64,000 nucleotides of DNA, taken from the sequence record MZ501089, one strand, 5' to 3'. Numbering within the stretch: position 1 is the first letter of the stretch; each line of letters begins with the position of its first letter. The notes under the pieces were generated by a model. The model was not told the origin of the DNA. It saw nothing but the letters and a program-made list of their open reading frames with translations, and ran no database searches. The position numbers were made by a program, and so were the translations under genes. Shown here piece by piece: positions 1-64,000 of this stretch. Origin of the DNA: Escherichia phage KarlGJung.

Positions 1-349
1 CACCGCATTCAAGGTCTCGCATCATCACCCGACGCAAAACTTCAACATCATCTTTTTTACCGTCAGTAATATATCCAGTTAATTCCTCAATTGCCGCATT
101 TCCAGTCAATTTCCGAGTAGCTAACGTGAATTCAATGAAGTCGAGCATATCTGTAAGAGTCAACATTCCAAAACTCTGGGTAGCAATACCAGGTTTAGGC
201 CATTTCTTGATATAATACTGTAACCCACGAGAATAAGTCAGACGATATACTCGTTTAAGCAATTCATTATCTTTATTCTTTTCAAGAATTGCTTGCTTCT
301 GCTTAGTTGAACCAATAGATGCTATTTCGTTCAGAATTTTAAGAATCAT
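1..349 (-). CDS. 30: DNA ligase, N-terminal part (gene runs off the window start)
   Basis: Minus-strand ORF starting at ATG 347-349 and continuing past position 1; my translation begins MILKILNEIASIGSTKQKQAILEKNKDNELLKRVY..., which matches the T4 DNA ligase N-terminus as I recall it. Not in the ORF track because truncated. Confidence 0.8.
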   Translation of the reverse strand, partial: MILKILNEIASIGSTKQKQAILEKNKDNELLKRVYRLTYSRGLQYYIKKWPKPGIATQSFGMLTLTDMLDFIEFTLATRKLTGNAAIEELTGYITDGKKDDVEVLRRVMMRDLECG

Positions 350-615
350 TGTTCATCCTTTAGAGTTTGGTTTACAGCTCTATTATAAATCAATTCATCA
401 TTAAGCTCAGTCAAAGACCTGTGGTACGTGGTTCTAACTTTATTTCCTTGCATCCAGTGCTTGACGTAAATGAAACCTTGCTCTACACATTTTTTAAAAA
501 TTCGTTCGTCTTTTTGAGCTCGGAATTCTGGATTGCATCTAAAAAATTGATTTACGTGACCGTAATCACGTGTAGTATTACCTTCATTTTCATAAATAGT
601 GTGAACGACAAACAT
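346..615 (-). CDS. hypothetical protein (89 aa)
   Basis: ORF track; ATG start; stop overlaps the ligase start. Sits where the T4 30.x small genes lie. Confidence 0.45.
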   Translation of the reverse strand: MFVVHTIYENEGNTTRDYGHVNQFFRCNPEFRAQKDERIFKKCVEQGFIYVKHWMQGNKVRTTYHRSLTELNDELIYNRAVNQTLKDEQ

Positions 616-1451
616 TAGAATGCTCCTTGGAAAATATTATCACCACTAGTAGGTCTATTATACAAATACTCTATGCCACCAGGTTTAATATAGTTCCATG
701 TCTGAAACGGATGTGTCTGATATGGATGATATGGATTATAAGGATTAAATCCAGGAGTTCTCCAGGTAGTGTTCCAACGAAAAGAATCATTTTTAATCAT
801 CTTTTCAATTACATCTTTTATAGCTTTTTCACTATCAAAACTTTCTTTATTTTCCTTTGGTGAAAAAAGCTTATTCTCTACATCGTTCCATGTATAAACT
901 CGCTGAGCGGTTTTTGGAATACTGTCACGTTCCCCTCGAGCCATCCAATACACAGGAACACGTAATATTTCACTCGCATGATCGCAGTGGTGAGCGAGAT
1001 CGTCAATATAACAAATTACGTTATATTTCTCTTTTGCCTTTTTGAACAACTCTTCTTTTGAAGAATCATGACCACACATCATTACTTCTGAGAAGGCACC
1101 AGGAAAAAGAGCATTCAAATTAAATTGACGATTCAGCAGAGCGTCAATAGAATCACCCAATGCTGTAACAGCTACAAAATTATAATCTTCTTTTAATTTG
1201 TTAATTACACACAGGGCATCTTTATATGGAGACAAGTAACGAATAAAATCTGAACGATTGTATTTTTCAATTAGCTTAACGCCAAGCTCTTCATCGCAAT
1301 TAAATAGTTTACCTGGAGAGATAAATTTCTCATCTTGGATCATTTTTAAAATATGTTCCAACGGAAGATTATATTTCTGAGCAAAATAAGGAAGACCTGA
1401 TTGCCAGCTTAAACATACTCCATCAATATCAGTTAAAATAGTAGGCTTCAT
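615..1451 (-). CDS. HAD-like hydrolase-fold protein (278 aa)
   Basis: ORF track; N-terminal DIDGV motif typical of HAD phosphatases; ATGA overlap with the upstream gene. Confidence 0.5.
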   Translation of the reverse strand: MKPTILTDIDGVCLSWQSGLPYFAQKYNLPLEHILKMIQDEKFISPGKLFNCDEELGVKLIEKYNRSDFIRYLSPYKDALCVINKLKEDYNFVAVTALGDSIDALLNRQFNLNALFPGAFSEVMMCGHDSSKEELFKKAKEKYNVICYIDDLAHHCDHASEILRVPVYWMARGERDSIPKTAQRVYTWNDVENKLFSPKENKESFDSEKAIKDVIEKMIKNDSFRWNTTWRTPGFNPYNPYHPYQTHPFQTWNYIKPGGIEYLYNRPTSGDNIFQGAF

Positions 1452-1906
1452 AGAGAGTCTCTTAATAGGTTTAACACATCAATAAATTCAGCTTCGGTTA
1501 GTATTGTATCATCTTTTGTTAGACCACTAGCCATGCTGTGCTTCAAAACTTTTCCTTTCGAGGCTTGTAATGCATCACGAAAGCCCTTGTTTTGGATCGC
1601 TGCTTCAAAATATGCATTTGTGTATAATTCTTTCCACGCCGGGGAGTATCTTGAAAACGGAACTCCAAGCCAGAAGAGGGTCCCACGGTCCTGAGCTCTA
1701 GCATAAGACCTTCCAGCTTGTTGGGCGGCAAGCCCGGATAACCCAAATATACGACGTTGTTGTTCAACATTTTTCACCTTACACCCTTGGAGGAATCCTT
1801 CAAGACCTCCAAATTGAATACCATCCATAACGAAAGGCCATTGGGCGAAATTACTTAATGCACATGATGGCCACCTAAAATTACTTCTAATCTCTAACTC
1901 AGACAT
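1448..1906 (-). CDS. NADAR (YbiA-like) domain protein
   Basis: ORF track frame, start trimmed to first ATG (track start is TTG). N-terminal segment LSNFAQWPFVMDGIQF resembles the FSNFAAWPIKVDGKTW signature of E. coli YbiA as I recall it. Confidence 0.5.
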   Translation of the reverse strand: MSELEIRSNFRWPSCALSNFAQWPFVMDGIQFGGLEGFLQGCKVKNVEQQRRIFGLSGLAAQQAGRSYARAQDRGTLFWLGVPFSRYSPAWKELYTNAYFEAAIQNKGFRDALQASKGKVLKHSMASGLTKDDTILTEAEFIDVLNLLRDSL

Positions 1907-2105
1907 TTTCAATGCTTATAATTTCAACATCAGCCCAATGACCATAGCAAGGAAGACGAAATTCAACTGGCCAGTTAGGGTCCTTTTCTAATATAATAGA
2001 CTTAACTTGTGGTTCTTCGTGTTCATCAGTATACGGATTTTTATCTGTTACTTTATATGTGACCTTAATGTACTGAATTCCAAAAATCTTATTAATTATA
2101 TTCAT
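1899..2105 (-). CDS. hypothetical protein (68 aa)
   Basis: ORF track; ATG start; tightly packed in a minus-strand operon. Confidence 0.4.
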   Translation of the reverse strand: MNIINKIFGIQYIKVTYKVTDKNPYTDEHEEPQVKSIILEKDPNWPVEFRLPCYGHWADVEIISIENV

Positions 2106-2299
2106 ACTAATTCCTTTAATCCGTAGATAGGAGATAATTCATCACCCATACGAAGGTCTTCATTTCCATCTACCCAGGAAACAATATAAGCCTCTTTTAT
2201 TTGAATACCACTCCATTTAAATGGAGGTAGAACCTTAGAAATTAATCCAGGTATACCAACTCCCTTTAATTCAACGGTTTGACCTAAAAAGAATTTCAT
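2102..2299 (-). CDS. hypothetical protein (65 aa)
   Basis: ORF track; ATG start; ATGA overlap with the upstream gene. Confidence 0.4.
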   Translation of the reverse strand: MKFFLGQTVELKGVGIPGLISKVLPPFKWSGIQIKEAYIVSWVDGNEDLRMGDELSPIYGLKELV

Positions 2300-2586
2300 T
2301 AAAACCTCATCTGAAAACCATGCGATTTAACGTTACCACCGCCAATATCAGAAATATTAATTTCACGCGCAATTGAAGGGTCAATGTCAATTTCACGATT
2401 GAGTTTAGTGATAGCTAAAGTATCGCGCCCATTTACAGTACGGAACTCTAAAGGACAAACCACATCAACGTAGTTTTTAATCGATTCACTAGTAGGCTGC
2501 AAATGAGCAGGAAGGTCTTTAGGCGCCTTTGAGAAAACCACTTCACAGAAATTTTTGCGGGTATCAAAATAAGTAGTCATAAACAT
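2299..2586 (-). CDS. hypothetical protein (95 aa)
   Basis: ORF track; ATG start preceded by GAGG and an upstream UUCG hairpin. Confidence 0.45.
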   Translation of the reverse strand: MFMTTYFDTRKNFCEVVFSKAPKDLPAHLQPTSESIKNYVDVVCPLEFRTVNGRDTLAITKLNREIDIDPSIAREINISDIGGGNVKSHGFQMRF

Positions 2587-2605
2587 AATATTTTCCTCAG
2601 TAAGG

Positions 2606-2622
2606 GGCCGAAGCCCCTCATT
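2606..2622 (-). other. intercistronic UUCG-tetraloop hairpin just 5' of a ribosome-binding site
   Basis: Minus-sense GAGGGGC-UUCG-GCCCCUU, then GAGG Shine-Dalgarno and ATG at 2586. Confidence 0.5.
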
Positions 2623-2628
2623 TTATTT

Positions 2629-2994
2629 TTAAATATCAAATTCGTTAAGAACTACATCAAAGATTGCTTCCAAGTGCTCAGGTTTAGCTTTGTTACTCAG
2701 AATATGACGAATCCAAGTTTTAACTAAGAGTTTACGATTAGCACCATTCCAGCAAGGATGAGTCCCTAAATCGCGTTGGCGGAAATCATCATCCAGAGCG
2801 ATTTTGAAGTTGGAACCTTTCATCGTGATTGAAACCGTGATACCGTTTTCAAATCGCATATAAACGTAGTTAGGAGTCATATACTGTTCAATTTCGCATA
2901 CTGATCCGTTTTGATGTTTCCAGAGGCAAATAGTATCAATAGAACCTGCAATACCATTAGAAACATATTTACGTTCAAAGTTGATGTAGTTCAT
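2629..2994 (-). CDS. hypothetical protein (about 121 aa)
   Basis: ORF track frame; trimmed to ATG (MNYINF...) with GGAG Shine-Dalgarno; track start is TTG. Confidence 0.45.
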   Translation of the reverse strand: MNYINFERKYVSNGIAGSIDTICLWKHQNGSVCEIEQYMTPNYVYMRFENGITVSITMKGSNFKIALDDDFRQRDLGTHPCWNGANRKLLVKTWIRHILSNKAKPEHLEAIFDVVLNEFDI

Positions 2995-3061
2995 TTTATT
3001 CTCCAAGATGTTTAATTGCGGTACAGGTATATAATATCATATCCTGTACCAAAGTAAACAA

Positions 3062-3394
3062 TTATTTTACTACTTTCCAATGCTGCATGTCAAGTTTACC
3101 AACTTTTTTCATCTTCTCAATTAAGCGTTCTGCACGTTGGCGAGCTGTAACATAATGCCATTCGCCTAATTCATTTTGTTCAATTTTTCCAACGATTACT
3201 GTATTCAATTCATAAATCCAACCAGTAAAGAAATTATGAACTTGAATTGTAAAGGTGAAATCTGTTCCCATACCTTCTGTTGTTTCTACTTCAATAATAT
3301 CACCTTCAACTGCCATTAAGAACCACATAGTTTCATTATATTTACCATTGAAGCATTTAGTTTTAACTGCAGCGTTCAGATTAATCGTTTTCAT
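3062..3394 (-). CDS. hypothetical protein (110 aa)
   Basis: ORF track; ATG start with AAGGAG Shine-Dalgarno; early-type promoter directly upstream. Confidence 0.5.
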   Translation of the reverse strand: MKTINLNAAVKTKCFNGKYNETMWFLMAVEGDIIEVETTEGMGTDFTFTIQVHNFFTGWIYELNTVIVGKIEQNELGEWHYVTARQRAERLIEKMKKVGKLDMQHWKVVK

Positions 3395-3418
3395 TTTATT
3401 CTCCTTTGTTTGTGTAAG

Positions 3419-3452
3419 ATAATACTATCACAAAGGAACTATACTGTAAACA
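3419..3452 (-). promoter_or_regulatory. early (sigma-70-type) promoter
   Basis: Minus-sense GTTTAC, 18-nt spacer, TAGTAT(TAT); about 25 nt upstream of the ATG at 3394. Confidence 0.55.
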
Positions 3453-3470
3453 ACTTTATGCAATCTTTGG

Positions 3471-3499
3471 AAAATAAAAAAGGACTCCCGAAGGAGTCC
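3471..3499 (-). terminator. Rho-independent terminator (UUCG hairpin plus U-run)
   Basis: Minus-sense GGACUCC-UUCG-GGAGUCC followed by UUUUUUAUUUU. Confidence 0.65.
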
Positions 3500-3504
3500 T
3501 CAAC

Positions 3505-3681
3505 TTATGCTTTCTGCTTACCAAAACGAGAAGCATCATCTCGAAGAACCGCACGTGCTCGGCGCATGATCTTCTCAACAGTTTGATTGATACGAGAGTT
3601 CGACCCACGCTTGTAACCAGCGCGTTTAGAATCACCAACTTTCTTTTCAACTGCTTTCTTTGCTTTAACTTGTTTTGCCAT
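3505..3681 (-). CDS. small basic protein (about 58 aa)
   Basis: ORF track frame trimmed to MAKQVKAKKAVEKK...; lysine/arginine-rich; followed by a UUCG terminator hairpin. Start choice uncertain. Confidence 0.4.
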   Translation of the reverse strand: MAKQVKAKKAVEKKVGDSKRAGYKRGSNSRINQTVEKIMRRARAVLRDDASRFGKQKA

Positions 3682-3970
3682 TATAAATTCTCTTTTAAAT
3701 GAAAATGCAGGACTTATTGGCATTGCCTGCGCAAGCCCTCAAAGGGGTACTTAGGTTTTGAATATTTACCGACAGGATAACCATAAACCTCGTCATCATA
3801 CCACCAAGACTTACACAGATAACACTTTTCTGACGCATGATAGTAACATTCAAGAGGTACACCATAAAACTGCCGGGGTCTTAAAACTATAATGATTCGC
3901 AAATCATTAATCAGACAGTTCGATGGCTCCTCGATTTTAGCTCACACTAAGGCAGTGAATCTCCAATAAA

Positions 3971-4219
3971 TTACTTCAATGTTACCACAAAGTGACGAAC
4001 TGCTTTTCGTGCAGCAGAAGCCAGAGGCTTAGCATACTTAAGTTCATCTTTTTCCTGAAGCTCAGCAGCTAATGCAGTTTGAGCAGGATTCAGATGTTTG
4101 AAATAACGCAGGATTTCAAGAGCTTCGGCTTCAACATCAATAGATGCGCCATAGTTTTCGTGACCATTATTCCATGCGTTTCGTTGCAGTTCAAGAGCGT
4201 GTTGTAATTGTTTAATCAT
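3971..4219 (-). CDS. rIII: rIII lysis-inhibition accessory protein (82 aa)
   Basis: 82-aa ORF immediately upstream of gene 31, matching T4 rIII size and position; ATG start. Confidence 0.6.
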   Translation of the reverse strand: MIKQLQHALELQRNAWNNGHENYGASIDVEAEALEILRYFKHLNPAQTALAAELQEKDELKYAKPLASAARKAVRHFVVTLK

Positions 4220-4345
4220 TTAAAAATTCTCGTTAGAGATTAAAACTCGGTAGTCACGTTCTTCTGAATTTCATCTTCTTTCGACAGATCTCTCAGTTGT
4301 AGACTACCACATAGAATTGAAACTCAATTCATATTATTATTTATA

Positions 4346-4681
4346 TCACTTATAAAGACACGGAATAGCTTTATAGTGACAAGTAACGAATTTTTGTTTA
4401 ATTTCTTTTGGCTGCTTAAGACCCAGAGCTACAAAAGGATGCGGAACATTTCGAATTTGACCAACTGGAAGAGAAGTCAAATCGCCAACTTCGCAGAAAC
4501 CTTCAGGAACATCAGGACCAACAGAGTGAACTACACACAGTTCAGGAACTTCACCTTGAACACGTTTACCGATAATAAGTCCTGATTCTGTAACTTCTTC
4601 ATCACCGGCTTGTGCAGGTTCAGAAACTAAAATAACATATTCACCGACAGCACGAATTGGTAGCTGTTGTACTTCAGACAT
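4346..4681 (-). CDS. 31: gp31 co-chaperonin (GroES-like)
   Basis: 111-aa ORF starting [30 protein letters not shown]..., matching T4 gp31 in length and sequence as I recall it. Confidence 0.88.
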
Positions 4682-4737
4682 CGTTTTTCCTTTTTGTTAA
4701 CAGATGAATTAATAATAACAAATAATTCTTAAAGCAT

Positions 4738-5046
4738 TTATTTACCAATAAATTGAAGCAAATGCTCAACTTTCATACCATTAACAGAAATCAATTTGTC
4801 AATAGAAAAACCTCGCCATGCACCAAGCTCAACATCAAACACTGGAATCATGTCAGTAGATTCTTTCCGAGTAGATTCAGTCAATTTACCAGTTTGCATG
4901 GTTGGCATAAAGTCTGCATCACGAGTACCTTTCATAGTACGAATAGTACCATCAGACTTTTCAAAAACTACGTTTGAAACACCCATGGACAATTTAGTTT
5001 TCAAAATTTCACGAATTGCTACTTTCTGCTCAGTTGTCAGTTTCAT
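4738..5046 (-). CDS. hypothetical protein (102 aa)
   Basis: ORF track; ATG start; between gene 31 and cd. Confidence 0.45.
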   Translation of the reverse strand: MKLTTEQKVAIREILKTKLSMGVSNVVFEKSDGTIRTMKGTRDADFMPTMQTGKLTESTRKESTDMIPVFDVELGAWRGFSIDKLISVNGMKVEHLLQFIGK

Positions 5047-5283
5047 TTATTTACCTATTACAGTTTTAATATGAGTTGTTCCACGTTCTTTAAGGGTGGA
5101 AAGTAATTTTTGGCATTTTTCTAAATCAGATTTCCAACTATATGGTCTATCAATACTAGTCCAATCAGTTTTATAATACTGTTTCCATTTAGAGAAAAAA
5201 TATTTCTTATACTCTACAGCAAATGAGATGTTCTCGTTAGAATAAGAACTAATTGCTGTGAGCTTTACCAAACGAAATTTCAT
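5047..5283 (-). CDS. hypothetical protein (78 aa)
   Basis: ORF track; ATG start. Confidence 0.4.
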   Translation of the reverse strand: MKFRLVKLTAISSYSNENISFAVEYKKYFFSKWKQYYKTDWTSIDRPYSWKSDLEKCQKLLSTLKERGTTHIKTVIGK

Positions 5284-5864
5284 TATTCACCACAGAATTC
5301 GTTGATATTTTCCCAGTTTAACTTATTCAAGTTTTTCTTGGGAACATTAAACACTTCAATACCTGCATTTCGCAGAATATCATCCCAGCCAGGTTTATTT
5401 TTATCATATGTTTCGCAATAAACCAGCTTTTTAATACCAGATTGAGCTATCGCTTTTGCGCAATCTGGACAAGGAGAAAGTGTTACATACATAGTAGCAC
5501 CTTCAATAGAAGAACCATTTCGTGCAGCAAACAAAATTGCATTTAGTTCAGCATGAATTTCATTTTTAGACGACCATTCAGAGTGAGCGCTACGGTGTTC
5601 TTTCGCCAAGACAAAGCGATCAGTTGAACCAAATGATACGCATTCAGGCTTATGGCCTTGGATGATAGTATGTTTAGGTTTATTCAGCAACCAACCTTGC
5701 TCAGCGGCATAATCACAACAGTTCACACCTCCTGCGGGTGAACCGTTATACCCAGTAGAAATAATACGTCCATTCTTTTCAATTACTGCTCCTACCTTCC
5801 AGGAGCAACATTTTGATTCTTGTGATACTAAATATGCAATTTGAAGTACTGTACTCGCTTTCAT
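5283..5864 (-). CDS. cd: dCMP deaminase
   Basis: 193-aa ORF with the zinc-binding deaminase signature HAELNAI ... SPCPDCAKAI; matches T4 Cd length. Confidence 0.9.
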   Translation of the reverse strand: MKASTVLQIAYLVSQESKCCSWKVGAVIEKNGRIISTGYNGSPAGGVNCCDYAAEQGWLLNKPKHTIIQGHKPECVSFGSTDRFVLAKEHRSAHSEWSSKNEIHAELNAILFAARNGSSIEGATMYVTLSPCPDCAKAIAQSGIKKLVYCETYDKNKPGWDDILRNAGIEVFNVPKKNLNKLNWENINEFCGE

Positions 5865-6199
5865 TTCATAATCACCAGATAAGCAGATTTAGCAGTTTCA
5901 ACACGATAAATTTCATGACGAAGTTTAGTTATACTTTTAATAACAGAACTAATTATATTCTGTCCGTCTTTAAAGCGGTTTTTCTTATCAATAAAAATTG
6001 CGCCAACCATCTTTTTGTGAAGCTCAACTGGATACTTCGTCACAATAATAGCATCATATACAGAAGGATGAATACTATTTACTAGAGTGTCATTCATTAA
6101 AGTTATTCTAATGAACTGTGCTGTTTCAGAGTCAAGCGCTCTATGATCGCCAGTATCATTTTCAAGACAATTATCAATTATATCAGTTAAATTCATCAT
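5861..6199 (-). CDS. hypothetical protein (112 aa)
   Basis: ORF track; ATG start; overlaps the cd start (translational coupling). Confidence 0.45.
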   Translation of the reverse strand: MMNLTDIIDNCLENDTGDHRALDSETAQFIRITLMNDTLVNSIHPSVYDAIIVTKYPVELHKKMVGAIFIDKKNRFKDGQNIISSVIKSITKLRHEIYRVETAKSAYLVIMK

Positions 6200-6435
6200 A
6201 GTACGCCATACACCCTTTGTGCTTCAACTAATCCATCAAAATCCAGTTTAAGATGCGATATTTGATCGCCATCACCTGGATTCACAATTACTAATACTGA
6301 ACGAGGAGTTTCGGTAATAACACGAACCGATGTTTCAGGAAATCGTTCAGAAACCTTATTTACCAATTCCTGAGCAAATAGTTTAACTTTTTCTTGGAAT
6401 TCTTTAACAGTAATTGGTTTTTCACTTAGCAGCAT
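6196..6435 (-). CDS. hypothetical protein (about 79 aa)
   Basis: ORF track frame trimmed to the ATG (MLLSEKP...) with GAGGA Shine-Dalgarno, because an early promoter lies inside the track's extended N-terminus. Confidence 0.4.
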   Translation of the reverse strand: MLLSEKPITVKEFQEKVKLFAQELVNKVSERFPETSVRVITETPRSVLVIVNPGDGDQISHLKLDFDGLVEAQRVYGVL

Positions 6436-6461
6436 TTTGTTTTCCTCATTTGTTTGGTAGA

Positions 6462-6495
6462 GCCATAATATCACAACTCTACCGTAAAGTAAACT
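6462..6495 (-). promoter_or_regulatory. early promoter
   Basis: Minus-sense (A)GTTTAC, 18 nt, TATTAT. Confidence 0.5.
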
Positions 6496-6496
6496 A

Positions 6497-6772
6497 TTAA
6501 ATCGCTTTGAATTCCGCAGTTTGAGATTCAAAGCGAATGTCGCCTTTGATAACTAACTCAGCATCAAGACCGAATACGACAATGATATGCGCGGAACCTG
6601 GATACAGCGTAATGGCAACAGAATCCACCTGGTCTGGAAGCAAAGTGTTTAATACATGAGTCACTTGAGCATGGATTCGAAGCTCGGCTGCGTTATCAAG
6701 CTTTTCAAACATATTATTAGCGATAATTTGACTAAACACTACTTCTACGATTTTAGAATAAGTCGGAAACAT
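6497..6772 (-). CDS. hypothetical protein (91 aa)
   Basis: ORF track; ATG start. Confidence 0.45.
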   Translation of the reverse strand: MFPTYSKIVEVVFSQIIANNMFEKLDNAAELRIHAQVTHVLNTLLPDQVDSVAITLYPGSAHIIVVFGLDAELVIKGDIRFESQTAEFKAI

Positions 6773-6774
6773 AT

Positions 6775-6975
6775 TTACCTCACATAATTTTCTTCAAGCC
6801 AATCAATAACATCCAAAGCGTTATCAAAAGTTGAACCATCTACTTTGTCTTCTGTTTCATAATCAAGAACATCTAAGCCTACTCTTCCGTCAACAATAGG
6901 CCATAAACAAAATAGATATTTCTTTTCTTTTTCAATTTTATCACAAAGACGATAAATCTTTTCTATGTTATTCAT
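6775..6975 (-). CDS. hypothetical protein (66 aa)
   Basis: ORF track; ATG start. Confidence 0.4.
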   Translation of the reverse strand: MNNIEKIYRLCDKIEKEKKYLFCLWPIVDGRVGLDVLDYETEDKVDGSTFDNALDVIDWLEENYVR

Positions 6976-7164
6976 AAGTTTTCCATGGTAAAGGCAGTTT
7001 AGTTTTCTTTACTGTTAGTTCAACATCAGGATTCTTTTCTCTCAATTTAAGACATTCCTCCCAAGCTCTGATTTCACTAGTGAATACACAAAATTGCCCA
7101 TTACTAGTACCGACTAAACCACTATTTACAATAATAATAGCCCAAGTTTCATGATGCCACGCCA

Positions 7165-7165
<1 letters not shown>
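6968..7165 (-). CDS. hypothetical protein (65 aa)
   Basis: ORF track; ATG start. Confidence 0.4.
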
Positions 7166-8377
<1,212 letters not shown>

Positions 8378-8381
<4 letters not shown>

Positions 8382-8608
8382 TTATTTTTCTCAACTAATG
8401 ATTGAATATAATCATGCAGATCTTTAGATGCCTTACCCCACTTATTTTGATATTCATTTTTAAGATTAGCACGTGATTGAGCTAATAAAACATCATTAGT
8501 TGGAGGTAAAGATTCTAACCGCTGAATTTGGCGTCCATAAATCATTGCAGCCATCTCGGATTCATAAATCAATCCTTTGAGATGTTCAAATTGATGCCAT
8601 GAAATCAT
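8378..8608 (-). CDS. hypothetical protein (76 aa)
   Basis: ORF track; ATG start. Confidence 0.4.
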
Positions 8609-8904
8609 TTACATTTATCCTCTTTTAACTCTTGACGATAATAACATATCATAGTTTTCTGGTCATGTACATATCGTTTTACATCATTAAGCCAAATACG
8701 AAATTCCTGAGAATCTTCAAATGGCATACCTACCCAAGCTTTACCATCAATAACTTTAACTTGCCAAGATAGTTTAGCTTCGTCATATGACTTTATTTGC
8801 ACAGGCCAATTAGGATGAACTGTTTCTTTCTTTACTTCTAGAGGCTTTGTCGAACAACCAACTAGAAGACCAATAGATAATATTACTGCTGATAGTTTAA
8901 TCAT
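8605..8904 (-). CDS. outer-membrane lipoprotein, candidate o-spanin
   Basis: Signal peptide ending in the lipobox LLVGC|S; 99 aa; immediately downstream of the candidate i-spanin; position matches T4 pseT.2. Confidence 0.5.
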   Translation of the reverse strand: MIKLSAVILSIGLLVGCSTKPLEVKKETVHPNWPVQIKSYDEAKLSWQVKVIDGKAWVGMPFEDSQEFRIWLNDVKRYVHDQKTMICYYRQELKEDKCK

Positions 8905-9254
8905 TTAGAAAGGTCCTGGATGTCTTCTGCGAACTTGTTGAAGGAGTTGTTGATTTGTTTTTCAACCAATCCTGGCTTATGAGCCACCACATCCGCCTTC
9001 TTTGCGTCTTTGCGCAGTTTTTCATTTTCACGCTCAATAGCAGCAATTGCCTCACGATTTTTATTATTCATCGCATCAATATAATTATACTGAATTCGCA
9101 AATTATTTAATGCTAAGGCGTTTTCATTGGCCGTTTTTGTAATTTCAGTAACCGATGTTTCTAATCTTTCTACCTTATTTTTTAAAATAATAGATGTTCC
9201 ACCAAATACTATTACAAGTAATAGCAAACCTGCTGTCGTATTACTTAATTGCAT
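8901..9254 (-). CDS. candidate i-spanin (N-terminal TM helix plus coiled coil)
   Basis: N-terminal hydrophobic helix (AGLLLLVIVFGGTSIIL) followed by a charged, helical-looking region; position matches T4 pseT.3. Confidence 0.5.
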   Translation of the reverse strand: MQLSNTTAGLLLLVIVFGGTSIILKNKVERLETSVTEITKTANENALALNNLRIQYNYIDAMNNKNREAIAAIERENEKLRKDAKKADVVAHKPGLVEKQINNSFNKFAEDIQDLSK

Positions 9255-9751
9255 AAAGTTTTAATAACCTCTATAATATCGTCTTGAGAAAGACCGTTAA
9301 TTAAAATATGATGTTCCGCCGGAGATTTAGAAATTTTAAAGCATGCCGCAACATCTTCTGCCATATCCGATGCGCTACGATTTGGATTACTAATTCCAAG
9401 ACGATGTTTTCCCGTTAAAGGATTAACGATAATATAGCATTTACAGCTATTGATATGAACATTAGGTTGAGTCTGATTAATGAACACTTCACAATCATAC
9501 TTAGCGAGTTGATTTTCTAAAAAGACTTTCATCTCTTCAACCGCATCAGGAAGCATATCACGGGCTTGCTCAAGACGACGATTTCGATATTCTTTAATGG
9601 TCGTTTTCCGCTTGACTTGCTTAGCTAAATCTTTCTTAAGATCGGTGATATATCCAACTCGACGATTTCCTTTAAATACAGAAATCCCATCTGTAGTATC
9701 ACCGTATGCTTCAACGACCATTTCAGTAGTAATAAGTTGTAAATCCATCAT
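9245..9751 (-). CDS. alc: Alc, inhibitor of host transcription on cytosine DNA
   Basis: 167/168-aa ORF directly downstream of rnlA, as in T4; two adjacent ATG starts (true start may be 9748). Confidence 0.65.
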   Translation of the reverse strand: MMDLQLITTEMVVEAYGDTTDGISVFKGNRRVGYITDLKKDLAKQVKRKTTIKEYRNRRLEQARDMLPDAVEEMKVFLENQLAKYDCEVFINQTQPNVHINSCKCYIIVNPLTGKHRLGISNPNRSASDMAEDVAACFKISKSPAEHHILINGLSQDDIIEVIKTLCN

Positions 9752-9812
9752 AAAGTCCTCATGTTATGTCAGTAAGACTACTGTAACACAACACGAGGGA
9801 CTTGTAAACAGC

Positions 9813-11400
<1,588 letters not shown>

Positions 11401-11408
11401 AATAAAAT

Positions 11409-11422
11409 GGGCCTTGCGGCCC
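11409..11422 (-). other. GNRA-tetraloop hairpin between the Shine-Dalgarno and start codon of denA
   Basis: Minus-sense UAAGGAG-U-GGGCC-GCAA-GGCCC-AUUUUAUU-AUG. Confidence 0.5.
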
Positions 11423-11427
11423 ACTCC

Positions 11428-12606
11428 TTAAAAGTATTTTTTAAAACTCATCATAACTTTATCATCAACATCATTATCAATCTGTGCAACAAGATAAGAT
11501 GACAGTTCTACTTCTTGTGGCGCTGATTGAACATTATCAGAATTAAGATATTCACGAATCCAAGGATATGGATGTTTAACCGGAGCATCGGTAATTGGGC
11601 ATGGAAGACCGCACTGTTTCATACGAGATACAGTTAAGTAATCAATAAAGCTCCACATGCTATTTGTATTTAATCCAGGAACATCGCCATCTTTAAATAA
11701 ATGAACTGCCCAATCTTTTTCTTGACGGTTAACTTCCATGAAAATATCAACTGCTTCTTGTTCACACTCTTGAGCAATTTTAACCCATTCATCACCATCC
11801 GTGCCAAGTTGAAGTTGACGAATAATATATTGTGTACCTTTAAGATGAAGCTGCTCATCACGTGCAATGAACTTCATAATCTTGGCATTACCTTCCATGA
11901 TTTCCATGTTCTTATGGAAGTTAAAGGTACATGCGAAAGATACATAAAAACGAATAGCTTCTAATGCATTAATAACGTGCAAACAGAGGTAAAGAGATTT
12001 CATTAGCTCACGCTTCCAATATGTCTCATGCTCAATAGCATCTTCAATAACGTCTTCGTCTGCATTAATTTCTTTTTGGTATTCGATATCAGCTTTAGCG
12101 TTTTCCCAATAACGAGTTTTAATCAGAACATCATCATAATAACGTCCAATGGATTCAGCACGTTTCATAATAGCTTCATCTAATACAATTTCATCAAATA
12201 CCTTCGATGGATCAGTATAAAGATTTCGCATGATATGTGTATATGAACGGCTGTGAATAGTTTCACTAAAAGTCCATGTAGCAACCCATGTATCAAGGCT
12301 TGGGTCTGAAATTAATGACATAAGTACAGCAGACGGTGCACGACCCTGAATGCTATCCAAAAGTGATTGATACTTCAGGTTGTTAGTAAAAATATTTTGC
12401 TGATACTGAGGAAGCTTATTAAACTGTGCAGCATCCATCATTAAGTTTACTTCTTCAGGACGCCAAAAAAATGATAAAGATTTCTCAATAAGTTCTTCAA
12501 ATACTCTATGTCGTTGAATATCATATCGAGCTAAACCCAATCCAGAACCAAAAAACATCGGCTCAGTCAAAATATTAACAGGGGATGTATTAAAAACTGT
12601 ACTCAT
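11428..12606 (-). CDS. nrdB: ribonucleotide reductase beta subunit (class Ia)
   Basis: 392-aa continuous ORF, ferritin-like RNR small subunit; T4-like N-terminus MSTVFNT...; no intron interruption. Confidence 0.92.
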   Translation of the reverse strand: MSTVFNTSPVNILTEPMFFGSGLGLARYDIQRHRVFEELIEKSLSFFWRPEEVNLMMDAAQFNKLPQYQQNIFTNNLKYQSLLDSIQGRAPSAVLMSLISDPSLDTWVATWTFSETIHSRSYTHIMRNLYTDPSKVFDEIVLDEAIMKRAESIGRYYDDVLIKTRYWENAKADIEYQKEINADEDVIEDAIEHETYWKRELMKSLYLCLHVINALEAIRFYVSFACTFNFHKNMEIMEGNAKIMKFIARDEQLHLKGTQYIIRQLQLGTDGDEWVKIAQECEQEAVDIFMEVNRQEKDWAVHLFKDGDVPGLNTNSMWSFIDYLTVSRMKQCGLPCPITDAPVKHPYPWIREYLNSDNVQSAPQEVELSSYLVAQIDNDVDDKVMMSFKKYF

Positions 12607-13244
12607 TTAGAATCCTTAAATTTACATTTATCATAATGCCATCTTAAAGCATTGCCTTTATTAACTTTCTTGCCACAATGTGGACAAGGCGGATACTCTG
12701 TACCTTGCTTAGTTCTCAAAGAAATCAAATCACGGGTTTCTTTAGTATGAGGAACATCTCTTGTCGGAGAGATTGTACCATACATCGGATTAAGCACGCC
12801 GACTTTAGCAGCAGCTATATTCTTTTTAGCTTCTTCGGTTTTAGGTTTTCTCATGCGAGCTAAATGCTCTTTGGTAAATTTCCTTCCTTTAAGGGCTCTA
12901 CTTATCTTTTCTCTGGTTTCCATAGAAACTTCACGTCCTGTAGCAGCTTCAGATAAACGTCGTCTACCTAATTCGTACAGTTGAGAAGAAATTTTATATG
13001 AGCGATTTTTACCAGTCAAGCACATTAAACCAAAAGCTTTCTTTAATCCTGGGGTGTCATATATTTTACATAAAAGCCAATGAGCTATAAAATGCTCTCT
13101 ACCTGTTAATTCAACTAAATTTTCTTTATCATCAGAACCTCCCATACATCTAGGGATTATATGATGAGTCTCTTTATATCCTAATAAAGGTTCCCGAGCC
13201 TGAGCTCGGGAAATTAGGTCGTTATAGATTTTTTGATAATTCAT
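12603..13244 (-). CDS. mobE: free-standing HNH homing endonuclease (mobE-like)
   Basis: HNH motif HHIIPRCMGGSDDKENLVELTGREHFIAH; repeated NUMOD-like DNA-binding modules (TREKISRALKGRK, TKEHLARMRKPKT, TEEAKKNIAAAKVG); C-terminal Cys/His cluster; lies between nrdA and nrdB like T4 mobE. Confidence 0.7.
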   Translation of the reverse strand: MNYQKIYNDLISRAQAREPLLGYKETHHIIPRCMGGSDDKENLVELTGREHFIAHWLLCKIYDTPGLKKAFGLMCLTGKNRSYKISSQLYELGRRRLSEAATGREVSMETREKISRALKGRKFTKEHLARMRKPKTEEAKKNIAAAKVGVLNPMYGTISPTRDVPHTKETRDLISLRTKQGTEYPPCPHCGKKVNKGNALRWHYDKCKFKDSK

Positions 13245-15508
13245 TACAATTTACAGGATGAACAATCTTCAGCTTTTGGAGTTTCTATTTCATAATCATC
13301 AGTACCAGAACCATCACGGGTATTATGATAATAGAAATTTTTTCCGCCAAAATACCAAAAATACAAAAGGTCATCAATCATTATTGACATTGGAACCTTT
13401 CCTTTTGGAAAAATCTGTGGGTCATAATATGTATTCGCTGAAGCTGATTGACATACCCATTTCAGCATAATAGCTACCTGCGTAAGATAAGGTTTATTAC
13501 CTTTCTTAGCTAATTTCCATGTATAATCATAGAGGTCTATGTTATGCTCAATATTGGGCACGACTTGATTAAAGGAGCCCTCTTTTGATTCTTTAACAGA
13601 GACTGGTCCACGTGGAGGCTCGATACCGTTTGTACTGTTAGAAACTTGGGAAGATGACTCACATGGCATAAGTGCTGATAATGTGCTATTACGGATGCCA
13701 AAGAGCTTAAGGTCTTCCCGCAGCGACGACCAGTCACAAACGTATTTTGGAGCTGCGATTTGGTCAATCTTTTTATTGTACCAGTCGATAGGTAATTCGC
13801 CTCGAGACCAACGAGTGTCTGAATAATATTCACAAGGTCCTTTTTCTTTGGCGAGCTTAATGGATGCTTTAATGAGTCCATACTGTAATCTCTCAAATAG
13901 TTCATGTGTTAAATCGTTAGCATCTTCATAAGAAGCAAAGTTACTTGCCAGCCAAGCTGCATAGTTAGTAACACCTACACCGAGGTTACGACGCTTTTTA
14001 GCTTTTTCTGCTTCAGGAACTGGATATCCTTGGTAATCCAAAAGATTATCAAGAGCACGAACTTGGACTTCTGCCAATTCATTAATTTTATCTTGGTCTT
14101 GCCAGTCAAAATTATCTAGTACGAATGCAGAGAGAGTACACAATCCAATTTCAGCATCAGGACTATTCACATCATTTGTTGGAATAGCAATTTCACAGCA
14201 CAAGTTACTCTGACGAATAGGCGCCTTTTCACGAATAAACGGAGTATAGTTATTCGTATTATCAATGAACTGTACATAAATCCTTGCTGTTCCTGAACGT
14301 TCAGTCATGAGCAATTCAAATAGTTCACGGGCTTTAATACGCTTTTTACGAATATTAGGGTCTTTTTCTGCTGCTTCGTATAATTCACGGAAACGGTTTT
14401 GGTCTTTAAAATAAGAATAATAAAGCTCGCCACCCATTTCATGCGGACTGAACAAAGTAATGTAATCGTTCTTTCCGAATCGTTCCATCATCAAATCATT
14501 CAGCTGAACACCATAATCCATATGACGAATGCGGTTTTCTTCTACGCCTTTGTTATTTTTCAAAACGAGAAGATTTTCAACTTCCAAATGCCAAATAGGA
14601 TAATAAGCAGTAGCAGCGCCGCCACGAATTCCACCCTGTGAGCATGATTTAACTGCAGTCTGAAAATGTTTCCAAAAAGGAATAACACCAGTATGGCGTA
14701 CTTCACCCATGCCAATCTTAGAACCTTCAGCACGAATCATACCAACGTTAATACCAATTCCAGCGCGTTTAGAGATATATTCAACAATTGAAGCGGAAGC
14801 CTTGTTGATAGACTTTAATGAATCACCTGCCTCAATAACAACACATGAACTAAACTGTCGAGTCGGAGTACGACAACCAGCCATAATAGGAGTTGGTAAT
14901 GAAATCTGTCGAGTAGATACTGCTTCATAAAAACGAATAACATGTTTTAATCTATCAACAGGTTCATCTTGATGCAATGCCATTCCAATAGTCATAAATG
15001 CAAACTGAGGAGTTTCATAAATTTGACCAGTGGTTTTATCTTTAACTAAATATTTTTCTTTTAATTGCATCGCCCCGGAATAAGTAAATTCCATATCCCG
15101 CTCGTGCTTAATTTTTGATTCTAAAAATGTAATTTCTTCTGCTGAATATTTTGACAATAATTCAGGGTCATATTTACCTTCATTTACACAGTAAGAAATA
15201 TGGTCAATAAATGAACGCGGTTCATACTGCCCATAAACATGCTTACGAAGAGCGAACATTAGACAACGTGCAGCTACATATTGATAATCAGGCTCTTCAA
15301 CCGAAATAGAATTCGCAGCAGCCTTAATGACAATAGTCTGAATATCATCAGTTGTCATTCCATCACGGAGATAAGATTTAATATTTTCATATAATTCATA
15401 AGGATCTACTGATGTTCCCTCAGCTGCCCAAGATAAAACTTTAATAATTTTTTGTGGGTCAAAGCTCTGAGAAACACCACTACTTTTGATAACATTAATT
15501 AATTGCAT
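13244..15508 (-). CDS. nrdA: ribonucleotide reductase alpha subunit (class Ia)
   Basis: 754 aa; ATP-cone N-terminus, active-site NLCCEI, C-terminal redox cysteines (CSSCKL); T4 NrdA-like start MQLINVIKSSGVSQSF. Confidence 0.95.
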   Translation of the reverse strand: MQLINVIKSSGVSQSFDPQKIIKVLSWAAEGTSVDPYELYENIKSYLRDGMTTDDIQTIVIKAAANSISVEEPDYQYVAARCLMFALRKHVYGQYEPRSFIDHISYCVNEGKYDPELLSKYSAEEITFLESKIKHERDMEFTYSGAMQLKEKYLVKDKTTGQIYETPQFAFMTIGMALHQDEPVDRLKHVIRFYEAVSTRQISLPTPIMAGCRTPTRQFSSCVVIEAGDSLKSINKASASIVEYISKRAGIGINVGMIRAEGSKIGMGEVRHTGVIPFWKHFQTAVKSCSQGGIRGGAATAYYPIWHLEVENLLVLKNNKGVEENRIRHMDYGVQLNDLMMERFGKNDYITLFSPHEMGGELYYSYFKDQNRFRELYEAAEKDPNIRKKRIKARELFELLMTERSGTARIYVQFIDNTNNYTPFIREKAPIRQSNLCCEIAIPTNDVNSPDAEIGLCTLSAFVLDNFDWQDQDKINELAEVQVRALDNLLDYQGYPVPEAEKAKKRRNLGVGVTNYAAWLASNFASYEDANDLTHELFERLQYGLIKASIKLAKEKGPCEYYSDTRWSRGELPIDWYNKKIDQIAAPKYVCDWSSLREDLKLFGIRNSTLSALMPCESSSQVSNSTNGIEPPRGPVSVKESKEGSFNQVVPNIEHNIDLYDYTWKLAKKGNKPYLTQVAIMLKWVCQSASANTYYDPQIFPKGKVPMSIMIDDLLYFWYFGGKNFYYHNTRDGSGTDDYEIETPKAEDCSSCKL

Positions 15509-15747
15509 AAGTCCTCAACTTGAAAATCGTCTTTAAACAGTCGGTTAACTATATGAGCTATTATATCACCATGACACGGCTTTGGTTTACATGTGCATCC
15601 TAGCCTCATTCCACGTAAAGGCTCTAAATGTGCTTTAGTTATTTCTCCGGATTTAATTCGACGTATAAAATCTTTTTTGAATAATTCAATGGCAGCCTCC
15701 CGGCTGCCAGCATCTTTACCGACGTAATTTCCCCAAAAATGTACCAC
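15499..15747 (-). CDS. hypothetical protein (82 aa, GTG start)
   Basis: ORF track only; start codon is GTG with no clear Shine-Dalgarno. Confidence 0.35.
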   Translation of the reverse strand: MVHFWGNYVGKDAGSREAAIELFKKDFIRRIKSGEITKAHLEPLRGMRLGCTCKPKPCHGDIIAHIVNRLFKDDFQVEDLCN

Positions 15748-15779
15748 GGTGAATATTCACATCAAAGTCGGATTTGTAT

Positions 15780-16043
15780 TTATTCACTACCCGACATAGA
15801 CGGCCCGCGCGGTGATAATTCGGCATATTGTTTTTCCGTTAAAACAGTAATATCATAGTAACAATCAGAAGAAGTTTTAACTGTAGAAATTTTATTATCA
15901 AAATACTCACGAGTCATTTTATGAGTATAATATTTTTTGCCATAAATGATAATAGGCTGATTTGGTCCTGGAACTTCTAACTCACTTGGGTTAGGAAGTG
16001 TAAAAAGAACTACACCAGAAGTATCTTTAAATCGTAAAATCAT
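15780..16043 (-). CDS. hypothetical protein (87 aa)
   Basis: ORF track; ATG start with GAGGA Shine-Dalgarno. Confidence 0.5.
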
Positions 16044-16066
16044 AAATCCTCACAATTAAATTAAAA

Positions 16067-16378
16067 TTACACCGCCATTTTTCCTTTCAAGACGCCGTGG
16101 GACTGATAATCTTTGAGAACGAAATCTTTAGGCCTGAGTTTAAGAATGTATTCCAATTGTTCTTTAGTAGAAAGATAGCGGAATTTATAAGGCAATCCGC
16201 CTATTACCAGTTCACAAAGCTCTTTAGGTTCACGACGCAAAATTTCTTTACATTGTTCTACGTGATTCATATAGATATGAGTATTACCACCGGAAAATAT
16301 CAAATCTCCCGGAATAAGATTACACATCTTAGCTACAATATGAACTAACGTAGCATATGATGCAATATTAAATGGAAG
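16067..16378 (-). CDS. td: thymidylate synthase, exon 2 (spliced to exon 1 at 17395..17943)
   Basis: Exon 2 begins LPFNIASYATLVH (ThyA core). The ORF-track Met at 16379-16381 is the last three intron nucleotides (..AUG). Exon 1 + exon 2 = 286 aa. Confidence 0.92.
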   Translation of the reverse strand, partial: LPFNIASYATLVHIVAKMCNLIPGDLIFSGGNTHIYMNHVEQCKEILRREPKELCELVIGGLPYKFRYLSTKEQLEYILKLRPKDFVLKDYQSHGVLKGKMAV

Positions 16379-17394
16379 CATTATGTTCAGATAAGGTCGT
16401 TAATCTTACCCCGGAATTATATCCAGCTGCATGTCACCATGCAGATCAGACTATATCTCCAACTTGTTAAAGCAAGTTGTCTATCGTTTCGAGTCACTTG
16501 ACCCTACTCCCCAAAGGGATAGTCGTTAGGCATTTATGTAGAACCAATTCCATTTATCAGATTTTACACGATAAGTAACTAATCCAGACGAAATTTTAAA
16601 ATGTCTAGCTGCATCTGCTGCACAATCAAAAATAACCCCATCACATGAAATCTTTTTAATATTACTAGGCTTTTTACCTTTCATCTTTTCTGATATTTTA
16701 GATTTAGTTATGTCTGAATGCTTATGATTAAAGAATGAATTATTTTCACCTGAACGATTTCTGCATTTACTACAAGTATAAGCAGAAGTTTGTATGCGAA
16801 CACCGCACTTACAAAACTTATGGGTTTCTGGATTCCAACGCCCGTTTTTACTTCCGGGTTTACTGTAAAGAGCTTTCCGACCATCAGGTCCAAGTTTAAG
16901 CATCTTAGCTTTAACAGTTTCAGAACGTTTCTTAATAATTTCTTCTTTTAATGGATGCGTAGAACATGTATCACCAAACGTTGCATCAGCAATATTGTAT
17001 CCATTAATTTTAGAATTAAGCTCTTTAATCCAAAAATTTTCTCGTTCAATAATCAAATCTTTCTCATATGGAATTTCTTCCAAAATAGAACATTCAAACA
17101 CATTACCATGTTTGTTAAAAGACCTCTGAAGCTTTATAGAAGAATGGCATCCTTTTTCTAAATCTTTAAAATGCCTCTTCCATCTCTTTTCAAAATCTTT
17201 AGCACTTCCTACATATACTTTATTGTTTAAAGTATTTTTAATCTGATAAATTCCGCTTTTCATAAATACCTCTTTAAATATAGAAGTATTTATTAAAGGG
17301 CAGTCCTACAATTTAGCACGGGATTGTCTACTAGAGAGGTTCCCCGTTTAGATAGATTACAAGTATAAGTCACCTTATACTCAGGCCTCAATTA
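16379..17394 (-). mobile_element. group I self-splicing intron in td, carrying the I-TevI gene (1016 nt)
   Basis: Exon 1 ends ...FLG (last nt U), then in-frame TAA and the sequence UAAUUGAGGCCUGAGUAUAAGGUGACUUAUACUUGUAAUCUAUCUAAACGGGG...; intron ends ...AUAAUG (terminal G) before CUUCCAUUUAAU. Length and ends match the T4 td intron as I recall it. Confidence 0.9.
16526..17263 (-). CDS. I-TevI: GIY-YIG homing endonuclease I-TevI (intron-encoded)
   Basis: 245 aa; N-terminal GIY-YIG domain (MKSGIYQIKNTLNNKVYVGSAKDFEKRWKRH); zinc finger CKCGVRIQTSAYTCSKC; C-terminal DNA-binding domain; lies inside the td intron. Confidence 0.95.
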   Translation of the reverse strand: MKSGIYQIKNTLNNKVYVGSAKDFEKRWKRHFKDLEKGCHSSIKLQRSFNKHGNVFECSILEEIPYEKDLIIERENFWIKELNSKINGYNIADATFGDTCSTHPLKEEIIKKRSETVKAKMLKLGPDGRKALYSKPGSKNGRWNPETHKFCKCGVRIQTSAYTCSKCRNRSGENNSFFNHKHSDITKSKISEKMKGKKPSNIKKISCDGVIFDCAADAARHFKISSGLVTYRVKSDKWNWFYINA

Positions 17395-17943
17395 ACCCAA
17401 GAAAACATCTACTGATCGTTGATACCACTGAAGGTCAAGGTATCCATTACGCACATTAAACTGATAGAACATATGACAAGGCGGTAATGCCATATATTTA
17501 AGTTCAGCTGGATTCCATGCTGAAACAATTTGACGCCTATCATTTGGCAGTTTTTTAATACGATCAATAGTTTCAACTAATTGATCCACACCGCCGAAAT
17601 CACGCCATTGTTTACCGTATATAGGACCAAGTTCACCACTATGATATCCTAGGTCTTTAGCCTGGTTTTCATAGTTATCGTCCCAAATAGTTTTACCTTG
17701 AATAAGACTACCATGTGTGCGAAGACGTAAATCATTAACATTGGTAGAACCGGAAATAAACCATAGAAGCTCAGCAATGCATGCATTCCACGCAAGCTTC
17801 TTAGTTGTTACCGCAGGAAAACCTTTAGTTAAATCCCAACGTAATTTAGTACCGAACAAAGCAATTGTTCCTGTGCCTGTTCGGTCATCGGTTTCATAGC
17901 CATTTTCAAAAATGTCTTTAATTAAATCTTGGTATTGTTTCAT
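17395..17943 (-). CDS. td: thymidylate synthase, exon 1
   Basis: 183 codons, MKQYQDLIKDIFENGYETDDRTGTGT... through catalytic ...LPPCHMFYQF... to ...VDVFLG, followed by intron-borne TAA. Confidence 0.92.
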
Positions 17944-17988
17944 TTAGTACCTTATATAAATTATAATACATTTTATGAAGCTAAATAA

Positions 17989-18336
17989 TCAATACGGTTT
18001 AGCATCAAATTTTCTCTCAATTTCAGGCGTGAAATATAATTCTTTACCGCGTTTGGAAAAGCGACCAATAATATGATAATTATTCTCATCAAACGTGATA
18101 TTACCAATATCCATAGCTTTCAACCAAATATCGATATTTCTATCCAGCTTTATGTCAAAATTCCAATACGGAGAACTATTACCGAAAATACTGCAAGCGG
18201 ATTCAGTGAAACAACTGCTATAAATCTTGTCTTTAGGAACTACTAATTGATAGACACCTTTAATAAACTGAGGACCCTGCCACTTTGGCTGTTTCGTGTC
18301 TTTTTCTAATAGAATAGGGTAATAATTAAAATTCAT
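17989..18336 (-). CDS. hypothetical protein (115 aa)
   Basis: ORF track; ATG start; between frd and td. Confidence 0.45.
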   Translation of the reverse strand: MNFNYYPILLEKDTKQPKWQGPQFIKGVYQLVVPKDKIYSSCFTESACSIFGNSSPYWNFDIKLDRNIDIWLKAMDIGNITFDENNYHIIGRFSKRGKELYFTPEIERKFDAKPY

Positions 18337-18355
18337 ATTTCCGCCACGCGTTATT

Positions 18356-19178
<823 letters not shown>

Positions 19179-19182
<4 letters not shown>

Positions 19183-19538
19183 ATTACCTCCCACTGAAAG
19201 GGGCCAGAAGCAAATCCGCTATCTTTAATCATTTTAACTAAAGTTACCATTCCTCTGTTAACTGCTTGTGCGATTTCATCAAAAACTTCATCACTATCAT
19301 CGTAAAGGTCATTAAAAAGTTCTAATACGTTCTTCTGAACTTTTAATTTACAGCCAACAAATTCGCCTACAGTAAATTCGTTTCCGCCAAATCCAGCGTA
19401 AAATGTAATTACACCTGTTAACTGTCTTTCACTAGAACATAGGTCGTGTGATAAATTAATATAAGCCGTCCCAGGTGCAGTTTTAAGTTGGCAACGAATA
19501 CTTACTCGAGCAATTCCAGCTACACGAATGTCAGACAT
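19179..19538 (-). CDS. hypothetical protein (119 aa)
   Basis: ORF track; ATG start with AAGGAAA Shine-Dalgarno. Confidence 0.45.
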
Positions 19539-19548
19539 ATTATTTTCC

Positions 19549-19791
19549 TTAAACAGACTTTTTCACAATTTTCCAATCAGCTTTAAACTGCTCGACGTCA
19601 GAATGGTAAATCCAAAATCCTGCGCTTTCTCCATCCTCATAAAGAGGGCATCCATCACATTCATCTTCCCATCCCATGTCACGTAAAAGATGTTCAGCTT
19701 TTTCAACAAGTTCAGAATCTTTACCGATGATATTAAAATACCATTTACCTCTAACTTCCGAATCTTTAATGCTCTGACGTTGTAATCTCAT
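19549..19791 (-). CDS. hypothetical protein (80 aa)
   Basis: ORF track; ATG start. Confidence 0.45.
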   Translation of the reverse strand: MRLQRQSIKDSEVRGKWYFNIIGKDSELVEKAEHLLRDMGWEDECDGCPLYEDGESAGFWIYHSDVEQFKADWKIVKKSV

Positions 19792-19897
19792 TTTATTCTC
19801 CTTAGCAAGCTTTAATCAAAAGATATAAACAAACCAACATAACTGCTGCCATAATATAAGGTGCTAACATTTTCTTTTCTCCATTAGTTTTGATAGG

Positions 19898-19931
19898 GTA
19901 ATAGTATCACAACTAAAACCCTATGTAAACT
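19898..19931 (-). promoter_or_regulatory. early promoter
   Basis: Minus-sense (A)GTTTAC, 18 nt, TACTAT; -35 overlaps the stop of the upstream ORF. Confidence 0.5.
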
Positions 19932-20316
19932 ACTTTTTGAAAGTTTTTCGCAAAAGTTCAATGATTTCATCTACATTGTTTTCGTCAACAATGCAGTGAA
20001 TTTTTGTTACGCCAGAAACCTTGTCTTTGACTTCATCTTCTTCAGAAGTCGGTTCTTTATATTCGCGGAAACAATAAAACTCTTCTTCACTAAGTTCAAA
20101 ATAATCATCACCCATACCATCATCATTATAGATTTCACCATTAGCACAAATGATTTCGGTTACATAATCAAAGCCATCTAAACTTGATATTGATTTAACT
20201 TCAAACCAACCACCATTTTCTTGAATGATGCCGACCATATTAGCATTTGATGAACTAATATCAATGAAAGATTTAATACGGTGTGGATTTAACTCGTATT
20301 TTTTGCCGATTTCCAT
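19930..20316 (-). CDS. hypothetical protein (about 128 aa)
   Basis: ORF track frame trimmed to second ATG (MEIGKKYEL...), which has a GAGGAAAA Shine-Dalgarno. Confidence 0.45.
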   Translation of the reverse strand: MEIGKKYELNPHRIKSFIDISSSNANMVGIIQENGGWFEVKSISSLDGFDYVTEIICANGEIYNDDGMGDDYFELSEEEFYCFREYKEPTSEEDEVKDKVSGVTKIHCIVDENNVDEIIELLRKTFKK

Positions 20317-20361
20317 TTTGATTTTCCTCATTTTAATAGGGGCTTAATAGCCCCTTGATAA

Positions 20362-20589
20362 TTATTGTTCAATCATTCCCATGTAAAATTCTGTGTCTTC
20401 AGCATCCATACCATCACAATATTCATTAGCCATAAAGCGGGTGAGGTCTTCAAGAGGACCTTCAATAACGATTTGAATACTCCAAAACTTAGAATCTTGC
20501 ACGCTTGTGATACTAAGTTCAGGATAACGATTACGAATAATCTCTTCAATATATTCAAAATCAACGATGTCAATATCAACTTTAGCCAT
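20362..20589 (-). CDS. hypothetical protein (about 75 aa)
   Basis: ORF track frame trimmed to ATG (MAKVDIDIV...) with GAGGAA Shine-Dalgarno; early promoter upstream. Confidence 0.4.
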
Positions 20590-20629
20590 ATTGTTTTCCT
20601 CTTTAATCATCAGCAGTATTGCCGATAGT

Positions 20630-20663
20630 TGTATAGTACCATGGAAGAACAAGGATGTAAACA
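20630..20663 (-). promoter_or_regulatory. early promoter downstream of the gene 32 terminator
   Basis: Minus-sense (T)GTTTAC, 18 nt, TACTAT. Confidence 0.55.
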
Positions 20664-20680
20664 GTTTTGTGAAAAATTTT

Positions 20681-20711
20681 TAAAATAAAAAAGGGGACCT
20701 CTAGGGTCCCC
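20681..20711 (-). terminator. Rho-independent terminator after gene 32
   Basis: Minus-sense GGGGACC-CUAGA-GGUCCCC followed by UUUUUUAUUUU. Confidence 0.7.
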
Positions 20712-20733
20712 AATTAATTAGTAATATAATCTA

Positions 20734-21642
20734 TTAAAGGTCATTCAAAAGGTCATCCAGGTCCGTGTCATCAGCACTAGATGAACTGCCAGAGCTTGAG
20801 CTCATAAAATCATCTTCAGTTTTTGTATTGAAGTCATCAACATTGAATGCATCCAAATCATCAGCAACTTTATCAGCTTTCTTAGCAGCAGTTGCAGCGG
20901 CACCGCCCATCACAGCAGTTCCCATAACTTGACCGAATTTAGTGCTCAGTTCTTCAAACGATTTGAATTTATCTTTAGAAGTCATTTCAGAAAGGTCAAC
21001 CATTTGTTCGAACAGTTCTTTCTGGAAAGATTCATCGTCAATGTTTGGAATCGCAGATTGATTCAGGAATTTAGATTCGTCGTAGTTACTAAATCCAGAA
21101 ACCTGTTTAACTTTCAGTACAAAGTTAGCACCTTCCCATGGACAAGTTACATCAACCGGAGTTTCACCCATTTCAACATCAACCGCAATCATCGCGTTGA
21201 TTTTATCCCAGATTTTCTTACCGAAACGATATTTAAATACTTTACCTTCATTTTCTGGAGCAGCTGGGTCTTTTACAACAAGAATATTAGCCCAGTAAGA
21301 AGTTTTACGTTTAACAAGACTGTACTCTTTATTGTCAGTGTTGTACAGATCATTTTTACTGATGTACTGACATACTGGACAAGAATCGTAATCACCGTGG
21401 GTAGATGAACAGTTTTCAATATACCATTTACCATTTTTCTTGAAACCGTGATTTACAAGAATTGCGAATGGTGCTTGTTCATCATTTTTAGACGGAAGAA
21501 AACGAATTACTGCTTGACCGTTACCCGCATTGTCGAGTTTCAGTTTCCACTCGCCTTTATCTTCAGAAGAAAAACCACCTTTATTTCCAGCCAGTTTAGC
21601 CATTTGTGCAGCGAGTTCAGCAGTAGATTTACGTTTAAACAT
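20734..21642 (-). CDS. 32: gp32 single-stranded DNA-binding protein
   Basis: [17 protein letters not shown]..., zinc site [16 protein letters not shown], acidic Ser/Asp-rich C-terminus; matches T4 gp32. Confidence 0.97.
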
Positions 21643-21712
21643 TTTTATTTCCTTTTTAATTTAATTAACAGTTGGTGCTATGACGATGTATGACCTCATA
21701 GCTGGTCAGTGA
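21643..21712 (-). promoter_or_regulatory. gene 32 translational operator (pseudoknot plus A/U-rich leader)
   Basis: Minus-sense leader ...ACUGACCAGCUAUGAGGUCAUACAUCGUCAUAGCACC... then AUUAAAUUAAAAAGGAAAUAAAA-AUG; matches the T4 gene 32 autoregulatory operator as I recall it. Confidence 0.65.
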
Positions 21713-21725
21713 GATAATTATAATC

Positions 21726-21733
21726 TATTTATA
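21726..21733 (-). promoter_or_regulatory. late promoter (TATAAATA) for gene 32
   Basis: Exact minus-sense TATAAATA between gene 59 and gene 32. Confidence 0.55.
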
Positions 21734-21741
21734 ATAAGCAA

Positions 21742-22395
21742 TTAATACTTGCAAGATTTCACAGTTTCAATGAAAACATTTTTAGCTTTCTGTGAATCAA
21801 TATTTAAAATTTTTCTATAAGCCTTTAACTTTATAGAATAATTATTCCAGACTAAATTATCAGTCTGTTCATCATGTTTATCAATTATATTTAAAAACGA
21901 ATCAAGCAAGATAAACGTTTCAAACGAAATTATATTCGATTGAAGTAGTTTAAAAATATAACTTGATTGAACTTTTGGATTATACTCAAAGATTTCTTTA
22001 AAAGCAGAAACTTCAACTTTCTTACTAAAATAATAAATGTTGCGAATATCTTCTTCAAACTTAAATTTAATTTGCTTTAAGCGTCCGATATATTCACGAT
22101 AAAACACAAGTGCATCAGCGTCAGAGATGTCGCCAATCCAAGCATCCTGGTTAGCAACAAGATTGCTTATAAAGATTAAAGCAAGTTCCTTTAATTTATA
22201 TTTTTCTGATAACTTCTGGAAAAAATACTTATCCCTTCGCTTTTGATAAGCGGCATCAGACACCCGCATGCACCAATTATACTTAATAACATCATACTTT
22301 CCATTCATATGTTGTTTTATCATTAAGTATAATTTATAAACTGATTTACCATCAATGTATCTTTCACCACCAGCAGGCATGCGGAGTTTAATCAT
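21742..22395 (-). CDS. 59: gp59 helicase loader
   Basis: 217-aa ORF between genes 33 and 32, matching T4 gp59 size and position. Confidence 0.85.
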   Translation of the reverse strand: MIKLRMPAGGERYIDGKSVYKLYLMIKQHMNGKYDVIKYNWCMRVSDAAYQKRRDKYFFQKLSEKYKLKELALIFISNLVANQDAWIGDISDADALVFYREYIGRLKQIKFKFEEDIRNIYYFSKKVEVSAFKEIFEYNPKVQSSYIFKLLQSNIISFETFILLDSFLNIIDKHDEQTDNLVWNNYSIKLKAYRKILNIDSQKAKNVFIETVKSCKY

Positions 22396-22730
22396 AGCAG
22401 AAAATCTAATGTATTAGTTTTTTCACAACGAACAACAGAAGGACGTAAAAGATTTTCGTCAATGGCTTCTGACTGAATTTTTTCAATTATACCCGAAGGA
22501 ATAAATTTAGCAAATTGAGTTTCAGGAATAGAGTTTTCTTCTAAGAATGCTGTTGTAGCTTCAAGATAACTCATTCCAAACTCTTCTACCATTTTTTCAA
22601 TAATAAATCCATTTTCTTGACGATCAAGAAGCTTTGCTATTTCATCCTTTTCTTTCTTGATTGAAAGTTCTTTTTCTGAAAGACCGGTCTCATCGACCGG
22701 ACGAATGTCATTTAGAGAAAACTGTGTCAT
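22392..22730 (-). CDS. 33: gp33 late-transcription co-activator
   Basis: 112 aa from the ATG (MTQFSLNDIRPVDETGL...); track start is 3 codons upstream; overlaps the dsbA 3' end. Confidence 0.8.
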   Translation of the reverse strand: MTQFSLNDIRPVDETGLSEKELSIKKEKDEIAKLLDRQENGFIIEKMVEEFGMSYLEATTAFLEENSIPETQFAKFIPSGIIEKIQSEAIDENLLRPSVVRCEKTNTLDFLL

Positions 22731-22977
22731 AAAGTTCAACTACCTCTTCAGTTTCAGCTTCAAACACATCACGGTTATCTTTATGATACAAAGCTAATAG
22801 ACGATTAAACATCTTACCATCAACGCCAAGTTCATCTTTGGCACGAATTCGAATATCTTTAATCAATTCATTATAACCGGAAATTTTCAGTTTATGATCA
22901 GATGCTTCTTTAATAAATTTAGCCAAGTCTTCGCCATGGATAGCTTCATCAAATTCAACCATTTCTTTTTTAGCCAT
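22708..22977 (-). CDS. dsbA: DsbA double-stranded DNA-binding protein
   Basis: 89-aa ORF (MAKKEMVEFDEAIHGEDLAKF...) between rnh and gene 33, as in T4. Confidence 0.8.
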   Translation of the reverse strand: MAKKEMVEFDEAIHGEDLAKFIKEASDHKLKISGYNELIKDIRIRAKDELGVDGKMFNRLLALYHKDNRDVFEAETEEVVELYDTVFSK

Positions 22978-22985
22978 TATTCACC

Positions 22986-23903
22986 TCAAAATTCATTAAT
23001 GCTATTAGTTAATTTAGAAAGACCCGCTTTTACAAAATATGAATAAATTTTGCCACGCGGTGGTAATTTATATGAATTATAGTAATTCACAATGTTTGAA
23101 GCAATATTATCAGGAATATAATCAAAATCAATTAGAACTAAATTTTCTTTATAACGATTATACTCAGATTCTGAGAGAAGCACCTTAGCTTGCTCACGGT
23201 CATTAGCAATAGCTTCAACGATTGAAGTTTTCATTGAAGGAGTTCGTTCACCTTCAACTCTGGTAAACCAAAAGTCAGATCGTACTTTAACTGAAGCAAC
23301 GTTATCCTTTTTGTCGCCTTTAAGGATTTTAGTCATACAGTCAATTTCAGCAGAACCACTTTTAATTTTAACCCATTTCTTATGCATCGGTGACCATTGC
23401 TTAACATTTGGATATTTGTGAAGCTGTGTAAAGTCACCATCCGACGAAATGATTAAAATCTTGTGTCCTTCTAAAGAGAACTTTTTAACAAGAACAGCAA
23501 TATGGTCATCTGCTTCATACTTATCAATATCCATAACAATGTATGGCATATAAGCTTTCAATTCATCTATAACTTTATGGCTGGATTCAAAATAACCTTC
23601 CCAGTCCCAAGTAGATTCTTCTCGTGCTTTTCCACGGTTTTTCTTATAATAATAAGCAAAATCACGACGCCAGTATCCAGATTTCGCGTTATCAATACAC
23701 AGCACAATTTTAGTGTATCCAAGCGTTTTTGCTTTTTTGACATTAAACTTAATTGAGTTCAATATCAAATGACGAACCATTGATAAATTAATTTTTTCTT
23801 TATCTGGGAAGTTTACCAGAGCAGTTGAAAGAGCAATTTGACTAAAGTCAATAAAGCAAATTCCTTCTTTGTAATCTTCATCCAGCATCATTTCTAAATC
23901 CAT
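22986..23903 (-). CDS. rnh: RNase H (FEN-type 5'-3' exonuclease)
   Basis: 305 aa from the ATG (MDLEMMLDEDYKEG...); FEN-like core; divergent from gene 34. Track start is TTG, 5 codons upstream. Confidence 0.9.
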   Translation of the reverse strand: MDLEMMLDEDYKEGICFIDFSQIALSTALVNFPDKEKINLSMVRHLILNSIKFNVKKAKTLGYTKIVLCIDNAKSGYWRRDFAYYYKKNRGKAREESTWDWEGYFESSHKVIDELKAYMPYIVMDIDKYEADDHIAVLVKKFSLEGHKILIISSDGDFTQLHKYPNVKQWSPMHKKWVKIKSGSAEIDCMTKILKGDKKDNVASVKVRSDFWFTRVEGERTPSMKTSIVEAIANDREQAKVLLSESEYNRYKENLVLIDFDYIPDNIASNIVNYYNSYKLPPRGKIYSYFVKAGLSKLTNSINEF

Positions 23904-23965
23904 ATGAACCTCGTTCAATTAGTGAGATTTCTATTATATACTATCTAAATCTTAAAGTAAACAGG

Positions 23966-23973
23966 TATAAATA
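23966..23973 (+). promoter_or_regulatory. late promoter (TATAAATA) for gene 34
   Basis: Exact TATAAATA about 35 nt upstream of the gene 34 ATG, followed by AGGAG Shine-Dalgarno. Confidence 0.65.
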
Positions 23974-24007
23974 CTTATTATTGAAAACACAATAGGAGCC
24001 CGGGAGA

Positions 24008-27000
24008 ATGGCCGAGATTAAAAGAAAGTTCAGAGCAGAAGATGGTCTGGACGCAGGTGGCGATAAAATAATCAACGTAGCTTTAGCTGATCGTACCGTA
24101 GGAACTGACGGTGTTAACGTTGATTACTTAATTCAAGAAAACACAGTTCAGCAATATGACCCAACTCGTGGATATTTAAAAGATTTTGTAATCATTTATA
24201 ATAATCGTTTTTGGGCAGCAACGGATAATATTCCAAAACCTGCTGGAAATTTTAATAGAATTCGTTGGAAAGCATTACGTACTGATGCCGTATATACAAC
24301 CGTATCATCTGGACCATATCAATTAAAATCCGGAGAAGCAATTTCAGTAGATACATCAGTTGGCAATGACATTGAGTTTACTTTACCACCTTCTCCGCTT
24401 GATGGAGAAACCGTAATAATTCAAGATATCGGTGGAAAACCTGGCATAAATCAGGTTAAAATAAATTCTTCAAATCAGAGTATTGTCAATTTTAGAGGTG
24501 AACAGGTACGTTCAGTTTTAATGACTCATCCAAAGTCACAGATGGTATTCATTTTTAATAATCGTTTGTGGCAAATGTATATTGCTGATTATAGCAGAGA
24601 AGCTGCGATTGTTACTCCATCGACTGCATATCAAGCACAATCTAATGATTTTATCGTACGTAGATTTACTTCTGCTGCACCAATTAATGTTAAACTTCCG
24701 AGATTTGCTAATCATGGCGATATTATTAATTTCGTTGATTTAGATAAACTGAATCCACTTTATCATACAATTGTTACTACATACGATGAAACGACTTCAG
24801 TACAAGAAGTTGGAACTCATTCCATTGAAGGCCGTACATCGATTGACGGTTTCTTGATGTTTGACGATAATGAGAAATTGTGGAGATTGTTTGACGGGGA
24901 TAGTAAAGCACGTTTACGCATTATAACAACTAATTCAAATATTCGTCCAAATGAAGAAGTCATGGTATTTGGCGCGAATAATGGAACAACCCAAACAATT
25001 GAACTTCAGCTTCCGACTGATATTTCTGTTGGTGATACTGTTAAAATTTCCATGAATTACATGAGAAAAGGACAAACAGTTAAAATCAAAGCTGCTGGTG
25101 AAGATAAAATTGCTTCTTCAGTTCAATTGCTGCAATTCCCAAAACGTTCAGAATATCCGCCTGAAGCTGAATGGGTAACAGTTCAAGAATTAGTTTTTAA
25201 CGGTGAAACTAATTATGTACCAGTTTTGCAACTTGCTTATATAGAAGATTCTGATGGAAAATACTGGGTTGTACAGCAAAACGTTCCAACAGTTGAAAGA
25301 GTCGATTCTTTAAATAATTCTACTAGAGCAAGATTAGGCGTAATTGCTTTAGCTACACAAGCTCAAGCAAATGCTGATTTAGAAAATTCTCCGCAAAAAG
25401 AATTGGCAATTACTCCAGAAACGTTAGCTAATCGTACTGCTACAGAAACTCGCAGAGGTATTGCAAGAATAGCAACTACTGCTCAAGTGAATCAGAACAC
25501 CACATTCTCTTTTGCAGATGACCTTATCATCACTCCTAAAAAGCTGAATGAAAGAACTGCTACAGAAACTCGCAGAGGTGTCGCTGAAATTGCTACGCAG
25601 CAGGAAACTAATACAGGTACTGATGATACTACAATCATCACTCCTAAAAAGCTTCAAGCTCGTCAAGGTTCTGAAACATTATCGGGTATTGTAACTTTTG
25701 TATCTACCGCAGGAGCTACTCCAGCTTCTAGTCGTGAATTAAATGGTACGAATGTTTATAATAAAAACACTAATAATTTAGTTGTTTCACCTAAAGCTTT
25801 GGATCAGTATAAAGCTACTCCAACGCAACAAGGCGCAGTAATTTTAGCAGTTGAAAGTGAAGTAATTGCTGGACAAAGCCAAGAAGGATGGGCAAATGCG
25901 GTTGTAACGCCAGAAACGTTACATAAAAAGACATCAACTGATGGAAGAATTGGTTTAATTGAAATTGCTACGCAAAGTGAAGTTAATACAGGAACTGACT
26001 ATACTCGTGCAGTCACTCCTAAAACTTTAAATGACCGTAGAGCAACTGAAAGTTTAAGTGGTATAGCTGAAATTGCTACACAGGTTGAATTCGACGCAGG
26101 CGTCGACGATACTCGTATCTCTACACCATTAAAAATTAAAACCAGATTTAATAGTACTGATCGTACTTCTGTTGTTGCTCTATCTGGATTAGTTGAATCA
26201 GGAACTCTCTGGGACCATTATACCCTTAATATTCTTGAAGCAAATGAGACACAGCGTGGTACACTTCGTGTAGCTACACAAGTTGAAGCTGCTGCAGGAA
26301 CATTAGATAATGTTTTAATAACTCCTAAAAAGCTTTTAGGTACTAAATCTACCGAATCGCAAGAAGGTGTTATTAAAGTTGCAACTCAGTCTGAAACTGT
26401 GACTGGAACGTCAGCAAATACTGCTGTATCTCCAAAAAATTTAAAATGGATTGTGCAGAGTGAACCAACTTGGGCAGCAACTACTCTGATAAGAGGGTTT
26501 GTTAAAACTTCTTCTGGTTCATTAACGTTTGTTGGTAATGATACGGTAGGTTCAACACAGCCATTAGAATCATATGAGAAAAATGGTTATGCAGTATCAC
26601 CATATGAATTAAATCGCGTATTAGCAAATTATTTGCCATTAAAAGCAAAAGCTGTAGATAGTAATTTATTAGATGGTCTAGATTCGCTCCAGTTCATTCG
26701 TAGGGACATTGCACAAACAGTTAATGGTTCACTAACCTTAACCCAACAAACGAATCTGAGTGCCCCTCTTGTATCATCTAGTACTGCTACATTCGGTGGA
26801 TCAGTTTCAGCAAATAGTACATTAACTATTTCTAATACTGGAACGGCAACTCGTCTGATTTTTGAGAAAGGACCTCAAACTGGAACAAACCCGGCTCAAA
26901 CGATGACAGTCAGAGTGTGGGGAAATCAATTTAGTGGGGAATCAGACACAACACGTTCTACCGTATTTGAAGTTAGTGATGAAACGTCTAGTCATTTTTA

Positions 27001-27877
27001 TTCTCAGCGTAATAAAGCTGGAAATATAACATTTAATATCAACGGTACAGTAACACCGATAAATGTTAATGCTTCAGGAACATTGAATGCGAATGGCGTT
27101 GCTACATTTGGTAATTCAGTCACTGCAACTGGTGAAATTATTTCTCGAAGCGCAAATGCTTTCCGTGCTATTAATGGAAATTATGGTTTCATTATTCGTA
27201 ATGACGGGTCAGTAACGAATTTTATGCTTACTGCATCGGGTGATCAAACTGGCGGATTTAATGGATTGCGTCCTTTAGCTATTAATAATGCATCTGGCCA
27301 AGTAACGATTGGTGAAAGCTTAATCATTGCAAAAGGTGCTACTATAAGTTCGGGTGGTTTGACTGTTAACTCGAGAATTCGTTCTCAGGGTACTAAAACC
27401 TCTGATTTATATACCCGTGCGCCAACATCTGATACAGTAGGATTCTGGTCAATCGATATTAATGATTCAGCCACTTATAACCAGTTCCCGGGTTATTTTA
27501 AAATGGTTGAAAAAACTAATGAAGTGACTGGACTTCCATACTTAGAACGTGGTGAAGAAGTTAAATCTCCTGGTACATTGACTCAGTTTGGTAACACACT
27601 TGATTCACTTTACCAAGATTGGATTACTTATCCAACGACCCCAGAAGCACGTACCACTCGCTGGACACGTACATGGCAGAAAACCAAAAACTCTTGGTCA
27701 AGTTTTGTTCAGGTATTTGACGGAGGTAACCCTCCTCAACCTTCAGATATAGGAGCGATCCCATCTGATAATGGAATAATAGGTAATCTTACTATTCGCG
27801 ATTTCTTGCGAATTGGTAATGTTCGCATTATTCCTGACCCGGTGAATAAAACTGTTAAATTTGAGTGGATTGAATAA
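24008..27877 (+). CDS. 34: gp34 long tail fiber proximal subunit
   Basis: 1289 aa; internal repeats of the type TPxxLxxRxATETRRG(I/V)AxIATxxE (six or more copies); late promoter upstream. Confidence 0.95.
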   Translation: MAEIKRKFRAEDGLDAGGDKIINVALADRTVGTDGVNVDYLIQENTVQQYDPTRGYLKDFVIIYNNRFWAATDNIPKPAGNFNRIRWKALRTDAVYTTVSSGPYQLKSGEAISVDTSVGNDIEFTLPPSPLDGETVIIQDIGGKPGINQVKINSSNQSIVNFRGEQVRSVLMTHPKSQMVFIFNNRLWQMYIADYSREAAIVTPSTAYQAQSNDFIVRRFTSAAPINVKLPRFANHGDIINFVDLDKLNPLYHTIVTTYDETTSVQEVGTHSIEGRTSIDGFLMFDDNEKLWRLFDGDSKARLRIITTNSNIRPNEEVMVFGANNGTTQTIELQLPTDISVGDTVKISMNYMRKGQTVKIKAAGEDKIASSVQLLQFPKRSEYPPEAEWVTVQELVFNGETNYVPVLQLAYIEDSDGKYWVVQQNVPTVERVDSLNNSTRARLGVIALATQAQANADLENSPQKELAITPETLANRTATETRRGIARIATTAQVNQNTTFSFADDLIITPKKLNERTATETRRGVAEIATQQETNTGTDDTTIITPKKLQARQGSETLSGIVTFVSTAGATPASSRELNGTNVYNKNTNNLVVSPKALDQYKATPTQQGAVILAVESEVIAGQSQEGWANAVVTPETLHKKTSTDGRIGLIEIATQSEVNTGTDYTRAVTPKTLNDRRATESLSGIAEIATQVEFDAGVDDTRISTPLKIKTRFNSTDRTSVVALSGLVESGTLWDHYTLNILEANETQRGTLRVATQVEAAAGTLDNVLITPKKLLGTKSTESQEGVIKVATQSETVTGTSANTAVSPKNLKWIVQSEPTWAATTLIRGFVKTSSGSLTFVGNDTVGSTQPLESYEKNGYAVSPYELNRVLANYLPLKAKAVDSNLLDGLDSLQFIRRDIAQTVNGSLTLTQQTNLSAPLVSSSTATFGGSVSANSTLTISNTGTATRLIFEKGPQTGTNPAQTMTVRVWGNQFSGESDTTRSTVFEVSDETSSHFYSQRNKAGNITFNINGTVTPINVNASGTLNANGVATFGNSVTATGEIISRSANAFRAINGNYGFIIRNDGSVTNFMLTASGDQTGGFNGLRPLAINNASGQVTIGESLIIAKGATISSGGLTVNSRIRSQGTKTSDLYTRAPTSDTVGFWSIDINDSATYNQFPGYFKMVEKTNEVTGLPYLERGEEVKSPGTLTQFGNTLDSLYQDWITYPTTPEARTTRWTRTWQKTKNSWSSFVQVFDGGNPPQPSDIGAIPSDNGIIGNLTIRDFLRIGNVRIIPDPVNKTVKFEWIE

Positions 27878-27885
27878 GAGGTATT

Positions 27886-29001
27886 ATGGAAAAATTTATG
27901 GCAGAGTTTGGACAAGGATATGTCCAAACGCCATTTTTATCGGAAAGCAATTCAGTAAGATATAAAATAAGCATAGCGGGTTCTTGCCCGCTTTCTACTG
28001 CGGGGCCATATGTTAAATTTCAGGATAATCCCGTTGGAAATCAAACATTTAGTGCAGGTCTTCATTTAAGAGTTTTTGACCCTTCTACGGGAGCATTAGT
28101 TGATAGCAAGTCATATGCTTTTTCTGCTTCAAACAATACAACATCTGCCGCTTTTGTCAGTTTCATGAATTCTTTGTCAAACAATAGACTTGTTGCTATA
28201 TTAACTAGCGGAAAGGTTAATTTTCCTCCTGAAGTGGTATCTTGGTTAAGGGGAGCAGGAACTTCAGTTTTTCCATCAGATTCAGTATTGTCAAGATTTG
28301 ACGTGTCATATGCTGCTTTTTATACTTCTTCTAAAAGAGCTATTGCATTAGAGCATGTTAAACTAAGTAATAGAAAAAGCACAGATGATTATCAAACTAT
28401 TTTAGATGTTGTATTTGATAGTTTAGAAGACGTCGGAGCTACAGGATTTCCTAAAAGAACATACGAAAGCGTTGAGCAATTTATGTCTGCGGTTGGAGGA
28501 ACTAATAATGAAATTGCGCGATTGCCAACTTCAGCTGCTATAAGTAAACTTTCTGACTACAATTTAATTCCTGGTGATGTTCTTTATCTTAAAGCACAAC
28601 TATATGCTGATGCTGATTTACTTGATCTTGGAACTACAAATATATCTATTCGTTTTTATGATGCATCAAATGGATATATTTCCTCGACCCAAGCTGAGTT
28701 TACTGGGCAAGCTGGGTCTTGGGAATTAAAAGAAGATTATGTAGTTGTTCCTGAAAATGCAGTAGGATTTACGATATATGCACAAAGAACTGCCCAAGCA
28801 GGTCAAGGCGGCATGAGAAATTTAAGTTTTTCTGAAGTATCAAGAAATGGCGGCATTTCAAAACCTGCCGAATTTGGCGTCAACGGTATTCGCGTTAATT
28901 ATGTCTGTGAATCGGCTTCACCTCCAGATATAATGGTACTTCCTACACAAGCCTCTTCTAAAACTGGCAAAGTGTTTGGGCAAGAATTTAGAGAAGTTTA
29001 A
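27886..29001 (+). CDS. 35: gp35 long tail fiber hinge connector
   Basis: 371-aa ORF immediately after gene 34; T4 gp35-like size and position. Confidence 0.85.
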   Translation: MEKFMAEFGQGYVQTPFLSESNSVRYKISIAGSCPLSTAGPYVKFQDNPVGNQTFSAGLHLRVFDPSTGALVDSKSYAFSASNNTTSAAFVSFMNSLSNNRLVAILTSGKVNFPPEVVSWLRGAGTSVFPSDSVLSRFDVSYAAFYTSSKRAIALEHVKLSNRKSTDDYQTILDVVFDSLEDVGATGFPKRTYESVEQFMSAVGGTNNEIARLPTSAAISKLSDYNLIPGDVLYLKAQLYADADLLDLGTTNISIRFYDASNGYISSTQAEFTGQAGSWELKEDYVVVPENAVGFTIYAQRTAQAGQGGMRNLSFSEVSRNGGISKPAEFGVNGIRVNYVCESASPPDIMVLPTQASSKTGKVFGQEFREV

Positions 29002-29004
29002 ACT

Positions 29005-29030
29005 GAGGGAGCCTTCGGGTTCCCTTTTTC
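29005..29030 (+). terminator. Rho-independent terminator after gene 35
   Basis: Plus-sense GGGAGCC-UUCG-GGUUCCC followed by UUUUUC. Confidence 0.55.
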
Positions 29031-29032
29031 TT

Positions 29033-29040
29033 TATAAATA
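29033..29040 (+). promoter_or_regulatory. late promoter (TATAAATA) for gene 36
   Basis: Exact TATAAATA 24 nt upstream of the gene 36 ATG, just after the gene 35 terminator hairpin. Confidence 0.65.
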
Positions 29041-29063
29041 ATATTAAAATAAAGGGGCATATA

Positions 29064-29714
29064 ATGGCTGATTTAAAAGTAGGTTCAACTGTAGGTGGAT
29101 CTGTCATTTGGCATCAAGGAAATTTTCCATTGAATTCAGCCGGTGACGATGTACTCTACAAATCATTTAAAATATATTCAGAATATAATAAACCACAGGC
29201 AGCTGATAACGATTTCGTTTCTAAAGCTAATGGTGGTACTTACACCGGTCCAATTACTATTAATTACGGGGTAAATAGTTATCTTCAATTAAGTAATAAT
29301 GAAACCCCCATTCGAATTCGTTCTGGTGGCGGTACCGGTAATACTCTTGTAGTTGGCGGCTCTTCCGGCGGTATTAGTTTTAGACCTGCAGGTAGTGAAA
29401 TCACTACTGGACAAATTACGATTACGCCAGAAGGTTTGACAACATTTACCAAAGCTGTAACGGCTCCATCTGTAACTGTTACATCTACTCCTTCCGCAGC
29501 ATCTGATGTTACTCGTAAAGATTATGTTGATGGAGCAATAAATACTGTTACAGCAAATGCAAACTCTAGGGTATTACGCTCTGGAGACACTATGACAGGA
29601 AATTTAACTGCGCCAAACCTTTTTTCACAGAATCCTGCATCTCAACCTTCACACGTTCCACGATTTGACCAAATCGTAATGAAGGATTCTGTTCAAGATT
29701 TCGGCTATTATTAA
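29064..29714 (+). CDS. 36: gp36 long tail fiber distal connector
   Basis: 216 aa, [24 protein letters not shown]...; late promoter TATAAATA upstream. Confidence 0.85.
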
Positions 29715-29722
29715 GAGGACTT

Positions 29723-32692
29723 ATGGCTACTTTAAAACAAATACAATTTAAAAGAAGCAAAACCGCAGGTCAACGTCCTGCTGCTTCAGTATTAGCCGAA
29801 GGTGAATTGGCTATAAACTTAAAAGATAAAACAATTTTCACAAAAGATGACTCAGGTAGTGTTATAGAATTAGGTTTAAAATATGGAGGAACTATAAATG
29901 GGTCTTTAGAGGTTACAGAAAATATAACTGGAACTTTAATTGGAAATTCTAGCACAGCTACTAAATTGCAAACACCTAGGAAAATTAATGGTATATCTTT
30001 TGATGGGTCAAAAGATATCACGCTAACTCCATCTGACATAAATGTCAATAGCACAACATTTATAAAAAATAATGGCGAATTACCTACTGATGCTAATTTA
30101 GATACGTATGGGCCCATTGAAGAATATCTTGGTGTTTGGTCGAAATCTACTTCAACAAATGCGCAACCAGCAAATAAATTCCCAGAAGAAAATGCCGTAG
30201 GTGTACTAGAAGTATTTGTGGCCGGCCAATTTGCTGGCACTCAGCGTTATACTGTAAGATCTGGTAACGTCTATATTCGTTCCTTATCTGCTAAATGGAA
30301 TGGCGTCGATGGTCCATGGGGTGTGTGGCGTAATGTTCAAGCGTCAACTCGTCCACTTTCACAAACGATTGACCTTGATAGCTTGGGAGAATTAGAACAT
30401 TGTGGCTTATGGAGAAACAGTTCAAGCGCAATCGCATCATTTGATCGCCATTATCCAGAAGAAGGATCAGCCGCACAAGGATTTTTAGAAATATTTGAAG
30501 GTGGTTTATACGCAAGAACGCAGCGTTATACTACCCGCATGGGTATGGTTTATACTCGTTGTCTCGCTGCTGCATGGGATGCTAGTGCACCTAAGTGGGA
30601 GGAATGGAAGCAGGTTGGTCATGGCACACCAGCGACTTTCTATGATGGAGATCTGAATGATTTTAAAACTCCTGGGTTATATAACATTTTAGGCACTGAT
30701 GCCGTTATTAACTGTCCTACTGGTGAAGGTTTACCAGCCGTTATTGTTGGTTTGCTGGAAGTTAAACAGCGTGCTTCTGGTGGTGCTATTTTCCAAAAAT
30801 TTACTACTGCCGGAACGGGTGCAACTACTCGCGATCGTATTTTTGAGCGTGCATATACTGGTGGTGCGTGGGGCGCATGGAACGAAGTATATACATCTTA
30901 TTCTCTTCCAATTACTTTGGGTATGGGTGGTATTAAAGCTCAATTAGCGGAGTTAGATTGGCAAACCTTTGATTTTGTTCCTGGTAGTATGTTTAGCGTT
31001 CCTTTGAACAAAATAAAGAACATGCCAGCAAATATGGATTGGGGGACGATTGACGGAAACTTGGTTATGTTTTCCGTTGGTCCTAGCGAACACACTGGCA
31101 CAGGGCGTACTGTTCAAGTGTGGCGCGGTACTGTATCTCAGGCGAACTATCGTTATTTCGTTGTTCGTATCGCTGGTAATCCAGGAAGTAGGACTAATAC
31201 TTGTCGTCGTGTTGTTGTGGAAGATGGTCGCCACACATGGACAGCACAGCAAGATTTTAATGGTGCTGTCAACTTTGGTGGTTCGACAACTTTTAAGTCC
31301 ACTACAACTTTTAACACAGAAGTTAAATTCCGTTCATCCAATGCATTTAAAATGTATGGCGGTAATTTTGGCACAATTTTCCGTAATGATGGTGAAAGTC
31401 TTTATATTCTTTCCACCGACGAAAATGATCAAGATGGAAACTTTAATACAAATAGACCTTTCCGCTATCAATTAAAAACTGGCGATGTTACTTTGGGTGG
31501 CACTAGCGGTGCTAACGCTTTAGTATTAAAAGGCGGTTCTCTTGCTGCTACCTTTAGCGGTGATGTTAATTTAAGTAAAGGTACGCTGACGTTTGAAGCG
31601 GGTGGTAAGCAATCACGCGATTATTTCCGGTTTAATCATTGGGGTGATAGCAATAACGCTCGTGATAACATTATTCAGTTAGAAGATAGTAAAGGCGCTC
31701 ATTTTTCCACTGAACGTACTTTAGCGACGGGTGCAATTAAAACTAAGTTCTTTGGTGAAGTTGAATCCGATGGTCGATTGACTATTAAACGTCCTGGTGA
31801 TTCTATTGTATTATCAACAACTGCTGGTAATGCTTTGCATATTCGTGGTGACATAGACGGGACTGGTAACTGGTATATTGGTAAGGGTGGTGCTGATAAT
31901 TCGCTAGCATTTTATAGCTATGCTTCTCAGGCGGCAGTACATATCACAAACAATGGTGAGATTGCGTTAAACCCGCAAAATACCGCAATGGTTAACGTTA
32001 ACCGTGACCGTGTACGCATTAACGGTTCTGGATGGATTGCTAGACAACCGGGTGATTGGGGCAACCAATGGCGAGTAGAAGCTCCATTATTCGTTGATCA
32101 TGGTTATGTTTCACAGGATTGTTATTATCCTATTCTTAAAGCAAGAAGCGTTATAACCAATCAAGGATATAGCACCGCTGTTGACTTTGGTATGCGTCGT
32201 ATTCCATCACAGTGGGGGCAAGCAATCATTCGTGTCGGATCCACGGAGGCTTCTCCTGATGCTGGACACCCACAAGCTGTGTTTGAATTCCATCATGATG
32301 GATTCTTTTATACACCAGGAAATGGTAGCTTTAGCGATGTGTATATTCGTTCTGACTCCCGTCTCAAGATTAATAAAGAAGAATTAGAATATGGAGCGGT
32401 CGAAAAAGTTTGCCGACTGAAAGTTTATATTTACGATAAAGTTAAGTCTATTAAAGACCGTAGTGTTATTAAACGTGAAGTTGGTATTATTGCTCAGGAC
32501 CTTGAAAAGGAATTACCGGAAGCTGTATCTAAAGTTGAAGTTGATGGATCTGATGTTCTGACAATTTCTAACTCTGCTGTGAATGCTCTTTTAATTAAGG
32601 CTATTCAGGAAATGAGTGAAGAAATTAAAGAATTGAAAACGCCTCTCTTTACTAAAATTGCTCGCAAAATTAGTAAATATTTTAAATTCTAA
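29723..32692 (+). CDS. 37: gp37 long tail fiber distal subunit with C-terminal chaperone-like domain
   Basis: 989 aa; N-terminal region similar to gp36/gp34 N-termini; C-terminal roughly 115 aa begins at an SDSRLK motif followed by predicted helical segments. Confidence 0.9.
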
Positions 32693-32728
32693 CAACAAGG
32701 GGGAAATGCCCCCTTTGGAGTATAAATT

Positions 32729-33511
32729 ATGGCAGTAGTTGGTGTTCCTGGTTGGATTGGAAGTTCAGCCGCAAATGAAACAGGACAGCGCTGGATGAGT
32801 CAAGCGGCTGGTCAATTAAGATTGGGTGTTCCTTGCTGGATGAGTCAATTTGCAGGTCGCTCACGAGAAATTATTCACACGCTTGGAGCAGACCATAACT
32901 TCAATGGTCAATGGTTCCGAGATAGATGTTTTGAGGCAGGTAGTGCACCTATAGTGTTTAATATTACGGGTGATTTAGTATCATATTCTAAAGATGTTCC
33001 TTTATTCTTCATGTACGGAGATACACCAAATGAATATGTTCAGTTAAATATACATGGCGTAACGATGTATGGACGTGGCGGTAATGGTGGTAGCAATAGT
33101 CCTGGCTCAGCTGGAGGTCATTGTATTCAAAACGATATTGGTGGGAGACTAAGAATTAATAATGGTGGAGCTATTGCTGGCGGCGGTGGCGGCGGTGGCG
33201 GCGGATATTATTCTCCTTTTTCACAAATGAGATTAACCTTTGGCGGTGGTGGTGGGCGTCCGTTTGGTGCACCTGGCGGATCTATTGATATGCAATCAGG
33301 CGCAACTGCTGGTACTATTTCTGCACCTGGCTCAGGATCCGTGAATGGTATCTATAATGGTGGAAACGGTGGTGAAGTAGGTTCCGCGGGAGGTAGATGC
33401 AATATTCGCGGTCAAGGATCTGAATATAATGGCGGCGCTGCTGGTTATGCTGTCATAGGGTCTGCTCCAACGTGGCAAAATGTTGGAGCAATATATGGTC
33501 CAAGAGTATAA
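32729..33511 (+). CDS. 38: gp38 receptor-binding adhesin, glycine-rich (T2/T6-type)
   Basis: 260 aa with several glycine-rich motifs ([50 protein letters not shown]) separated by short variable segments; directly follows gene 37. Confidence 0.85.
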
Positions 33512-33541
33512 TGTGAATAAATACCCTTAAAAGGAGGGTCT

Positions 33542-34198
33542 ATGGCAGCACCTAGAATATCATTTTCGCCCTCTGATATTCTGTTTGGTGTTCTAGATCG
33601 CTTGTTCAAAGATAACGCTACCGGGAAAGTTCTTGCTTCCCGGGTAGCTGTCGTAATTCTTTTATTTATGATGGCGATTGTTTGGTATAGGGGAGATAGT
33701 TTCTTTGAGTACTATAAGCAATCAAAGTATGAAACATACAGTGAAATTATTGAAAAGGAAAGAAATGCACGCTTTGAATCTGTCGCCCTGGAACAACTCC
33801 AGATAGTTCACATATCATCTGAGGCAGACTTTAGTGCGGTGTATTCTTTCCGCCCTAAAAACTTAAACTATTTTGTTGATATTATAGCATACGAAGGAAG
33901 ATTACCTTCAACAATAACTGAAAAATCACTTGGAGGATATCCTGTTGATAAAACTATGGATGAATATACAGTTCATTTAAATGGACGTCATTATTATTCC
34001 AACTCAAAATTTGCTTTTTTACCAACTAAAAAGCCTACTCCCGAAATAAACTACATGTACAGTTGTCCATATTTTAATTTGGATAATATCTATGCTGGAA
34101 CGATAACCATGTACTGGTATAGAAATGATCATATAAGTAATGACCGCCTTGAATCAATATGTGCTCAGGCGGCCAGAATATTAGGAAGGGCTAAATAA
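33542..34198 (+). CDS. t: holin T
   Basis: 218 aa; one N-proximal TM helix (VAVVILLFMMAIVWY) and a large C-terminal domain; matches T4 T holin size and position after gene 38. Confidence 0.9.
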   Translation: MAAPRISFSPSDILFGVLDRLFKDNATGKVLASRVAVVILLFMMAIVWYRGDSFFEYYKQSKYETYSEIIEKERNARFESVALEQLQIVHISSEADFSAVYSFRPKNLNYFVDIIAYEGRLPSTITEKSLGGYPVDKTMDEYTVHLNGRHYYSNSKFAFLPTKKPTPEINYMYSCPYFNLDNIYAGTITMYWYRNDHISNDRLESICAQAARILGRAK

Positions 34199-34471
34199 TT
34201 ATTTGTTCGTATACATCTCTAGATATCGATATACACCCTCAAAACCCTCGTTGAATTCGTCGATGAGGGTTTTCTTATCTTCTTGAGTTAATTCAGAAAC
34301 AATTTTACGGAATGAATTCTGATTTAATTTTCTACCTTCATGCGTTACTCCAATCTCATTCAGAAATGCAATAAAATTAGCACGATTCTCAACAATATCT
34401 TCTCTGGAAAATTTAATCAAAATAGACGCAACAGTAATAATTTCACGAACTGTATCAATGTTTTTATTCAT
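34199..34471 (-). CDS. asiA: AsiA anti-sigma-70 factor
   Basis: 90-aa ORF MNKNIDTVREIITVASILIKFSREDIVENRANFIAF...; T4 AsiA-like; convergent with t. Confidence 0.9.
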   Translation of the reverse strand: MNKNIDTVREIITVASILIKFSREDIVENRANFIAFLNEIGVTHEGRKLNQNSFRKIVSELTQEDKKTLIDEFNEGFEGVYRYLEMYTNK

Positions 34472-34483
34472 TAACTATACCAC

Positions 34484-34636
34484 TCAATTAGTTGACTTTG
34501 TTATAATATCATCAGACGTTTGATTTGTAAACTGGTCTGTGCTATTTTCTTCAAAAATTTTTTCTACGAATTCCTTGAACGACTTACGTTCCTGAGCTAC
34601 ATTATGCTCGATTACTTTTTCAAGATTATGACTCAT
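34484..34636 (-). CDS. small hypothetical protein (about 50 aa)
   Basis: Hand-translated ORF MSHNLEKVIEHNVAQERKSFKEF...; ATGA overlap with the arn stop. Not in the ORF track (<60 aa). Confidence 0.3.
   Translation of the reverse strand: MSHNLEKVIEHNVAQERKSFKEFVEKIFEENSTDQFTNQTSDDIITKSTN
34500..34533 (-). promoter_or_regulatory. early promoter upstream of asiA
   Basis: Minus-sense (A)GTTTAC, about 18 nt, TATTAT/TATAAC. Confidence 0.45.
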
Positions 34637-34911
34637 TCGAAATAATCTTCAATTTCATAATCATGGACATAAATCATTATAGTTTTTAATACATCATCAA
34701 TACTTTTTCCTGGAGCTGGAATTACGTAAAAATATCCTGCTTTTGAGAGGTCTTTATAAGTTCCAATCAAGAAATCATTATTCTCAAGATGTAACTCTTC
34801 AACTAATTCATTGACAATTGAATGGTATAGGTTTGGTAGAAACTTATATAGCTTTTCTAGAATATCAATTTTGATTGTGTATTGAACCACGGACTGAGAA
34901 TCAATAATCAT
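34633..34911 (-). CDS. arn: Arn anti-restriction nuclease (anti-McrBC)
   Basis: 92-aa ORF next to asiA, as in T4; acidic. Confidence 0.75.
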   Translation of the reverse strand: MIIDSQSVVQYTIKIDILEKLYKFLPNLYHSIVNELVEELHLENNDFLIGTYKDLSKAGYFYVIPAPGKSIDDVLKTIMIYVHDYEIEDYFE

Positions 34912-34988
34912 AGACCTTCCCCTTATGTTTCTGTTTGCGATTAGATTCTTTAAACGCTTTCTTCTTATCCTTATGGACAGAAGCTTTA

Positions 34989-35213
34989 TTAAAATTGTGT
35001 TTTGCGACTAAATTGTTCATAGTGCTGAATTACCTCTCTCAAACACTTGCATGTGAATGAAAACTTTTTAGCTACACCACATTCAAATATATGTTCTCTT
35101 AAATCACGTGTGTCAGTATATCCCATCTCAACAATAAAATGTCTTATTAGATTTTTATCTTTATCATTGAGAGAATTAAAATAATCGGATTTTGAATTAA
35201 TTTCCCTGGCCAA
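34989..35213 (-). CDS. hypothetical protein (74 aa, TTG start)
   Basis: ORF track; start is TTG with GGTGA upstream; an alternative 39-aa ATG-initiated ORF overlaps in another frame. Confidence 0.3.
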   Translation of the reverse strand: MAREINSKSDYFNSLNDKDKNLIRHFIVEMGYTDTRDLREHIFECGVAKKFSFTCKCLREVIQHYEQFSRKTQF

Positions 35214-35493
35214 ATTGAATCACCTTCAGTTGACGTTTTAGTTCTTTTATCATTTCTTCGTTCATCGCAATATAAAGATCGCGTAAAGCAGGTTTTAACA
35301 TTCCATTTACTGGAGAACTAAATGGACATACATAATCTTTTCCTACGAGCTTTTTGGTGAATTCCATATCACAGAACTGAAATGCCGGTTCATTGGCATA
35401 AATTCCCCAATTAGTTGACATCATTTTATTGGCATATTCCAACGCCTGGATTTGATTCTTAATTCCATCAATTTGAAACTTTTTAATATTCAT
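35197..35493 (-). CDS. hypothetical protein (98 aa)
   Basis: ORF track; ATG start. Confidence 0.45.
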   Translation of the reverse strand: MNIKKFQIDGIKNQIQALEYANKMMSTNWGIYANEPAFQFCDMEFTKKLVGKDYVCPFSSPVNGMLKPALRDLYIAMNEEMIKELKRQLKVIQFGQGN

Positions 35494-35954
35494 TAGTAAA
35501 GGTCCTCAGAGTAAAGTTCTTTTTCACTACCACCGCGTTCAATACGTACTTGTCCGGCGTAAGTTGCAATAATCATTGCTTCTTCACGTGTCCAGTAATT
35601 GCTATACTGATCAATAAACCCTTGGTCATCATCACAAACTTGCTGAGTAACTAATTGGGGTTTAACTACATCTAAAACTTCTGCCATATCTTTAGAATAA
35701 TGACGAGCACCTGGAATAACAAGAGTTCGTCCATCTTTTAATTTAAAACGGTTGGCGGCACAAACAATTCGTCGTTGATACTTTTGGTTTTCATCCCAGT
35801 ATGCGGTCTGCCAACAGATTTCAGGAACTTCTTTTAGAATATCTTCTTCTGTGCATTTATAACCATGCGCTTTAAATTTTTCAACAAGACTTTCTGGAGT
35901 TTCACGACATAAAGGAACATTCAGCATTTTTAAACGATTAATAAATGGGTTCAT
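35493..35954 (-). CDS. hypothetical protein (153 aa)
   Basis: ORF track; ATG start. Confidence 0.45.
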
Positions 35955-36280
35955 TTAAACCATCCTTTAATACGTTGCCATAAAGTTTTCTGTTGAGCTT
36001 TGTTAACACCAATTGAACGAATAACTGGTTGAGATTCCTGAAATTCTTTATAATCAGCAAGGTAAATTTCGTAAGCTGCATCCGTAAATGAACTTATCGC
36101 TGCCATAAAATTATTGCGAATACCTACTGGAGCATCTTTACTTTCACGAATAATCATGTATTTACCAGTCTTAATCTTTACGATAGTTCCAAGATAAGCT
36201 CCATGGTACCAGATGTCCCAACCCTCTTGAGTAGGTTCTACACAACGACGAAGTTCATTGACAATTTCTAACTTGTTCAT
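35951..36280 (-). CDS. hypothetical protein (109 aa)
   Basis: ORF track; ATG start; immediately downstream of motA. Confidence 0.45.
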
Positions 36281-36290
36281 TATTTATTCC

Positions 36291-36926
36291 TCACAGTTCA
36301 GATGCTACAGTGATTACAGCTTCAATGTTTTCTGCCGAGCGTTTAATGTCAAGATACACATTACCGTTTTTAGCGATTTTACATGACATTCCGATATCAG
36401 TAAATTTCTGAATATGATGTTCCATCATTTTGTATCCAAAAATTCGCATATTTCCATTATTGTTAATTTCAAAATTACGAATTCCGTGAGTGCGTTTTTC
36501 TAAAATGGCAAGATAATTACTACGATAAGTTTCAACCTTTTTAAGAACAAATCCATTTTCATCTAAAAGTTTTAACATGAGGTCTTTATCTTCTTCCATA
36601 TCAGAAGTAATCTCACGAGCTTTACGAGTTGCTCGTTTTTTCAGTAGTTCCGGAGCATTTTCCTGCGCGTATAAAGTTGCTGCGTTTGAAATAATATCTT
36701 GAGCTTCACCTGTAATGATTAATCCATCACCAGATTTCTCCACCAGGCCTTTTTTAATCAATACCCCAATATTACTATTAACTACTGCGTTACCTAAATC
36801 TGGATGCACCTCACGAACTTCTGCAGCTGTAATGAAATCTTTCTTAGCAATGGTAATTAAAATCGCAGCAGTTTTTTCATTCAGAACATCGTTAGAAGCT
36901 TTGATGATGTAAGTTACTTTAGACAT
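36291..36926 (-). CDS. motA: MotA middle-transcription activator
   Basis: 211 aa, MSKVTYIIKASNDVLNEKTAAILITIAKKDF...; matches T4 MotA. Confidence 0.92.
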   Translation of the reverse strand: MSKVTYIIKASNDVLNEKTAAILITIAKKDFITAAEVREVHPDLGNAVVNSNIGVLIKKGLVEKSGDGLIITGEAQDIISNAATLYAQENAPELLKKRATRKAREITSDMEEDKDLMLKLLDENGFVLKKVETYRSNYLAILEKRTHGIRNFEINNNGNMRIFGYKMMEHHIQKFTDIGMSCKIAKNGNVYLDIKRSAENIEAVITVASEL

Positions 36927-36960
36927 TTTAATCTCCGTTTCAGTTCATTTATTTGATAGG

Positions 36961-36993
36961 TCTATAGTATCATGTTTAAAGCAGAAGTAAACA
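36961..36993 (-). promoter_or_regulatory. early promoter upstream of motA
   Basis: Minus-sense (T)GTTTAC, 17 nt, TACTAT. Confidence 0.5.
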
Positions 36994-37031
36994 CTTTTTT
37001 GCACTCTTTTTCAAGAGCTCTAATAAAGTAC

Positions 37032-37259
37032 TTACTTAATGTTCAGATTACGAACTTCGATTTCGTCTTCATGGGCAAAATCAAACTGTTTGAATTCTGT
37101 GTCACCTTTAAATTTAAAAATCATTGTGAAGAAAGTCAGAACACCAGGTTTTTCTTCACGAACTCCACAGATATCATATTCAATACCATCTACAACCAGT
37201 TTGTTAGCAGTCAGAGCATTTTTAGCTTTAACGATTTCGTTTTCGATTTTAAATTTCAT
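37032..37259 (-). CDS. hypothetical protein (75 aa)
   Basis: ORF track; ATG start; early promoter upstream. Confidence 0.45.
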   Translation of the reverse strand: MKFKIENEIVKAKNALTANKLVVDGIEYDICGVREEKPGVLTFFTMIFKFKGDTEFKQFDFAHEDEIEVRNLNIK

Positions 37260-37305
37260 TTTTTGTATCTCCGGGTTGTTTGTTTCAGTTCATTTATTTG
37301 ATAGT

Positions 37306-37339
37306 TGTATAGTACCACAGTATGCTTTGGTTGTAAACC
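37306..37339 (-). promoter_or_regulatory. early promoter
   Basis: Minus-sense GGTTTAC, 18 nt, TACTAT; immediately downstream of the terminator after gene 52. Confidence 0.55.
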
Positions 37340-37360
37340 GTTTTGTGAAAAAATTTTTGA

Positions 37361-37389
37361 AATAAAAAAGGGAGAGCCGAGGCTCTCCC
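37361..37389 (-). terminator. Rho-independent terminator after gene 52
   Basis: Minus-sense GGGAGAGCC-UCGG-CUCUCCC followed by UUUUUUAUUU. Confidence 0.65.
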
Positions 37390-37394
37390 TAAAA

Positions 37395-37544
37395 TTACTG
37401 CATGACTGTGATAACTGTCATGATAACACGTTGAATTCCGAACGCAAGAAGACCTCCTGCTACGGCAGGAACAACACCTAAACCCGCCAGTAAAATGCCA
37501 CCAGATACTAATGCAGCGCTTGTGATACCAATGAATGGACTCAT
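37395..37544 (-). CDS. small hydrophobic membrane peptide (about 49 aa)
   Basis: Hand-translated ORF MSPFIGITSAALVSGGILLAGLGVVPAVAGGLLAFGIQRVIM...; ATGA overlap with the gene 52 stop; followed by a terminator hairpin. Confidence 0.3.
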   Translation of the reverse strand: MSPFIGITSAALVSGGILLAGLGVVPAVAGGLLAFGIQRVIMTVITVMQ

Positions 37545-38869
37545 TTGATTTCCTCTAAATCTTTGGTGTATTCTGTAACTACATCAGTAGTTTTCCAATA
37601 TTCGTTTTCTTCTTTTTTGGCTTTAGCTTCTTCAGCAAGTTTCTTTGCTTCGTCGGAAGTCATATGAAAAATGTTCATTCCAACTAGTTTATCAACATAA
37701 GAAGAATACATATCAATTTTAGAAAGTTCTTCGGTCAGTTCTTTGCGAGTTTTACCTTGTACAACAATTTCACCTGAAATTACTTTCTTAATGAAATGTG
37801 CCTTGGCAAAAGCTAAACGAAATGCTGATTCAGTTTCTTTGATTTTGTTATCAATTCGTTTTTGGACATAAGTTTTACGAACTTCAACGAAGTCTTTGAT
37901 TAAATCAACTACATTATCGTAAACTTGCAGCTTTCCTTTCTCATTAATGACGGTAATATTCTGGGAACGACGCTCAATCAACCCGAAGTCTTTCATAATT
38001 TTTGCATGGCGTTCTTCTTCATTATCGCTCAAAGAGTATTCTTTTCGGAATTTAACTTTGAAGCCAAAGCCATGCTCACCACAAGCATCATCCCATGTAA
38101 TGAAGCCTTTATCTTCAAGCGGGTCTAAGATTTTACTCACATAAGTTTCACGATCATACTTATATGGAATCTCAGTGATATGCATTTGAGTTCGTGAAGT
38201 AAACTTATATGTTCCACGAATTTCATATTGCCCATCAATTTCAACGACTTCACCACGAAATTCTGGGAATTCTACCTTCGGTTTAGTTACTTTCTTTCCT
38301 TGAAGAGCTTGCAGTACAGCTTTCTTGACAGAAGAAACACTATGAGGAAGAATGTAAGTTGCATAACCAGTTGCAATACCGGAAACGCCATTAAGAAGAA
38401 CAGTAGGAATAATAGGCAAATAGAAAGCAGGCGGAATGTGTTCTTTATCTTGATGTACTGGAGCATATTCAGTATCTTTATATACGTTATAGAAATTTTT
38501 ACTTACACGAGCAAAAATATAACGACTTGCTGCTGCCTTTTGGACAGTACGAGAACCAAAGTTTCCTTGACCGTCTAACAGAGGAAAGTTATTATTCCAA
38601 GTGTTAGCCATCAAAGCACCTGCGTCTTGCGCAGAGTTTTCACCATGATGATATCCAAGGTCCGCTACACCGCCTGCGATAGAAGCGAGTTTGTGAAACT
38701 TATCTTTATTTCCTCGTGCCAAATCAAGAGCTCGAGCAATAACAAATCGTTGAACTGGCTTAAATCCGTCAATCATATTTGGAATGGCACGATTTTCAAC
38801 CGTGTACATAGCATAAGCCAATGCTTCATTATCAATGATACTTTTTAAATCACGATTATTCAGTTGCAT
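37541..38869 (-). CDS. 52: gp52 DNA topoisomerase II medium subunit (GyrA-like)
   Basis: 442 aa, MQLNNRDLKSIIDNEALAYAMYTVENRAIPNMIDGFKPVQR...; type IIA topoisomerase breakage-reunion domain. Confidence 0.95.
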   Translation of the reverse strand: MQLNNRDLKSIIDNEALAYAMYTVENRAIPNMIDGFKPVQRFVIARALDLARGNKDKFHKLASIAGGVADLGYHHGENSAQDAGALMANTWNNNFPLLDGQGNFGSRTVQKAAASRYIFARVSKNFYNVYKDTEYAPVHQDKEHIPPAFYLPIIPTVLLNGVSGIATGYATYILPHSVSSVKKAVLQALQGKKVTKPKVEFPEFRGEVVEIDGQYEIRGTYKFTSRTQMHITEIPYKYDRETYVSKILDPLEDKGFITWDDACGEHGFGFKVKFRKEYSLSDNEEERHAKIMKDFGLIERRSQNITVINEKGKLQVYDNVVDLIKDFVEVRKTYVQKRIDNKIKETESAFRLAFAKAHFIKKVISGEIVVQGKTRKELTEELSKIDMYSSYVDKLVGMNIFHMTSDEAKKLAEEAKAKKEENEYWKTTDVVTEYTKDLEEIK

Positions 38870-38873
38870 AAAT

Positions 38874-39014
38874 TTACCATACTAGTGAATGTAGTGCCAT
38901 AATAACATCAGAAATGAAAAGCACGACTTGAATTAATCCGAACATTATTCCGTAATATAATGCTATCAATAAAATAGCAAGGGCTAATGAATAGCCCAAG
39001 ATTTTCTTAATCAT
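38874..39014 (-). CDS. small membrane peptide (about 46 aa)
   Basis: Hand-translated ORF MIKKILGYSLALAILLIALYYGIMFGLIQVVLFISDVIMALHSLVW; not in the ORF track. Confidence 0.3.
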   Translation of the reverse strand: MIKKILGYSLALAILLIALYYGIMFGLIQVVLFISDVIMALHSLVW

Positions 39015-39165
39015 TAGTAGATAACAACACAAATGTTAAATATGCACACATACCCTGAGCTAAAGCTTGCGAAAACACACTGCTGGCATCAATACAGATA
39101 GTTAAAACACATGCTACTATCCAACAAATAAATGAAATAACTCCTAATAATTTTGCGATATTCAT
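39007..39165 (-). CDS. small membrane peptide (about 52 aa), ac-like by size and position
   Basis: Hand-translated ORF MNIAKLLGVISFICWIVACVLTICIDASSVF...; lies between stp and gene 52 where T4 ac sits. Confidence 0.3.
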   Translation of the reverse strand: MNIAKLLGVISFICWIVACVLTICIDASSVFSQALAQGMCAYLTFVLLSTND

Positions 39166-39172
39166 ATTTTCC

Positions 39173-39253
39173 TCACTGGCGTCCGAAGACGCCTTTAGTT
39201 TTAAGATTATTACGATAGAACTGCATCACGTGTTCGTTGTGGAAATTACTCAT
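39173..39253 (-). CDS. stp: Stp peptide (26 aa)
   Basis: Hand-translated [26 protein letters not shown], matching the T4 Stp peptide as I recall it; start overlaps the ndd stop (TAATG). Confidence 0.75.
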
Positions 39254-39711
39254 TAATACGCCTGCAAAACGAATTTAAAATTATCAGCCAACATACGGTT
39301 CATTTCTTCAAGTGTTTGATACTCAGAATGATGATTACGAGTAAACGCTAAAGCTAACTGTCCTTTTCCAAATCCCGTCGTCAGAGGTTTCATCTTAGAA
39401 GCAGGCAGATAAAATACTGTGTATACCATATTGTTATTTGCAATAGTACATGCAAGCTGAGACCGACGTTGACGAATATGACTTAGAACTGCACTGAATC
39501 CTTGCTTAGAACGCTGATTACCTACATAAAATCGTGCAGACACACATGGATTACTAAATGGACGACCATCTAATTTACTTACTAAAAAATAAAATCCAGG
39601 TTTAGATAAAATATCTTTATGCGGAGTTCCCAAAAACCACTCACCACCCTTGATTGTACCAATAACAGTAGCGCCTGCATTATTCAGATCAGTAACAGTC
39701 ATGTATTTCAT
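39253..39711 (-). CDS. ndd: Ndd nucleoid disruption protein
   Basis: 151 aa from the ATG ([18 protein letters not shown]...); track start is GTG, 16 codons upstream. Confidence 0.8.
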
Positions 39712-39771
39712 ATTAATTTCCTCTAAATTATTTTCTACTCCAAGGCCGCATGAATACACGCGGCCATTAAA

Positions 39772-39987
39772 TTAATCGTCGCAGTCGACGCTCAATTCCC
39801 AAAACTCTTCTACGGTATAAGTTTCAGTATCATTTTCAATACAGAAACGTTCATTACTGTTATTTGCTAAAGTAGCATTAACTGTCATTTTTTCGCTAGT
39901 GCTCTTAAGAGGTGAAATACGAATTAACTGATCACCGTTATCTAAACAAAAAATTTCACCAACTTTTACATCTTTAAAACTTTTCAT
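39772..39987 (-). CDS. hypothetical protein (71 aa)
   Basis: ORF track; ATG start. Confidence 0.45.
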   Translation of the reverse strand: MKSFKDVKVGEIFCLDNGDQLIRISPLKSTSEKMTVNATLANNSNERFCIENDTETYTVEEFWELSVDCDD

Positions 39988-40102
39988 AATTCACCTCAAG
40001 GAGTATAAAATCCAAACGCAGTTGTTGACCATCCCATCCAATATGGAAAATTTGCACCAATGTAAAACATAAGAATATAAAACCAACCGCTCAGCAAATT
40101 CA

Positions 40103-40300
40103 TCATTTTACACCATTCCAAATTGTTTCAACCACGGATTTTAAACCATTTTGATGAATATCAATTCCGACTACTGTCATCAAATAGATTCCAACTACAA
40201 CTGAACCTAAGGCAAAAATCAGCATGAAAATGAATAAAGCCGGAAAAATATTATCGAAAAACCATTCAATAAATGTAAAAGCACTGCGTTTACGCTTCAT
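40103..40300 (-). CDS. small membrane protein (about 65 aa)
   Basis: ORF track frame trimmed to ATG (MKRKRSAF...) with GAGGAAAA Shine-Dalgarno; one hydrophobic helix. Confidence 0.4.
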   Translation of the reverse strand: MKRKRSAFTFIEWFFDNIFPALFIFMLIFALGSVVVGIYLMTVVGIDIHQNGLKSVVETIWNGVK

Positions 40301-40307
40301 ATTTTCC

Positions 40308-40421
40308 TCACATAAATCCAAAGTAAGCGTTTAATACATCAATCATTAAAACGATTGGGAATATACTCAAAACTACTAGTATTATAACTACATTCCATAT
40401 AGCTTTAACAATCTTTTTCAT
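40308..40421 (-). CDS. small membrane peptide (about 37 aa)
   Basis: ORF track frame trimmed to ATG (MKKIVKAIWNVVIILVVLSIFPIVLM...) with GGAGG Shine-Dalgarno; an early promoter occupies the track's extended N-terminus. Confidence 0.35.
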   Translation of the reverse strand: MKKIVKAIWNVVIILVVLSIFPIVLMIDVLNAYFGFM

Positions 40422-40446
40422 TTTCTGTTCCTCCGTAGTTGATAGG

Positions 40447-40480
40447 GTAATAGTACCACGGAAGAACAGTCTTGTAAACA
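40447..40480 (-). promoter_or_regulatory. early promoter
   Basis: Minus-sense (T)GTTTAC, 18 nt, TACTAT. Confidence 0.5.
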
Positions 40481-40664
40481 ACTTTTTTAAAAATATTCGT
40501 AATAAATGTGAATACCAACTACTACCGCTGAAACCTGTGCAACCAACCACGCACAAGCAATAAGTACAGAATTCAAAATTTTCATAATAACCTCATTACA
40601 AAAGTAAATGTTAAACAAATTAATGGAATACTAATTAACCAAACAAAACACCACCATAATGAAC

Positions 40665-40928
40665 TCATAGTTCAATCTCAGCGATTTTCATTTCATTATT
40701 GTTAATAGCATTTTTAAGACTATCCGAAAGAATTACATTCCAGTGGTCATTCATATGACCATTAACTAAGCGTGTAATTTCTTCGGGAGTTGAAAAATAA
40801 GGCGTATCAGACTCCCAATGCGATAATCCTAAGCGAGTATAAATCATGCCTTCATCATCGCTAGAATATTCAACTGACACAAACTCATCAGTTATTTTAT
40901 GTTTAACGTAAAAGAACTTAAATTTCAT
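40665..40928 (-). CDS. hypothetical protein (87 aa)
   Basis: ORF track; ATG start with GGAGG Shine-Dalgarno; strong early promoter upstream. Confidence 0.5.
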   Translation of the reverse strand: MKFKFFYVKHKITDEFVSVEYSSDDEGMIYTRLGLSHWESDTPYFSTPEEITRLVNGHMNDHWNVILSDSLKNAINNNEMKIAEIEL

Positions 40929-40953
40929 TTTCTGTTCCTCCGTAGTTGATAGT

Positions 40954-40987
40954 TGTATAGTACCACGGTCCTTGTGGTATGTAAACT
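40954..40987 (-). promoter_or_regulatory. early promoter
   Basis: Minus-sense (A)GTTTAC, 18 nt, TACTAT, with an A/T-rich upstream tract; drives ORF 40665..40928. Confidence 0.55.
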
Positions 40988-41003
40988 GTTTTATGAAAAT
41001 TTT

Positions 41004-41561
41004 TTAAATGGAAAGATACCATCCGCTGTAGTTGCTTTTTCTTACAACTTTACGAAGGTCTTCTCTGTCACCGATGAACTTCGGAGTGTACTGGATGACA
41101 CCTGGATGAATTTCTTTAGTGTTGAATATAATTATACAGTCGGCGACTTGATGATTTAGAATGGGCCCTAGATTTATTCCAGAACCATATTGATACTCTC
41201 CGCTGCATCCCGTTGTTACCGAAATCCAACGCGAGTCAGTTTGATGTGTCTTAACTTCTACGCGAAGCCCACAGTATTTTGGATGTGCTAAAACATCCCA
41301 TGCATATGTGTACGGATCATCGACATCTTCTTGGCCTTTATTGACATATCCGCTTAGCCAATCTGCCACGAAAAACTCGGCGTACACAGCGATACGGCAT
41401 CTTTCGATAACTTCTGCCTTATCCTGATTTGGGTTTTGTTTTAAAGAGTATCTTGCAGTATCAGCAATTTTGACCTTCATTTCACTAGTCAAGTCACTGT
41501 TCGATAGGGTAAATGACGGAATCTGAAATAGTCTCTGCAAACCCGGATTCGTTTTCTGCAT
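41004..41561 (-). CDS. denB: endonuclease IV
   Basis: 185-aa ORF MQKTNPGLQRLFQIPSF...; matches T4 DenB size and position between ndd and rIIB. Confidence 0.85.
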   Translation of the reverse strand: MQKTNPGLQRLFQIPSFTLSNSDLTSEMKVKIADTARYSLKQNPNQDKAEVIERCRIAVYAEFFVADWLSGYVNKGQEDVDDPYTYAWDVLAHPKYCGLRVEVKTHQTDSRWISVTTGCSGEYQYGSGINLGPILNHQVADCIIIFNTKEIHPGVIQYTPKFIGDREDLRKVVRKSNYSGWYLSI

Positions 41562-41647
41562 TTAAACTTTCCTTTTATGTCTGAATCACTGGTATTCATA
41601 TAATAAATCATAATTTCTCTTAAAACAAAAGGGCCGAAGCCCTTATT

Positions 41648-41842
41648 TTATTTGAATTGTGCAATTCTTTTCTCTAGACATTCAGCATAAGATTTCATTG
41701 AGATGAACTGTGAAAGTAGCAGTTCTTGCTCAACTGCACTAACTGTTAGAAACTTTGCGCTTTCTAAAAATTTACTCAGTGCATTAATTTTGAGCATTAA
41801 TTGATCGTATTCTTCTTTTACTCGTGCTTGATAACCTAACAT
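41648..41842 (-). CDS. hypothetical protein (64 aa)
   Basis: ORF track; ATG start; flanked by UUCG hairpins. Confidence 0.45.
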   Translation of the reverse strand: MLGYQARVKEEYDQLMLKINALSKFLESAKFLTVSAVEQELLLSQFISMKSYAECLEKRIAQFK

Positions 41843-41861
41843 AATTTTCCTTAGTTAAGGG

Positions 41862-41873
41862 CCGAAGCCCTTA
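41862..41873 (-). other. intercistronic UUCG hairpin immediately after the rIIB stop
   Basis: Minus-sense GGGC-UUCG-GCCC followed by UUAACUAAGGAAAAUUAUG; a similar hairpin lies at 41631..41642 upstream of denB. Confidence 0.5.
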
Positions 41874-42809
41874 TTTAAATTGTTCAGTAACGTCTTCAAC
41901 TACTTCGTATTGGCAGGTACGCATTTTAGCATCGTTGTAATCAATCGGAATTGATACTACATCACGCGGATGTACTTTAACTTTTACGACTAGGCTGGTT
42001 GAACTGCCAAAGTGACGAATATAAGATTTAGAACACACATGCAGACCACGAGAACAAGTTTGTGTATCATCGTCATTCACACGAGTACGTGGCATTTTAA
42101 CTACTTTACCCGGACTGTTATCAAAGGTGTTTGAGTGACAGTCAAAGTAATTGCTGCGAACTACTTTCCAAGCATAGAAGTAACCATCTTCTGTAATTTC
42201 AATATCGTTTGCTACCAAGAAATCAAAGAGTCGAGATACCGCTTTTTGGCTTGGGTTTTCCAGCAGATTTTCCAAGAACGGAAAATAAAATTCAAAGTTT
42301 TCGCCTTTTTCCATCGAGTCAAGAATACGATCAACCAAACCAGACCGCAATTCGATATTTTGATAGAACAAGCTTCCACCTTCAATTCGAACATCGCCGG
42401 AAATATATTTTTCAACAGCACGGCGAACATTAATTTTTTGTGCAGCTTCTTCCAGCTTATCCGCTACAAGCAGATTAAGAATTTCCTGGAAGTTTGAATG
42501 AGTATTAGGAGTTGCGTTATAAGTTACACCGTCAACAGTAATTGAAATGAATTTTTTAGATGCATTCCAAATAATGTCAGATTTAGCAACTGGAGCAATA
42601 ACTGCATCGCTATTAACTTTAACTGTAATATCACCGCTAATAGTAACTTTAGGGCGTTTAGCTTCTTCAGCATTTTTCAAAACACGACGGATTGTGTCAA
42701 CCGATACATCCTTCCAATAAGCTAATTCCTGTTGGGTATAATTACCACTTGAATACAGTTTAACAATTTCAGCTTGTTCGTTTTTGGTCAGGCATTTAAT
42801 ATTGTACAT
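41871..42809 (-). CDS. rIIB: rIIB protein
   Basis: 312-aa ORF immediately downstream of rIIA; matches T4 rIIB size. Confidence 0.9.
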   Translation of the reverse strand: MYNIKCLTKNEQAEIVKLYSSGNYTQQELAYWKDVSVDTIRRVLKNAEEAKRPKVTISGDITVKVNSDAVIAPVAKSDIIWNASKKFISITVDGVTYNATPNTHSNFQEILNLLVADKLEEAAQKINVRRAVEKYISGDVRIEGGSLFYQNIELRSGLVDRILDSMEKGENFEFYFPFLENLLENPSQKAVSRLFDFLVANDIEITEDGYFYAWKVVRSNYFDCHSNTFDNSPGKVVKMPRTRVNDDDTQTCSRGLHVCSKSYIRHFGSSTSLVVKVKVHPRDVVSIPIDYNDAKMRTCQYEVVEDVTEQFK

Positions 42810-42820
42810 AATTTTCCTTA

Positions 42821-44998
42821 TTAGGCCGCAAGGGCCTTCATAGTTTTAGCGATTTGGGAAACTTCATCATCACTTAAAGAGTTGCGATAACCGATGAAGT
42901 CGGAAACAATACGGAATTTCTTGGTAAACTCAGCAACCATTTTATCACTATTTTTTGAAGCATTACGTGATAATTCATCAAAAAGATTAGTTACCGTCCA
43001 GATGTCATGACCGATGGTATCTTTTCCACCATTAAAATATACACCGCGCAATGAACTAACTATATTAGCGAGTCGTGTATATTCTTCAGAAACTTCATCT
43101 GTACTGAAGTACTTCATCATAAAATCTAGTTCAGGATGCTTGATAATTTTATCAATATATCGTTGAGCTGAACTTGAATAACCTACATACTTATCATAAT
43201 CTACATCATCAAAAGCATCTACATATAAATCACGCAAAGCTTCAAAAATACATTGGCACTGACCGAGCTCTTTTACCTTTTTCTGCAAAAGCGGACGAAT
43301 AACATAAAATTCATTAATGCCAATAAGATTAGCCATACGAATCAAAATATTCATAGATGGATGACAAAGCGATGTAGTACCATCCATAGAGAAAATATCA
43401 GAACGATGCATATACGCTACATAACCAGTAATTTCATCTGCTTCTGACGTAAGTGTAAATAGTTCCTCTTTTTCCCAGCGCCCGTCTTTAATTTCAAACT
43501 TAAATGCTGTAGCAGCTTTAGGACGAGGAGCTTTACTTTTAACTACCTTTGGAATATAACTTTTTACTAAAGCTTCAATTTCTGACAAATAGTGAATGTT
43601 AACTTCATCACTTTCAAACATCGCCATAATATCAGGGAGTAAATCAATCTGCGATTCTACTTCCGGATTAATAAACAGAAGACGCTCATTGTGATGAATA
43701 TTTAAAGTGTTATTAAATTCACTATCATCTAACGCATGTGCTAATCCACGGACAATATTAACACGATTTTTAATATTATCAATAACGATATTAATTTTTG
43801 TTGTATTAATACCAAACAGACGATAACTTGATGCAACGGCTGAAGTTTCATGACTTTGCTTAATACGCTTCAGTCGAGGGTCAAGATTTACTTCATACAC
43901 AACCCCTGCATTGCATAGCTTACTGTCAGGTTCAAACATGCTCTGCATTTTCTTATATGACAGATTTTTAGTCGTGAATTTGACTGAATTACTAATCATA
44001 TAATCTCGAGCAGAATACCCCATCTTCATCAATTCACGATATGTATGACGAGGAGATGTAGATTCTTTAAATCGTTTTACATCTTCATTAAATGCTTTCT
44101 CACTAAGCTCTTTAACTCGTTCAATAATATTTTTACGAGTACGATCATCCAATGAAAGAGCTTCACGTGATGGAGCAATATCAAGTGAACCCATTGGAAA
44201 CTTAATGTAATTTACTTCATTGCGAATGCTTAGCCAGTTACGGTCTCTAATAACACCATCGATAGGATAAACAATACCGCCATAGATAGCATATAATCCA
44301 CCACGATCTGGCCAGTATCTTTCTGGATTTACACCGTAATAGTCATCAAAATCCGGAAAATAATCAATTTCGCGGTCAAGACCATTAATGATAGCCAAAT
44401 CTTTGAACGGTCGCATGATATAAGAAACTTCATAAGCAAAGTTTCTAAAGTCTTTTTCTTCAACTGGAACTACGATTTCAATACCAGTTTTATCATCTGG
44501 ACCCATTTCTTTCACGAATGTAGGTTTAATTTGTGGACCATCGCCATCCATGTAAGCTACATAACCACGAATTTCACCTTTATGATACGAAGTAATACTA
44601 AATGTATCAGTATAACTAAACGGAGATTTAGAACCTAAACCAAATCCGCCAATGAAATCGTTAGATTCAGCCTTAGATGAACTGAAGTATGAATTATACA
44701 AACCAGGAGAATTATCATCACCCTGAATATCAAAATCACTCATACCCGGACCAAAATCTCGACAAACAAATCGCGGATCTAATCGTCCTGGAACTTGTAT
44801 GATAAATTTTTCAGGATTTCCATTAAGTGCATGGGCATCAATCATATTAGTAATTAATTCACGGACTACTGCACGAATCTTGTTTGTATACAAATCAGAT
44901 GACAGAATTTTAAATACTTTAGGAGATGCTGTGATGCTAAATGCTTTTGATTTAGAACCATTGCCAAGAATTGTTTCTTTTTCAGTGGTGATAATCAT
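42821..44998 (-). CDS. rIIA: rIIA protein
   Basis: 725-aa ORF ([20 protein letters not shown]...); matches T4 rIIA size and order. Confidence 0.93.
42824..42837 (-). other. intercistronic hairpin between rIIA and rIIB
   Basis: Minus-sense GGCCC-UUG-CGGCC-like stem-loop directly after the rIIA stop and before the rIIB Shine-Dalgarno. Confidence 0.4.
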
Positions 44999-45008
44999 AA
45001 TTTCCTCA

Positions 45009-45212
45009 TTAATTCATATTACGCTTAATAACTTCAGCAACTTCTAGTAATTCATCTTTAGTTGCAGTGTCGGATTGAATTTTATCTCTAATATCTTTAA
45101 AGCGGTTTTTAAATTCTTCGGCTTCTCCCATATCGAAAAAGCGTTGAATGATTCTATATTCTCGATGAACTGCTTTATCAAAAAGTTCTAAATTTACTTT
45201 ATATGATTTCAT
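45009..45212 (-). CDS. hypothetical protein (67 aa)
   Basis: ORF track; ATG start; early promoter upstream; position of T4 rIIA.1. Confidence 0.5.
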
Positions 45213-45234
45213 TTCAATATCCTCATTTGCCCAA

Positions 45235-45268
45235 TTAATTATACCACATCCTTGTGGTAAAGTAAACT
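45235..45268 (-). promoter_or_regulatory. early promoter upstream of the rIIA operon
   Basis: Minus-sense (A)GTTTAC, 18 nt, TATAAT. Confidence 0.55.
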
Positions 45269-47084
45269 ACTGGCTCATCCATTCTTTACGAAGGTCAGCA
45301 TTATCTCCCATGAGCATTTCAAAAAGCTCTTTCCAGTTCTCAGGAAGTTTAACAACATCATATACTGGATTTTGAATCATCTCACGATATTCAGATTTTT
45401 CCAAAGAGCCAAGTCCTTTAATATAACGGATGCTATGTTTAGGTAGAGCATCTTTAGCACTCTCATATTCAGCGACTGTATAAAACCATTCTTGTTTTTT
45501 ACCGACCTGAGCGATGATTACAGGAGTTTTGACAAAACGAATTCTTCCTTGCTCAAACAGTTCTGGCCAATTACTAAAAAACCCGAGCAGAGAAGGATAA
45601 ATGCTTCCTAGACCATCATGGTCAGCATCAGTCATAATAGCAATATTATGATAATTCAAGTTTTCAGCTTTTTCACCGAGAACTAATCCAGTGATTGCGC
45701 AAATATCAAATAGTTCTTTGTTTTTAAGCATATCTGCATAAGACATACCCCAACTGTTGAGAACTTTACCGCGCAATGGATAACCACCGTGAAGTTCTTT
45801 ATCACGAACATCAATAAGATATCCGATAGCCGAATCACCCTCAGTCAAGAAAAGAGTAGTGTCAGCATCTTTACCACAAAGATTCGCTTTGATATGTTTA
45901 TGAACCTTAGCTTTAGAAGCCTTTTTAGCTGCTTTAGTTTCTGCTGCTTTTTCTGCCGCCAATTTACGAGCCAAAGCAGCTTCAATAATCGGCATTAGAA
46001 TTGCTTCATTATTTAGAATAGCGCGTGAAATCTTTTTAGCATCAAGTTGAATATGACTACGAATTTCGCCAAATGGAGAAGTCAAACGCTCTTTAGTTTG
46101 AGAATCAAATCGCATGTTTTTCATATCACGAACAAACATAACGATAGTCAAACATTCTTTAACACGCGCTTTAGTTACATCAATTTTGAACTTACGTTTG
46201 ATTTGTGGAATAAGGTCTTCACAAATATCATCCATAACACAGTCAATGTGATGGCCACCATTCTTAGTGTGAATGTTATTGACGTATGTTAATTGACGAA
46301 AACCATCCGGTGAACGACCAACCGCAATAGAACAATTTTCTTGTTCTTGAACAATAGCATGCTCATCATATTGGCGTGCATATTTCTTAAAATTGCCCTG
46401 AACCTTTTTACCATTAAAGGTAAATTGAATATCAGGATAAACTACTGCAAGTGTCTGGAGACGATCTAGTGTAATGTCAAGATAAACTTGGGACAGCTCA
46501 TTAGTTTCAAATGACATAAAATCAGGAATGAAAGTAACACGAGTTCCTTTCCATTTTCCAGGAATAGTTTCCCATGATTTATTTTCCATGCCATTTGAAC
46601 AACGAACTACAATATTATTTTGACCATCACCAGTTTCACCGACAAACATCACAGAAAAAATGTTTGTCAAACTAGAACCAACACCATTCATACCGCCAGT
46701 GACGCGTTCTTTATCATCACCGAAGTTACCACCTGCTTTTGGAATAGTCCATGCAGCAACAGGACCAGGAATTTCTTCACCGGTAGGTGTTTTAACCATC
46801 GCCTGCGGAATACCACGACCGTTATCTTCAACTGTTACTTGATTGTTTTTAATAGTAACATTAATTTTATTTGCGAATTTAAACTTAGTACGAATACCTT
46901 CATCTACTGAGTTATCGATAATTTCATCAATAAGCTTAACAAGACCAGGTACATACTGAACACTTTCCCATTTACCAAACAGAAAGCGCTCATGCATTTC
47001 ATTAGCAGAAGAGCCAATATACATGCCGCTACGCTTTTTGATATGTTCAATATCGCTCAGAATTTTAATTTCATTCTTAATCAT
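45267..47084 (-). CDS. 39: gp39 DNA topoisomerase II large subunit (GyrB-like), unsplit
   Basis: 605/606-aa continuous ORF with GHKL ATPase region and TOPRIM-like region; C-terminal part corresponds to what is the separate gene 60 product in T4. Confidence 0.92.
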   Translation of the reverse strand: MIKNEIKILSDIEHIKKRSGMYIGSSANEMHERFLFGKWESVQYVPGLVKLIDEIIDNSVDEGIRTKFKFANKINVTIKNNQVTVEDNGRGIPQAMVKTPTGEEIPGPVAAWTIPKAGGNFGDDKERVTGGMNGVGSSLTNIFSVMFVGETGDGQNNIVVRCSNGMENKSWETIPGKWKGTRVTFIPDFMSFETNELSQVYLDITLDRLQTLAVVYPDIQFTFNGKKVQGNFKKYARQYDEHAIVQEQENCSIAVGRSPDGFRQLTYVNNIHTKNGGHHIDCVMDDICEDLIPQIKRKFKIDVTKARVKECLTIVMFVRDMKNMRFDSQTKERLTSPFGEIRSHIQLDAKKISRAILNNEAILMPIIEAALARKLAAEKAAETKAAKKASKAKVHKHIKANLCGKDADTTLFLTEGDSAIGYLIDVRDKELHGGYPLRGKVLNSWGMSYADMLKNKELFDICAITGLVLGEKAENLNYHNIAIMTDADHDGLGSIYPSLLGFFSNWPELFEQGRIRFVKTPVIIAQVGKKQEWFYTVAEYESAKDALPKHSIRYIKGLGSLEKSEYREMIQNPVYDVVKLPENWKELFEMLMGDNADLRKEWMSQ

Positions 47085-47107
47085 CACTTATCCTCGTTTG
47101 GTTTCGG

Positions 47108-47140
47108 GAATATTATACTCCAGTAATCATAAAGCTAAAG
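47108..47140 (-). promoter_or_regulatory. possible MotA-dependent middle promoter for gene 39
   Basis: Minus-sense TTAGCTTTA (MotA-box-like), 12 nt, TATAAT, about 25 nt upstream of the gene 39 ATG. Imperfect box. Confidence 0.35.
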
Positions 47141-47154
47141 GCCCGAAGGCCTTT

Positions 47155-47415
47155 TTATTTAAAACGAATAGTTGAATCCTTAAAGAACAGCCCAGAACAT
47201 ACTGTTCCTTCTACTTTCTGCCCGGTAGGTCCAACAGCACGAAATCCAGTATGTTGGAAATCATTTTCAGAGCAACCAAACCAGTTATATCCAGTGATTT
47301 CAATATTCGTAAAACCACTTGATGATAAAATTTTAGTTGCATTATCAGCATCAGTACATCCTACTAAAGATACTGCTAATACTAATGCTGCGATAGAACG
47401 ATTAACATATTTCAT
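47155..47415 (-). CDS. small lipoprotein (about 86 aa)
   Basis: ORF track frame trimmed to ATG (MKYVNRSIAALVLAVSLVGC...); lipobox SLVGC. Confidence 0.45.
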   Translation of the reverse strand: MKYVNRSIAALVLAVSLVGCTDADNATKILSSSGFTNIEITGYNWFGCSENDFQHTGFRAVGPTGQKVEGTVCSGLFFKDSTIRFK

Positions 47416-47420
47416 AATTT

Positions 47421-47792
47421 TCACTTAAATTTAATGGCTTGAAGGAGACTAATAATTCTTAAACGGCTTCTTTCATCTTTAACTGTAAAAGAAAGAGGAT
47501 CGCCAGATTTCATAGTGATAGTGCATTCAAAATCAAAATCTTCGGAAACTTCTTTGAAGAAGTCAAATTCTTCATCATAAATTAGAACATTACTCTGACA
47601 ACTATGAAGAATTTTTCCATCATTTCCAGATGCTGTACTAATCATTGTAACATTATGACCTTTCATATCTTCAACGATAAATTCACTAGTCAATATTACA
47701 GCATTAATAGAACTATTCCTATTACTAGCAGAAAGTAGATATTTCTGTTCTTCACCTTCACGAATGCAATATTTCTTACCGATTTTAAACAT
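47421..47792 (-). CDS. hypothetical protein (123 aa)
   Basis: ORF track; ATG start. Confidence 0.45.
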   Translation of the reverse strand: MFKIGKKYCIREGEEQKYLLSASNRNSSINAVILTSEFIVEDMKGHNVTMISTASGNDGKILHSCQSNVLIYDEEFDFFKEVSEDFDFECTITMKSGDPLSFTVKDERSRLRIISLLQAIKFK

Positions 47793-47794
47793 AA

Positions 47795-47971
47795 TTACCC
47801 TTTAAGTAAGTCGTAAAATCCACCATTCACATGCTTAGGAGCAGAAGGCCGACGAGTAGACAAACGATGACATTTAGGGCAAACATCATTTTCTCGTTCA
47901 GAAATCTTTTTAATTTTTTCATATTCATGCCCGCAATCTTCGGATTGGCATTTATAATCATACATTGGCAT
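47795..47971 (-). CDS. small zinc-ribbon protein (about 58 aa)
   Basis: Hand-translated MPMYDYKCQSEDCGHEYEKIKKISERENDVCPKCHRLSTRRP...; CxxC...CPKC arrangement; not in the ORF track. Confidence 0.4.
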   Translation of the reverse strand: MPMYDYKCQSEDCGHEYEKIKKISERENDVCPKCHRLSTRRPSAPKHVNGGFYDLLKG

Positions 47972-47973
47972 AA

Positions 47974-48393
47974 TTATTCCTTAAAGTGTGCTTTCAGCAT
48001 TTGATACAAGGACCATGCCTGTTCATTATTTTCAATAGTAACTTTCATGACAGGAAATTCTGTGAAATCTTCTATTTGTTCTTGCTCTTCCTGCTCTTGT
48101 TCTTCAGCTGCCTGGTATGGATTTTCCACTTCATCAAAGAATTCAGCTTCGCTAGTAGAAAGCCAAATAAAATCTTCATCCAAAATATCTTTACCGGAGG
48201 ATAATGCCAATCTTCCAGTAGATGTCACAATTTTAGTAGGACGACCAAGATAGTCAATATCTATAACTTTAAAAGGTTCCATACCTAAACGTCGTGCATA
48301 AATTCCGTTTTCAGTATGGTCTTTAATAAAAGCTTCTTGAGCTTGTTTATTTTTAAATTGATACCATTTATTAACTTCAAATTTAATAGCCAT
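47974..48393 (-). CDS. hypothetical acidic protein (139 aa)
   Basis: ORF track; ATG start; contains an [10 protein letters not shown] acidic run. Confidence 0.45.
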
Positions 48394-48608
48394 TAATAAA
48401 TTTCCTTCCAGTAAGTTGTTCCATCTTCAGTAATTTCACGAAATACACCATAAATTGGTTGTTTATCACCAACCTTTTCATACACATAAACCGAAGTCAA
48501 GTGAGTAAACTTGATGGTGTGTTCCTTTTGAACTACTACCAAATCTGGATTGAATAATACATCTTCAAATTCGTCATTAGTGCAGTTCTGAACAATTTTA
48601 CGTTTCAT
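48393..48608 (-). CDS. hypothetical protein (71 aa)
   Basis: ORF track; ATG start; size and position comparable to T4 cef (uncertain). Confidence 0.4.
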
Positions 48609-48621
48609 TACAATTTCCTCA

Positions 48622-48891
48622 TTAATTGAACAGTGGAGCGATGCGTTTCAGAAGAGTAGCAGCACCTTTGGCAAATTTTACATCATGAAAAACAGTTTCT
48701 TCTTCCGTTACAACACGAGCTTTAATGTTTTCACAATCCCAATTTTTGCGAACAATCTTCAAAAGCTGCAGTAAATCTTTACATTCAGCAATATCGATAA
48801 CACATCCACGAGAATCTTCCATTATCGCACGATAACCGTAAGCCATACCATAATCATTAAAAGATTGCTCGATGATAATTAAGTTTTCCAT
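48622..48891 (-). CDS. hypothetical protein (about 89 aa)
   Basis: ORF track frame trimmed to ATG (MENLIIIEQ...) with GGAGAA Shine-Dalgarno. Confidence 0.45.
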   Translation of the reverse strand: MENLIIIEQSFNDYGMAYGYRAIMEDSRGCVIDIAECKDLLQLLKIVRKNWDCENIKARVVTEEETVFHDVKFAKGAATLLKRIAPLFN

Positions 48892-48988
48892 TTTATTCTC
48901 CAAGTTATTTTCTGTATCAGTAGTTGATATTGATATAGTACCATAATCAACTACTGATGTATATAGTTTTATGAAAAAATTTTAAACT

Positions 48989-49480
48989 TTATGCATAGCG
49001 AGCTTTGCTGTAGTGTTTAATCCAACTTTCAGGAATGACTTTGTATGTTCCTAAAAATACCGCGTTGTATAACTTAACGCCATCTTCTACCCATTGATCG
49101 GTAATGTATGCACACATAGCGCGAGTACGGTTAACAACACCTTCCTCACCTTCAGTAAATTCAAACTCATAAGGAGCAACGAACTTGATAGCTTGACCGA
49201 GTTTCCACTTAAAGTCTACACCTACATGCGAAGTATCAATCGTTTCAATTCCTTTAGCGGGAACAGCTTTCAAAAACGCAGGCTCAAGAAATTTCCATCG
49301 AACATAACCAAACTGAGGTTTAGACATTCCATCTTTAGGAATGATACGCACTTTTACTTCAGAATCTTCATCTTTAACACCATGTTTAAGCTGAATGCTT
49401 ACGACTTCAACCAATTTTCCTGCTGCCTTAGAACGGGATTTATCAGATACACGAGCAATTTCACCGATATTAATATTCAT
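48989..49480 (-). CDS. hypothetical protein (163 aa), paralog of the next ORF
   Basis: C-terminal ITDQWVEDGVKLYNAVFLGTYKVIPESW closely matches the C-terminus of ORF 49554..50054; size and position comparable to T4 motB (uncertain). Confidence 0.5.
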   Translation of the reverse strand: MNINIGEIARVSDKSRSKAAGKLVEVVSIQLKHGVKDEDSEVKVRIIPKDGMSKPQFGYVRWKFLEPAFLKAVPAKGIETIDTSHVGVDFKWKLGQAIKFVAPYEFEFTEGEEGVVNRTRAMCAYITDQWVEDGVKLYNAVFLGTYKVIPESWIKHYSKARYA

Positions 49481-49553
49481 AATTATCTCTCACTTGTTAA
49501 AAAGATTTTATACTCCGCAGGACCATTATACTCTGGTCCCAAGAGTTTGTAAA

Positions 49554-50054
49554 CTAGCTTACACGAACATTAATCACTGCGCTGCGAGGAACTACAGAGT
49601 ACTCTCCAGCATGAACTACATTAAGAAGTTCAACGCCATCTTCAACCCACTGGTCAGTTACCCAACCGCCAACCGGATTCGCGAATGGACGACGAATATA
49701 AACTGCCTTACACAACAAATCAGTCGGGTCTTCAATTTTTTCAACTGGTGTTACATACATAGAAACTAAATCCATATCAATATGGGATTTTTCTTGTTCT
49801 TCTTTTTCAATTTCTGTCAATAAATTGAAATCTTCTTCATAGATGATGAATGATGATACCCTTCCATAATAGTTTCTAATTTCCATGTACACTGTACCAA
49901 TGAGAATTCCGCTATTAACACTAATAACAGTAAAAGGATATCCGCCAGTTGTACCAAGAAGTTCCCAAAACTTGCTATCAGTCGTATTCGACATTGTCTG
50001 GAAATCAATTTCAGATGGTTTTTTCATTTGATACGTAGTATTAATTTTAATCAT
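49554..50054 (-). CDS. hypothetical protein (166 aa), paralog of the previous ORF
   Basis: C-terminal VTDQWVEDGVELLNVVHAGEYSVVPRSA matches ORF 48989..49480. Confidence 0.5.
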   Translation of the reverse strand: MIKINTTYQMKKPSEIDFQTMSNTTDSKFWELLGTTGGYPFTVISVNSGILIGTVYMEIRNYYGRVSSFIIYEEDFNLLTEIEKEEQEKSHIDMDLVSMYVTPVEKIEDPTDLLCKAVYIRRPFANPVGGWVTDQWVEDGVELLNVVHAGEYSVVPRSAVINVRVS

Positions 50055-50064
50055 AATTTTCTCT

Positions 50065-50568
50065 TTAGTCTAAGGTAATAAAGCCTTTTAGTTCGGCATG
50101 AGATTTGCGGAACATTACTTGATGCCCGCCAACGATAACTTGGTCATCTGGTACTTCGTATACAGCGAGATAAAATCCTTTAGAAGATAATTCTTCCCGC
50201 TCTTCTCGTGTGAACCATCTCATCATATCATATTCGCTAGCGAAAGCAAAATGATAAAGAGCTATAAACCATCCGGGAATATAATGATCTACGCCTACAT
50301 ATTCTTCTTTCTCAAAGTTAGTATTAATTGCTATATTAGCATTTTTAACTAATAATTTGTCTTCGCGCGGAAGAGGAATTCTTTTATTATCATTACTATG
50401 ATGCATAAAATTAGGTCTGTCATAACCTACACGTAATAACCACTCTTCACTCCATGAATCTATTATACTTCTATATGGCGTTATTTGAACACAAAGATCT
50501 CGACGTATTGTTATAGCATCTTCATAATTAAGAATACTAAATGATGATTCAACACGATAAATTTTCAT
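50065..50568 (-). CDS. hypothetical protein (about 167 aa)
   Basis: ORF track frame trimmed to ATG (MKIYRVESS...) with GAGGA Shine-Dalgarno, downstream of an early promoter. Confidence 0.45.
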   Translation of the reverse strand: MKIYRVESSFSILNYEDAITIRRDLCVQITPYRSIIDSWSEEWLLRVGYDRPNFMHHSNDNKRIPLPREDKLLVKNANIAINTNFEKEEYVGVDHYIPGWFIALYHFAFASEYDMMRWFTREEREELSSKGFYLAVYEVPDDQVIVGGHQVMFRKSHAELKGFITLD

Positions 50569-50592
50569 TTTATTATCCTCAGTAGCTATGGT

Positions 50593-50626
50593 GTTATAAT
50601 ACCACAACTAACCGAGGAAGTAAACA
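50593..50626 (-). promoter_or_regulatory. early promoter
   Basis: Minus-sense GTTTAC, 18 nt, TATTAT. Confidence 0.5.
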
Positions 50627-50631
50627 ACTTT

Positions 50632-51315
50632 TTATCGTTTTGTTGGAAGAGATAGAGGATCGCACTCTTCCTCTGACGGAGCATCTTCAAGACCCATAGC
50701 ATAGCGCAAAGCATACTTCATCATCAGGATGTCTTTCGCACAGTCATGAATAGAATCATGCGCAACGAATCCATCTAAAGTTCCTTTTGGAAGAGGACAC
50801 GTGGTCATATCACGAACAAGGAGAAGTGCTTCAATTCTGGTACGAATATCACGCTGATTCCAAAATTTACAAGGTTCTAACTTAAATGTATCAAGCTCAT
50901 TCTCGGAAACGCCGTTAAGACGTTGAATATCGCGAATGAGATCGACTAAAATTGGAAAATCAAACGACATTCCACGGCACCAGCCTTGAGATTTCCAAGG
51001 ATCGATATTATGCGCATTGATGTAATCATTAAATTTTGCAATACCATCGATAGTGCTTACATCTTCATCTGATGGCGCAATATTTTTTCGAGCTTCAGGA
51101 GATTGATTCTTCCACCATTCGATAGTGCTTTTAGTAAAAAGACGATGTCCTTTTTGGCTTTTTAAATCAAATTTGATTTTAATGCCACGTGAAACTAATT
51201 CATCAAATGTTTCAACGACTTCTGGATTAGGGTCAAAAGCAATTACAGCCAAATCAATAACAGCTGCTTTTTCACCGCTTCCCATTGTTTCAAAATCTAT
51301 AATAAAATCAAACAT
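50632..51315 (-). CDS. dexA: exonuclease A (DEDD-type 3'-5' exonuclease)
   Basis: 227-aa ORF MFDFIIDFETMGSGEKAAVIDLAVIAF... (Exo I motif DFETMG); T4 DexA size. Confidence 0.85.
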   Translation of the reverse strand: MFDFIIDFETMGSGEKAAVIDLAVIAFDPNPEVVETFDELVSRGIKIKFDLKSQKGHRLFTKSTIEWWKNQSPEARKNIAPSDEDVSTIDGIAKFNDYINAHNIDPWKSQGWCRGMSFDFPILVDLIRDIQRLNGVSENELDTFKLEPCKFWNQRDIRTRIEALLLVRDMTTCPLPKGTLDGFVAHDSIHDCAKDILMMKYALRYAMGLEDAPSEEECDPLSLPTKR

Positions 51316-51590
51316 TAAATTTTCCTTGCTAAATCGCGAATTTGACCTACAGTATAATCTTGGATATAAACTTTATTAATAGGCTCATCAATAAATTTTG
51401 CCATAGATTCAATATCTTTTTGTATCTCTTCAAGACTGTATACTATCTTTAAAGCTTTTTCGCGAATAGTAATATTTTCAGGACTAGAATTTTCCTCAAT
51501 GACAGCTTTAACATTTGTCATAAGAGATTTAAACTGATGCAAACTTAATTCAATCATTAATAACCGCCTTATAAAGATGGCTAATTTCAC
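51315..51590 (-). CDS. hypothetical protein (91 aa)
   Basis: ORF track; ATG start. Confidence 0.45.
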   Translation of the reverse strand: MKLAIFIRRLLMIELSLHQFKSLMTNVKAVIEENSSPENITIREKALKIVYSLEEIQKDIESMAKFIDEPINKVYIQDYTVGQIRDLARKI

Positions 51591-51810
51591 CTAAAGCATA
51601 ATCACTGATTGTGACAGTTTTCACTTCACCACAAAAGAATTCTAACGCAATCAAATCTCGTTCAATTTCTTCCAATTGAAGCATTAACTTACCAGATTCA
51701 ATTTTTACATTTCTACGATTTTTACTATAAGCTATTTCATAAATTTCGCTCACTTTATCTTGAAGAAGATAAAACTGATCTTTAGTTATTTCCACGAATA
51801 GCTTCCTCAA
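51550..51810 (-). CDS. hypothetical protein (86 aa)
   Basis: ORF track; overlaps the downstream ORF by about 40 nt; start uncertain. Confidence 0.35.
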   Translation of the reverse strand: MRKLFVEITKDQFYLLQDKVSEIYEIAYSKNRRNVKIESGKLMLQLEEIERDLIALEFFCGEVKTVTISDYALGEISHLYKAVIND

Positions 51811-52042
51811 ATTTAATTAGTAATTTACAGACACTTTCATCTAATGTAATTACTGTATCTGTATTACTATGATATGATTGTTTTTCAATTCGTTTAATTG
51901 CTAATATAGTATCACTTATAAGATAAAGCTTATGAAGGAGCTCAGCTCCTGTTACCATAACATTAAGATTATCTTGCTTATTAGTATGCTTCCTTATACC
52001 ATCTATTAGACGATTTAAATATTTTGAATTGATGTTAATCAT
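51782..52042 (-). CDS. hypothetical protein (86 aa)
   Basis: ORF track; directly downstream of dda. Confidence 0.4.
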   Translation of the reverse strand: MININSKYLNRLIDGIRKHTNKQDNLNVMVTGAELLHKLYLISDTILAIKRIEKQSYHSNTDTVITLDESVCKLLIKFEEAIRGNN

Positions 52043-52048
52043 ATATCC

Positions 52049-53368
52049 TCACACATAAAATACGTCATAACGACCACGGGTAACACCAACATAAAGAAGT
52101 TGTTGAGCTAATTCAGCATCTGCATAATGAATGCAAGGCGTATAAATGAAAGCACGGTCTACAGACATACCCTGAGCTTTATGGAATGTTGATGCAGGAA
52201 GTGCTTTCACTTTACTAAACTGTGATTTAGCATCCCAAAAATCACTCCATGGAGCTTTTCCGCCTTTGTTCCAATTTTTATAAGTTTCTGCCGTTTTACC
52301 TAAAAATAGGTTAAACTTATACAGTTCTTCATCAGATGAAATTATTTTAATCTTTTCACGATAATATTCATCATCGCCATAAGTTTCTACTGTTAAATCC
52401 CAATGACGAATTAGATATTCTCCAGGAACACCACGAGCTTTAACAAACGTCGATGTATACTCTGCTTCTATAATACGAACTAATTGTCCGTTATTAAAAA
52501 TAATTTCTGACACAGGCTTTCCATCAATTTTATATGTTTTAATTAATGGTTCCTGCATTACAATAATTTCACCGACAATAAAATCTTTATCAGTTTCAAA
52601 AATCTTTTTACGAATAATGCTATTTAACTTGTCAACAGATTTATTCGTAAATGCCATTACGCGATTTTCAAACAAATCATCTAGTGATTTGACGATTGAA
52701 AAATAATTTACCATAAAATCGCGTAAAGCGGTATCACCAGTAAATCCACGTACTCCATGACCGTCAACAACTTTATCATAAATCCACTTACCGTTGCGAA
52801 CATCAGTAGCTACATCAATAATAGGAGCATTACTGCGTTTAACTTCAGTAAGTTCACACTGATAAAAATCTTTGTGTGTAAAGAATGGACTGATATAAGC
52901 AGTATTTTCTCCTGGATCAACAGGTCTAATTTGCTTATTATCACCTATTCCAATTATAGTACACCAAGGTGGAATAGTTGAAAGCAGAATTTTAAATAGC
53001 TTTCTATCATACATTGACACTTCGTCGCAGATTAATACCCTGCATTTAGCTAAATCTGGTACTTCCTTCTGTTCAAAAAGAACGTTTTCTTCATACGTAA
53101 CTGGGTTAATTTTAAGAATACTATGAATAGTACTTGCTTCTTTCCCTGATAGTTTTGAAAGAATCTTTTTAGCTGCATGAGTAGGAGCTGCTAAAATAAT
53201 ACCAGTTTCACCCGTAGATATTAAAGCTTCAATGATGAACTTAGTAAGAGTAGTCTTACCGGTACCGGCAGGTCCATTAATAGTTACATGGTGTTTCTTT
53301 TCTTTAATAGCCTTCATAACAGTGTTAAAGGCATTTTTCTGGCCTTCGGTCAAATCATCAAATGTCAT
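52049..53368 (-). CDS. dda: Dda DNA helicase (SF1)
   Basis: 439 aa; Walker A GPAGTGKTT; T4 Dda-like N-terminus MTFDDLTEGQKNAFN. Confidence 0.92.
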   Translation of the reverse strand: MTFDDLTEGQKNAFNTVMKAIKEKKHHVTINGPAGTGKTTLTKFIIEALISTGETGIILAAPTHAAKKILSKLSGKEASTIHSILKINPVTYEENVLFEQKEVPDLAKCRVLICDEVSMYDRKLFKILLSTIPPWCTIIGIGDNKQIRPVDPGENTAYISPFFTHKDFYQCELTEVKRSNAPIIDVATDVRNGKWIYDKVVDGHGVRGFTGDTALRDFMVNYFSIVKSLDDLFENRVMAFTNKSVDKLNSIIRKKIFETDKDFIVGEIIVMQEPLIKTYKIDGKPVSEIIFNNGQLVRIIEAEYTSTFVKARGVPGEYLIRHWDLTVETYGDDEYYREKIKIISSDEELYKFNLFLGKTAETYKNWNKGGKAPWSDFWDAKSQFSKVKALPASTFHKAQGMSVDRAFIYTPCIHYADAELAQQLLYVGVTRGRYDVFYV

Positions 53369-53676
53369 CGTAAATTCCCTGCAATTGGTATACTAACAAT
53401 ACGCCCAGTATCTAAAATTCGCTGATATAATCTTTGCGTGTCTACGTCAGGCTTAACATGTTTAACTTCTATTTTATTAAACCAAAATTTACGTGGAGTC
53501 TCAACTAATCTTGGAATTCCCTTACCTAAAGCTAGTCGATACTGCTCTTTAAGAGTAGTAAATACTTTATCAGCAATATTCCATTCAAAAAATACAGCAG
53601 GACGATGTTCATCAAGCGGAACTGGCGCCGTAAATCCGTCTTTGTCTCGGTAAACTATCGCGTATACATAAACCAT
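53365..53676 (-). CDS. hypothetical protein (103 aa)
   Basis: ORF track; ATG start; ATGA overlap with dda. Confidence 0.45.
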   Translation of the reverse strand: MVYVYAIVYRDKDGFTAPVPLDEHRPAVFFEWNIADKVFTTLKEQYRLALGKGIPRLVETPRKFWFNKIEVKHVKPDVDTQRLYQRILDTGRIVSIPIAGNLR

Positions 53677-53677
53677 A

Positions 53678-54424
53678 TTATCCTCGGATAAGTTTAAAAA
53701 TTGAACAATTTAGCGGGTATCCTCTTTTCAGTTTAAGTTTATCAATAAAAGACAAGTTTTGATACCGCTCTACACCTTGAATAATTTTATCACACATATC
53801 ATATTGCATTTCTGCTTCTGACAACTTTTTCACAATTTTCCAATCCGAGCCTTTAAGAAGAACGTTCAATTTAACAACTTCAGCACCTTCTGCTATGCGA
53901 GAACCATCAATACGAGCTTTGAGTGCTATAATCCTTAGCTTAATGTCAGATGTCTGTTTTGATTTAGAAAGCTGAGAAATGTGTTCAATTCGGTTTTCAC
54001 GTTTTTTCTGTATAGCTTTAATTTGATTATAAGTCTTTTTGATTTTAGCCCATTTCTTTTCATCTAAATTTAGTTTATGAACTTTTTTCGCAGATGAATG
54101 ACCAATTCGCAAAGCAAATAAATCACGCTTTTCAATCAACTCTTCTAAAGTATAATCAGAACGAAATGTATTATACTTTTTCTTTACTGCAATAACATTC
54201 CCTTTAATGTATCCAACGTTATTATCAAAACGTTCTAATGATAATTTCTCTCCTTCAATACGATTATCAAAAGGTTCTCCCGAGTAAGCACAAACTTTTT
54301 GATCTAAAATGTTCTTAATGTAATTGAAGTCTAAGTTAAAATCTTTAGAACGTCTTTTTGCAGATGCCTGAGTATGCTCTAGACGACGTTTAATTTTACG
54401 AATTTGGTTATTAGACAGCTTCAT
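53678..54424 (-). CDS. basic, lysine-rich protein (248 aa), Srd-like by position and size
   Basis: ORF track; ATG start; early promoter upstream; lies between dda and modA. Confidence 0.5.
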   Translation of the reverse strand: MKLSNNQIRKIKRRLEHTQASAKRRSKDFNLDFNYIKNILDQKVCAYSGEPFDNRIEGEKLSLERFDNNVGYIKGNVIAVKKKYNTFRSDYTLEELIEKRDLFALRIGHSSAKKVHKLNLDEKKWAKIKKTYNQIKAIQKKRENRIEHISQLSKSKQTSDIKLRIIALKARIDGSRIAEGAEVVKLNVLLKGSDWKIVKKLSEAEMQYDMCDKIIQGVERYQNLSFIDKLKLKRGYPLNCSIFKLIRG

Positions 54425-54457
54425 ATTTTTCTCACATCTTACGGACGGTTAACTACT

Positions 54458-54491
54458 TATACTATAACATTTTTACCTTAACTTGTAAACA
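54458..54491 (-). promoter_or_regulatory. early promoter upstream of the srd-like gene
   Basis: Minus-sense (T)GTTTAC, 18 nt, TATAGT. Confidence 0.55.
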
Positions 54492-54502
54492 ACTTTATGA
54501 AA

Positions 54503-54529
54503 AATGCTTTAAAACTTTCATGGTATAAT
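54503..54529 (+). promoter_or_regulatory. candidate MotA-type middle promoter on the plus strand (antisense to modA)
   Basis: Plus-strand AAATGCTTTA (MotA-box-like), 12-nt spacer, TATAAT; would transcribe into the modA/modB antisense strand. Confidence 0.3.
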
Positions 54530-54546
54530 GAATCTAAGTCCTTCCA

Positions 54547-55149
54547 TTATAGATTAAATCCTTCAAAATCAAGAGTATAGATAGTGTATGTTGAATACTT
54601 TTTATACTCGTATCTATCCGCAATTCTAAATACACTTCCAGCTGGTATCATTACTTCTTGTTCATCTGAAACTAATTCCATATTACGATAGCGATGGCTA
54701 TCCGGAAACTTAAAACTCGGACTATATTCTTTACAACGTAGAGCTTTTATAGCATACTCCTGGAAATTGAATACCATAGGAGCTTTGAATTCAAAAATAA
54801 CTTGTGTGTTATACTCTAAACCGGAAGCAAAATGTAGAGCTATATTTTTATCATATGAAGCTGATACGACTTTATCAAATGTAATAATATCAATTCCTTG
54901 ATTTAATACTTGCTTAGTCTCAGCTGGAACACCTCTCCAAAGAGGTTTATCGTTTGGTTCCAAACGAGATTTGATTATTTCATTTAACCAAGTATGGTCA
55001 TCTGGTTTATTAGTAATACAATGAATTAAAAGTTCAATTTCAGATAAATTAAACCCTTCAGAAAGTAATTCTTCACGAATAGAAGCACGCACCGATGCAT
55101 CCATTGATTTGATTTTAAAATCTTTTAATTGCATTGCTGAATATTTCAT
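54547..55149 (-). CDS. modA: ADP-ribosyltransferase ModA
   Basis: 200 aa; ART-like elements (LWRGVP arginine, ...EQEVMIPAG glutamate); adjacent paralog ModB. Confidence 0.8.
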   Translation of the reverse strand: MKYSAMQLKDFKIKSMDASVRASIREELLSEGFNLSEIELLIHCITNKPDDHTWLNEIIKSRLEPNDKPLWRGVPAETKQVLNQGIDIITFDKVVSASYDKNIALHFASGLEYNTQVIFEFKAPMVFNFQEYAIKALRCKEYSPSFKFPDSHRYRNMELVSDEQEVMIPAGSVFRIADRYEYKKYSTYTIYTLDFEGFNL

Positions 55150-55769
55150 TCAACTACCTCAATATCATACACTTTAAATGTTCCAAATGAATCGTGTAAT
55201 TTTTCTTTTGAAATAGAAGTTATTCTATACTTTCCAATTGGAATCATCCATTCTTGTTCACGCACAATCATCATTAAGTTATCAGTACGCTCTGAATCTA
55301 ATCCATCAGTATCTTCATATGTATACTTAAATTCAGTATTAGGAGAAGAAAGTATAATATCGCTGATATGGTCAGAATAATTAAAAGCTTTATCAGTTTT
55401 TAAGCGAAATATTATTTCAGTGAAATACTCAACATAAGAAAAACCACATGCTGTGTGCAAACTAGTAGTAAATGAATCTACTCTGTTCGTTGAAAACACT
55501 TCTCCGACTTGTAAATCTTTAATGAGTTCTTTTGTCGATTTTGATATACCACGATATAGCTGATAAGGCGATTTAGTTAAATGCTTTTTAACGATTTTAT
55601 TCAACTGCCGATGAAGAGCTTCATTCTTTTTGGCTTCCATACACTGCCAAAGAACTGACTGTTCAAAGTCAGTAAATTTTTCACAGACCTTTTTGTACAT
55701 ATCATATTGAAAATCAACACTTTCAGCTTTTATAGATAACTGTTCAACATCTGCGAGATTAATAATCAT
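55146..55769 (-). CDS. modB: ADP-ribosyltransferase ModB
   Basis: 207 aa from the ATG with GGAGG Shine-Dalgarno (MIINLADVEQ...); ART-like elements (LYRGIS, ...EQEWMIPIG). Confidence 0.8.
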   Translation of the reverse strand: MIINLADVEQLSIKAESVDFQYDMYKKVCEKFTDFEQSVLWQCMEAKKNEALHRQLNKIVKKHLTKSPYQLYRGISKSTKELIKDLQVGEVFSTNRVDSFTTSLHTACGFSYVEYFTEIIFRLKTDKAFNYSDHISDIILSSPNTEFKYTYEDTDGLDSERTDNLMMIVREQEWMIPIGKYRITSISKEKLHDSFGTFKVYDIEVVE

Positions 55770-55791
55770 GATAGCCTCCATATACTTCAGA

Positions 55792-55826
55792 AGCTATCAT
55801 ATCATTGTTAGGAAGGAAAGTAAACA
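55792..55826 (-). promoter_or_regulatory. early promoter upstream of modB
   Basis: Minus-sense (T)GTTTAC, 17 nt, weak -10 (ATATGAT). Confidence 0.4.
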
Positions 55827-55836
55827 ACTTTTTGAA

Positions 55837-56019
55837 TTATTTTGCCCAGGGAGCCCAAGGCGGAGGGTCAAGATGGTATGAAGCTAGTTCTTCTAGAAGA
55901 GCATCTGGGGCTTCAATTCCATAATTCTGTAATACTATACGGTACTCTTTCTTATAATCACTAGAATCATTCTGGATATTCGTAGAATGATTATCTTCTA
56001 ACATCTCAAATAAATCCAT
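55837..56019 (-). CDS. hypothetical protein (60 aa)
   Basis: ORF track. Confidence 0.4.
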   Translation of the reverse strand: MDLFEMLEDNHSTNIQNDSSDYKKEYRIVLQNYGIEAPDALLEELASYHLDPPPWAPWAK

Positions 56020-56027
56020 ATTAATTC

Positions 56028-56510
56028 CTAGCGATAAAAACCAAAATAACGATTAGCTTCAATAATCTTTCTTTCTTCTTCAGATATTCTCCAGCGTAGT
56101 CCAACATCAAAATGAGCCCAGACCATCTTAACAAATGCATTTATATCTTTAATATCTTCAATAATGAATGTTTTACTTTTAGAAGGTTGACCTGCTAAAT
56201 TAAGTGCTAATTTAACTTTATCGTCTTCAAACAGGGCAAAAAGACCATATTCATGAGCTCTTTTATAGCCTTTAATAGTTAAAGCTTCAGAAGAAGAAAA
56301 CGGTGAATCAGTATTCTGTAAAATATCTTCAGTATGCTTTATAATTAGAATAACATTTTCTGGATATTTTCTTTCTTTTATATCTTTAATTAAAAGATCC
56401 GGATTTTCTGCTAAAGGAATAATTAATGAGCATTTTTTATCAAGTGCATTTACTGATTTACCTTCTTTAGACATAAATTCTATTGAATAATGTTTTGCTA
56501 CTTCAATCAT
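56028..56510 (-). CDS. hypothetical protein (160 aa)
   Basis: ORF track; ATG start overlapping the upstream small ORF stop. Confidence 0.45.
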
Positions 56511-56667
56511 GTGATTTCCTTTTGCCTACTAATGGGCCGTCAGGAATTTTGTTTTCCTGGATATATTTCTCATTTTCTTCCATCATTTTACTGCCAATTT
56601 TAAGAAGCAAATCCAGTGCTTCATTTGCTTTAGCCTTGGCCTCTTCTAGCGTCATATCTCTGTTCAT
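56503..56667 (-). CDS. small hypothetical protein (about 54 aa)
   Basis: Hand-translated [42 protein letters not shown]...; ATGA overlaps at both ends; not in the ORF track. Confidence 0.3.
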
Positions 56668-56867
56668 GATTTATCCCCATAGATATCTCTCATCAATTTA
56701 AGCGCTGAGCGTTCTAATTTCTTTTCTTTCTCAGCACTAATCATTGATTTCATCCATTCTTCTGATTCGTTCTGCATTTCTTTATTTGCTTGTTCAACCC
56801 AACCATCATCAATATACATCGAGTTTGGTCTATTGAACCATTCAAGCATCTTCTTCAGAGCTTTCAT
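56664..56867 (-). CDS. hypothetical protein (67 aa)
   Basis: ORF track. Confidence 0.4.
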
Positions 56868-57339
56868 TTGTTTTACCTAAAACAACAGTAGGAGCATCAT
56901 CAAATTCATGAATTTTGAGCAAATTTGGATGTAAACTATTCCATACAGAAGAAATAAAGTATGATAAAGCATCTTCACTCGCAATTATAAATTTATTTCC
57001 TTTATCTATTTTCCAACTATATACTGAATCGTACGAATAAAAAGATAAAGGTTTATCATTATATTGTTCTGCGCTAACATTAATGTATTCTGATTTAGTA
57101 AATGCTTCAATTGCTCTAAACGGAATATTTGGTACAGTTTCAATAATACCAATCTTTTTAAGTTTTATTTCAGCATCTTCTGGAACTGGCATTGAAACGA
57201 AATTTTCTACGAGATACATTGGGTCACAATAACCCTTATCAATCATTACTGCTACAGTAATTGGAACATCTTTAGCAAATGACAAACTATTACTGCTAAT
57301 ATACATTTCAAACAAAATCGCTTCCATAATTTTCCTCAA
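56842..57339 (-). CDS. hypothetical protein (165 aa)
   Basis: ORF track; start uncertain. Confidence 0.4.
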
Positions 57340-57677
57340 TCACAAGATGTAGATGAACAACTAGAATCACAAGAACTTCCACATGAATCGCCCGTCCACA
57401 CATGAACAGGAACATTAGTATCATATGAATCAGAACTAGACTGTGTATTCTGCGTATTAGATGATGTAGTAGGTGTTGACCAGCGCCAAGGATTTTTATA
57501 ATATTCTTGGGCTTCTTCATAAGTCATAGTAACTGCTTCTACTGTTCCATCTCCCATATAAACATACTCAACTACAGTTAAAGGAAGGTAGTCATTTGAA
57601 ATAGGAACTACACCTTCTCCGGGAGTTGTAGAGAAAAAATCTGTAAAGAAACTTTTAAACCAATTAAAGATAAACAT
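57336..57677 (-). CDS. hypothetical protein with cysteine-rich C-terminus (113 aa)
   Basis: ORF track; ends ...[18 protein letters not shown], preceded by a Ser/Thr-rich stretch. Confidence 0.45.
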
Positions 57678-57883
57678 TACAAAAAGCCTTTCTTGAATTC
57701 GACTTGCTTCTCACCATAATCATATCGAATTTCTGCATTAAATTCGACAGAACCATCTGCGTACATCATAAATGAATGCACAACAACTTCTGTAGACCAT
57801 GGTTGTAGTTCATATTTCTTCATTACGTGTCGTGAAATGATAATATCTAAATCTTCATTCGGTTTAATCCAACGATTTAACAT
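57677..57883 (-). CDS. hypothetical protein (68 aa)
   Basis: ORF track; ATG start with GAGGAGAG Shine-Dalgarno; early promoter upstream. Confidence 0.45.
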   Translation of the reverse strand: MLNRWIKPNEDLDIIISRHVMKKYELQPWSTEVVVHSFMMYADGSVEFNAEIRYDYGEKQVEFKKGFL

Positions 57884-57906
57884 AGCGCTCTCCTCTATAA
57901 GATAAT

Positions 57907-57940
57907 TCTATTATACCATACTCATTTTGGAAAGTAAACC
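57907..57940 (-). promoter_or_regulatory. early promoter
   Basis: Minus-sense GGTTTAC, 18 nt, TATAAT; immediately downstream of the soc terminator. Confidence 0.6.
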
Positions 57941-57947
57941 ATTTAAA

Positions 57948-57973
57948 TGAAAAAAGGACTCCCGAAGGAGTCC
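57948..57973 (-). terminator. Rho-independent terminator after soc
   Basis: Minus-sense GGACUCC-UUCG-GGAGUCC followed by UUUUUUCAUUU. Confidence 0.65.
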
Positions 57974-57981
57974 TTGAATTA

Positions 57982-58227
57982 TTAACCACCAGTTACTTTC
58001 CACAAATCTTCGTTTGCAGCAATCCATTCAGTACGCTGATTTTCTTCATATACAGTAGTATATGCTGCTTTTTCTGAAGGGAACGTCTGGTAATGAGCAC
58101 CAGAAATTTTGTGAACGTCAGAATAAAGAGGGAAAGCTACTGAAATTTCCTTTCCTTCAATTTTCTTATTTCCATCTAATTTCTGCTCAAATGTTTTGAT
58201 ATTAACATAACCGCGAGTACTAGCCAT
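57982..58227 (-). CDS. soc: Soc small outer capsid protein
   Basis: 81-codon ORF MASTRGYVNIKTFEQKLDGNKKIEGKEISVAF...; late promoter upstream and terminator downstream. Confidence 0.9.
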   Translation of the reverse strand: MASTRGYVNIKTFEQKLDGNKKIEGKEISVAFPLYSDVHKISGAHYQTFPSEKAAYTTVYEENQRTEWIAANEDLWKVTGG

Positions 58228-58257
58228 GTAATTCTCCTTTTATTTAAATTACATGAT

Positions 58258-58265
58258 TATTTATA
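58258..58265 (-). promoter_or_regulatory. late promoter (TATAAATA) for soc
   Basis: Exact minus-sense TATAAATA about 30 nt upstream of the soc ATG. Confidence 0.6.
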
Positions 58266-58295
58266 ATAAATTCTCGCGGCTTTTAAGACGAGCTG

Positions 58296-58814
58296 TTAAT
58301 AACCTCGGTCTTGACGAACGAAATTTTCAGCATTTTTCAGATAATAAAGTTTAAAGATTTCTTCTGCTGTAAGACCAAGACCTTGAAACATGTTCAGAAC
58401 AAAATGGAGAATATCAATCATTTCGAATTTGATTTCTAACTGGTCCTGTGGAGACAAATCAGTAATCAGAGTTTCACGACGTTCACCATGCTGAGCTTTC
58501 CACGGCTTCCATACAGCAGATGCATCTTTTTCGCCATTGCTCATACCACCAAGAGAAGTCAGAAGTTCGCGGAATTCATCATCAATATAATCTTTCTGAT
58601 TACGCAGCCAATCAACAACTTCACCTGCAGTAGCCAAATCATCAGGATGACGGTTATATTCAGGTTTATCTTTAGCTAAACGAATCTGCAGAGATTTCTG
58701 CATGTCAAGCATTACCTGCAGCGGGTCTTTTTCATCACCGAGAATATCCCAATATTCATTTTGAGCTTTATCAGCGCCTTCGATCAGTTGACTACATTCG
58801 TTAAAGTAAGCCAT
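58296..58814 (-). CDS. 56: gp56 dCTPase/dUTPase (MazG-like)
   Basis: About 172 aa from the ATG (MAYFNECSQLIEGADKAQNEYWD...); track start is TTG, 5 codons upstream. Confidence 0.85.
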   Translation of the reverse strand: MAYFNECSQLIEGADKAQNEYWDILGDEKDPLQVMLDMQKSLQIRLAKDKPEYNRHPDDLATAGEVVDWLRNQKDYIDDEFRELLTSLGGMSNGEKDASAVWKPWKAQHGERRETLITDLSPQDQLEIKFEMIDILHFVLNMFQGLGLTAEEIFKLYYLKNAENFVRQDRGY

Positions 58815-58874
58815 TATTTTTCCTTTCAATTCATTAATAAGTTAAATAATTATATCATTTGAGTATGTAAGCAA

Positions 58875-59663
<789 letters not shown>

Positions 59664-59667
59664 TCAT

Positions 59668-59862
59668 TTATTGCAGCAAAAAAAATGAATTATACAATTC
59701 ATCATCATATGTATTTGATAGTAATACTAACACGTTTTGCGATTTAGCATATTCATTAAACCTCGCCTGAATAGTTGGATTATCAGTAAATGATTCTCTT
59801 TTTGTCCATTTATTACGTGGATAATATCCGCATGGTAAAAAATCTAATATCATCCTCAGCAA
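59668..59862 (-). CDS. hypothetical protein (64 aa, uncertain start)
   Basis: ORF track; first codon is TTG, and the internal ATG has almost no spacing to its GAGG; may be leaderless or not real. Confidence 0.3.
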   Translation of the reverse strand: MLRMILDFLPCGYYPRNKWTKRESFTDNPTIQARFNEYAKSQNVLVLLSNTYDDELYNSFFLLQ

Positions 59863-59867
59863 TTTAT

Positions 59868-59901
59868 TTTATAATACCATAACAAGCTGAAAAAGTAAAC
59901 A
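59868..59901 (-). promoter_or_regulatory. early promoter
   Basis: Minus-sense GTTTAC, 18 nt, TATTAT. Confidence 0.5.
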
Positions 59902-59944
59902 AATTTATGAAATTTGTGATAAATATTAATTTAAAGGAGGACAT

Positions 59945-60145
59945 ATGGTACAAAAATTAATGGCACTTGTTAATGCCATAAAAGGTAATAAAAAACGTAT
60001 AGCTTTTACTATTTCTGCTATGGTAGGAATTTTACTCTGGAATTTTGTTTTATCGCCAATTGCTATTGCTCACGGCGTTAATATTCCAGTAATTACTCTT
60101 GATACATTCGTAGATTTAGCATTTGCTTTGGTTGGGTTAATTTAA
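59945..60145 (+). CDS. small membrane protein (66 aa), opposite strand to its neighbours
   Basis: ORF track; ATG start with strong AAGGAGG Shine-Dalgarno; two predicted hydrophobic helices; 3' end overlaps the gene 61 stop. Confidence 0.5.
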   Translation: MVQKLMALVNAIKGNKKRIAFTISAMVGILLWNFVLSPIAIAHGVNIPVITLDTFVDLAFALVGLI

Positions 60146-61170
60146 ATCTTGGCATATTTAGATAGCCTCATTTTAGCCATCAACCCTTGGGCAATATTAT
60201 TTTTCATATATTCCATAATTTGTTCAGGGGTTGCACCTTCCTTTCTAATCATATCATTAACATCTTTTGATTTCCAGGGAGATTTATCCCAAAACATAAC
60301 CCTTTCTCCTGCATCAACTAATTTAGTCATTCGCTTAATTGTATCAGGGTGACGAGGTTCATTATCTAAGACCCACACTCGTCTATCTTTAAATGGAACA
60401 ATTTCTAGGTCTAATTGACCACCCGTAATAGCTATACCATTTTCAATAAAAAGTGAATCTATAGGTCCTTCTAGAACATATACATCGCCATCTTTAACTC
60501 GTTCGACTCCATAGATTTTTGTTGCCTCAGGATAAGCTTTGATGGTGATATATTTTTGAGGAGCATCTTTCTTTAATGCACGTCCTTGAAAAGACTCAGC
60601 TTTTCCATTAGCATTATAAATTGGAATAACAAGACGAGGCTCAGAAATTTCCTTTTTGTATGTTCCCGGTGCTATGCTATTAACTAATTTAGGCCATTCG
60701 GTTGTAAACCAAAGATATTTCCATTTATCCTTTGGAATACAACGAGCTTTTACATATTTTATAATTGGATGGTCTTCCGCCAGTTTATCTAATCTAACGC
60801 ATGACGGAAGAGATTTAATTATTTTCTTCTCAGGTTGTTTAGGAAGTTCTTTAGGTTTTTCTACTGGACGACTTTTACCTTTTTCTTTTCTTATTTCAAA
60901 GATATACTCACGATATAAATCAGGTTCAAACTCCTTTAAATATATTCCGATTGGTGCATGATAGTTACAGTTATAACAATGAATATTTCCTTCATTATTA
61001 TCGCCATAATACCATCCACGAGCTTTATTCTGGTCGGTTTTTGAATCTCCACAAACAGGGCATCTAAACCGTAATTTAAAAGTTGAACTATTATTTACTT
61101 GTGTGAATTTAGGTAAATGAGCTAATGCACGGTATGCAAACTCATTATCAATCCAAGGTATTGATGACAT
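60142..61170 (-). CDS. 61: gp61 DNA primase
   Basis: 342 aa; N-terminal zinc ribbon (CPVCGDSKTD ... CYNC) and TOPRIM-type core. Confidence 0.92.
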   Translation of the reverse strand: MSSIPWIDNEFAYRALAHLPKFTQVNNSSTFKLRFRCPVCGDSKTDQNKARGWYYGDNNEGNIHCYNCNYHAPIGIYLKEFEPDLYREYIFEIRKEKGKSRPVEKPKELPKQPEKKIIKSLPSCVRLDKLAEDHPIIKYVKARCIPKDKWKYLWFTTEWPKLVNSIAPGTYKKEISEPRLVIPIYNANGKAESFQGRALKKDAPQKYITIKAYPEATKIYGVERVKDGDVYVLEGPIDSLFIENGIAITGGQLDLEIVPFKDRRVWVLDNEPRHPDTIKRMTKLVDAGERVMFWDKSPWKSKDVNDMIRKEGATPEQIMEYMKNNIAQGLMAKMRLSKYAKI

Positions 61171-61172
61171 TT

Positions 61173-61337
61173 TTACTCTTCTTTTTCTTTAGATTCCTCT
61201 TTTTTCTTTTTAGGAATCTGTTCAGGACCTTTATTTACTACAGCGCCTGATGTTGTTCCAGTAGAGATATTTTCAGGATTACCACCTGAATCTCCAGCGA
61301 CCATATCTTCTTTGATAAATTCTTTATATGTTTTCAT
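61173..61337 (-). CDS. small hypothetical protein (about 54 aa)
   Basis: Hand-translated MKTYKEFIKEDMVAGDSGGNPENISTGTTSGAVVNKGPEQIPKKKKEESKEKEE; directly upstream of gene 61; not in the ORF track. Confidence 0.35.
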   Translation of the reverse strand: MKTYKEFIKEDMVAGDSGGNPENISTGTTSGAVVNKGPEQIPKKKKEESKEKEE

Positions 61338-61338
61338 A

Positions 61339-61695
61339 TTAACCTCTATTCATAAAAGCATTAAAAATTTGGTCATCAATAGATGGTGCAGTAATATTTT
61401 CTGCATCATTTAGCAAATCATTAATTTCATCAGATAGCATAACACATGTACCTTTATTTCCTGTAATTGTTACTGCGCAATTACGAACGTTTTCTTTATT
61501 AAATTTTAGGTTAATATTTTCGTAATGAAAATCCTTTAATGCCGAATATATCTTTAAAATGAAATTGTCTTTTACTACAATAAACCCAACCTCACTATTA
61601 AAACGTGGTTCATGGAAACTGTAATAAACCTTTTCATCTATAAAATCGTATGAAATTTTTTCCATTTTTAAATATGAAAATTCAGAACTATACAT
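61339..61695 (-). CDS. hypothetical protein (118 aa)
   Basis: ORF track; ATG start. Confidence 0.45.
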   Translation of the reverse strand: MYSSEFSYLKMEKISYDFIDEKVYYSFHEPRFNSEVGFIVVKDNFILKIYSALKDFHYENINLKFNKENVRNCAVTITGNKGTCVMLSDEINDLLNDAENITAPSIDDQIFNAFMNRG

Positions 61696-61707
61696 ACTAA
61701 CCTCTAA

Positions 61708-62001
61708 TTACTCACCTACCACTTCAGCGATGATATTTTTGTTATTAAAGTTTTTATCGCAATACAGAACATAATTATACTGCATTACACCACCAGACTT
61801 AAGCTGTTTTTGCACTTCGGCTTTCATTTCAGGACGATCGCGCTCAACGATATTCATAATATCTGCTTCAATTTGAGTTTCAACCTCAGTCTGATCCGCA
61901 GTCATAGACCATTCGCACAAATCTTTATCATAGCCTGCCATAGCAGGCTGAGCAGCACAAGAAGATAAAGCAAAAATTGTAGCAAAGATAAATTTTTTCA
62001 T
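61708..62001 (-). CDS. sp: secreted periplasmic protein, Spackle-like
   Basis: 97 aa with a signal peptide (MKKFIFATIFALSSCAAQPAMA); third ORF downstream of gene 41, where T4 sp (61.3) lies. Confidence 0.55.
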   Translation of the reverse strand: MKKFIFATIFALSSCAAQPAMAGYDKDLCEWSMTADQTEVETQIEADIMNIVERDRPEMKAEVQKQLKSGGVMQYNYVLYCDKNFNNKNIIAEVVGE

Positions 62002-62023
62002 GATAATCTCCTCAGTAGTTTAT

Positions 62024-62058
62024 GTTTATAGTATCTCAATTTCCAACAAAAGTAAACA
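62024..62058 (-). promoter_or_regulatory. early promoter upstream of the sp-like gene
   Basis: Minus-sense GTTTAC, 18 nt, TACTAT. Confidence 0.5.
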
Positions 62059-62059
62059 G

Positions 62060-62317
62060 TTATTTTAAAACTTCTGCATAATCACATGTTACAAACTGTT
62101 TCTCTAGCTTAACGATCTTACGAAAATACCTTTTACACTGACGAATCTGCCGCTTCGTAGGACGTACAGCAAACTTAATAAATTCCACTCGACCAGATGG
62201 AGGACTTTCTTCTGGTGGAATATCTAATACCAATTCCCACGTATCTGCAATAAGTGCTTTGAATTGTGTATTTTTCCTGACGTTATACGGAGTAGGTTTA
62301 AATAAAACAATATGCAT
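62060..62317 (-). CDS. hypothetical protein (85 aa)
   Basis: ORF track; ATG start. Confidence 0.45.
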   Translation of the reverse strand: MHIVLFKPTPYNVRKNTQFKALIADTWELVLDIPPEESPPSGRVEFIKFAVRPTKRQIRQCKRYFRKIVKLEKQFVTCDYAEVLK

Positions 62318-62318
62318 A

Positions 62319-62501
62319 TTATCCTCGGCAATCTACTTCACACACTTTCTTGTCATCAATGAAAGCTTTAACTAATGCTTTATTAACTTCAGCATACTGA
62401 GTAGTAGCCCATTGAACGTCATCTTTCATCATTGTGGTTTCTTTAGTAAACATGCTTTCATTCTTAAACCACCCCATAAAAACTACCTTTAGCAATTCCA
62501 T
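62319..62501 (-). CDS. dmd: Dmd-like antitoxin (60 aa)
   Basis: 60-aa ORF immediately downstream of gene 41, the position and size of T4 dmd (61.5); early promoter upstream. Confidence 0.5.
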   Translation of the reverse strand: MELLKVVFMGWFKNESMFTKETTMMKDDVQWATTQYAEVNKALVKAFIDDKKVCEVDCRG

Positions 62502-62529
62502 AACAATCTCCTCATTTAACCAACAAGAC

Positions 62530-62561
62530 TACTATACCATAGTCTTGTCAGCTTGTAAACT
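62530..62561 (-). promoter_or_regulatory. early promoter upstream of the dmd-like gene
   Basis: Minus-sense GTTTAC, 18 nt, TATAGT; -35 overlaps the gene 41 stop. Confidence 0.45.
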
Positions 62562-63987
62562 AAAATTTTAATTCATTTGCCAAAGCATCTAACTGAGCTC
62601 GAGTCGATTCGTTTCTTTGATAGCGATTCTGCTCAGCTTGTATCTGTTGTGAACCTGCTACCTCACTCACTTCAGTTGGAGTAGAATCTTGTTCAATTTC
62701 TACCCATTTCTGATTTCCTTTTTGAACACCCATCAAAAACTTATTCCATTTGTTCTTATCGCCATATCGTGATTTGATTTGCTTAATGAGTTGTTGTTCA
62801 GCAGCTGCTAGCTCCTCGGTTTCAATGACCGCAAGCATAAAATCAGCTGTTGCTGGAAGACCGGCAGATTCTGCAATATCGCTCATGTTAACATCAGAAG
62901 AATCCCAAGCTTGTTTACCAACCTGTGCTGCAGTCCAAAGAACAGTTTCGGTTTCAACAGCAAGAGCACGTAATTCCTCTGCAATGGCTTTAACAGTTGT
63001 GTAACTATTTTCTGAGTAAACTCTAATGCGGCAAGATTTACAAATACCCAGATAGTCGACAATAATGATTGTTGGAACAAAATTCTTCTTGAGCTTTAAT
63101 TCGTTTAAAAGCGATCGAAATGTATTAGCATCTGCTCCACCAGTAGGATACTGTTTAACTATTAAACGACCGAGAGTAGATTTCTCGCGCCATTTTTCCA
63201 TTTTTCCTTTATACTCAGCGTAAGAAATATGCCCGTCATCAATGTCATCAAGAGAAACATCAAGCATATTAGCATCAATACGCTTAGCACAGACTTCTTC
63301 TGCCATTTCCATGGAAATGTAAAGAACATTATGTCCGAGCTGCAAATAATCTGCTGCCAATGAACACAGACCTAATGACTTACCGACGTTAACACCAGCC
63401 ATTAAAACGTTCAGTGTTCCAGTTTCAGCTCCACCTTTAGTAATTTTATTTAGAATTTTGAGTCTAAATGGAACCTTACGAGCTTTATTCATATAAGATA
63501 GCCAACGTGCTTCGTAGTCATCCATCCAATCATGACCAACGTAACTATCAAATGAAATTGATAATGCTTGGCGCATGATGTCAGGAATAGCACCTACATC
63601 TGGCATTTTCTTATTTCGTTTTTCCGGAGGAAGCTCAGCATTAGTTTGAATTTCAATTATTTTAGACGTAGCATTAAACATCGCCCTTTGCTGAACATAT
63701 TTTTCTGTTTCTTTTACTAACCAGCTATGGTCTTCTGGAGAATCGGCTAGTTTCGAAATAAGTGTTTTTACACCAGAATATTCTGTTTCAGTAAATGAAC
63801 TATTTTCTAATGCAACATTTAACGCATTAATAGATGGAACGCTATGGTACTCATTAACATGAGATTTAATTAATTTGAACGTATTTTTAGCTGGACCACT
63901 TTCAAAATATTCTGAATCCATATATGGCCAAACTTTTGAAAAATAAGCTTGATCAAATATGAGATGAGAAAGAATAATTTCTACCAC
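62560..63987 (-). CDS. 41: gp41 replicative DNA helicase (DnaB-like)
   Basis: 475 aa, MVEIILSHLIFDQAYFSKVWPYMD...; Walker A MAGVNVGKSLGL; start codon appears to be GTG preceded by AAGGAG. Confidence 0.93.
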   Translation of the reverse strand: MVEIILSHLIFDQAYFSKVWPYMDSEYFESGPAKNTFKLIKSHVNEYHSVPSINALNVALENSSFTETEYSGVKTLISKLADSPEDHSWLVKETEKYVQQRAMFNATSKIIEIQTNAELPPEKRNKKMPDVGAIPDIMRQALSISFDSYVGHDWMDDYEARWLSYMNKARKVPFRLKILNKITKGGAETGTLNVLMAGVNVGKSLGLCSLAADYLQLGHNVLYISMEMAEEVCAKRIDANMLDVSLDDIDDGHISYAEYKGKMEKWREKSTLGRLIVKQYPTGGADANTFRSLLNELKLKKNFVPTIIIVDYLGICKSCRIRVYSENSYTTVKAIAEELRALAVETETVLWTAAQVGKQAWDSSDVNMSDIAESAGLPATADFMLAVIETEELAAAEQQLIKQIKSRYGDKNKWNKFLMGVQKGNQKWVEIEQDSTPTEVSEVAGSQQIQAEQNRYQRNESTRAQLDALANELKF

Positions 63988-64000
63988 ACTTACTCCTTAA

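Follow-up and report, generated by a model that had tools for sequence, protein, structure and literature searches.

Adjacent genes, almost certainly motB and motB.1, of a T4-like phage with paralogous C-terminal barrels and unlike N-terminal domains

The closest described systems to the locus considered here are the MotB and MotB.1 proteins of phage T4. T4 MotB is an abundant, early, DNA-binding protein that binds DNA tightly, modified or unmodified, and without sequence preference; it coats DNA and derepresses H-NS-silenced genes, it alters the H-NS footprint, and both H-NS and StpA co-purify with it solely when DNA is present. The protein is toxic on expression, it upregulates 75 host genes (about one third of which had previously been assigned to the H-NS regulon), and it doubles the burst size (PMC6070864, PMC7827196). 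For MotB.1, Kim et al. 2025 (PMC12152347) placed the N-terminus in an LSm-like fold family together with GoF and Frd.2 (section 2.2), and reported that deletion of motB.1 gives no phenotype in laboratory conditions.

Much of what can be said about the pair is already in print. Patterson-West et al. 2021 (PMC7827196) assigned a KOW domain to the MotB N-terminus by HHpred and, again from HHpred, proposed the C-terminal domain as an OB-fold cold-shock DNA-binding domain. They also reported that MotB and MotB.1 share a C-terminal domain and have different N-terminal domains, suggested that one of the two genes may derive from duplication of the other (section 3.2), and found both genes in 40 other phage genomes; Pfam, too, already groups both proteins in PF17613. 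The shared C-terminal domain, the differing N-termini and the idea of duplication have thus been known since 2021, and because that paper set out all three, the shared module picked out by our sequence-only reading is not a new observation. The same reading held that no function was evident, which is wrong for one of the two ORFs, since it is MotB, a characterised DNA-binding protein that alters H-NS binding (PMC6070864, PMC7827196).

The window, by which we mean the whole 64-kb stretch of DNA that was analysed, is on sequence grounds a Tequatrovirus (T4-like phage); over the 2.1 kb that surrounds the pair it shares 98.4% identity with Yersinia phage phiD1, and this stretch has matches in 562 T4-like phage records. 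The genes stand in the T4 order: goF, cef, a 93-aa ORF, motB, motB.1, motB.2 and dexA. Two neighbouring ORFs of 163 and 166 aa had been reported from the sequence, and both are present, adjoining and in the same orientation on the minus strand; they are almost certainly the early genes motB and motB.1, with paralogous C-terminal barrels.

48989..49480, minus strand: motB, 163 aa (Pfam PF17613, phrog_1671; syntenic with T4 motB and phiD1 g010).
49554..50054, minus strand: motB.1, 166 aa (phrog_2333; syntenic with T4 motB.1 and phiD1 g011).
47974-48393, minus strand: goF, about 1.2 kb downstream of motB.1 and transcribed in the same direction.

Two neighbours of the pair deserve a brief description. 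The 93-aa ORF between cef and motB (48622-48903, minus strand) belongs to phrog_3720 and has a counterpart in phiD1 (g009); it has no Pfam match, and T4 has just a 170-nt gap at this position. On the other side, motB.2 (50065-50607, minus strand) shows no sequence relationship to MotB or MotB.1, its name notwithstanding; its sole PHROG match is phrog_1106, a family of unknown function, and it has no Pfam match. The program-called ORF of motB.2 uses a TTG start that lies 13 codons ahead of the annotated ATG, and the annotated protein, which is 167 aa long in phiD1, starts MKIYRVESS.

AlphaFold2 (AF2) models each of the two proteins as a pair of small beta-barrels and a disordered linker (mean pLDDT 81 for MotB and 78 for MotB.1). 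The parts of the two genes to which the following paragraphs refer are these:

49277..49480, minus strand: predicted N-terminal KOW-like small barrel of MotB, residues 1-68 (AF2; net charge +4, pI 9.6).
49010..49204, minus strand: shared C-terminal module of MotB, residues 93-157, with a 13-residue beta-hairpin extension (hhalign and AF2).
49025..49111, minus strand: 29-residue conserved core of the MotB module, AYITDQWVEDGVKLYNAVFLGTYKVIPES (BLASTP; tblastn coordinates).
49809..50054, minus strand: predicted N-terminal domain of MotB.1, residues 1-82, acidic, five strands and a helix (AF2), LSm-like or GoF-type.
49745..49810, minus strand: 66-nt in-frame linker segment of motB.1, present in the window and phiD1, deleted in T4 (DNA alignment columns 294-359).
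49746..49778, minus strand: linker motif DMDLVSMYVTP, within the 66-nt segment.
49563..49718, minus strand: shared C-terminal module of MotB.1, residues 113-164 (hhalign and AF2).
49581..49667, minus strand: 29-residue conserved core of the MotB.1 module, GWVTDQWVEDGVELLNVVHAGEYSVVPRS (BLASTP; tblastn coordinates).

The window MotB matches PF17613 (Modifier of transcription) over its full length (profile positions 1-162, 321.5 bits, E 1.1e-96, where the gathering cut-off is 25 bits), and phrog_1671 (MotB-like) at E 2.2e-76. It is 87% identical to the T4-type cluster (P0126) and has the locus and two-domain layout of T4 MotB, from which it differs by one additional residue and by a few substitutions in the hairpin insert; from that identity we infer that it belongs to the same DNA-binding, H-NS-modulating class. 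The N-terminal barrel is predicted to comprise strands at residues 8-11, 23-30, 41-46 and 56-61, a 3-10 turn, and a last strand at 65-67. The protein as a whole has a pI of 9.0 and its entire net charge (+4) lies within the KOW domain, and a basic KOW-like barrel fits the known tight, sequence-independent binding of DNA. The barrel resembles the KOW domains of Spt5 and NusG at the level of the fold. For small beta-barrels of the KOW, Tudor and 'translation protein SH3-like' kind in general (Spt5/NusG KOW, EF-P domain I, 53BP1 Tudor), the resemblance is one of fold only, at 10-20% identity and with no match to a solved structure at the level of sequence. The window MotB has no match to Pfam KOW (PF00467) at E<=1, and only a distant member of the family, P0242, scores high enough for Pfam KOW (24.8 bits, cut-off 22.3).

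The window MotB.1 matches phrog_2333 (E 3.9e-83), and matches PF17613 only at residues 122-160 (34.3 bits against the cut-off of 25), where profile positions 115-153 correspond to the module. Because residues 1-112 have no match to the MotB profile, either in the Pfam search or by hhalign, MotB.1 is a partial member of PF17613, belonging by its C-terminal domain only. It is an acidic protein (pI 4.6, net charge -10), the N-terminal domain of which is predicted to have strands at 7-10, 41-48, 54-60, 66-72 and 79-82 and a helix at 23-36 (pLDDT about 87-91). [quoted passage not shown] The N-terminal half gives a weak cross-match to the GoF family phrog_622 (residues 1-103, E 2.2e-4), and Foldseek finds a weak match to a GoF (E 0.011); an hhalign comparison of the MotB.1 family with the window GoF was not significant (E 0.14). 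Given the weak PHROG cross-match, and the position of goF a short distance downstream and in the same direction, this neighbouring gene may have been the donor of the MotB.1 N-terminus.

The window ORF is the ortholog of T4 MotB.1, one of the MotB homologs that Patterson-West et al. 2021 placed in 'Category 2'; N-terminal domain, module and location upstream of motB all correspond. It differs from T4 MotB.1 in being 166 aa long, its linker carrying an insert of 22 residues that is missing from T4. The 66-nt segment encoding this insert is modelled with low pLDDT (52-59). A regular-expression count found the pattern of the motif that it carries (D.D[VLIM]..Y..P) in 90 proteins of the family, of both KOW and non-KOW types, at residue 19, 72 or 93; the motif stands ahead of the N-terminal domain in the 180-aa forms and, in KOW-type forms, within the linker, and may be a conserved short linear motif. 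Homology does not stop at the conserved core but continues into this linker motif, since lost by T4.

Pairwise alignment of the two proteins, suggested as a check on the shared C-terminal segment, gave a significant result. BLASTP found a single significant segment, without gaps, between MotB 124-152 and MotB.1 130-158 (17/29 identical, 21/29 positive, E 6e-10), and the Smith-Waterman score of 99 was reached by none of 2000 shuffles of the MotB.1 sequence (mean 29.6, sd 5.0, maximum 57). The segment is real and the consensus first quoted for it agrees with the sequence, but 'almost identical' was too strong a description, because identity in the core is only 59% for protein and 56% for DNA. 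The homology is also wider than the proposed length of about 28 residues; when a 29-sequence alignment of MotB was compared with a 23-sequence alignment of MotB.1, hhalign paired MotB 93-157 with MotB.1 113-164 across 51 columns (probability 98.2%, E 2.7e-14), and the PHROG MotB profile matches MotB.1 at residues 79-162 (E 6.9e-16). The shuffles, the BLASTP E-value and the profile-profile probability led us to reject a similarity due to chance or composition. In the window, tblastn with both modules found no third copy (next matches E > 0.2).

Eight columns of the module are invariant in both families (L, F, D, W, E, L, N, V) and five more are nearly so (G, Q, G, G, V), giving the pattern L..F..D-x-W-x-E..L-x-N-x-V, in which D-x-W-x-E takes the form DQWVEDG in the window. 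The MotB module has a 13-residue insert, the hairpin, between its first two strands, which MotB.1 is without; in both proteins the module is net neutral. Both C-terminal barrels are modelled with four strands, a 3-10 turn and then a fifth strand (MotB: 97-110, 115-132, 135-142, 145-150, turn, 154-157, pLDDT 79-92; MotB.1: 117-122, 125-138, 141-148, 151-156, turn, 160-162, pLDDT 83-88). In these models the module looks like a small beta-barrel with an SH3-like strand order and not like an OB-fold, as had been proposed for MotB, since an OB-fold is a five-stranded barrel whose third and fourth strands are joined by a helix or connection, an arrangement that the predicted barrels do not show. A sequence profile search of solved structures with the module returned none at E<=10.

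The T4 reference sequence (NC_000866.4 / AF158101.6) annotates MotB.1 as a protein of 119 aa (motB.1 being 2792-3151 of the locus extracted from NC_000866.4), from which the window MotB.1 differs by having a complete module. Over a stretch of 526 nt, this reference departs from the re-sequenced T4 records MT984581 and KJ477684 at a single point, where it has one G more (ATTGGAAG versus ATTGAAG); this G falls inside the module, between the equivalents of window positions 49643 and 49644. Without the extra G, T4 motB.1 encodes 143 aa with the whole module, ending ...DQWIEDGVELLNVVHAGEYSVVPRSAVVAILN, and MT984581 annotates a 143-aa MotB.1. Its absence was established by alignment in MT984581 and KJ477684, and by length in 11 other T4-type records (further T4 isolates, T4T, RB55 and RB59), all of which have the same 525 nt. 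On the evidence of these records, it is this one surplus G that cuts the T4 reference motB.1 short. Kim et al. 2025 (PMC12152347) obtained their plasmids by gene synthesis (GenScript), cited NC_000866.4 coordinates for T4 sequences and described MotB.1 as a 13.8-kDa protein, from which it follows that their construct was probably without most of the shared module. No re-sequenced T4 record examined has the extra G, and work done with the 119-aa form may therefore not have tested the real motB.1 product.

Each of the two proteins, as modelled, carries two small beta-barrels on a disordered linker; the C-terminal barrels are homologous, and the N-terminal barrels are basic and KOW-like in MotB, acidic and LSm-like (GoF-type) in MotB.1. 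The reading of the module that we prefer, tentatively and with slightly less than even confidence, is of a barrel by which all members of the family would make a second contact with their nucleoprotein target, so as to bind cooperatively or to bridge. The N-terminal domain would choose what is bound, this being DNA for MotB and possibly RNA for MotB.1; the ligand of the module is the conjectural part of this proposal.

A somewhat less probable but still serious possibility, and the one first raised by the sequence-only reading, is that the module is a protein-protein unit, serving self-association, pairing of MotB with MotB.1, or docking to a host or phage partner, and that the N-terminal domains make all of the contact with nucleic acid. 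The neutral charge of the module fits this well, as does its acidic and aromatic invariant motif, with D, W and E on one strand; the positive charge of MotB is, moreover, all in the KOW domain, and the presence of the same module in so acidic a protein as MotB.1 is hard to square with the coating of DNA. The genes are neighbours, most genomes have both of them, and the module has been recombined with at least four N-terminal architectures, as would be expected of a self-contained adaptor. However, a DNA-independent interaction between MotB and H-NS has been repeatedly sought and not detected (PMC7827196, Discussion), no partner is known, and AlphaFold3 did not give confident homomultimers of MotB.1 (PMC12152347), although this was with the 119-aa form that lacks most of the module. 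A more particular version, in which the shared barrel serves for homotypic or heterotypic docking and brings the acidic, LSm-like MotB.1 to MotB-coated DNA or to H-NS complexes, we consider unlikely. Were it true, MotB.1 would be a modulator of MotB, and its function would have escaped detection so far because the published expression and modelling used the 119-aa T4 form.

Whichever role it plays, the module is found at 1475 places in 782 phage records, or about two per genome. When 1.84 billion representatives were searched exhaustively with the module profile, only 34 hits came back, of which the genuine ones were all small proteins of T4-like phages, and so the module appears to be essentially absent outside that group. 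Between the cores of MotB and MotB.1, third codon positions are equal at only 10 of 29 and the same codon is used for 8 of the 17 identical residues. Taken with the 56% identity of the DNA, these third positions point to an old duplication under purifying selection, and not to a recent one or to gene conversion; the shared module descends from one ancestral domain. The tandem duplication first suggested is sound as regards homology, and the shared segment is most economically explained by an old duplication. A recent tandem duplication, or gene conversion still going on between the neighbours, is a very improbable source of the similarity in place of long-term selection on a functional module; the adjacency and common orientation of the genes are what would be expected of it, but, besides the divergence of the DNA, MotB and MotB.1 form separate and internally diverse families across several genera (see also PMC7827196, Figure 2), and the 13-residue insert is fixed throughout the MotB family. 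A chance or compositional match, or an ORF that is not a real gene, is more improbable still, having nothing in its favour beyond the shortness of the segment first noticed, and running against the alignment statistics given above, the presence of both ORFs at full length in hundreds of phage records, and the published purification and study of the MotB protein (PMC6070864).

The module is joined to N-terminal parts of at least four layouts: a KOW-type (MotB); a GoF-like type (MotB.1, 144 or 166 aa); forms of 180 aa and 250 aa with extra N-terminal units; and a hybrid, in which a KOW N-terminus is followed by a MotB.1-type module. Because the most divergent members of the family consist of KOW and module, we infer that this was the ancestral layout, and that MotB.1 arose from a duplicate that gained a GoF-type N-terminus. 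The N-terminal parts had been described as divergent; they are indeed unlike, but they look like different domains (KOW-like against GoF-type LSm-like) that have been swapped in, and not like diverged copies of one domain; hybrid architectures are also present.

Several apparent relatives with long multi-stretch matches in the profile search were rejected as module homologs, P0243 and P0249 being Ig-repeat proteins, and P0245, P0246 and P0250 being phage tail-fibre repeat proteins. In P0246 and P0250 a short 'SGYATEQWVEDK' repeat mimics the module core 'GYITDQWVEDG', and at 29.3 bits P0246 exceeds the Pfam motB cut-off; this match is probably a coincidence of motif, by which PF17613 returns a false positive, and not a sign of homology. 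A 43-aa protein from the same search (P0244, MKIYRVESSFSILDYEDGVELLNVVHAGDFSVVPRSAVVAILN) consists of the first residues of MotB.2 followed by the MotB.1 module's final 27. Apparently, some phage has undergone a deletion running from motB.2 into motB.1 at a YED/EDG microhomology, and the product recalls the 29-aa RB69 peptide mentioned in PMC7827196.

Finally, the spacer of 73 nt between motB.1 and motB contains two overlapping signals:

49525..49553, minus strand: sigma-70-type promoter-like site, TTTACA-17-TATAAT (11/12), just upstream of motB; the best-scoring site of the region in the scan.
49512..49546, minus strand: 13-bp RNA/DNA hairpin, after the motB.1 stop codon; it overlaps the -10 element of the promoter-like site.

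The promoter-like site, which is invariant in T4, phiD1 and the window, may, as a consensus match, be the early promoter of motB. The hairpin has a minimum free energy of -21.5 kcal/mol (z -2.88), and one of 200 shuffles folds as well. T4, phiD1 and the window differ in its 3' arm (alignment columns 585-588) in ways that preserve pairing, and the interval 49512-49553 may combine an RNA structure at the end of motB.1 with the early promoter of motB.

Follow-up and report, generated by a model that had tools for sequence, protein, structure and literature searches.

A predicted MotA-type middle promoter directed against modA and modB in T4-type phages

The modA-srd spacer and the site within it

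The window analysed here is a whole stretch of 64,000 nucleotides from Escherichia phage KarlGJung (MZ501089), a genome with a GC content of 35%. The region of interest carries the genes dda, dda.1, srd, modA and modB on the minus strand, is of Tequatrovirus type, and shares 99.4% identity with several T4-like phages over 501 nt. Between modA and srd lies a spacer of 122 nt, which houses the plus-strand site described below. Position 54400 of the window corresponds to position 11761 of T4 (NC_000866) in the same orientation, and the srd-modA spacers of the two phages differ by a single base outside the motif, so that the site can also be described in T4 coordinates: on the plus strand of T4, TATAAT occupies 11885–11890 and the predicted start falls at about 11897. 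In window coordinates, the features of the locus are as follows.

53678–54424, minus strand: srd, an anti-sigma/RNase E-activating early gene, the downstream neighbour
54489–54461, minus strand: srd early promoter (sigma-70, TG-extended), TTTACA-17-TATAGT, back-to-back with the plus-strand promoter
54502–54511, plus strand: MotA box AAATGCTTTA, with the core TGCTTTA at 54505–54511 and its centre at about -30
54512–54520, plus strand: spacer between the box and the extended -10, which together with TGG (54521–54523) gives 12 nt from box to hexamer
54521–54529, plus strand: extended -10 element TGGTATAAT (TGn plus TATAAT), made up of TGG at 54521–54523 and TATAAT at 54524–54529
54521–54546, plus strand: 26-nt core TGGTATAATGAATCTAAGTCCTTCCA, of which 25 bases are those of the uvsY/oriF middle promoter
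54536, plus strand: predicted transcription start (A), 7 nt past the -10, by homology with the mapped PuvsY start
54536–54967, plus strand: predicted antisense RNA, drawn to the weak terminator-like hairpins at 54931–54946 and 54950–54967, the first on this strand
54547–55149, minus strand: modA, RNA polymerase alpha ADP-ribosyltransferase of 200 aa (stop codon 54547–54549), the first gene on the antisense path
55146–55781, minus strand: modB, ADP-ribosyltransferase, next after modA on the antisense path
55824–55796, minus strand: early-type promoter of modB, from a promoter scan

The T4 RefSeq and GenBank records contain no annotation within the modA-srd spacer. The sole promoter annotation that we found there is that of the srd early promoter, which is entered as 'promoter' on the minus strand in phage Lutter, and none of the phage records listed has any annotation at the plus-strand site. 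On the minus strand, no intrinsic terminator was found from modA to srd (54425–54546). The modB-modA transcript is handled as a separate unit in the NAD-cap preprint, despite the lack of an intrinsic terminator before srd. The 'modA-modB' control primers of that preprint (RT and forward primers, T4 13092–13149, plus strand; reverse primer, about 12008–11982, minus strand) target the sense mRNA and are uninformative on antisense RNA.

A sequence-only reading of the window had described a MotA box followed on the plus strand by exactly 12 nt and then TATAAT. Our check of the sequence agreed with this description, including its end and its spacing; only the beginning had been placed one base late, at 54503 and not at 54502. 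AAATGCTTTA agrees with the consensus (a/t)(a/t)(a/t)TGCTT(t/c)A at all 10 positions, and the 12 nt that separate the box from the -10 lie within the 11–13 bp of T4 middle promoters, as had been claimed. The site also has TGn, an element that is carried by about half of T4 middle promoters and is not obligatory. There is no -35 element: the hexamer AAATGC, located 17 nt ahead of the -10, agrees with TTGACA at none of its 6 positions, and a -35/-10 scan of the plus strand did not include the site at 54502–54529 among its predictions. With a MotA box at -30, 11–13 nt to the -10, an optional TGn and no -35, the site therefore resembles the MotA/AsiA middle promoters of T4. All the defining sequence features are present in near-ideal form, which supports the assignment to the MotA type.

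What sets the site apart is its orientation. The 58 mapped middle promoters run counter-clockwise ahead of prereplicative genes, whereas this site faces clockwise and has no gene downstream on its own strand. From the gene positions, a plus-strand transcript would enter modA, 10 nt after the predicted start at 54536, and then modB, so that the antisense geometry proposed earlier holds.

Rank in the genome and conservation

A search for the strict pattern TGCTTTA-N12-TATAAT gave a single match in the window and no match in 100 dinucleotide shuffles. For scoring, we used a two-block weight matrix with a spacer of 11–13, trained on the 49 cleanly aligning members of the 58 mapped T4 middle promoters (Table 1 of the Hinton 2010 review, PMC2988021). 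The modA-side site scored 24.8, which made it the top site of the window on either strand and the second of the whole T4 genome when both strands were considered. Its fit to the consensus exceeds that of every mapped member, the best of the 58 being PuvsY at 23.9. The top T4 score, 25.2, was found on the plus strand at about 76000; both of the best genome-wide sites are thus plus-strand sites, while all 58 mapped promoters read properly on the minus (counter-clockwise) strand only. The third-best plus-strand site of T4 scored only 14.8, which means that this strand has two outliers and no tail. When PuvsY and PnrdC.7 were left out of the training, the modA-side site scored 24.0 and was still second in the T4 genome. 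For the null model, a 169-kb strand was simulated 120 times by an order-3 Markov process. The maximum was 21.8, scores of at least 20 arose 0.033 times per strand and none reached 24, giving an expectation for a score of at least 24 of less than one per 120 genome-strands.

The second-best plus-strand score of the window, 17.1, belongs to a site at about 50256–50300 with a MotA-like box at 50260. It has no T4 counterpart at 17.1 and lies in the chance range, the null model yielding about 1.5 sites of at least 16 per 169-kb strand.

The modA-side site is missing from the 58 mapped middle promoters, though consensus-guided searches yielded many of those (PMC2988021), and the mapped promoters closest to it are Pdda.1 at 11138 and P56/69 at 16813 (Table 1, PMC2988021). 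The literature searched, in which coverage was partial and an earlier prediction is possible, makes no mention of the site or of a transcript from it, and the T4 RNA-seq papers searched do not discuss antisense reads at this locus. dRNA-seq of T4, sampled at 0, 4, 10 and 20 min with or without terminator exonuclease, gave 150 start sites, 22 of them antisense, according to the available part of the NAD-cap preprint (GSE255091; bioRxiv 10.1101/2024.04.04.588121); in that part of the text, neither an antisense start at 11.9 kb nor an antisense start tied to a MotA box appears. Stranded RNA-seq of a T4 motA-amber has also been described (PMC6024815). Among the known T4 antisense RNAs, both sense and antisense transcription has been reported for gene 32 (Belin et al., 1987, as cited in PMC2988021), and the RNA predicted from the modA-side site would fit this class.

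To describe conservation within Tequatrovirus, we aligned the spacers of 12 of the most divergent versions. Inside the promoter, the only changes were TGCTTTA to TGCTTCA, which is compatible with the consensus, and substitutions at two spacer bases; TGCTT, the extended -10 and the spacing of 12 between box and -10 were invariant. The srd-proximal half of the spacer contained several indels and substitutions, and the part from the early -35 to the modA stop was nearly unchanged. Indels of one base occurred directly upstream of the box, between both promoters, and never within either. On the larger scale of 506 Tequatrovirus records, a 49-nt element was 100% identical in 321 and had at most 2 differences in 500, and the surrounding 241 nt showed 90–95% identity in about half of the records. 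The element is hence better conserved than its flanks across about 500 genomes.

Outside Tequatrovirus, ModA has less than 60% identity to the ModA of the window, and mostly 25–35% among the records listed. The modA-srd spacers of the other genera are unalignable, yet a MotA-box/TATAAT promoter in the same orientation was found in all seven genera examined. An IMG/VR search for ModA returned six near-identical loci with little diversity, and GenBank phage records were therefore used. T4 and RB69 were compared genome-wide, and the other five phages over a locus of about 5.5 kb each, with the following matrix scores.

T4 and the window (Tequatrovirus): 24.8, second in the T4 genome on either strand
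RB69 (Mosigvirus): 25.4, best of the whole genome on either strand
CGG4-1 (Gelderlandvirus): 21.6, next antisense-strand match in the locus 12.2
Bp7 (Dhakavirus): 17.5, next antisense-strand match in the locus 7.0
IME523 (Kanagawavirus): 17.5, next antisense-strand match in the locus 9.7
PKO111 (Jiaodavirus): 15.5, next antisense-strand match in the locus 6.6
PS49 (Karamvirus): 15.4, next antisense-strand match in the locus 8.6

Common to the seven genera are TGCTTT, a perfect TATAAT with a G after it and, between the two elements, a spacer of 12–13 nt whose sequence is unrelated. That the box, the spacer length and TATAATG are kept while the spacer sequence drifts is a signature of selection on a promoter. 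T4, RB69 and CGG4-1 carry TGn, which Bp7, IME523, PKO111 and PS49 lack; the sites of the latter four genera should therefore depend strictly on an activator. MotA homologues were found in 1141 records, from phages of the same host groups, and RB69 encodes MotA. Judged from these data, the site appears to be a new, unmapped MotA-dependent middle promoter that would be unusual in its orientation, its consensus rank and its conservation.

The surroundings of the site vary among the genera. A back-to-back arrangement, with the srd early promoter on the far side of the MotA box, is seen in T4, RB69, Bp7 and IME523, and a face-to-face one, with this early promoter on the modA side and nearly coincident starts, in CGG4-1 and PS49; in PKO111, the MotA box abuts the ribosome-binding site of srd. 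The distance from the box to srd ranges from about 12 to about 95 nt across the genera. The predicted antisense start lies 6–38 nt from the modA stop codon in seven of seven. Since this distance is kept and the srd promoter flips, it is modA, and not the srd promoter, that is the constant. The positional pattern argues for a modA-directed function and against a mere UP element of the srd promoter. In CGG4-1 (3133–3221) and PS49 (3040–3126, both in locus coordinates), the srd early promoter GTTTAC...TAGAAT opposes the reverse MotA-type promoter. As the two starts nearly coincide, polymerase at one should exclude polymerase at the other, and an early-to-middle toggle is possible there.

Kinship with the uvsY promoter and a sister site

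The site and PuvsY have in common TGGTATAATGAATCTAAGTCC(T/A)TCCA, that is, 25 of 26 bases from TGn to about +11. Within it, TGGTATAATGAATCT-A-AGTCC is identical in both, and the mapped PuvsY start, T4 115371 (Hinton 2010 Table 1, PMC2988021), is the corresponding A. Because the shared stretch spans the mapped start of PuvsY, the start predicted here is the A at 54536, and a 5' end previously placed at 54536–54540 could be narrowed to this base. The likeness covers TGn, the -10, the start and the first approximately 11 transcribed bases, and the MotA box is properly placed. In contrast, the spacing is 12 here and 13 in PuvsY, the box is TGCTTTA here and TGCTTCA in PuvsY, and the orientation is opposite. 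Furthermore, PuvsY drives the uvsY mRNA and forms the R-loop of oriF, whereas no origin has been mapped at 11.9 kb.

The second plus-strand outlier of T4 lies at 75964–76010, in the spacer between gene 3 and gene 2, and reads ATAATGCTTTAT-N-TGGTATAATGGGTCTAAGTCCCTTCC with a score of 25.2. It carries the same core as the modA-side site, TGGTATAATGGGTCTAAGTCCCTTCC, and is likewise absent from the table of 58 mapped middle promoters. This site overlaps the translation-start region of the late gene 3 and points antisense through genes 2 and 4. Its syntenic counterpart in RB69 is found at 79261–79310 on the plus strand, with a score of 16.1. A weaker relative is PnrdC.7. When IMG/VR was scanned with a pattern for the shared core, 14 stretches were obtained, from the same few T4-like contigs.

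More broadly, we observed that a sub-family of middle promoters shares the -10 plus the start region, roughly TATAATGrnTCTrAGTyCnTCC (-12 to about +11), at the following positions.

T4 (including PuvsY/oriF and PnrdC.7): 115361–115386, minus strand; 53315–53340, minus strand; 11882–11907, plus strand; 75985–76010, plus strand
RB69 (starts): about 117566, minus strand; 53052, minus strand; 112033, minus strand; 12122, plus strand; 79296, plus strand

The conserved first transcribed bases of this sub-family might serve as a signal at the RNA 5' end or as a binding site, or might contribute to promoter escape. Given how closely the site matches the oriF promoter, one may ask why exactly this start region has been reused.

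Proposed antisense transcription and rival explanations

The anatomy, the statistics, the conservation and the kinship with PuvsY were established directly. From them we infer firing in vivo, a need for MotA and an action of the RNA, and we consider it likely that the site is a functional MotA-type, MotA/AsiA-dependent promoter that faces clockwise, against all early and middle gene flow. In the mechanism that we propose, RNA polymerase with AsiA-remodelled sigma-70 would be recruited by MotA on AAATGCTTTA from about 1–2 min after infection onward, would open the DNA at TGGTATAAT and would start at about 54536. The RNA would enter the 3' end of modA directly and continue toward modB. Head-on collisions would then be expected with polymerases coming from upstream early promoters (e.g. 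that at 55824–55796), and the antisense RNA may anneal to the 3' portion of the modB-modA mRNA, leading to double-strand-specific decay. The purpose would be to limit synthesis of the toxic early ADP-ribosyltransferases to the first minutes and to mark the end of the modB-modA unit.

ModA is highly toxic and acts early (PMC2988021), which would make its switch-off at the onset of middle transcription a sensible purpose. On the other hand, modA and modB are dispensable and early shut-off is unaltered by deletion of modA (PMC2988021), so that the benefit of regulating them is not obvious. We therefore regard antisense control of modA/modB as a plausible purpose, with about even chances if the promoter is real. 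Two further factors could shape its activity: in the first phase of infection, strong early transcription across modB-modA could keep the site occluded, and the TGn-extended -10 in T4 could permit some MotA-independent activity.

For the predicted RNA, no clear discrete terminator was found, only the weak hairpins at 54931–54967, and its first 200 nt are rich in C and poor in G (C/G 1.6). Taken together, these properties make Rho-dependent termination plausible and indeed probable, which would give an RNA without a fixed length. We also considered two other products of the plus strand. A structured small RNA was rejected, as the folding of the first 165 nt is no better than that of shuffled sequences (z = 0.38); Rfam 15 had nothing relevant in 53500–56500, its sole match lying elsewhere at a chance-level E of 0.56. 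A small protein was rejected as well. The first ATG, at 54588, opens an ORF of 13 codons that lacks a Shine-Dalgarno sequence. The window and T4 show three differences, two of which alter the peptide, which is evidence against a small protein. The remaining plus-strand ORFs are TTG-started and 40–44 aa long, and no credible ORF lies downstream.

In phage lambda, the promoter Po lies just downstream of cII and gives rise to OOP, a short terminated RNA of 77 nt that is made by unmodified host polymerase and causes RNase III-dependent cleavage of the cII mRNA, acting at its 3' end. By analogy, this is the closest functional counterpart to the architecture proposed here, in which a promoter set directly behind the stop codon of an early regulator whose dose is critical would fire back into the 3' end of that gene. 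Unlike OOP, the RNA considered here would be gated by the phage proteins MotA and AsiA and is without a clear terminator, and its effect on the target is a proposal.

Several other explanations have to be weighed against a promoter that serves to control modA. The sequence-only reading had allowed for a chance match in A/T-rich DNA, and to this may be added an inactive relic left by a short duplication of the uvsY promoter; an A/T-rich genome (35% GC) and the absence of the site from the mapped promoters would fit with chance. However, the null model expects less than one such score in 120 genome-strands, the site is conserved above its flanks in about 500 genomes, and it recurs in seven genera with unalignable spacers. 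A chance match is thereby excluded, and the chance/relic reading as a whole, to which we give hardly any weight, is effectively refuted by the null model and by the conservation within Tequatrovirus and across genera. It might also be argued that the sequence serves the minus strand only, as an UP element or upstream region of srd or as a 3'-end signal of the modB-modA mRNA, with the promoter being silent or acting as a roadblock or decoy. Relative to the srd early promoter, the MotA box of T4 does occupy about -48 to -57, a region in which the early promoters of this phage have UP-element-like A/T tracts (PMC2988021), and since there is no intrinsic terminator from modA to srd, something else may set the 3' end of the mRNA. 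Yet an UP element needs neither an invariant TGCTT nor a perfect TATAAT 12–13 nt away, and box, spacing and TATAATG are still kept in CGG4-1 and PS49, where the srd promoter lies on the other side, as well as in PKO111, where the box is at the srd ribosome-binding site. At uvsY, moreover, the same core works as a promoter, with the reverse orientation towards its neighbours. We hold a role confined to the minus strand to be quite improbable; both this explanation and that by chance or relic are weakened by the cross-genus data.

A third possibility starts from the kinship with PuvsY itself: the site would be an origin promoter of the oriF type, at which a persistent R-loop, formed a short way downstream by the MotA-dependent transcript, is cut by RNase H and primes a clockwise leading strand, the antisense transcription of modA being incidental. 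It draws on the 25 of 26 bases common to the site and the oriF promoter, the first approximately 11 transcribed bases included, and on the finding that oriF and oriG each consist of a middle promoter and a downstream unwinding element (PMC3016281). In T4, the three copies of the core are located at 11.9, 76.0 and 115.4 kb, the annotated oriA, oriE and oriF at 16.8, 79.4 and 115.3 kb, and both plus-strand copies aim at a nearby origin. The 100 nt downstream of the site are A/T-rich (28% GC, 11th percentile of T4 windows), but this property does not discriminate, as oriF (30%) and oriG (34%) are themselves unremarkable. Moreover, the plus-strand copies are 3–5 kb away from the origins, with oriA (T4 16763) at 4.9 kb from the modA-side site; the review ascribes oriA to the P56/69 transcript and states that oriE has no middle promoter in its vicinity (PMC3016281). 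PnrdC.7 has the same downstream motif and is no origin, and the position of the site is tied to the modA stop codon from genus to genus, a constraint for which an origin gives no cause. We thus consider an origin promoter unlikely at this position.

Returning to antisense control, every mapped T4 middle promoter follows the direction of the early and middle genes, and, unexpectedly, the two best consensus sites of T4 oppose it. These two reverse sites, together with the conservation of the one behind modA in seven genera, where its position follows the modA stop codon, suggest that MotA/AsiA may also switch genes off by antisense transcription. We speculate, with some reservation, that T4-type phages might possess a small conserved class of 'reverse' middle promoters that fire head-on as programmed antisense/collision switches. 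If this were true, the T4 class would consist of two sites, that behind modA and that in the gene 3/gene 2 spacer, which would be at once the best MotA sites of the genome and paralogues of the oriF promoter. The face-to-face arrangement in CGG4-1 and PS49 would then be a direct early-to-middle promoter toggle, and the modA/modB switch would be a concrete piece of the unexplained shut-off of early genes. As an alternative, the start region common to these promoters might denote places where R-loops form and prime clockwise replication forks close to oriA and oriE. T4 is the reference system for sigma appropriation, and the mechanism that ends early expression was described as unknown in the 2010 review (PMC2988021); the modA site would offer a specific place for such a mechanism.

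Elsewhere on the minus strand of the window, a strong stem-loop terminator, AAGGACTCCTTCGGGAGTCCTT plus a T-run, was found at 57954–57975, directly followed by a TG-extended early promoter, TTTACT-17-TATAAT, at 57910–57938. Combinations of a terminator and an early promoter are of the kind described as mobile regulatory cassettes in T4-type phages.

Follow-up and report, generated by a model that had tools for sequence, protein, structure and literature searches.

A conserved gene for a small putative membrane protein convergent with gene 61 in T4-like phages

What is a single short open reading frame (ORF) on the plus strand doing among dam, gene 61 and gene 41, all three of which lie on the minus strand? 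The question is raised by a T4-type (Tequatrovirus) genome segment, a stretch of 64,000 nucleotides from Escherichia phage KarlGJung (sequence record MZ501089), which in its full length is referred to here as the window. A preliminary description of this DNA had reported a 66-codon ORF with a strong AAGGAGG ribosome-binding site, opposite in orientation to the three genes and overlapping the gene 61 stop by 4 nt, and our analysis bears out the coordinates, the features, the orientation and the overlap (Table 1). The predicted product of 66 amino acids is MVQKLMALVNAIKGNKKRIAFTISAMVGILLWNFVLSPIAIAHGVNIPVITLDTFVDLAFALVGLI. Within positions 34300 to 64000 it is the only plus-strand ORF of at least 50 amino acids that starts with ATG and has a Shine-Dalgarno-like (SD-like) site, and the AAGGAGG in front of it occurs only twice on both strands of the window, the second copy lying ahead of the holin gene t. 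On the other side, the two convergent stop codons share the four nucleotides of the palindrome TTAA, an overlap that is identical in T4, ST0, VR25, Marfa and JS10. The gene 61 product differs from T4 gp61, annotated as DNA primase, at four residues, and 61.1, spackle and dmd-like ORFs sit between gene 61 and gene 41.

Table 1. Positions of the ORF, its putative signals and its neighbours in the window
Feature	Position	Strand	Remarks
66-aa ORF	59945-60145	+	ATG start; putative small inner-membrane protein, PHROG 2024
Shine-Dalgarno AAGGAGG	59934-59940	+	4 nt ahead of the ORF ATG
Late-promoter-like motif GATAAATA	59918-59925	+	7/8 match to the T4 late promoter TATAAATA; G at -13
Predicted transcription start	near 59931	+	about 3 nt before the SD; leader about 14 nt (very short)
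Promoter/SD/ATG layout, ORF	59918-59947	+	
Promoter/SD/ATG layout, holin gene t	33517-33544	+	
TTAA common to both convergent stops	60142-60145	.	ORF TAA (+), gene 61 TAA (-)
Terminator-like hairpin and U-run	59950-59979	-	codons 2-12 of the ORF; ATGGCATTAACAAGTGCCAT then TAATTTTTGT
Gene 61, DNA primase	60142-61170	-	342 aa; convergent with the ORF
Gene 41	62560-63987	-	DnaB_C
dam	58875-59654	-	Pfam MethyltransfD12
Sigma-70 early-type promoter for the dam unit	59871-59899	-	TTTACT, 17 nt, TG-TATTAT
Remnant ORF, 64 codons	59668-59862	-	C-terminal third of a 186-aa PHROG 8706 gene

Coding status and distribution of the family

The existence of the ORF is already known, as it is catalogued in PHROG 2024 (function unknown), whose profile positions 1-65 of 65 are matched by ORF residues 2-66 with an E value of 5.4e-31. 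Searches by tblastn found it in 692 phage records. Identity is 90-100% in the roughly 500 Tequatrovirus records and about 50% in some 190 records from Mosigvirus or Gaprivervirus, and at every locus examined among these matches the ORF adjoins the 3' end of gene 61. A gp61 of at least 80% identity is present in 502 records, and an ORF of at least 80% identity likewise in 502, which speaks against any loss of the ORF in close relatives of T4. Judging by this distribution, the ORF is an accessory gene that is strictly conserved among the close T4 relatives.

Beyond these, the family extends to more distant phages. Subfamily B, of the VR25_032 type, comprises 117 records from Gapriver-, Dhaka-, Marfa-, Kanagawa- and Gelderlandvirus and occupies the same position, and Jiaodavirus and a Logan metagenome contig have a third type of the family. 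A profile-profile comparison with hhalign shows A and B to be homologous subfamilies (97.2% probability, E 3.7e-11), and proteins of the B, Mosigvirus and Jiaodavirus types also match PHROG 2024, with E values of 1e-24 to 1e-27. Altogether, diverged homologues occur in seven further T4-like genera, likewise tail-to-tail with gene 61.

The preliminary description had named beforehand what would speak against a gene, namely a reading frame that is not conserved in relatives. Eight genera keep the frame, which is open over 63-74 codons even where amino-acid identity has fallen to about 20%, and it is under purifying selection. Among 13 distinct Tequatrovirus sequences, 10, 3 and 14 variable sites fall on codon positions 1, 2 and 3, and the dN/dS ratio of 0.17 in the ORF frame is the lowest of the six frames, the other five ranging from 0.29 to 2.0. 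The corresponding counts are 6, 0 and 13 for Mosigvirus (dN/dS 0.14) and 21, 9 and 52 for subfamily B (pS 0.79, pN 0.16). As the ORF overlaps no gene by more than the 4 nt shared with gene 61, an overlapping gene cannot account for this selection pattern. On the strength of the sequence comparisons, the 66-codon ORF is a genuine gene, maintained by selection, for what appears to be a small membrane protein.

The phylogenetic range of the family has limits. Downstream of gene 61, it was not found in Roskildevirus, Krischvirus, Tulanevirus, Acinetobacter phage Acj9 and Klebsiella phage PhiK2046. Among 1.84 billion cluster representatives, a profile of the family matched six, all from T4-like phages and none from elsewhere. 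A combined profile of all three types (A, B and C), run against 5.8 billion clusters, retrieved 118 clusters of 41-74 amino acids throughout, with no fusions and no informative names; the contigs that carry them are T4-like in size (about 160-175 kb) where they are long enough.

Gaprivervirus has two family members in tandem, one of type A and one of type B (VR25 locus 2495-2901). The A copy has a dN/dS ratio of 0.68 between VR25 and TH40, a value from a single pair with 22 differences, and it may be under relaxed constraint where two copies exist.

Annotation of the family is patchy. The ORF carries the name RB32ORF030w in RB51 (NC_012635) and in Shigella phage vB_SsoM_113, its homologue is a "putative membrane protein" in JB75, and hundreds of records list a "hypothetical protein". 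Family members elsewhere are labelled "Holin", "dCTP pyrophosphatase", "DNA packaging ATPase" or "thymidylate synthase", four names that are apparently annotation errors. The ORF is intact yet unannotated in T4 (NC_000866, 17738-17938), T2 (NC_054931, 16642-16839) and JS10 (NC_012741, 15341-15538), and T4 record KJ477684 likewise lacks it. T4 is the reference model for the family, so that proteomic, transcriptomic and knockdown screens that build on the RefSeq record are blind to the ORF. Our literature search, which included RB32ORF030w, T4 ribosome profiling and novel T4 ORFs, found nothing on it, and we know of no T4 genetic phenotype ever reported to map to its site. What we add to the catalogue entry is the purifying selection, an extended family of three subfamilies in eight genera, a conserved putative late promoter, a revision of the predicted topology and the resemblance to t that is described below.

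Late promoter motif and variable 5' flank

The preliminary description saw no obvious late or early promoter in front of the ORF and left its expression class unassigned. Both statements need revision. The late-promoter-like motif GATAAATA ends 8 nt ahead of the AAGGAGG; it occurs once in the window, against an expectation of 7.1 copies. In T4 (NC_000866), the motif is at 17,709-17,716 and the predicted transcription start near 17,722. Of the 14 lineages that have a first copy of their own, 13 keep a NATAAATA motif in this position, 12-33 nt ahead of the ATG, although the flanking sequences do not align. The form GATAAATA is shared by the window, T4, T2, Lutter and the Logan contig, AATAAATA by fPS-2, PinkRuby, Mosigvirus and Dhakavirus, and CATAAATA by Gaprivervirus and Jiaodavirus. 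Marfavirus and Kanagawavirus (Marfa, ZX14) have the perfect 8/8 motif TATAAATA, and Gelderlandvirus has ATTAAATA, a 6/8 match. A strong SD is likewise present in every genus. The Lutter annotators marked the identical 8 nt as a promoter. In the VR25 tandem, the second copy lacks a separate motif and would share the transcript of the first.

How good is the motif as a late promoter? In the list of 50 T4 late sites given by Geiduschek and Kassavetis, 32 are perfect, 9 differ by an A at -13 and the remainder by some other single deviation; -13 is the most variable late-promoter position in T4 (PMC2988020). Nolan et al. reported T at -13 to be poorly conserved among T4-like phages (PMC1524935). 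G at this position, as in T4 and the window, is not among the variants explicitly cited in the reviews. The word ATAAATA occurs 14 times in the window (128 kb when both strands are counted), against about 47 copies expected from base composition, and several of these copies lie ahead of an SD and ATG, including those of the late genes soc and t. For TATAAATA, there are 5 copies on both strands and 9.4 expected. Late-promoter-like words are depleted, as would be expected if selection acts against stray late promoters in what is mostly an early region.

Strand polarity points the same way as the motif. In T4, early and middle transcripts all run counterclockwise, and late transcripts run in either polarity (PMC2988020). 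The ORF is on the clockwise strand, opposite dam, 61 and 41. Since only late T4 transcripts run clockwise and the motif fits, we infer that the ORF is probably expressed late. A plus-strand sigma-70-like site was not found near the ORF. Nor was there a plus-strand intrinsic terminator for about 3 kb downstream, so that, barring termination by Rho, late transcription would proceed into gene 61 in antisense orientation.

Directly 5' of the late motif lies a hot spot of insertions and deletions. Back-to-back with the motif lies the minus-strand promoter for the dam unit, and the JB75 and Lutter annotators placed promoters there. Relatives have an intact 186-aa PHROG 8706 gene directly upstream of dam (Lutter locus 1555-2115). 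In comparison with Lutter, the window has a 371-bp deletion between 8-bp ATATCATC repeats, by which the start codon and about 122 codons of this gene have gone, and the remnant matches PHROG 8706 profile positions 122-179 of 186. An independent deletion in T4 took out 548 bp between TTTGTGAT repeats, the early promoter of the PHROG 8706 gene among them, and the right junction of this deletion abuts GATAAATA (T4 locus 3640-3710). The 701-nt stretch with the remnant has no match of 99% identity or higher in the phage collection; since the records that cover it best contain the intact PHROG 8706 gene, their alignments are split in two. A search for homologous proteins with the 64-aa remnant as query gave no candidates. 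The full-length PHROG 8706 protein has weak, below-threshold matches to Pfam DpnII, a GATC restriction enzyme (E 0.0045), and to BanI, and it is a possibility that this gene beside a GATC methylase is a decaying restriction partner of Dam.

The 5' flank differs among relatives: some have dam, with or without the 186-aa gene, others have a homing endonuclease, and others again have nothing there and no dam. Motif, SD and ORF are kept in every one of these variants. That the ORF is kept in all 502 close relatives despite the turnover of the adjoining DNA implies a real contribution to fitness in nature.

Predicted topology and conserved residues

Of the two hydrophobic helices proposed in the preliminary description, one stands and the other is doubtful. 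Residues ~16-42 are the only strongly hydrophobic stretch of the protein, with a Kyte-Doolittle mean of 2.0 over residues 23-41, and they form one clear predicted transmembrane (TM) helix. An AlphaFold2 (AF2) model (pLDDT 74.8) has helices at residues 2-13, 16-42 and 52-62. The first belongs to an amphipathic segment of residues 1-18 that ends in KGNKKR. The last follows a loop, HGVNIP, and precedes the C-terminal end ALVGLI. As a second TM helix this C-terminal segment is unlikely: the modelled helix has only 11 residues, it contains two conserved Asp, its Hessa-scale sum is +6 kcal/mol, and the segment is hydrophilic in the homologous subfamily B.

The segment before the TM helix has five basic and no acidic residues (+5), so that by the positive-inside rule the likely topology is N-in, C-out. 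Besides Met1, the residues that are invariant in all subfamilies are W32, N33, P38, G44 and P48. They form a W-N pair followed by Pro-x5-Gly-x3-Pro toward what would be the periplasmic end of the TM helix, and they point to a conserved face of the protein at the periplasmic end of the membrane. As buried Asn residues of TM helices typically drive helix-helix association, the TM Asn of this family suggests self-association or binding of a partner membrane protein.

Comparisons of structure and sequence lead back to the family itself. A Foldseek search of BFVD with the AF2 model returned family members only, Pfam and NCBIfam have no match to the protein, and a sequence search of the PDB gave nothing below E 0.28 (the best match, YejA, being noise).

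Proposed role, alternatives and known systems

Together, our data suggest a model that we consider quite probable, in which the ORF is a genuine late gene for a small inner-membrane protein with one TM helix, conserved in close relatives of T4. RNA polymerase with gp55 would transcribe the ORF late from the NATAAATA promoter, starting about 3 nt ahead of the perfect SD, and the transcript would converge on gene 61 and probably continue antisense into it. The product of about 66 amino acids would insert into the inner membrane, its basic N-terminus remaining in the cytoplasm, and would span it with one TM helix that carries the Trp-Asn pair and has the Pro-x5-Gly-x3-Pro element at its periplasmic end. 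A short acidic C-terminal helix would lie at or beyond the periplasmic face. The polar TM Asn would then, in a late envelope event, bind another copy of the protein or a partner membrane protein, a step that we propose as probable but hold with low confidence.

Which late event this could be is more difficult to say. Ranked first among our guesses, and still a tentative one, is that the protein helps to tune lysis timing or lysis inhibition around the holin T. The guess is by analogy, as the ORF and t are alone in the window in having the same promoter and ribosome-binding-site layout: a -13-variant late motif (AATAAATA or GATAAATA at t and the ORF), 8-9 nt, AAGGAGG, 4 nt and ATG. A t-like layout would give similar timing and strong translation, but the similarity of the expression signals could also be a coincidence. 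More broadly, and with much doubt, the ORF might be an overlooked late gene whose product is an unrecognised component of the late envelope programme, for example a partner of holin T or of RI/RIII, and whose transcript may at the same time act as an antisense brake on primase mRNA. If a role in lysis timing or in a late envelope step is true, the family would be a new component of one of the best-studied lysis systems. If there is no such role, what is gained is an annotation fix for T4, T2 and JS10, and misleading family names can be removed.

Could the product itself be the holin, pinholin or antiholin that forms or gates a lethal membrane lesion? It is a small, probably late membrane protein, its signals are laid out as those of the holin gene t are, and one homologue entry in UniProt/BFVD (phage OE5505) is labelled "Holin". 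This label, however, is one of several inconsistent automatic names in the family, and Pfam, NCBIfam and PHROGs give no match to a holin family, PHROG 2024 being the only significant PHROG. The single robust TM segment does not agree with the two TM segments and N-in/C-in topology of pinholins, and in place of a charged cytoplasmic C-terminal tail the protein ends in the hydrophobic GLI. A dual start at Met1 and Met6, the antiholin motif, can be ruled out, because Met6 is not conserved and is absent from the Mosigvirus-, Gaprivervirus- and B-type proteins. Josslin reportedly found in 1970 that T4 t-null mutants fail to lyse, which speaks against a second autonomous holin in T4. We regard this explanation as unlikely; by any testable criterion that can be applied to its predicted sequence, the ORF protein is not itself a holin.

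The preliminary description had brought up superinfection exclusion, besides lysis timing, as a role of such proteins. Exclusion or immunity at the inner membrane, in the manner of T4 Imm or Sp, is another improbable role. It would suit a small inner-membrane protein whose conserved residues face the periplasm and whose gene belongs to the same block as spackle. The known T4 exclusion genes are nevertheless early and on the minus strand, whereas strand and motif of the ORF indicate late expression, and scans of PHROG, Pfam and NCBIfam, by which kinship with Imm and Sp was judged, give no family besides PHROG 2024.

It is similarly improbable that the RNA matters more than the protein, so that a late plus-strand antisense transcript down-regulates the mRNAs of primase and early replication genes and the ORF is secondary. 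The overlapping convergent stop codons and the lack of a plus-strand intrinsic terminator for about 3 kb downstream would favour such a transcript. So would the terminator-like hairpin on the minus strand (folding energy -10.3 kcal/mol, z -2.1), since a gene 61 terminator inside the ORF would make the two RNAs complementary over about 190 nt. The stem arms of this hairpin coincide with the Met-Ala ... Ala-Ile codons of the ORF, and the fPS-2 annotators marked the site as a terminator; it is a plausible candidate for the gene 61 terminator in Tequatrovirus, and it is not conserved in Mosig-, Gapriver- and Marfavirus. Rfam has no match in 59000-61500. Against an explanation by RNA stand the purifying selection on the protein frame and the conserved strong SD, which indicate that the protein itself is selected. 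Moreover, overlap with gene 61 is not required. In KEN22, the ORF and gene 61 are separated by an 18-nt gap with a GC-rich inverted repeat, CGG4-1 is without the overlap, and the Logan contig has a gene of 124 aa between the two; neither Jiaodavirus nor Gelderlandvirus has an overlap either. An antisense effect is thus possible and compatible with the late membrane-protein gene that we propose, but as the protein frame is under selection, it is not the whole story.

That the ORF is spurious, and the conserved sequence merely the 3' untranslated region and terminator of gene 61, may be suggested by the hairpin within it and by its absence from the T4 and T2 RefSeq annotation, but this idea is extremely improbable. 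It is effectively refuted by variation biased to third positions with a dN/dS of 0.14-0.17 that is lowest in the ORF frame. Against it stand also the open frame of 63-74 codons down to about 20% identity in eight genera and the conserved strong SD and invariant W, N, P, G and P, and we reject the hairpin as the cause of the sequence conservation because it is specific to Tequatrovirus.

How, then, does the ORF compare with systems that are known? With PHROG 2024 and RB32ORF030w it forms one and the same family, alike in length, tail-to-tail position and signals, with no substantive difference. T4 Imm and Sp are likewise small envelope proteins of T-even phages, and the Sp gene belongs to the same block, at a distance of about 1.6 kb, but both are early genes on the other strand. 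Class II holins or pinholins such as S68 of phage 21 resemble the ORF product in being hydrophobic, about 65-70 aa long and late, the last being probable for the ORF. Pinholins have two full TM domains against the one clear TM segment of the ORF product, a dual-start motif for which the ORF has no conserved counterpart, and a charged C-terminal tail where the ORF product ends in a hydrophobic C-terminus. Holin T shares with the ORF product the late class, which is probable for the ORF, the plus strand of the window, one TM segment and the N-in/C-out topology, which is established for T and predicted for the ORF. It differs in that T is a protein of 218 aa with a large periplasmic domain that belongs to Pfam Phage_holin_T, and the ORF encodes 66 aa with almost no soluble domain and no match to Phage_holin_T or any other Pfam family.

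What the first reader, a model, noticed from the sequence alone, without database searches (positions are those of the whole stretch)
61708..62501. Dmd-like and Spackle-like small proteins downstream of gene 41
A 60-aa ORF directly after gene 41 and a 97-aa signal-peptide protein two genes further match T4 dmd and sp in size and order. dmd is an antitoxin against host RnlA/LsoA RNases and sp is a periplasmic superinfection-exclusion factor. The identifications rest on position and length, not on motifs.
Basis: partly seen in the sequence, partly recalled or inferred. Interest (0 to 1): 0.4.

Follow-up and report, generated by a model that had tools for sequence, protein, structure and literature searches.

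The report
T4 dmd, tifA and spackle genes

Summary
The window end is collinear with T4 genes 56-dam-61-61.1-61.2-sp-61.4-dmd-41, all on the minus strand. The 60-aa ORF (62319-62501) is 58/60 identical to crystallised T4 Dmd (PDB 5hy3_B, E 2e-36) and matches Pfam Dmd over its full length at 152 bits. The 97-aa ORF (61708-62001) is 95/97 identical to T4 Spackle (PDB 6x6o, E 2e-61; Pfam T4_Spackle 152 bits). It keeps the 22-residue signal peptide with the AMA|G cleavage site, Cys29 and Cys81, and every published gp5-lysozyme contact residue. Both exact protein sequences are already in public phage records under these names. The Dmd and 61.4 sequences equal those of Escherichia phage KarlGJung. 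The four substitutions fall at naturally variable or non-interface positions. It is T4 61.4 = tifA, a published inhibitor of the ToxN toxin, co-transcribed with dmd from an early promoter that is unchanged from T4. The stretch is therefore the known "anti-toxin-antitoxin island" of T-even phages plus spackle. One small oddity lies next door: the 61.2 (adfA) slot holds a 118-aa T2/RB32-type protein that resembles only the C-terminal half of AdfA.

The parts
62560..63987 (-). Gene 41 replicative helicase. It is the upstream landmark and not part of the finding itself.
   Evidence: 472/475 aa identical to T4 gp41. Matches Pfam DnaB_C and phrog_19.
62531..62559 (-). Early-promoter-like site (TTTACA, 17-nt spacer, TG-TATAGT) upstream of the dmd-tifA operon.
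   Evidence: Best consensus hit in the region, 10/12 with an extended TG. The 41-dmd spacer differs from T4 by a single base, which lies downstream of this site. T4 dmd-61.4 is reported to be driven by an early promoter upstream of dmd (PMC9391042).
62518..62553 (-). Conserved hairpin overlapping the dmd promoter in the 41-dmd spacer. It would form on read-through RNA from gene 41. Its role is unknown, and it has no T-run, so it is not an intrinsic terminator.
   Evidence: 15-bp stem, -18.9 kcal/mol, z = -3.8 against shuffles. No terminator-like site was found. One base in the 3' arm differs from T4 (T4 C, window and Bas43 T).
62319..62501 (-). dmd (T4 61.5): a 60-aa antitoxin mimic that inhibits the HEPN RNase toxins RnlA and LsoA.
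   Evidence: 58/60 identical to PDB 5hy3_B 'Antitoxin Dmd', E 2.3e-36. PF17587 151.8 bits over 1-60 of 60. phrog_2102. The exact sequence equals QXV82131.1 'anti-immunity antitoxin' of phage KarlGJung. Differences from T4 are V4L and I22T.
62060..62317 (-). tifA (T4 61.4): an 85-aa inhibitor of the ToxN endoribonuclease toxin of toxIN. Its Shine-Dalgarno/start (GAGGATAATATG) overlaps the dmd stop codon.
   Evidence: 82/85 identical to T4 gp61.4. PF23945 DUF7279 71.5 bits and phrog_2375. T4 61.4 was renamed tifA and shown to inhibit ToxN (PMC9391042). 15 synonymous against 3 non-synonymous codon differences.
62028..62057 (-). Promoter-like site (GTTTAC, then TACTAT) in the tifA-sp spacer. It is the probable sp promoter (inferred).
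   Evidence: Read directly from the sequence. At 8/12 it is below the scan threshold. It is conserved in T4 and Bas43, except that a 2-bp TA deletion lies just downstream of it in the window. PMC9391042 mentions a promoter downstream of tifA.
61936..62001 (-). Signal-peptide-coding part of sp (residues 1-22, MKKFIFATIFALSSCAAQPAMA).
   Evidence: The n/h/c regions and the AMA|G site were found. In T4 Sp, cleavage after residue 22 was shown by N-terminal sequencing (PMC7650644). The single change, A13S, is in the h-region.
61708..61935 (-). Mature Spackle (residues 23-97, plus the stop codon): a periplasmic inhibitor of the gp5 tail lysozyme.
   Evidence: 74/75 identical to PDB 7cn6_A, and the full protein matches 6x6o_A at E 2.2e-61. 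PF25676 152 bits. Cys29 and Cys81 are retained, as are contact residues S32, M33, T34, A35, Q37, N76, E93, V94, G96 and E97 (sequence checked). K53E lies at the end of helix 2, outside the contact helices.
61339..61695 (-). Neighbouring 118-aa ORF in the 61.2 (adfA) slot. It is a T2/RB32-type variant and is listed for context only.
   Evidence: phrog_4122 full length. PF23813 AdfA 32.2 bits, covering only profile positions 113-211 of 211. 34% identity to the C-terminal half of T4 61.2. The exact sequence is present in RB32, RB33 and RB14.

Best explanation
This is the standard early-gene cluster that lies between the helicase (41) and primase (61) genes of a Tequatrovirus (T4-like phage). An early promoter just after gene 41 drives a two-gene operon. 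The first gene, dmd, encodes a 60-residue protein. When phage-induced shut-off lets the labile host antitoxins RnlB and LsoB disappear, Dmd binds the host HEPN ribonuclease toxins RnlA and LsoA and keeps them from destroying phage mRNA. It binds in the groove between the N-repeated/TBP2 domain and the HEPN domain. The second gene, tifA, encodes an 85-residue basic protein that associates with and inhibits the ToxN toxin of the toxIN system. A second promoter then drives sp. Its 97-residue product is exported by a Sec-type signal peptide that is cut after Ala22. The acidic 75-residue mature protein binds the lysozyme domain of the tail-spike protein gp5 one-to-one and locks it in an open, inactive state. 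This blocks cell-wall digestion by gp5 from superinfecting T-even phages, or from stray gp5 of the resident phage. Shown here: sequence identity, family membership, gene order, ribosome-binding and promoter signals, and retention of the published functional residues. Inferred from T4 work: the biochemical activities themselves.
For: Dmd is 58/60 identical to the crystallised T4 Dmd (5hy3_B, E 2e-36). Sp is 95/97 identical to crystallised T4 Spackle (6x6o, 7cn6). Both give full-length Pfam and PHROG family matches well above the curated cutoffs. The gene order 41-dmd-61.4-sp-61.2-61.1-61 is the same as in the annotated T4 and Bas43 records. More than 500 Tequatrovirus records match this DNA at 90-99% identity and carry these annotations. 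The exact protein sequences are already public under these names. Dmd T22 is the majority Tequatrovirus form and T4's I22 is the minority; position 4 also varies in the second crystallised Dmd, 5i8j. Sp E53 also occurs in Bas43, and the exact Sp sequence was seen on 52 contigs. The promoter and leader of dmd differ from T4 by one base. Codon differences are mostly synonymous. The mechanisms are taken from PMC8266594 (Dmd with RnlA/LsoA), PMC7677548 and PMC7650644 (Spackle with gp5), and PMC9391042 (TifA with ToxN).
Against: No activity was measured for this allele. Dmd V4L was found in one public contig only, and I could not read the LsoA-Dmd structure paper, so I could not check whether residue 4 contacts the toxin. 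Gene 5 is not in the part of the window I examined, so co-variation between Sp and its target could not be checked. The sp promoter is only an 8/12 consensus match.
Confidence: 0.95

Rival explanations
1. The genes and the molecular target are the same, but the biological role of Spackle differs. Its main job would not be to exclude superinfecting phages. It would be to neutralise the resident phage's own unassembled gp5 that leaks into the periplasm, preventing premature lysis.
For: Kanamaru et al. saw no change in T4 titre when gp61.3 was over-expressed. They also showed that gp5 can reach the periplasm from inside, and they proposed this as the main function (PMC7650644).
Against: Shi et al. 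and earlier genetics link sp to superinfection exclusion and to resistance to lysis from without (PMC7677548). The two roles share one mechanism and do not exclude each other. Nothing in this window separates them.
Confidence: 0.3
2. The genes are orthologues by sequence but have been retuned or weakened. The private Dmd V4L change and the Sp K53E charge reversal would shift partner specificity, for example towards a different RnlA/LsoA homologue or a variant gp5.
For: V4L was seen in one public contig only. K53E reverses a charge on a protein whose binding is largely electrostatic. TifA and AdfA homologues are reported to be 'tuned' to particular toxins.
Against: V to L is conservative, and position 4 is Thr in the other crystallised Dmd. 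K53 sits at the end of helix 2, while the contacts come from helices 1, 4 and 5 and the C-terminus. The E53 allele is common, on 52 contigs. All named contact residues are unchanged.
Confidence: 0.05
3. The ORFs are chance open frames in AT-rich DNA, or decayed gene remnants.
For: Short ORFs are frequent in AT-rich phage DNA, and many overlapping 30-60-aa ORFs are listed.
Against: E-values of 1e-36 to 1e-61 against solved proteins, full-length profile matches, intact start and stop codons, strong Shine-Dalgarno sites, and an excess of synonymous changes.
Confidence: 0.01

Closest known systems
Bacteriophage T4 Dmd (gp61.5), antitoxin against RnlA and LsoA; PDB 5HY3 chain B
   Same: 60 aa with 58/60 identity. 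It sits in the same position just after gene 41, has the same promoter and leader, and is co-operonic with 61.4/tifA.
   Different: V4L (rare) and I22T (the common Tequatrovirus form). No functional difference is expected.
Bacteriophage T4 Spackle (gp61.3); PDB 6X6O, 6XC0, 6XC1, 7CN6, 7CN7
   Same: 97 aa with 95/97 identity. It has the same 22-residue signal peptide architecture and cleavage site, the same Cys29 and Cys81, and the same gp5-contact residues. It holds the same position between 61.4 and 61.2.
   Different: A13S in the signal peptide and K53E in helix 2, which changes the mature net charge from -5 to -7. There is a 2-bp deletion in the 5' leader. The sp stop is followed by a different downstream gene.
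Bacteriophage T4 TifA (gp61.4), ToxN inhibitory factor A (Srikant, Guegler and Laub, eLife 2022)
   Same: 85 aa with 82/85 identity. It keeps the basic central region and the T4-type C-terminal extension, and it follows dmd directly.
   Different: A35P, F41S and I83V. The effect on ToxN inhibition is untested.
T-even 'anti-TA island' (dmd, tifA, adfA) as proposed in PMC9391042
   Same: Same locus and same order of dmd and tifA.
   Different: The adfA (61.2) slot holds a 118-aa protein of the RB32/RB33/RB14 type instead of the 208-aa AdfA.

Membership tests
Dmd (Pfam PF17587; T4 gp61.5) | Full-length sequence match to the family profile and to crystallised T4 Dmd | tested here: met
   PF17587 151.8 bits (cutoff 27) over 1-60 of 60. 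5hy3_B E 2.3e-36 with 58/60 identical.
Dmd (Pfam PF17587; T4 gp61.5) | Genomic position immediately downstream of gene 41, at the head of the dmd-61.4 early operon | tested here: met
   Gene order is the same as in NC_000866 and MZ501106. The promoter-like site and leader are conserved.
Dmd (Pfam PF17587; T4 gp61.5) | Direct binding and inhibition of the RnlA and LsoA toxins | not testable with these tools
   Needs co-expression or binding assays. Inferred from 97% identity to the protein for which this was shown (PMC8266594).
T4 Spackle (Pfam PF25676; gp61.3) | Full-length sequence match to the family profile and to crystallised Spackle | tested here: met
   PF25676 152 bits (cutoff 27) over 1-96 of 96. 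6x6o_A E 2.2e-61 with 95/97 identical.
T4 Spackle (Pfam PF25676; gp61.3) | Cleavable N-terminal secretory signal of 22 residues | tested here: met
   MKK n-region, hydrophobic core and AMA|G after residue 22. This is the same site as the one proven by N-terminal sequencing in T4 (PMC7650644). No dedicated predictor was available, so the check is rule-based.
T4 Spackle (Pfam PF25676; gp61.3) | Cys29-Cys81 pair and the gp5-lysozyme contact residues (S32-A35, Q37, N76, E93, V94, G96, E97) | tested here: met
   All are present in the translated ORF, checked against the residues named.
T4 Spackle (Pfam PF25676; gp61.3) | 1:1 binding and inhibition of the gp5 lysozyme domain | not testable with these tools
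   Needs a biochemical assay. Inferred from near-identity.
TifA / DUF7279 (Pfam PF23945; T4 gp61.4) | Sequence match, and position directly after dmd | tested here: met
   PF23945 71.5 bits (cutoff 24.5). 82/85 identical to T4 gp61.4. Its Shine-Dalgarno site and ATG span the dmd stop codon.
TifA / DUF7279 (Pfam PF23945; T4 gp61.4) | Inhibition of ToxN | not testable with these tools
   Shown for the T4, T2, T6 and RB69 homologues in PMC9391042, not for this allele.
AdfA (Pfam PF23813; T4 gp61.2), considered for the neighbouring 118-aa ORF | Full-length (about 208 aa) match, including the N-terminal half | tested here: not met
   Only profile positions 113-211 of 211 match, at 32.2 bits. There is no room for an N-terminal half, because the ORF starts 12 nt after the sp stop. 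Identity to the T4 AdfA C-terminal half is 34%. PMC11257639 counts adfA homologues in only 13 of 17 Tevenvirinae phages and says T2 lacks one; whether T2 carries this 118-aa type was not checked.

The most novel reading that the evidence does not exclude
The anti-toxin-antitoxin island of this phage may carry alleles with altered specificities. The candidates are the rare Dmd V4L, TifA A35P/F41S, and especially the 118-aa protein that replaces AdfA in the 61.2 slot. That protein could be a distinct, uncharacterised inhibitor of some other host toxin (a different DarT homologue or an unrelated toxin) that shares only a C-terminal module with AdfA.
Probability: 0.15. Interest if true: 0.4.

Novelty: already known. 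Interest (0 to 1): 0.07.

Why it matters
It matters little beyond correct annotation. The interval holds three textbook or recently characterised T4 counter-defence and exclusion genes in their usual place. The result confirms that a tool-free reader can recognise T4 gene order. It also adds the missing name, tifA, for the middle gene. The only lead that might repay work is next door: the short 61.2-slot protein in an island where every characterised neighbour is an anti-toxin.

Tried and rejected
(1) I predicted the structure of the middle gene product (61.4/TifA) from an 8-sequence alignment. Mean pLDDT was 56.5 and pTM 0.43, which is too poor for a fold search, so none was run. The literature search then identified the protein.

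(2) Deep homologue searches for 61.4 found few relatives. The word-indexed search returned 7 clusters, all close. The exhaustive phmmer search returned only 8 representatives at E<=1e-3. The family is narrow at single-sequence sensitivity and nothing more was learned.

(3) I tried to read the LsoA-Dmd structure paper (PMID 27169810) to map residues 4 and 22 onto the interface. The paper is not held. I used natural variation instead.

(4) I considered whether Sp might be a lipoprotein, because LSSC (LASC in T4) fits a lipobox with Cys15. I rejected this because N-terminal sequencing of T4 Sp shows cleavage after residue 22.

(5) I looked for an intrinsic terminator between gene 41 and dmd. None was found. 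The hairpin there has no T-run.

(6) A megablast search found no 100% identical genome in the phage collection; the best hit was 98.3%. The source genome therefore appears not to be in that collection. The exact-protein look-up points to phage KarlGJung or a near-identical phage.

Full report
**Observation.** All genes at the 3' end of the window lie on the minus strand. A 475-aa ORF (62560-63987) is followed by a 60-aa ORF (62319-62501), an 85-aa ORF (62060-62317), a 97-aa ORF (61708-62001), a 118-aa ORF (61339-61695), a 54-aa ORF (61173-61337) and a 342-aa ORF (60142-61170). The coordinates in the finding (61708-62501) bracket exactly the 60-, 85- and 97-aa ORFs. The description 'directly after gene 41' and 'two genes further' is accurate.

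**Identity of the surroundings.** I compared the region with the annotated T4 record (NC_000866). The order is the same: 41, dmd, 61.4, sp, 61.2, 61.1, 61, dam, 56. Protein identities to T4 are 472/475 (gp41), 339/342 (gp61), 52/54 (61.1) and 252/259 (Dam). A megablast of 61100-62600 hits 509 phage records at 90-99% identity. Nearly all are Tequatrovirus phages of Escherichia, Shigella, Yersinia and Salmonella, annotated 'discriminator of mRNA degradation' and 'spackle periplasmic protein'. The best hit is 98.3% identical, so the source genome is not in that collection. The exact Dmd and 61.4 protein sequences equal QXV82131.1 and QXV82130.1 of Escherichia phage KarlGJung.

**Dmd.**
- The 60-aa product matches PDB 5hy3 chain B ('Antitoxin Dmd', the LsoA-Dmd complex) at E 2.3e-36 with 58/60 identities. 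It matches a second crystallised Dmd (5i8j) at E 3.7e-17.
- It matches Pfam PF17587 (Dmd) at 151.8 bits over 1-60 of 60 and phrog_2102 at 132 bits.
- The two differences from T4 are V4L and I22T.
- In an alignment of the 90%-identity cluster, T22 is the majority state. It is in the T2-type sequence, which was seen on 290 contigs; T4's I22 is the exception. L4 is private to this sequence.
- Position 4 is Thr in 5i8j, so that position tolerates change.
- The gene has a GAGGAG Shine-Dalgarno 6 nt before its ATG.
- A TTTACA-N17-(TG)TATAGT site lies immediately after gene 41 and is the best promoter-like hit in the region. The 41-dmd spacer differs from T4 at one base.
- Srikant et al. state that T4 dmd and 61.4 form a two-gene locus driven by an early promoter upstream of dmd (PMC9391042).
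- A 15-bp hairpin (-18.9 kcal/mol, z = -3.8) overlaps this promoter. It has no T-run, so it is not an intrinsic terminator.

**Spackle.**
- The 97-aa product matches PDB 6x6o chain A ('Protein spackle') at E 2.2e-61 with 95/97 identities. Residues 23-97 match the mature construct 7cn6 at E 1.4e-46.
- It matches PF25676 (T4_Spackle) at 152 bits over 1-96 of 96 and phrog_1586 at 159 bits.
- The differences from T4 are A13S in the signal-peptide core and K53E.
- The N-terminus has an MKK n-region, a hydrophobic core and an AMA|G site after residue 22. In T4 this cleavage was shown by N-terminal sequencing of the periplasmic protein (PMC7650644).
- Cys29 and Cys81 are retained. So are all contact residues named in the two structure papers: Ser32, Met33, Thr34, Ala35, Gln37, Asn76, Glu93, Val94, Gly96 and Glu97.
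- Residue 53 is at the end of helix 2 (residues 37-55). Binding uses helices 1, 4 and 5 and the C-terminus.
- The E53 allele also occurs in phage Bas43. The exact Sp sequence was seen on 52 public contigs under the name spackle.

**The gene in between.** The 85-aa ORF is 82/85 identical to T4 gp61.4 (A35P, F41S, I83V). It matches DUF7279 (PF23945, 71.5 bits) and phrog_2375. It shows 15 synonymous against 3 non-synonymous codon differences, so it is under purifying selection. Its own searches gave little. Few relatives were found and the AlphaFold model was poor (pLDDT 56.5). A literature search settled the question. [quoted passage not shown] It is sufficient to abolish toxIN defence, it co-immunoprecipitates with ToxN, and it is amplified together with dmd when T4 evolves to escape toxIN (PMC9391042). 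The authors call dmd-tifA-adfA an 'anti-TA island'. In the window, the dmd stop codon lies inside the tifA Shine-Dalgarno/start region (GAGGATAATATG). This fits coupled translation within one operon.

**Mechanism.** What is shown here is orthology, intact coding and expression signals, and retention of the functional residues. The activities below are inferred from T4.
- Dmd binds RnlA and LsoA in the groove between the N-repeated (TBP2) domain and the HEPN domain. It replaces the labile host antitoxins after host shut-off (PMC8266594).
- TifA inhibits ToxN.
- Mature Spackle is acidic, with a net charge of -7 here and -5 in T4. It binds the basic horseshoe-shaped patch around the substrate cleft of the gp5 lysozyme domain one-to-one and inhibits it without touching the catalytic residues.

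The biological role of Spackle has two published readings that share this mechanism. One is exclusion of superinfecting T-even phages (PMC7677548). The other is neutralisation of the phage's own free gp5 (PMC7650644). The window cannot separate them.

**Comparison and novelty.** All sequence-level and position-level membership features were tested and met for Dmd, Spackle and TifA. Only the biochemical activities could not be tested. The exact proteins are already deposited and named. The finding is therefore a correct identification of known genes. It is neither a new member nor a new variant.

**Side observations.**
- The 61.2 slot does not hold the 208-aa AdfA. It holds a 118-aa protein of the RB32/RB33/RB14 type that aligns only with AdfA's C-terminal half.
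- A plus-strand 66-aa hydrophobic ORF (59945-60145) between dam and 61 is 94% conserved in T4, but the T4 record lists no CDS there.
- Gene 56 is only 128/171 identical to T4 while its neighbours are 97-99% identical, which indicates mosaicism.
- The sp leader lacks 2 bp (TA) relative to T4 and Bas43.

**Verdict.** The genes are already known and interest is low.

Noticed in passing
window 62060-62317 (-): The unnamed gene between dmd and sp is T4 61.4 = tifA, a published inhibitor of the ToxN toxin. It is 82/85 identical to T4 (A35P, F41S, I83V). Its Shine-Dalgarno/start region overlaps the dmd stop codon.
   Followed up: yes
window 61339-61695 (-): The 61.2 (adfA, anti-DarT) slot holds a 118-aa protein (phrog_4122; identical in RB32, RB33 and RB14) instead of the 208-aa AdfA. 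Only the C-terminal half aligns (34% identity; PF23813 32 bits). The last 14 residues are identical to T4 AdfA. In a weak alignment, an Asn sits where AdfA has the His linked to DarT1 neutralisation. Its function is unknown, and it lies inside an island of anti-toxin genes.
   Followed up: partly
window 59945-60145 (+): A 66-aa hydrophobic ORF (phrog_2024) lies on the strand opposite to all its neighbours and overlaps the stop of gene 61 by 4 nt. It is 94% conserved in T4 (record positions 17738-17935), yet the T4 RefSeq table lists no CDS there. In phage Bas43 it is annotated as hypothetical.
   Followed up: partly
window 59744-59913: About 170 bp of the dam-61 spacer have no counterpart in T4. 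This is the gap between the two blastn blocks.
   Followed up: no
window 58296-58829 (-): Gene 56 (dCTPase/dUTPase) is only 128/171 identical to T4, while flanking genes are 97-99% identical. This is a mosaic allele. No segF-sized ORF lies next to it (the ORFs downstream are 81, 68, 113... aa).
   Followed up: partly
window 62518-62553 (-): A 15-bp hairpin (-18.9 kcal/mol, z = -3.8) overlaps the dmd early promoter in the 41-dmd spacer. One base of its 3' arm differs from T4. It has no T-run, and its role is unknown (it may be an RNA processing or stability element on gene 41 read-through transcripts).
   Followed up: partly
window about 62025-62030 (-): There is a 2-bp (TA) deletion relative to T4 and Bas43 in a TATATA run of the sp 5' leader, just downstream of the putative -10 element.
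   Followed up: no
window 61957-61968 (-), Sp residues 12-15: A lipobox-like motif, LSSC (LASC in T4), with Cys15 lies inside the Spackle signal peptide. Published N-terminal sequencing shows cleavage after residue 22, so it is probably not used.
   Followed up: yes
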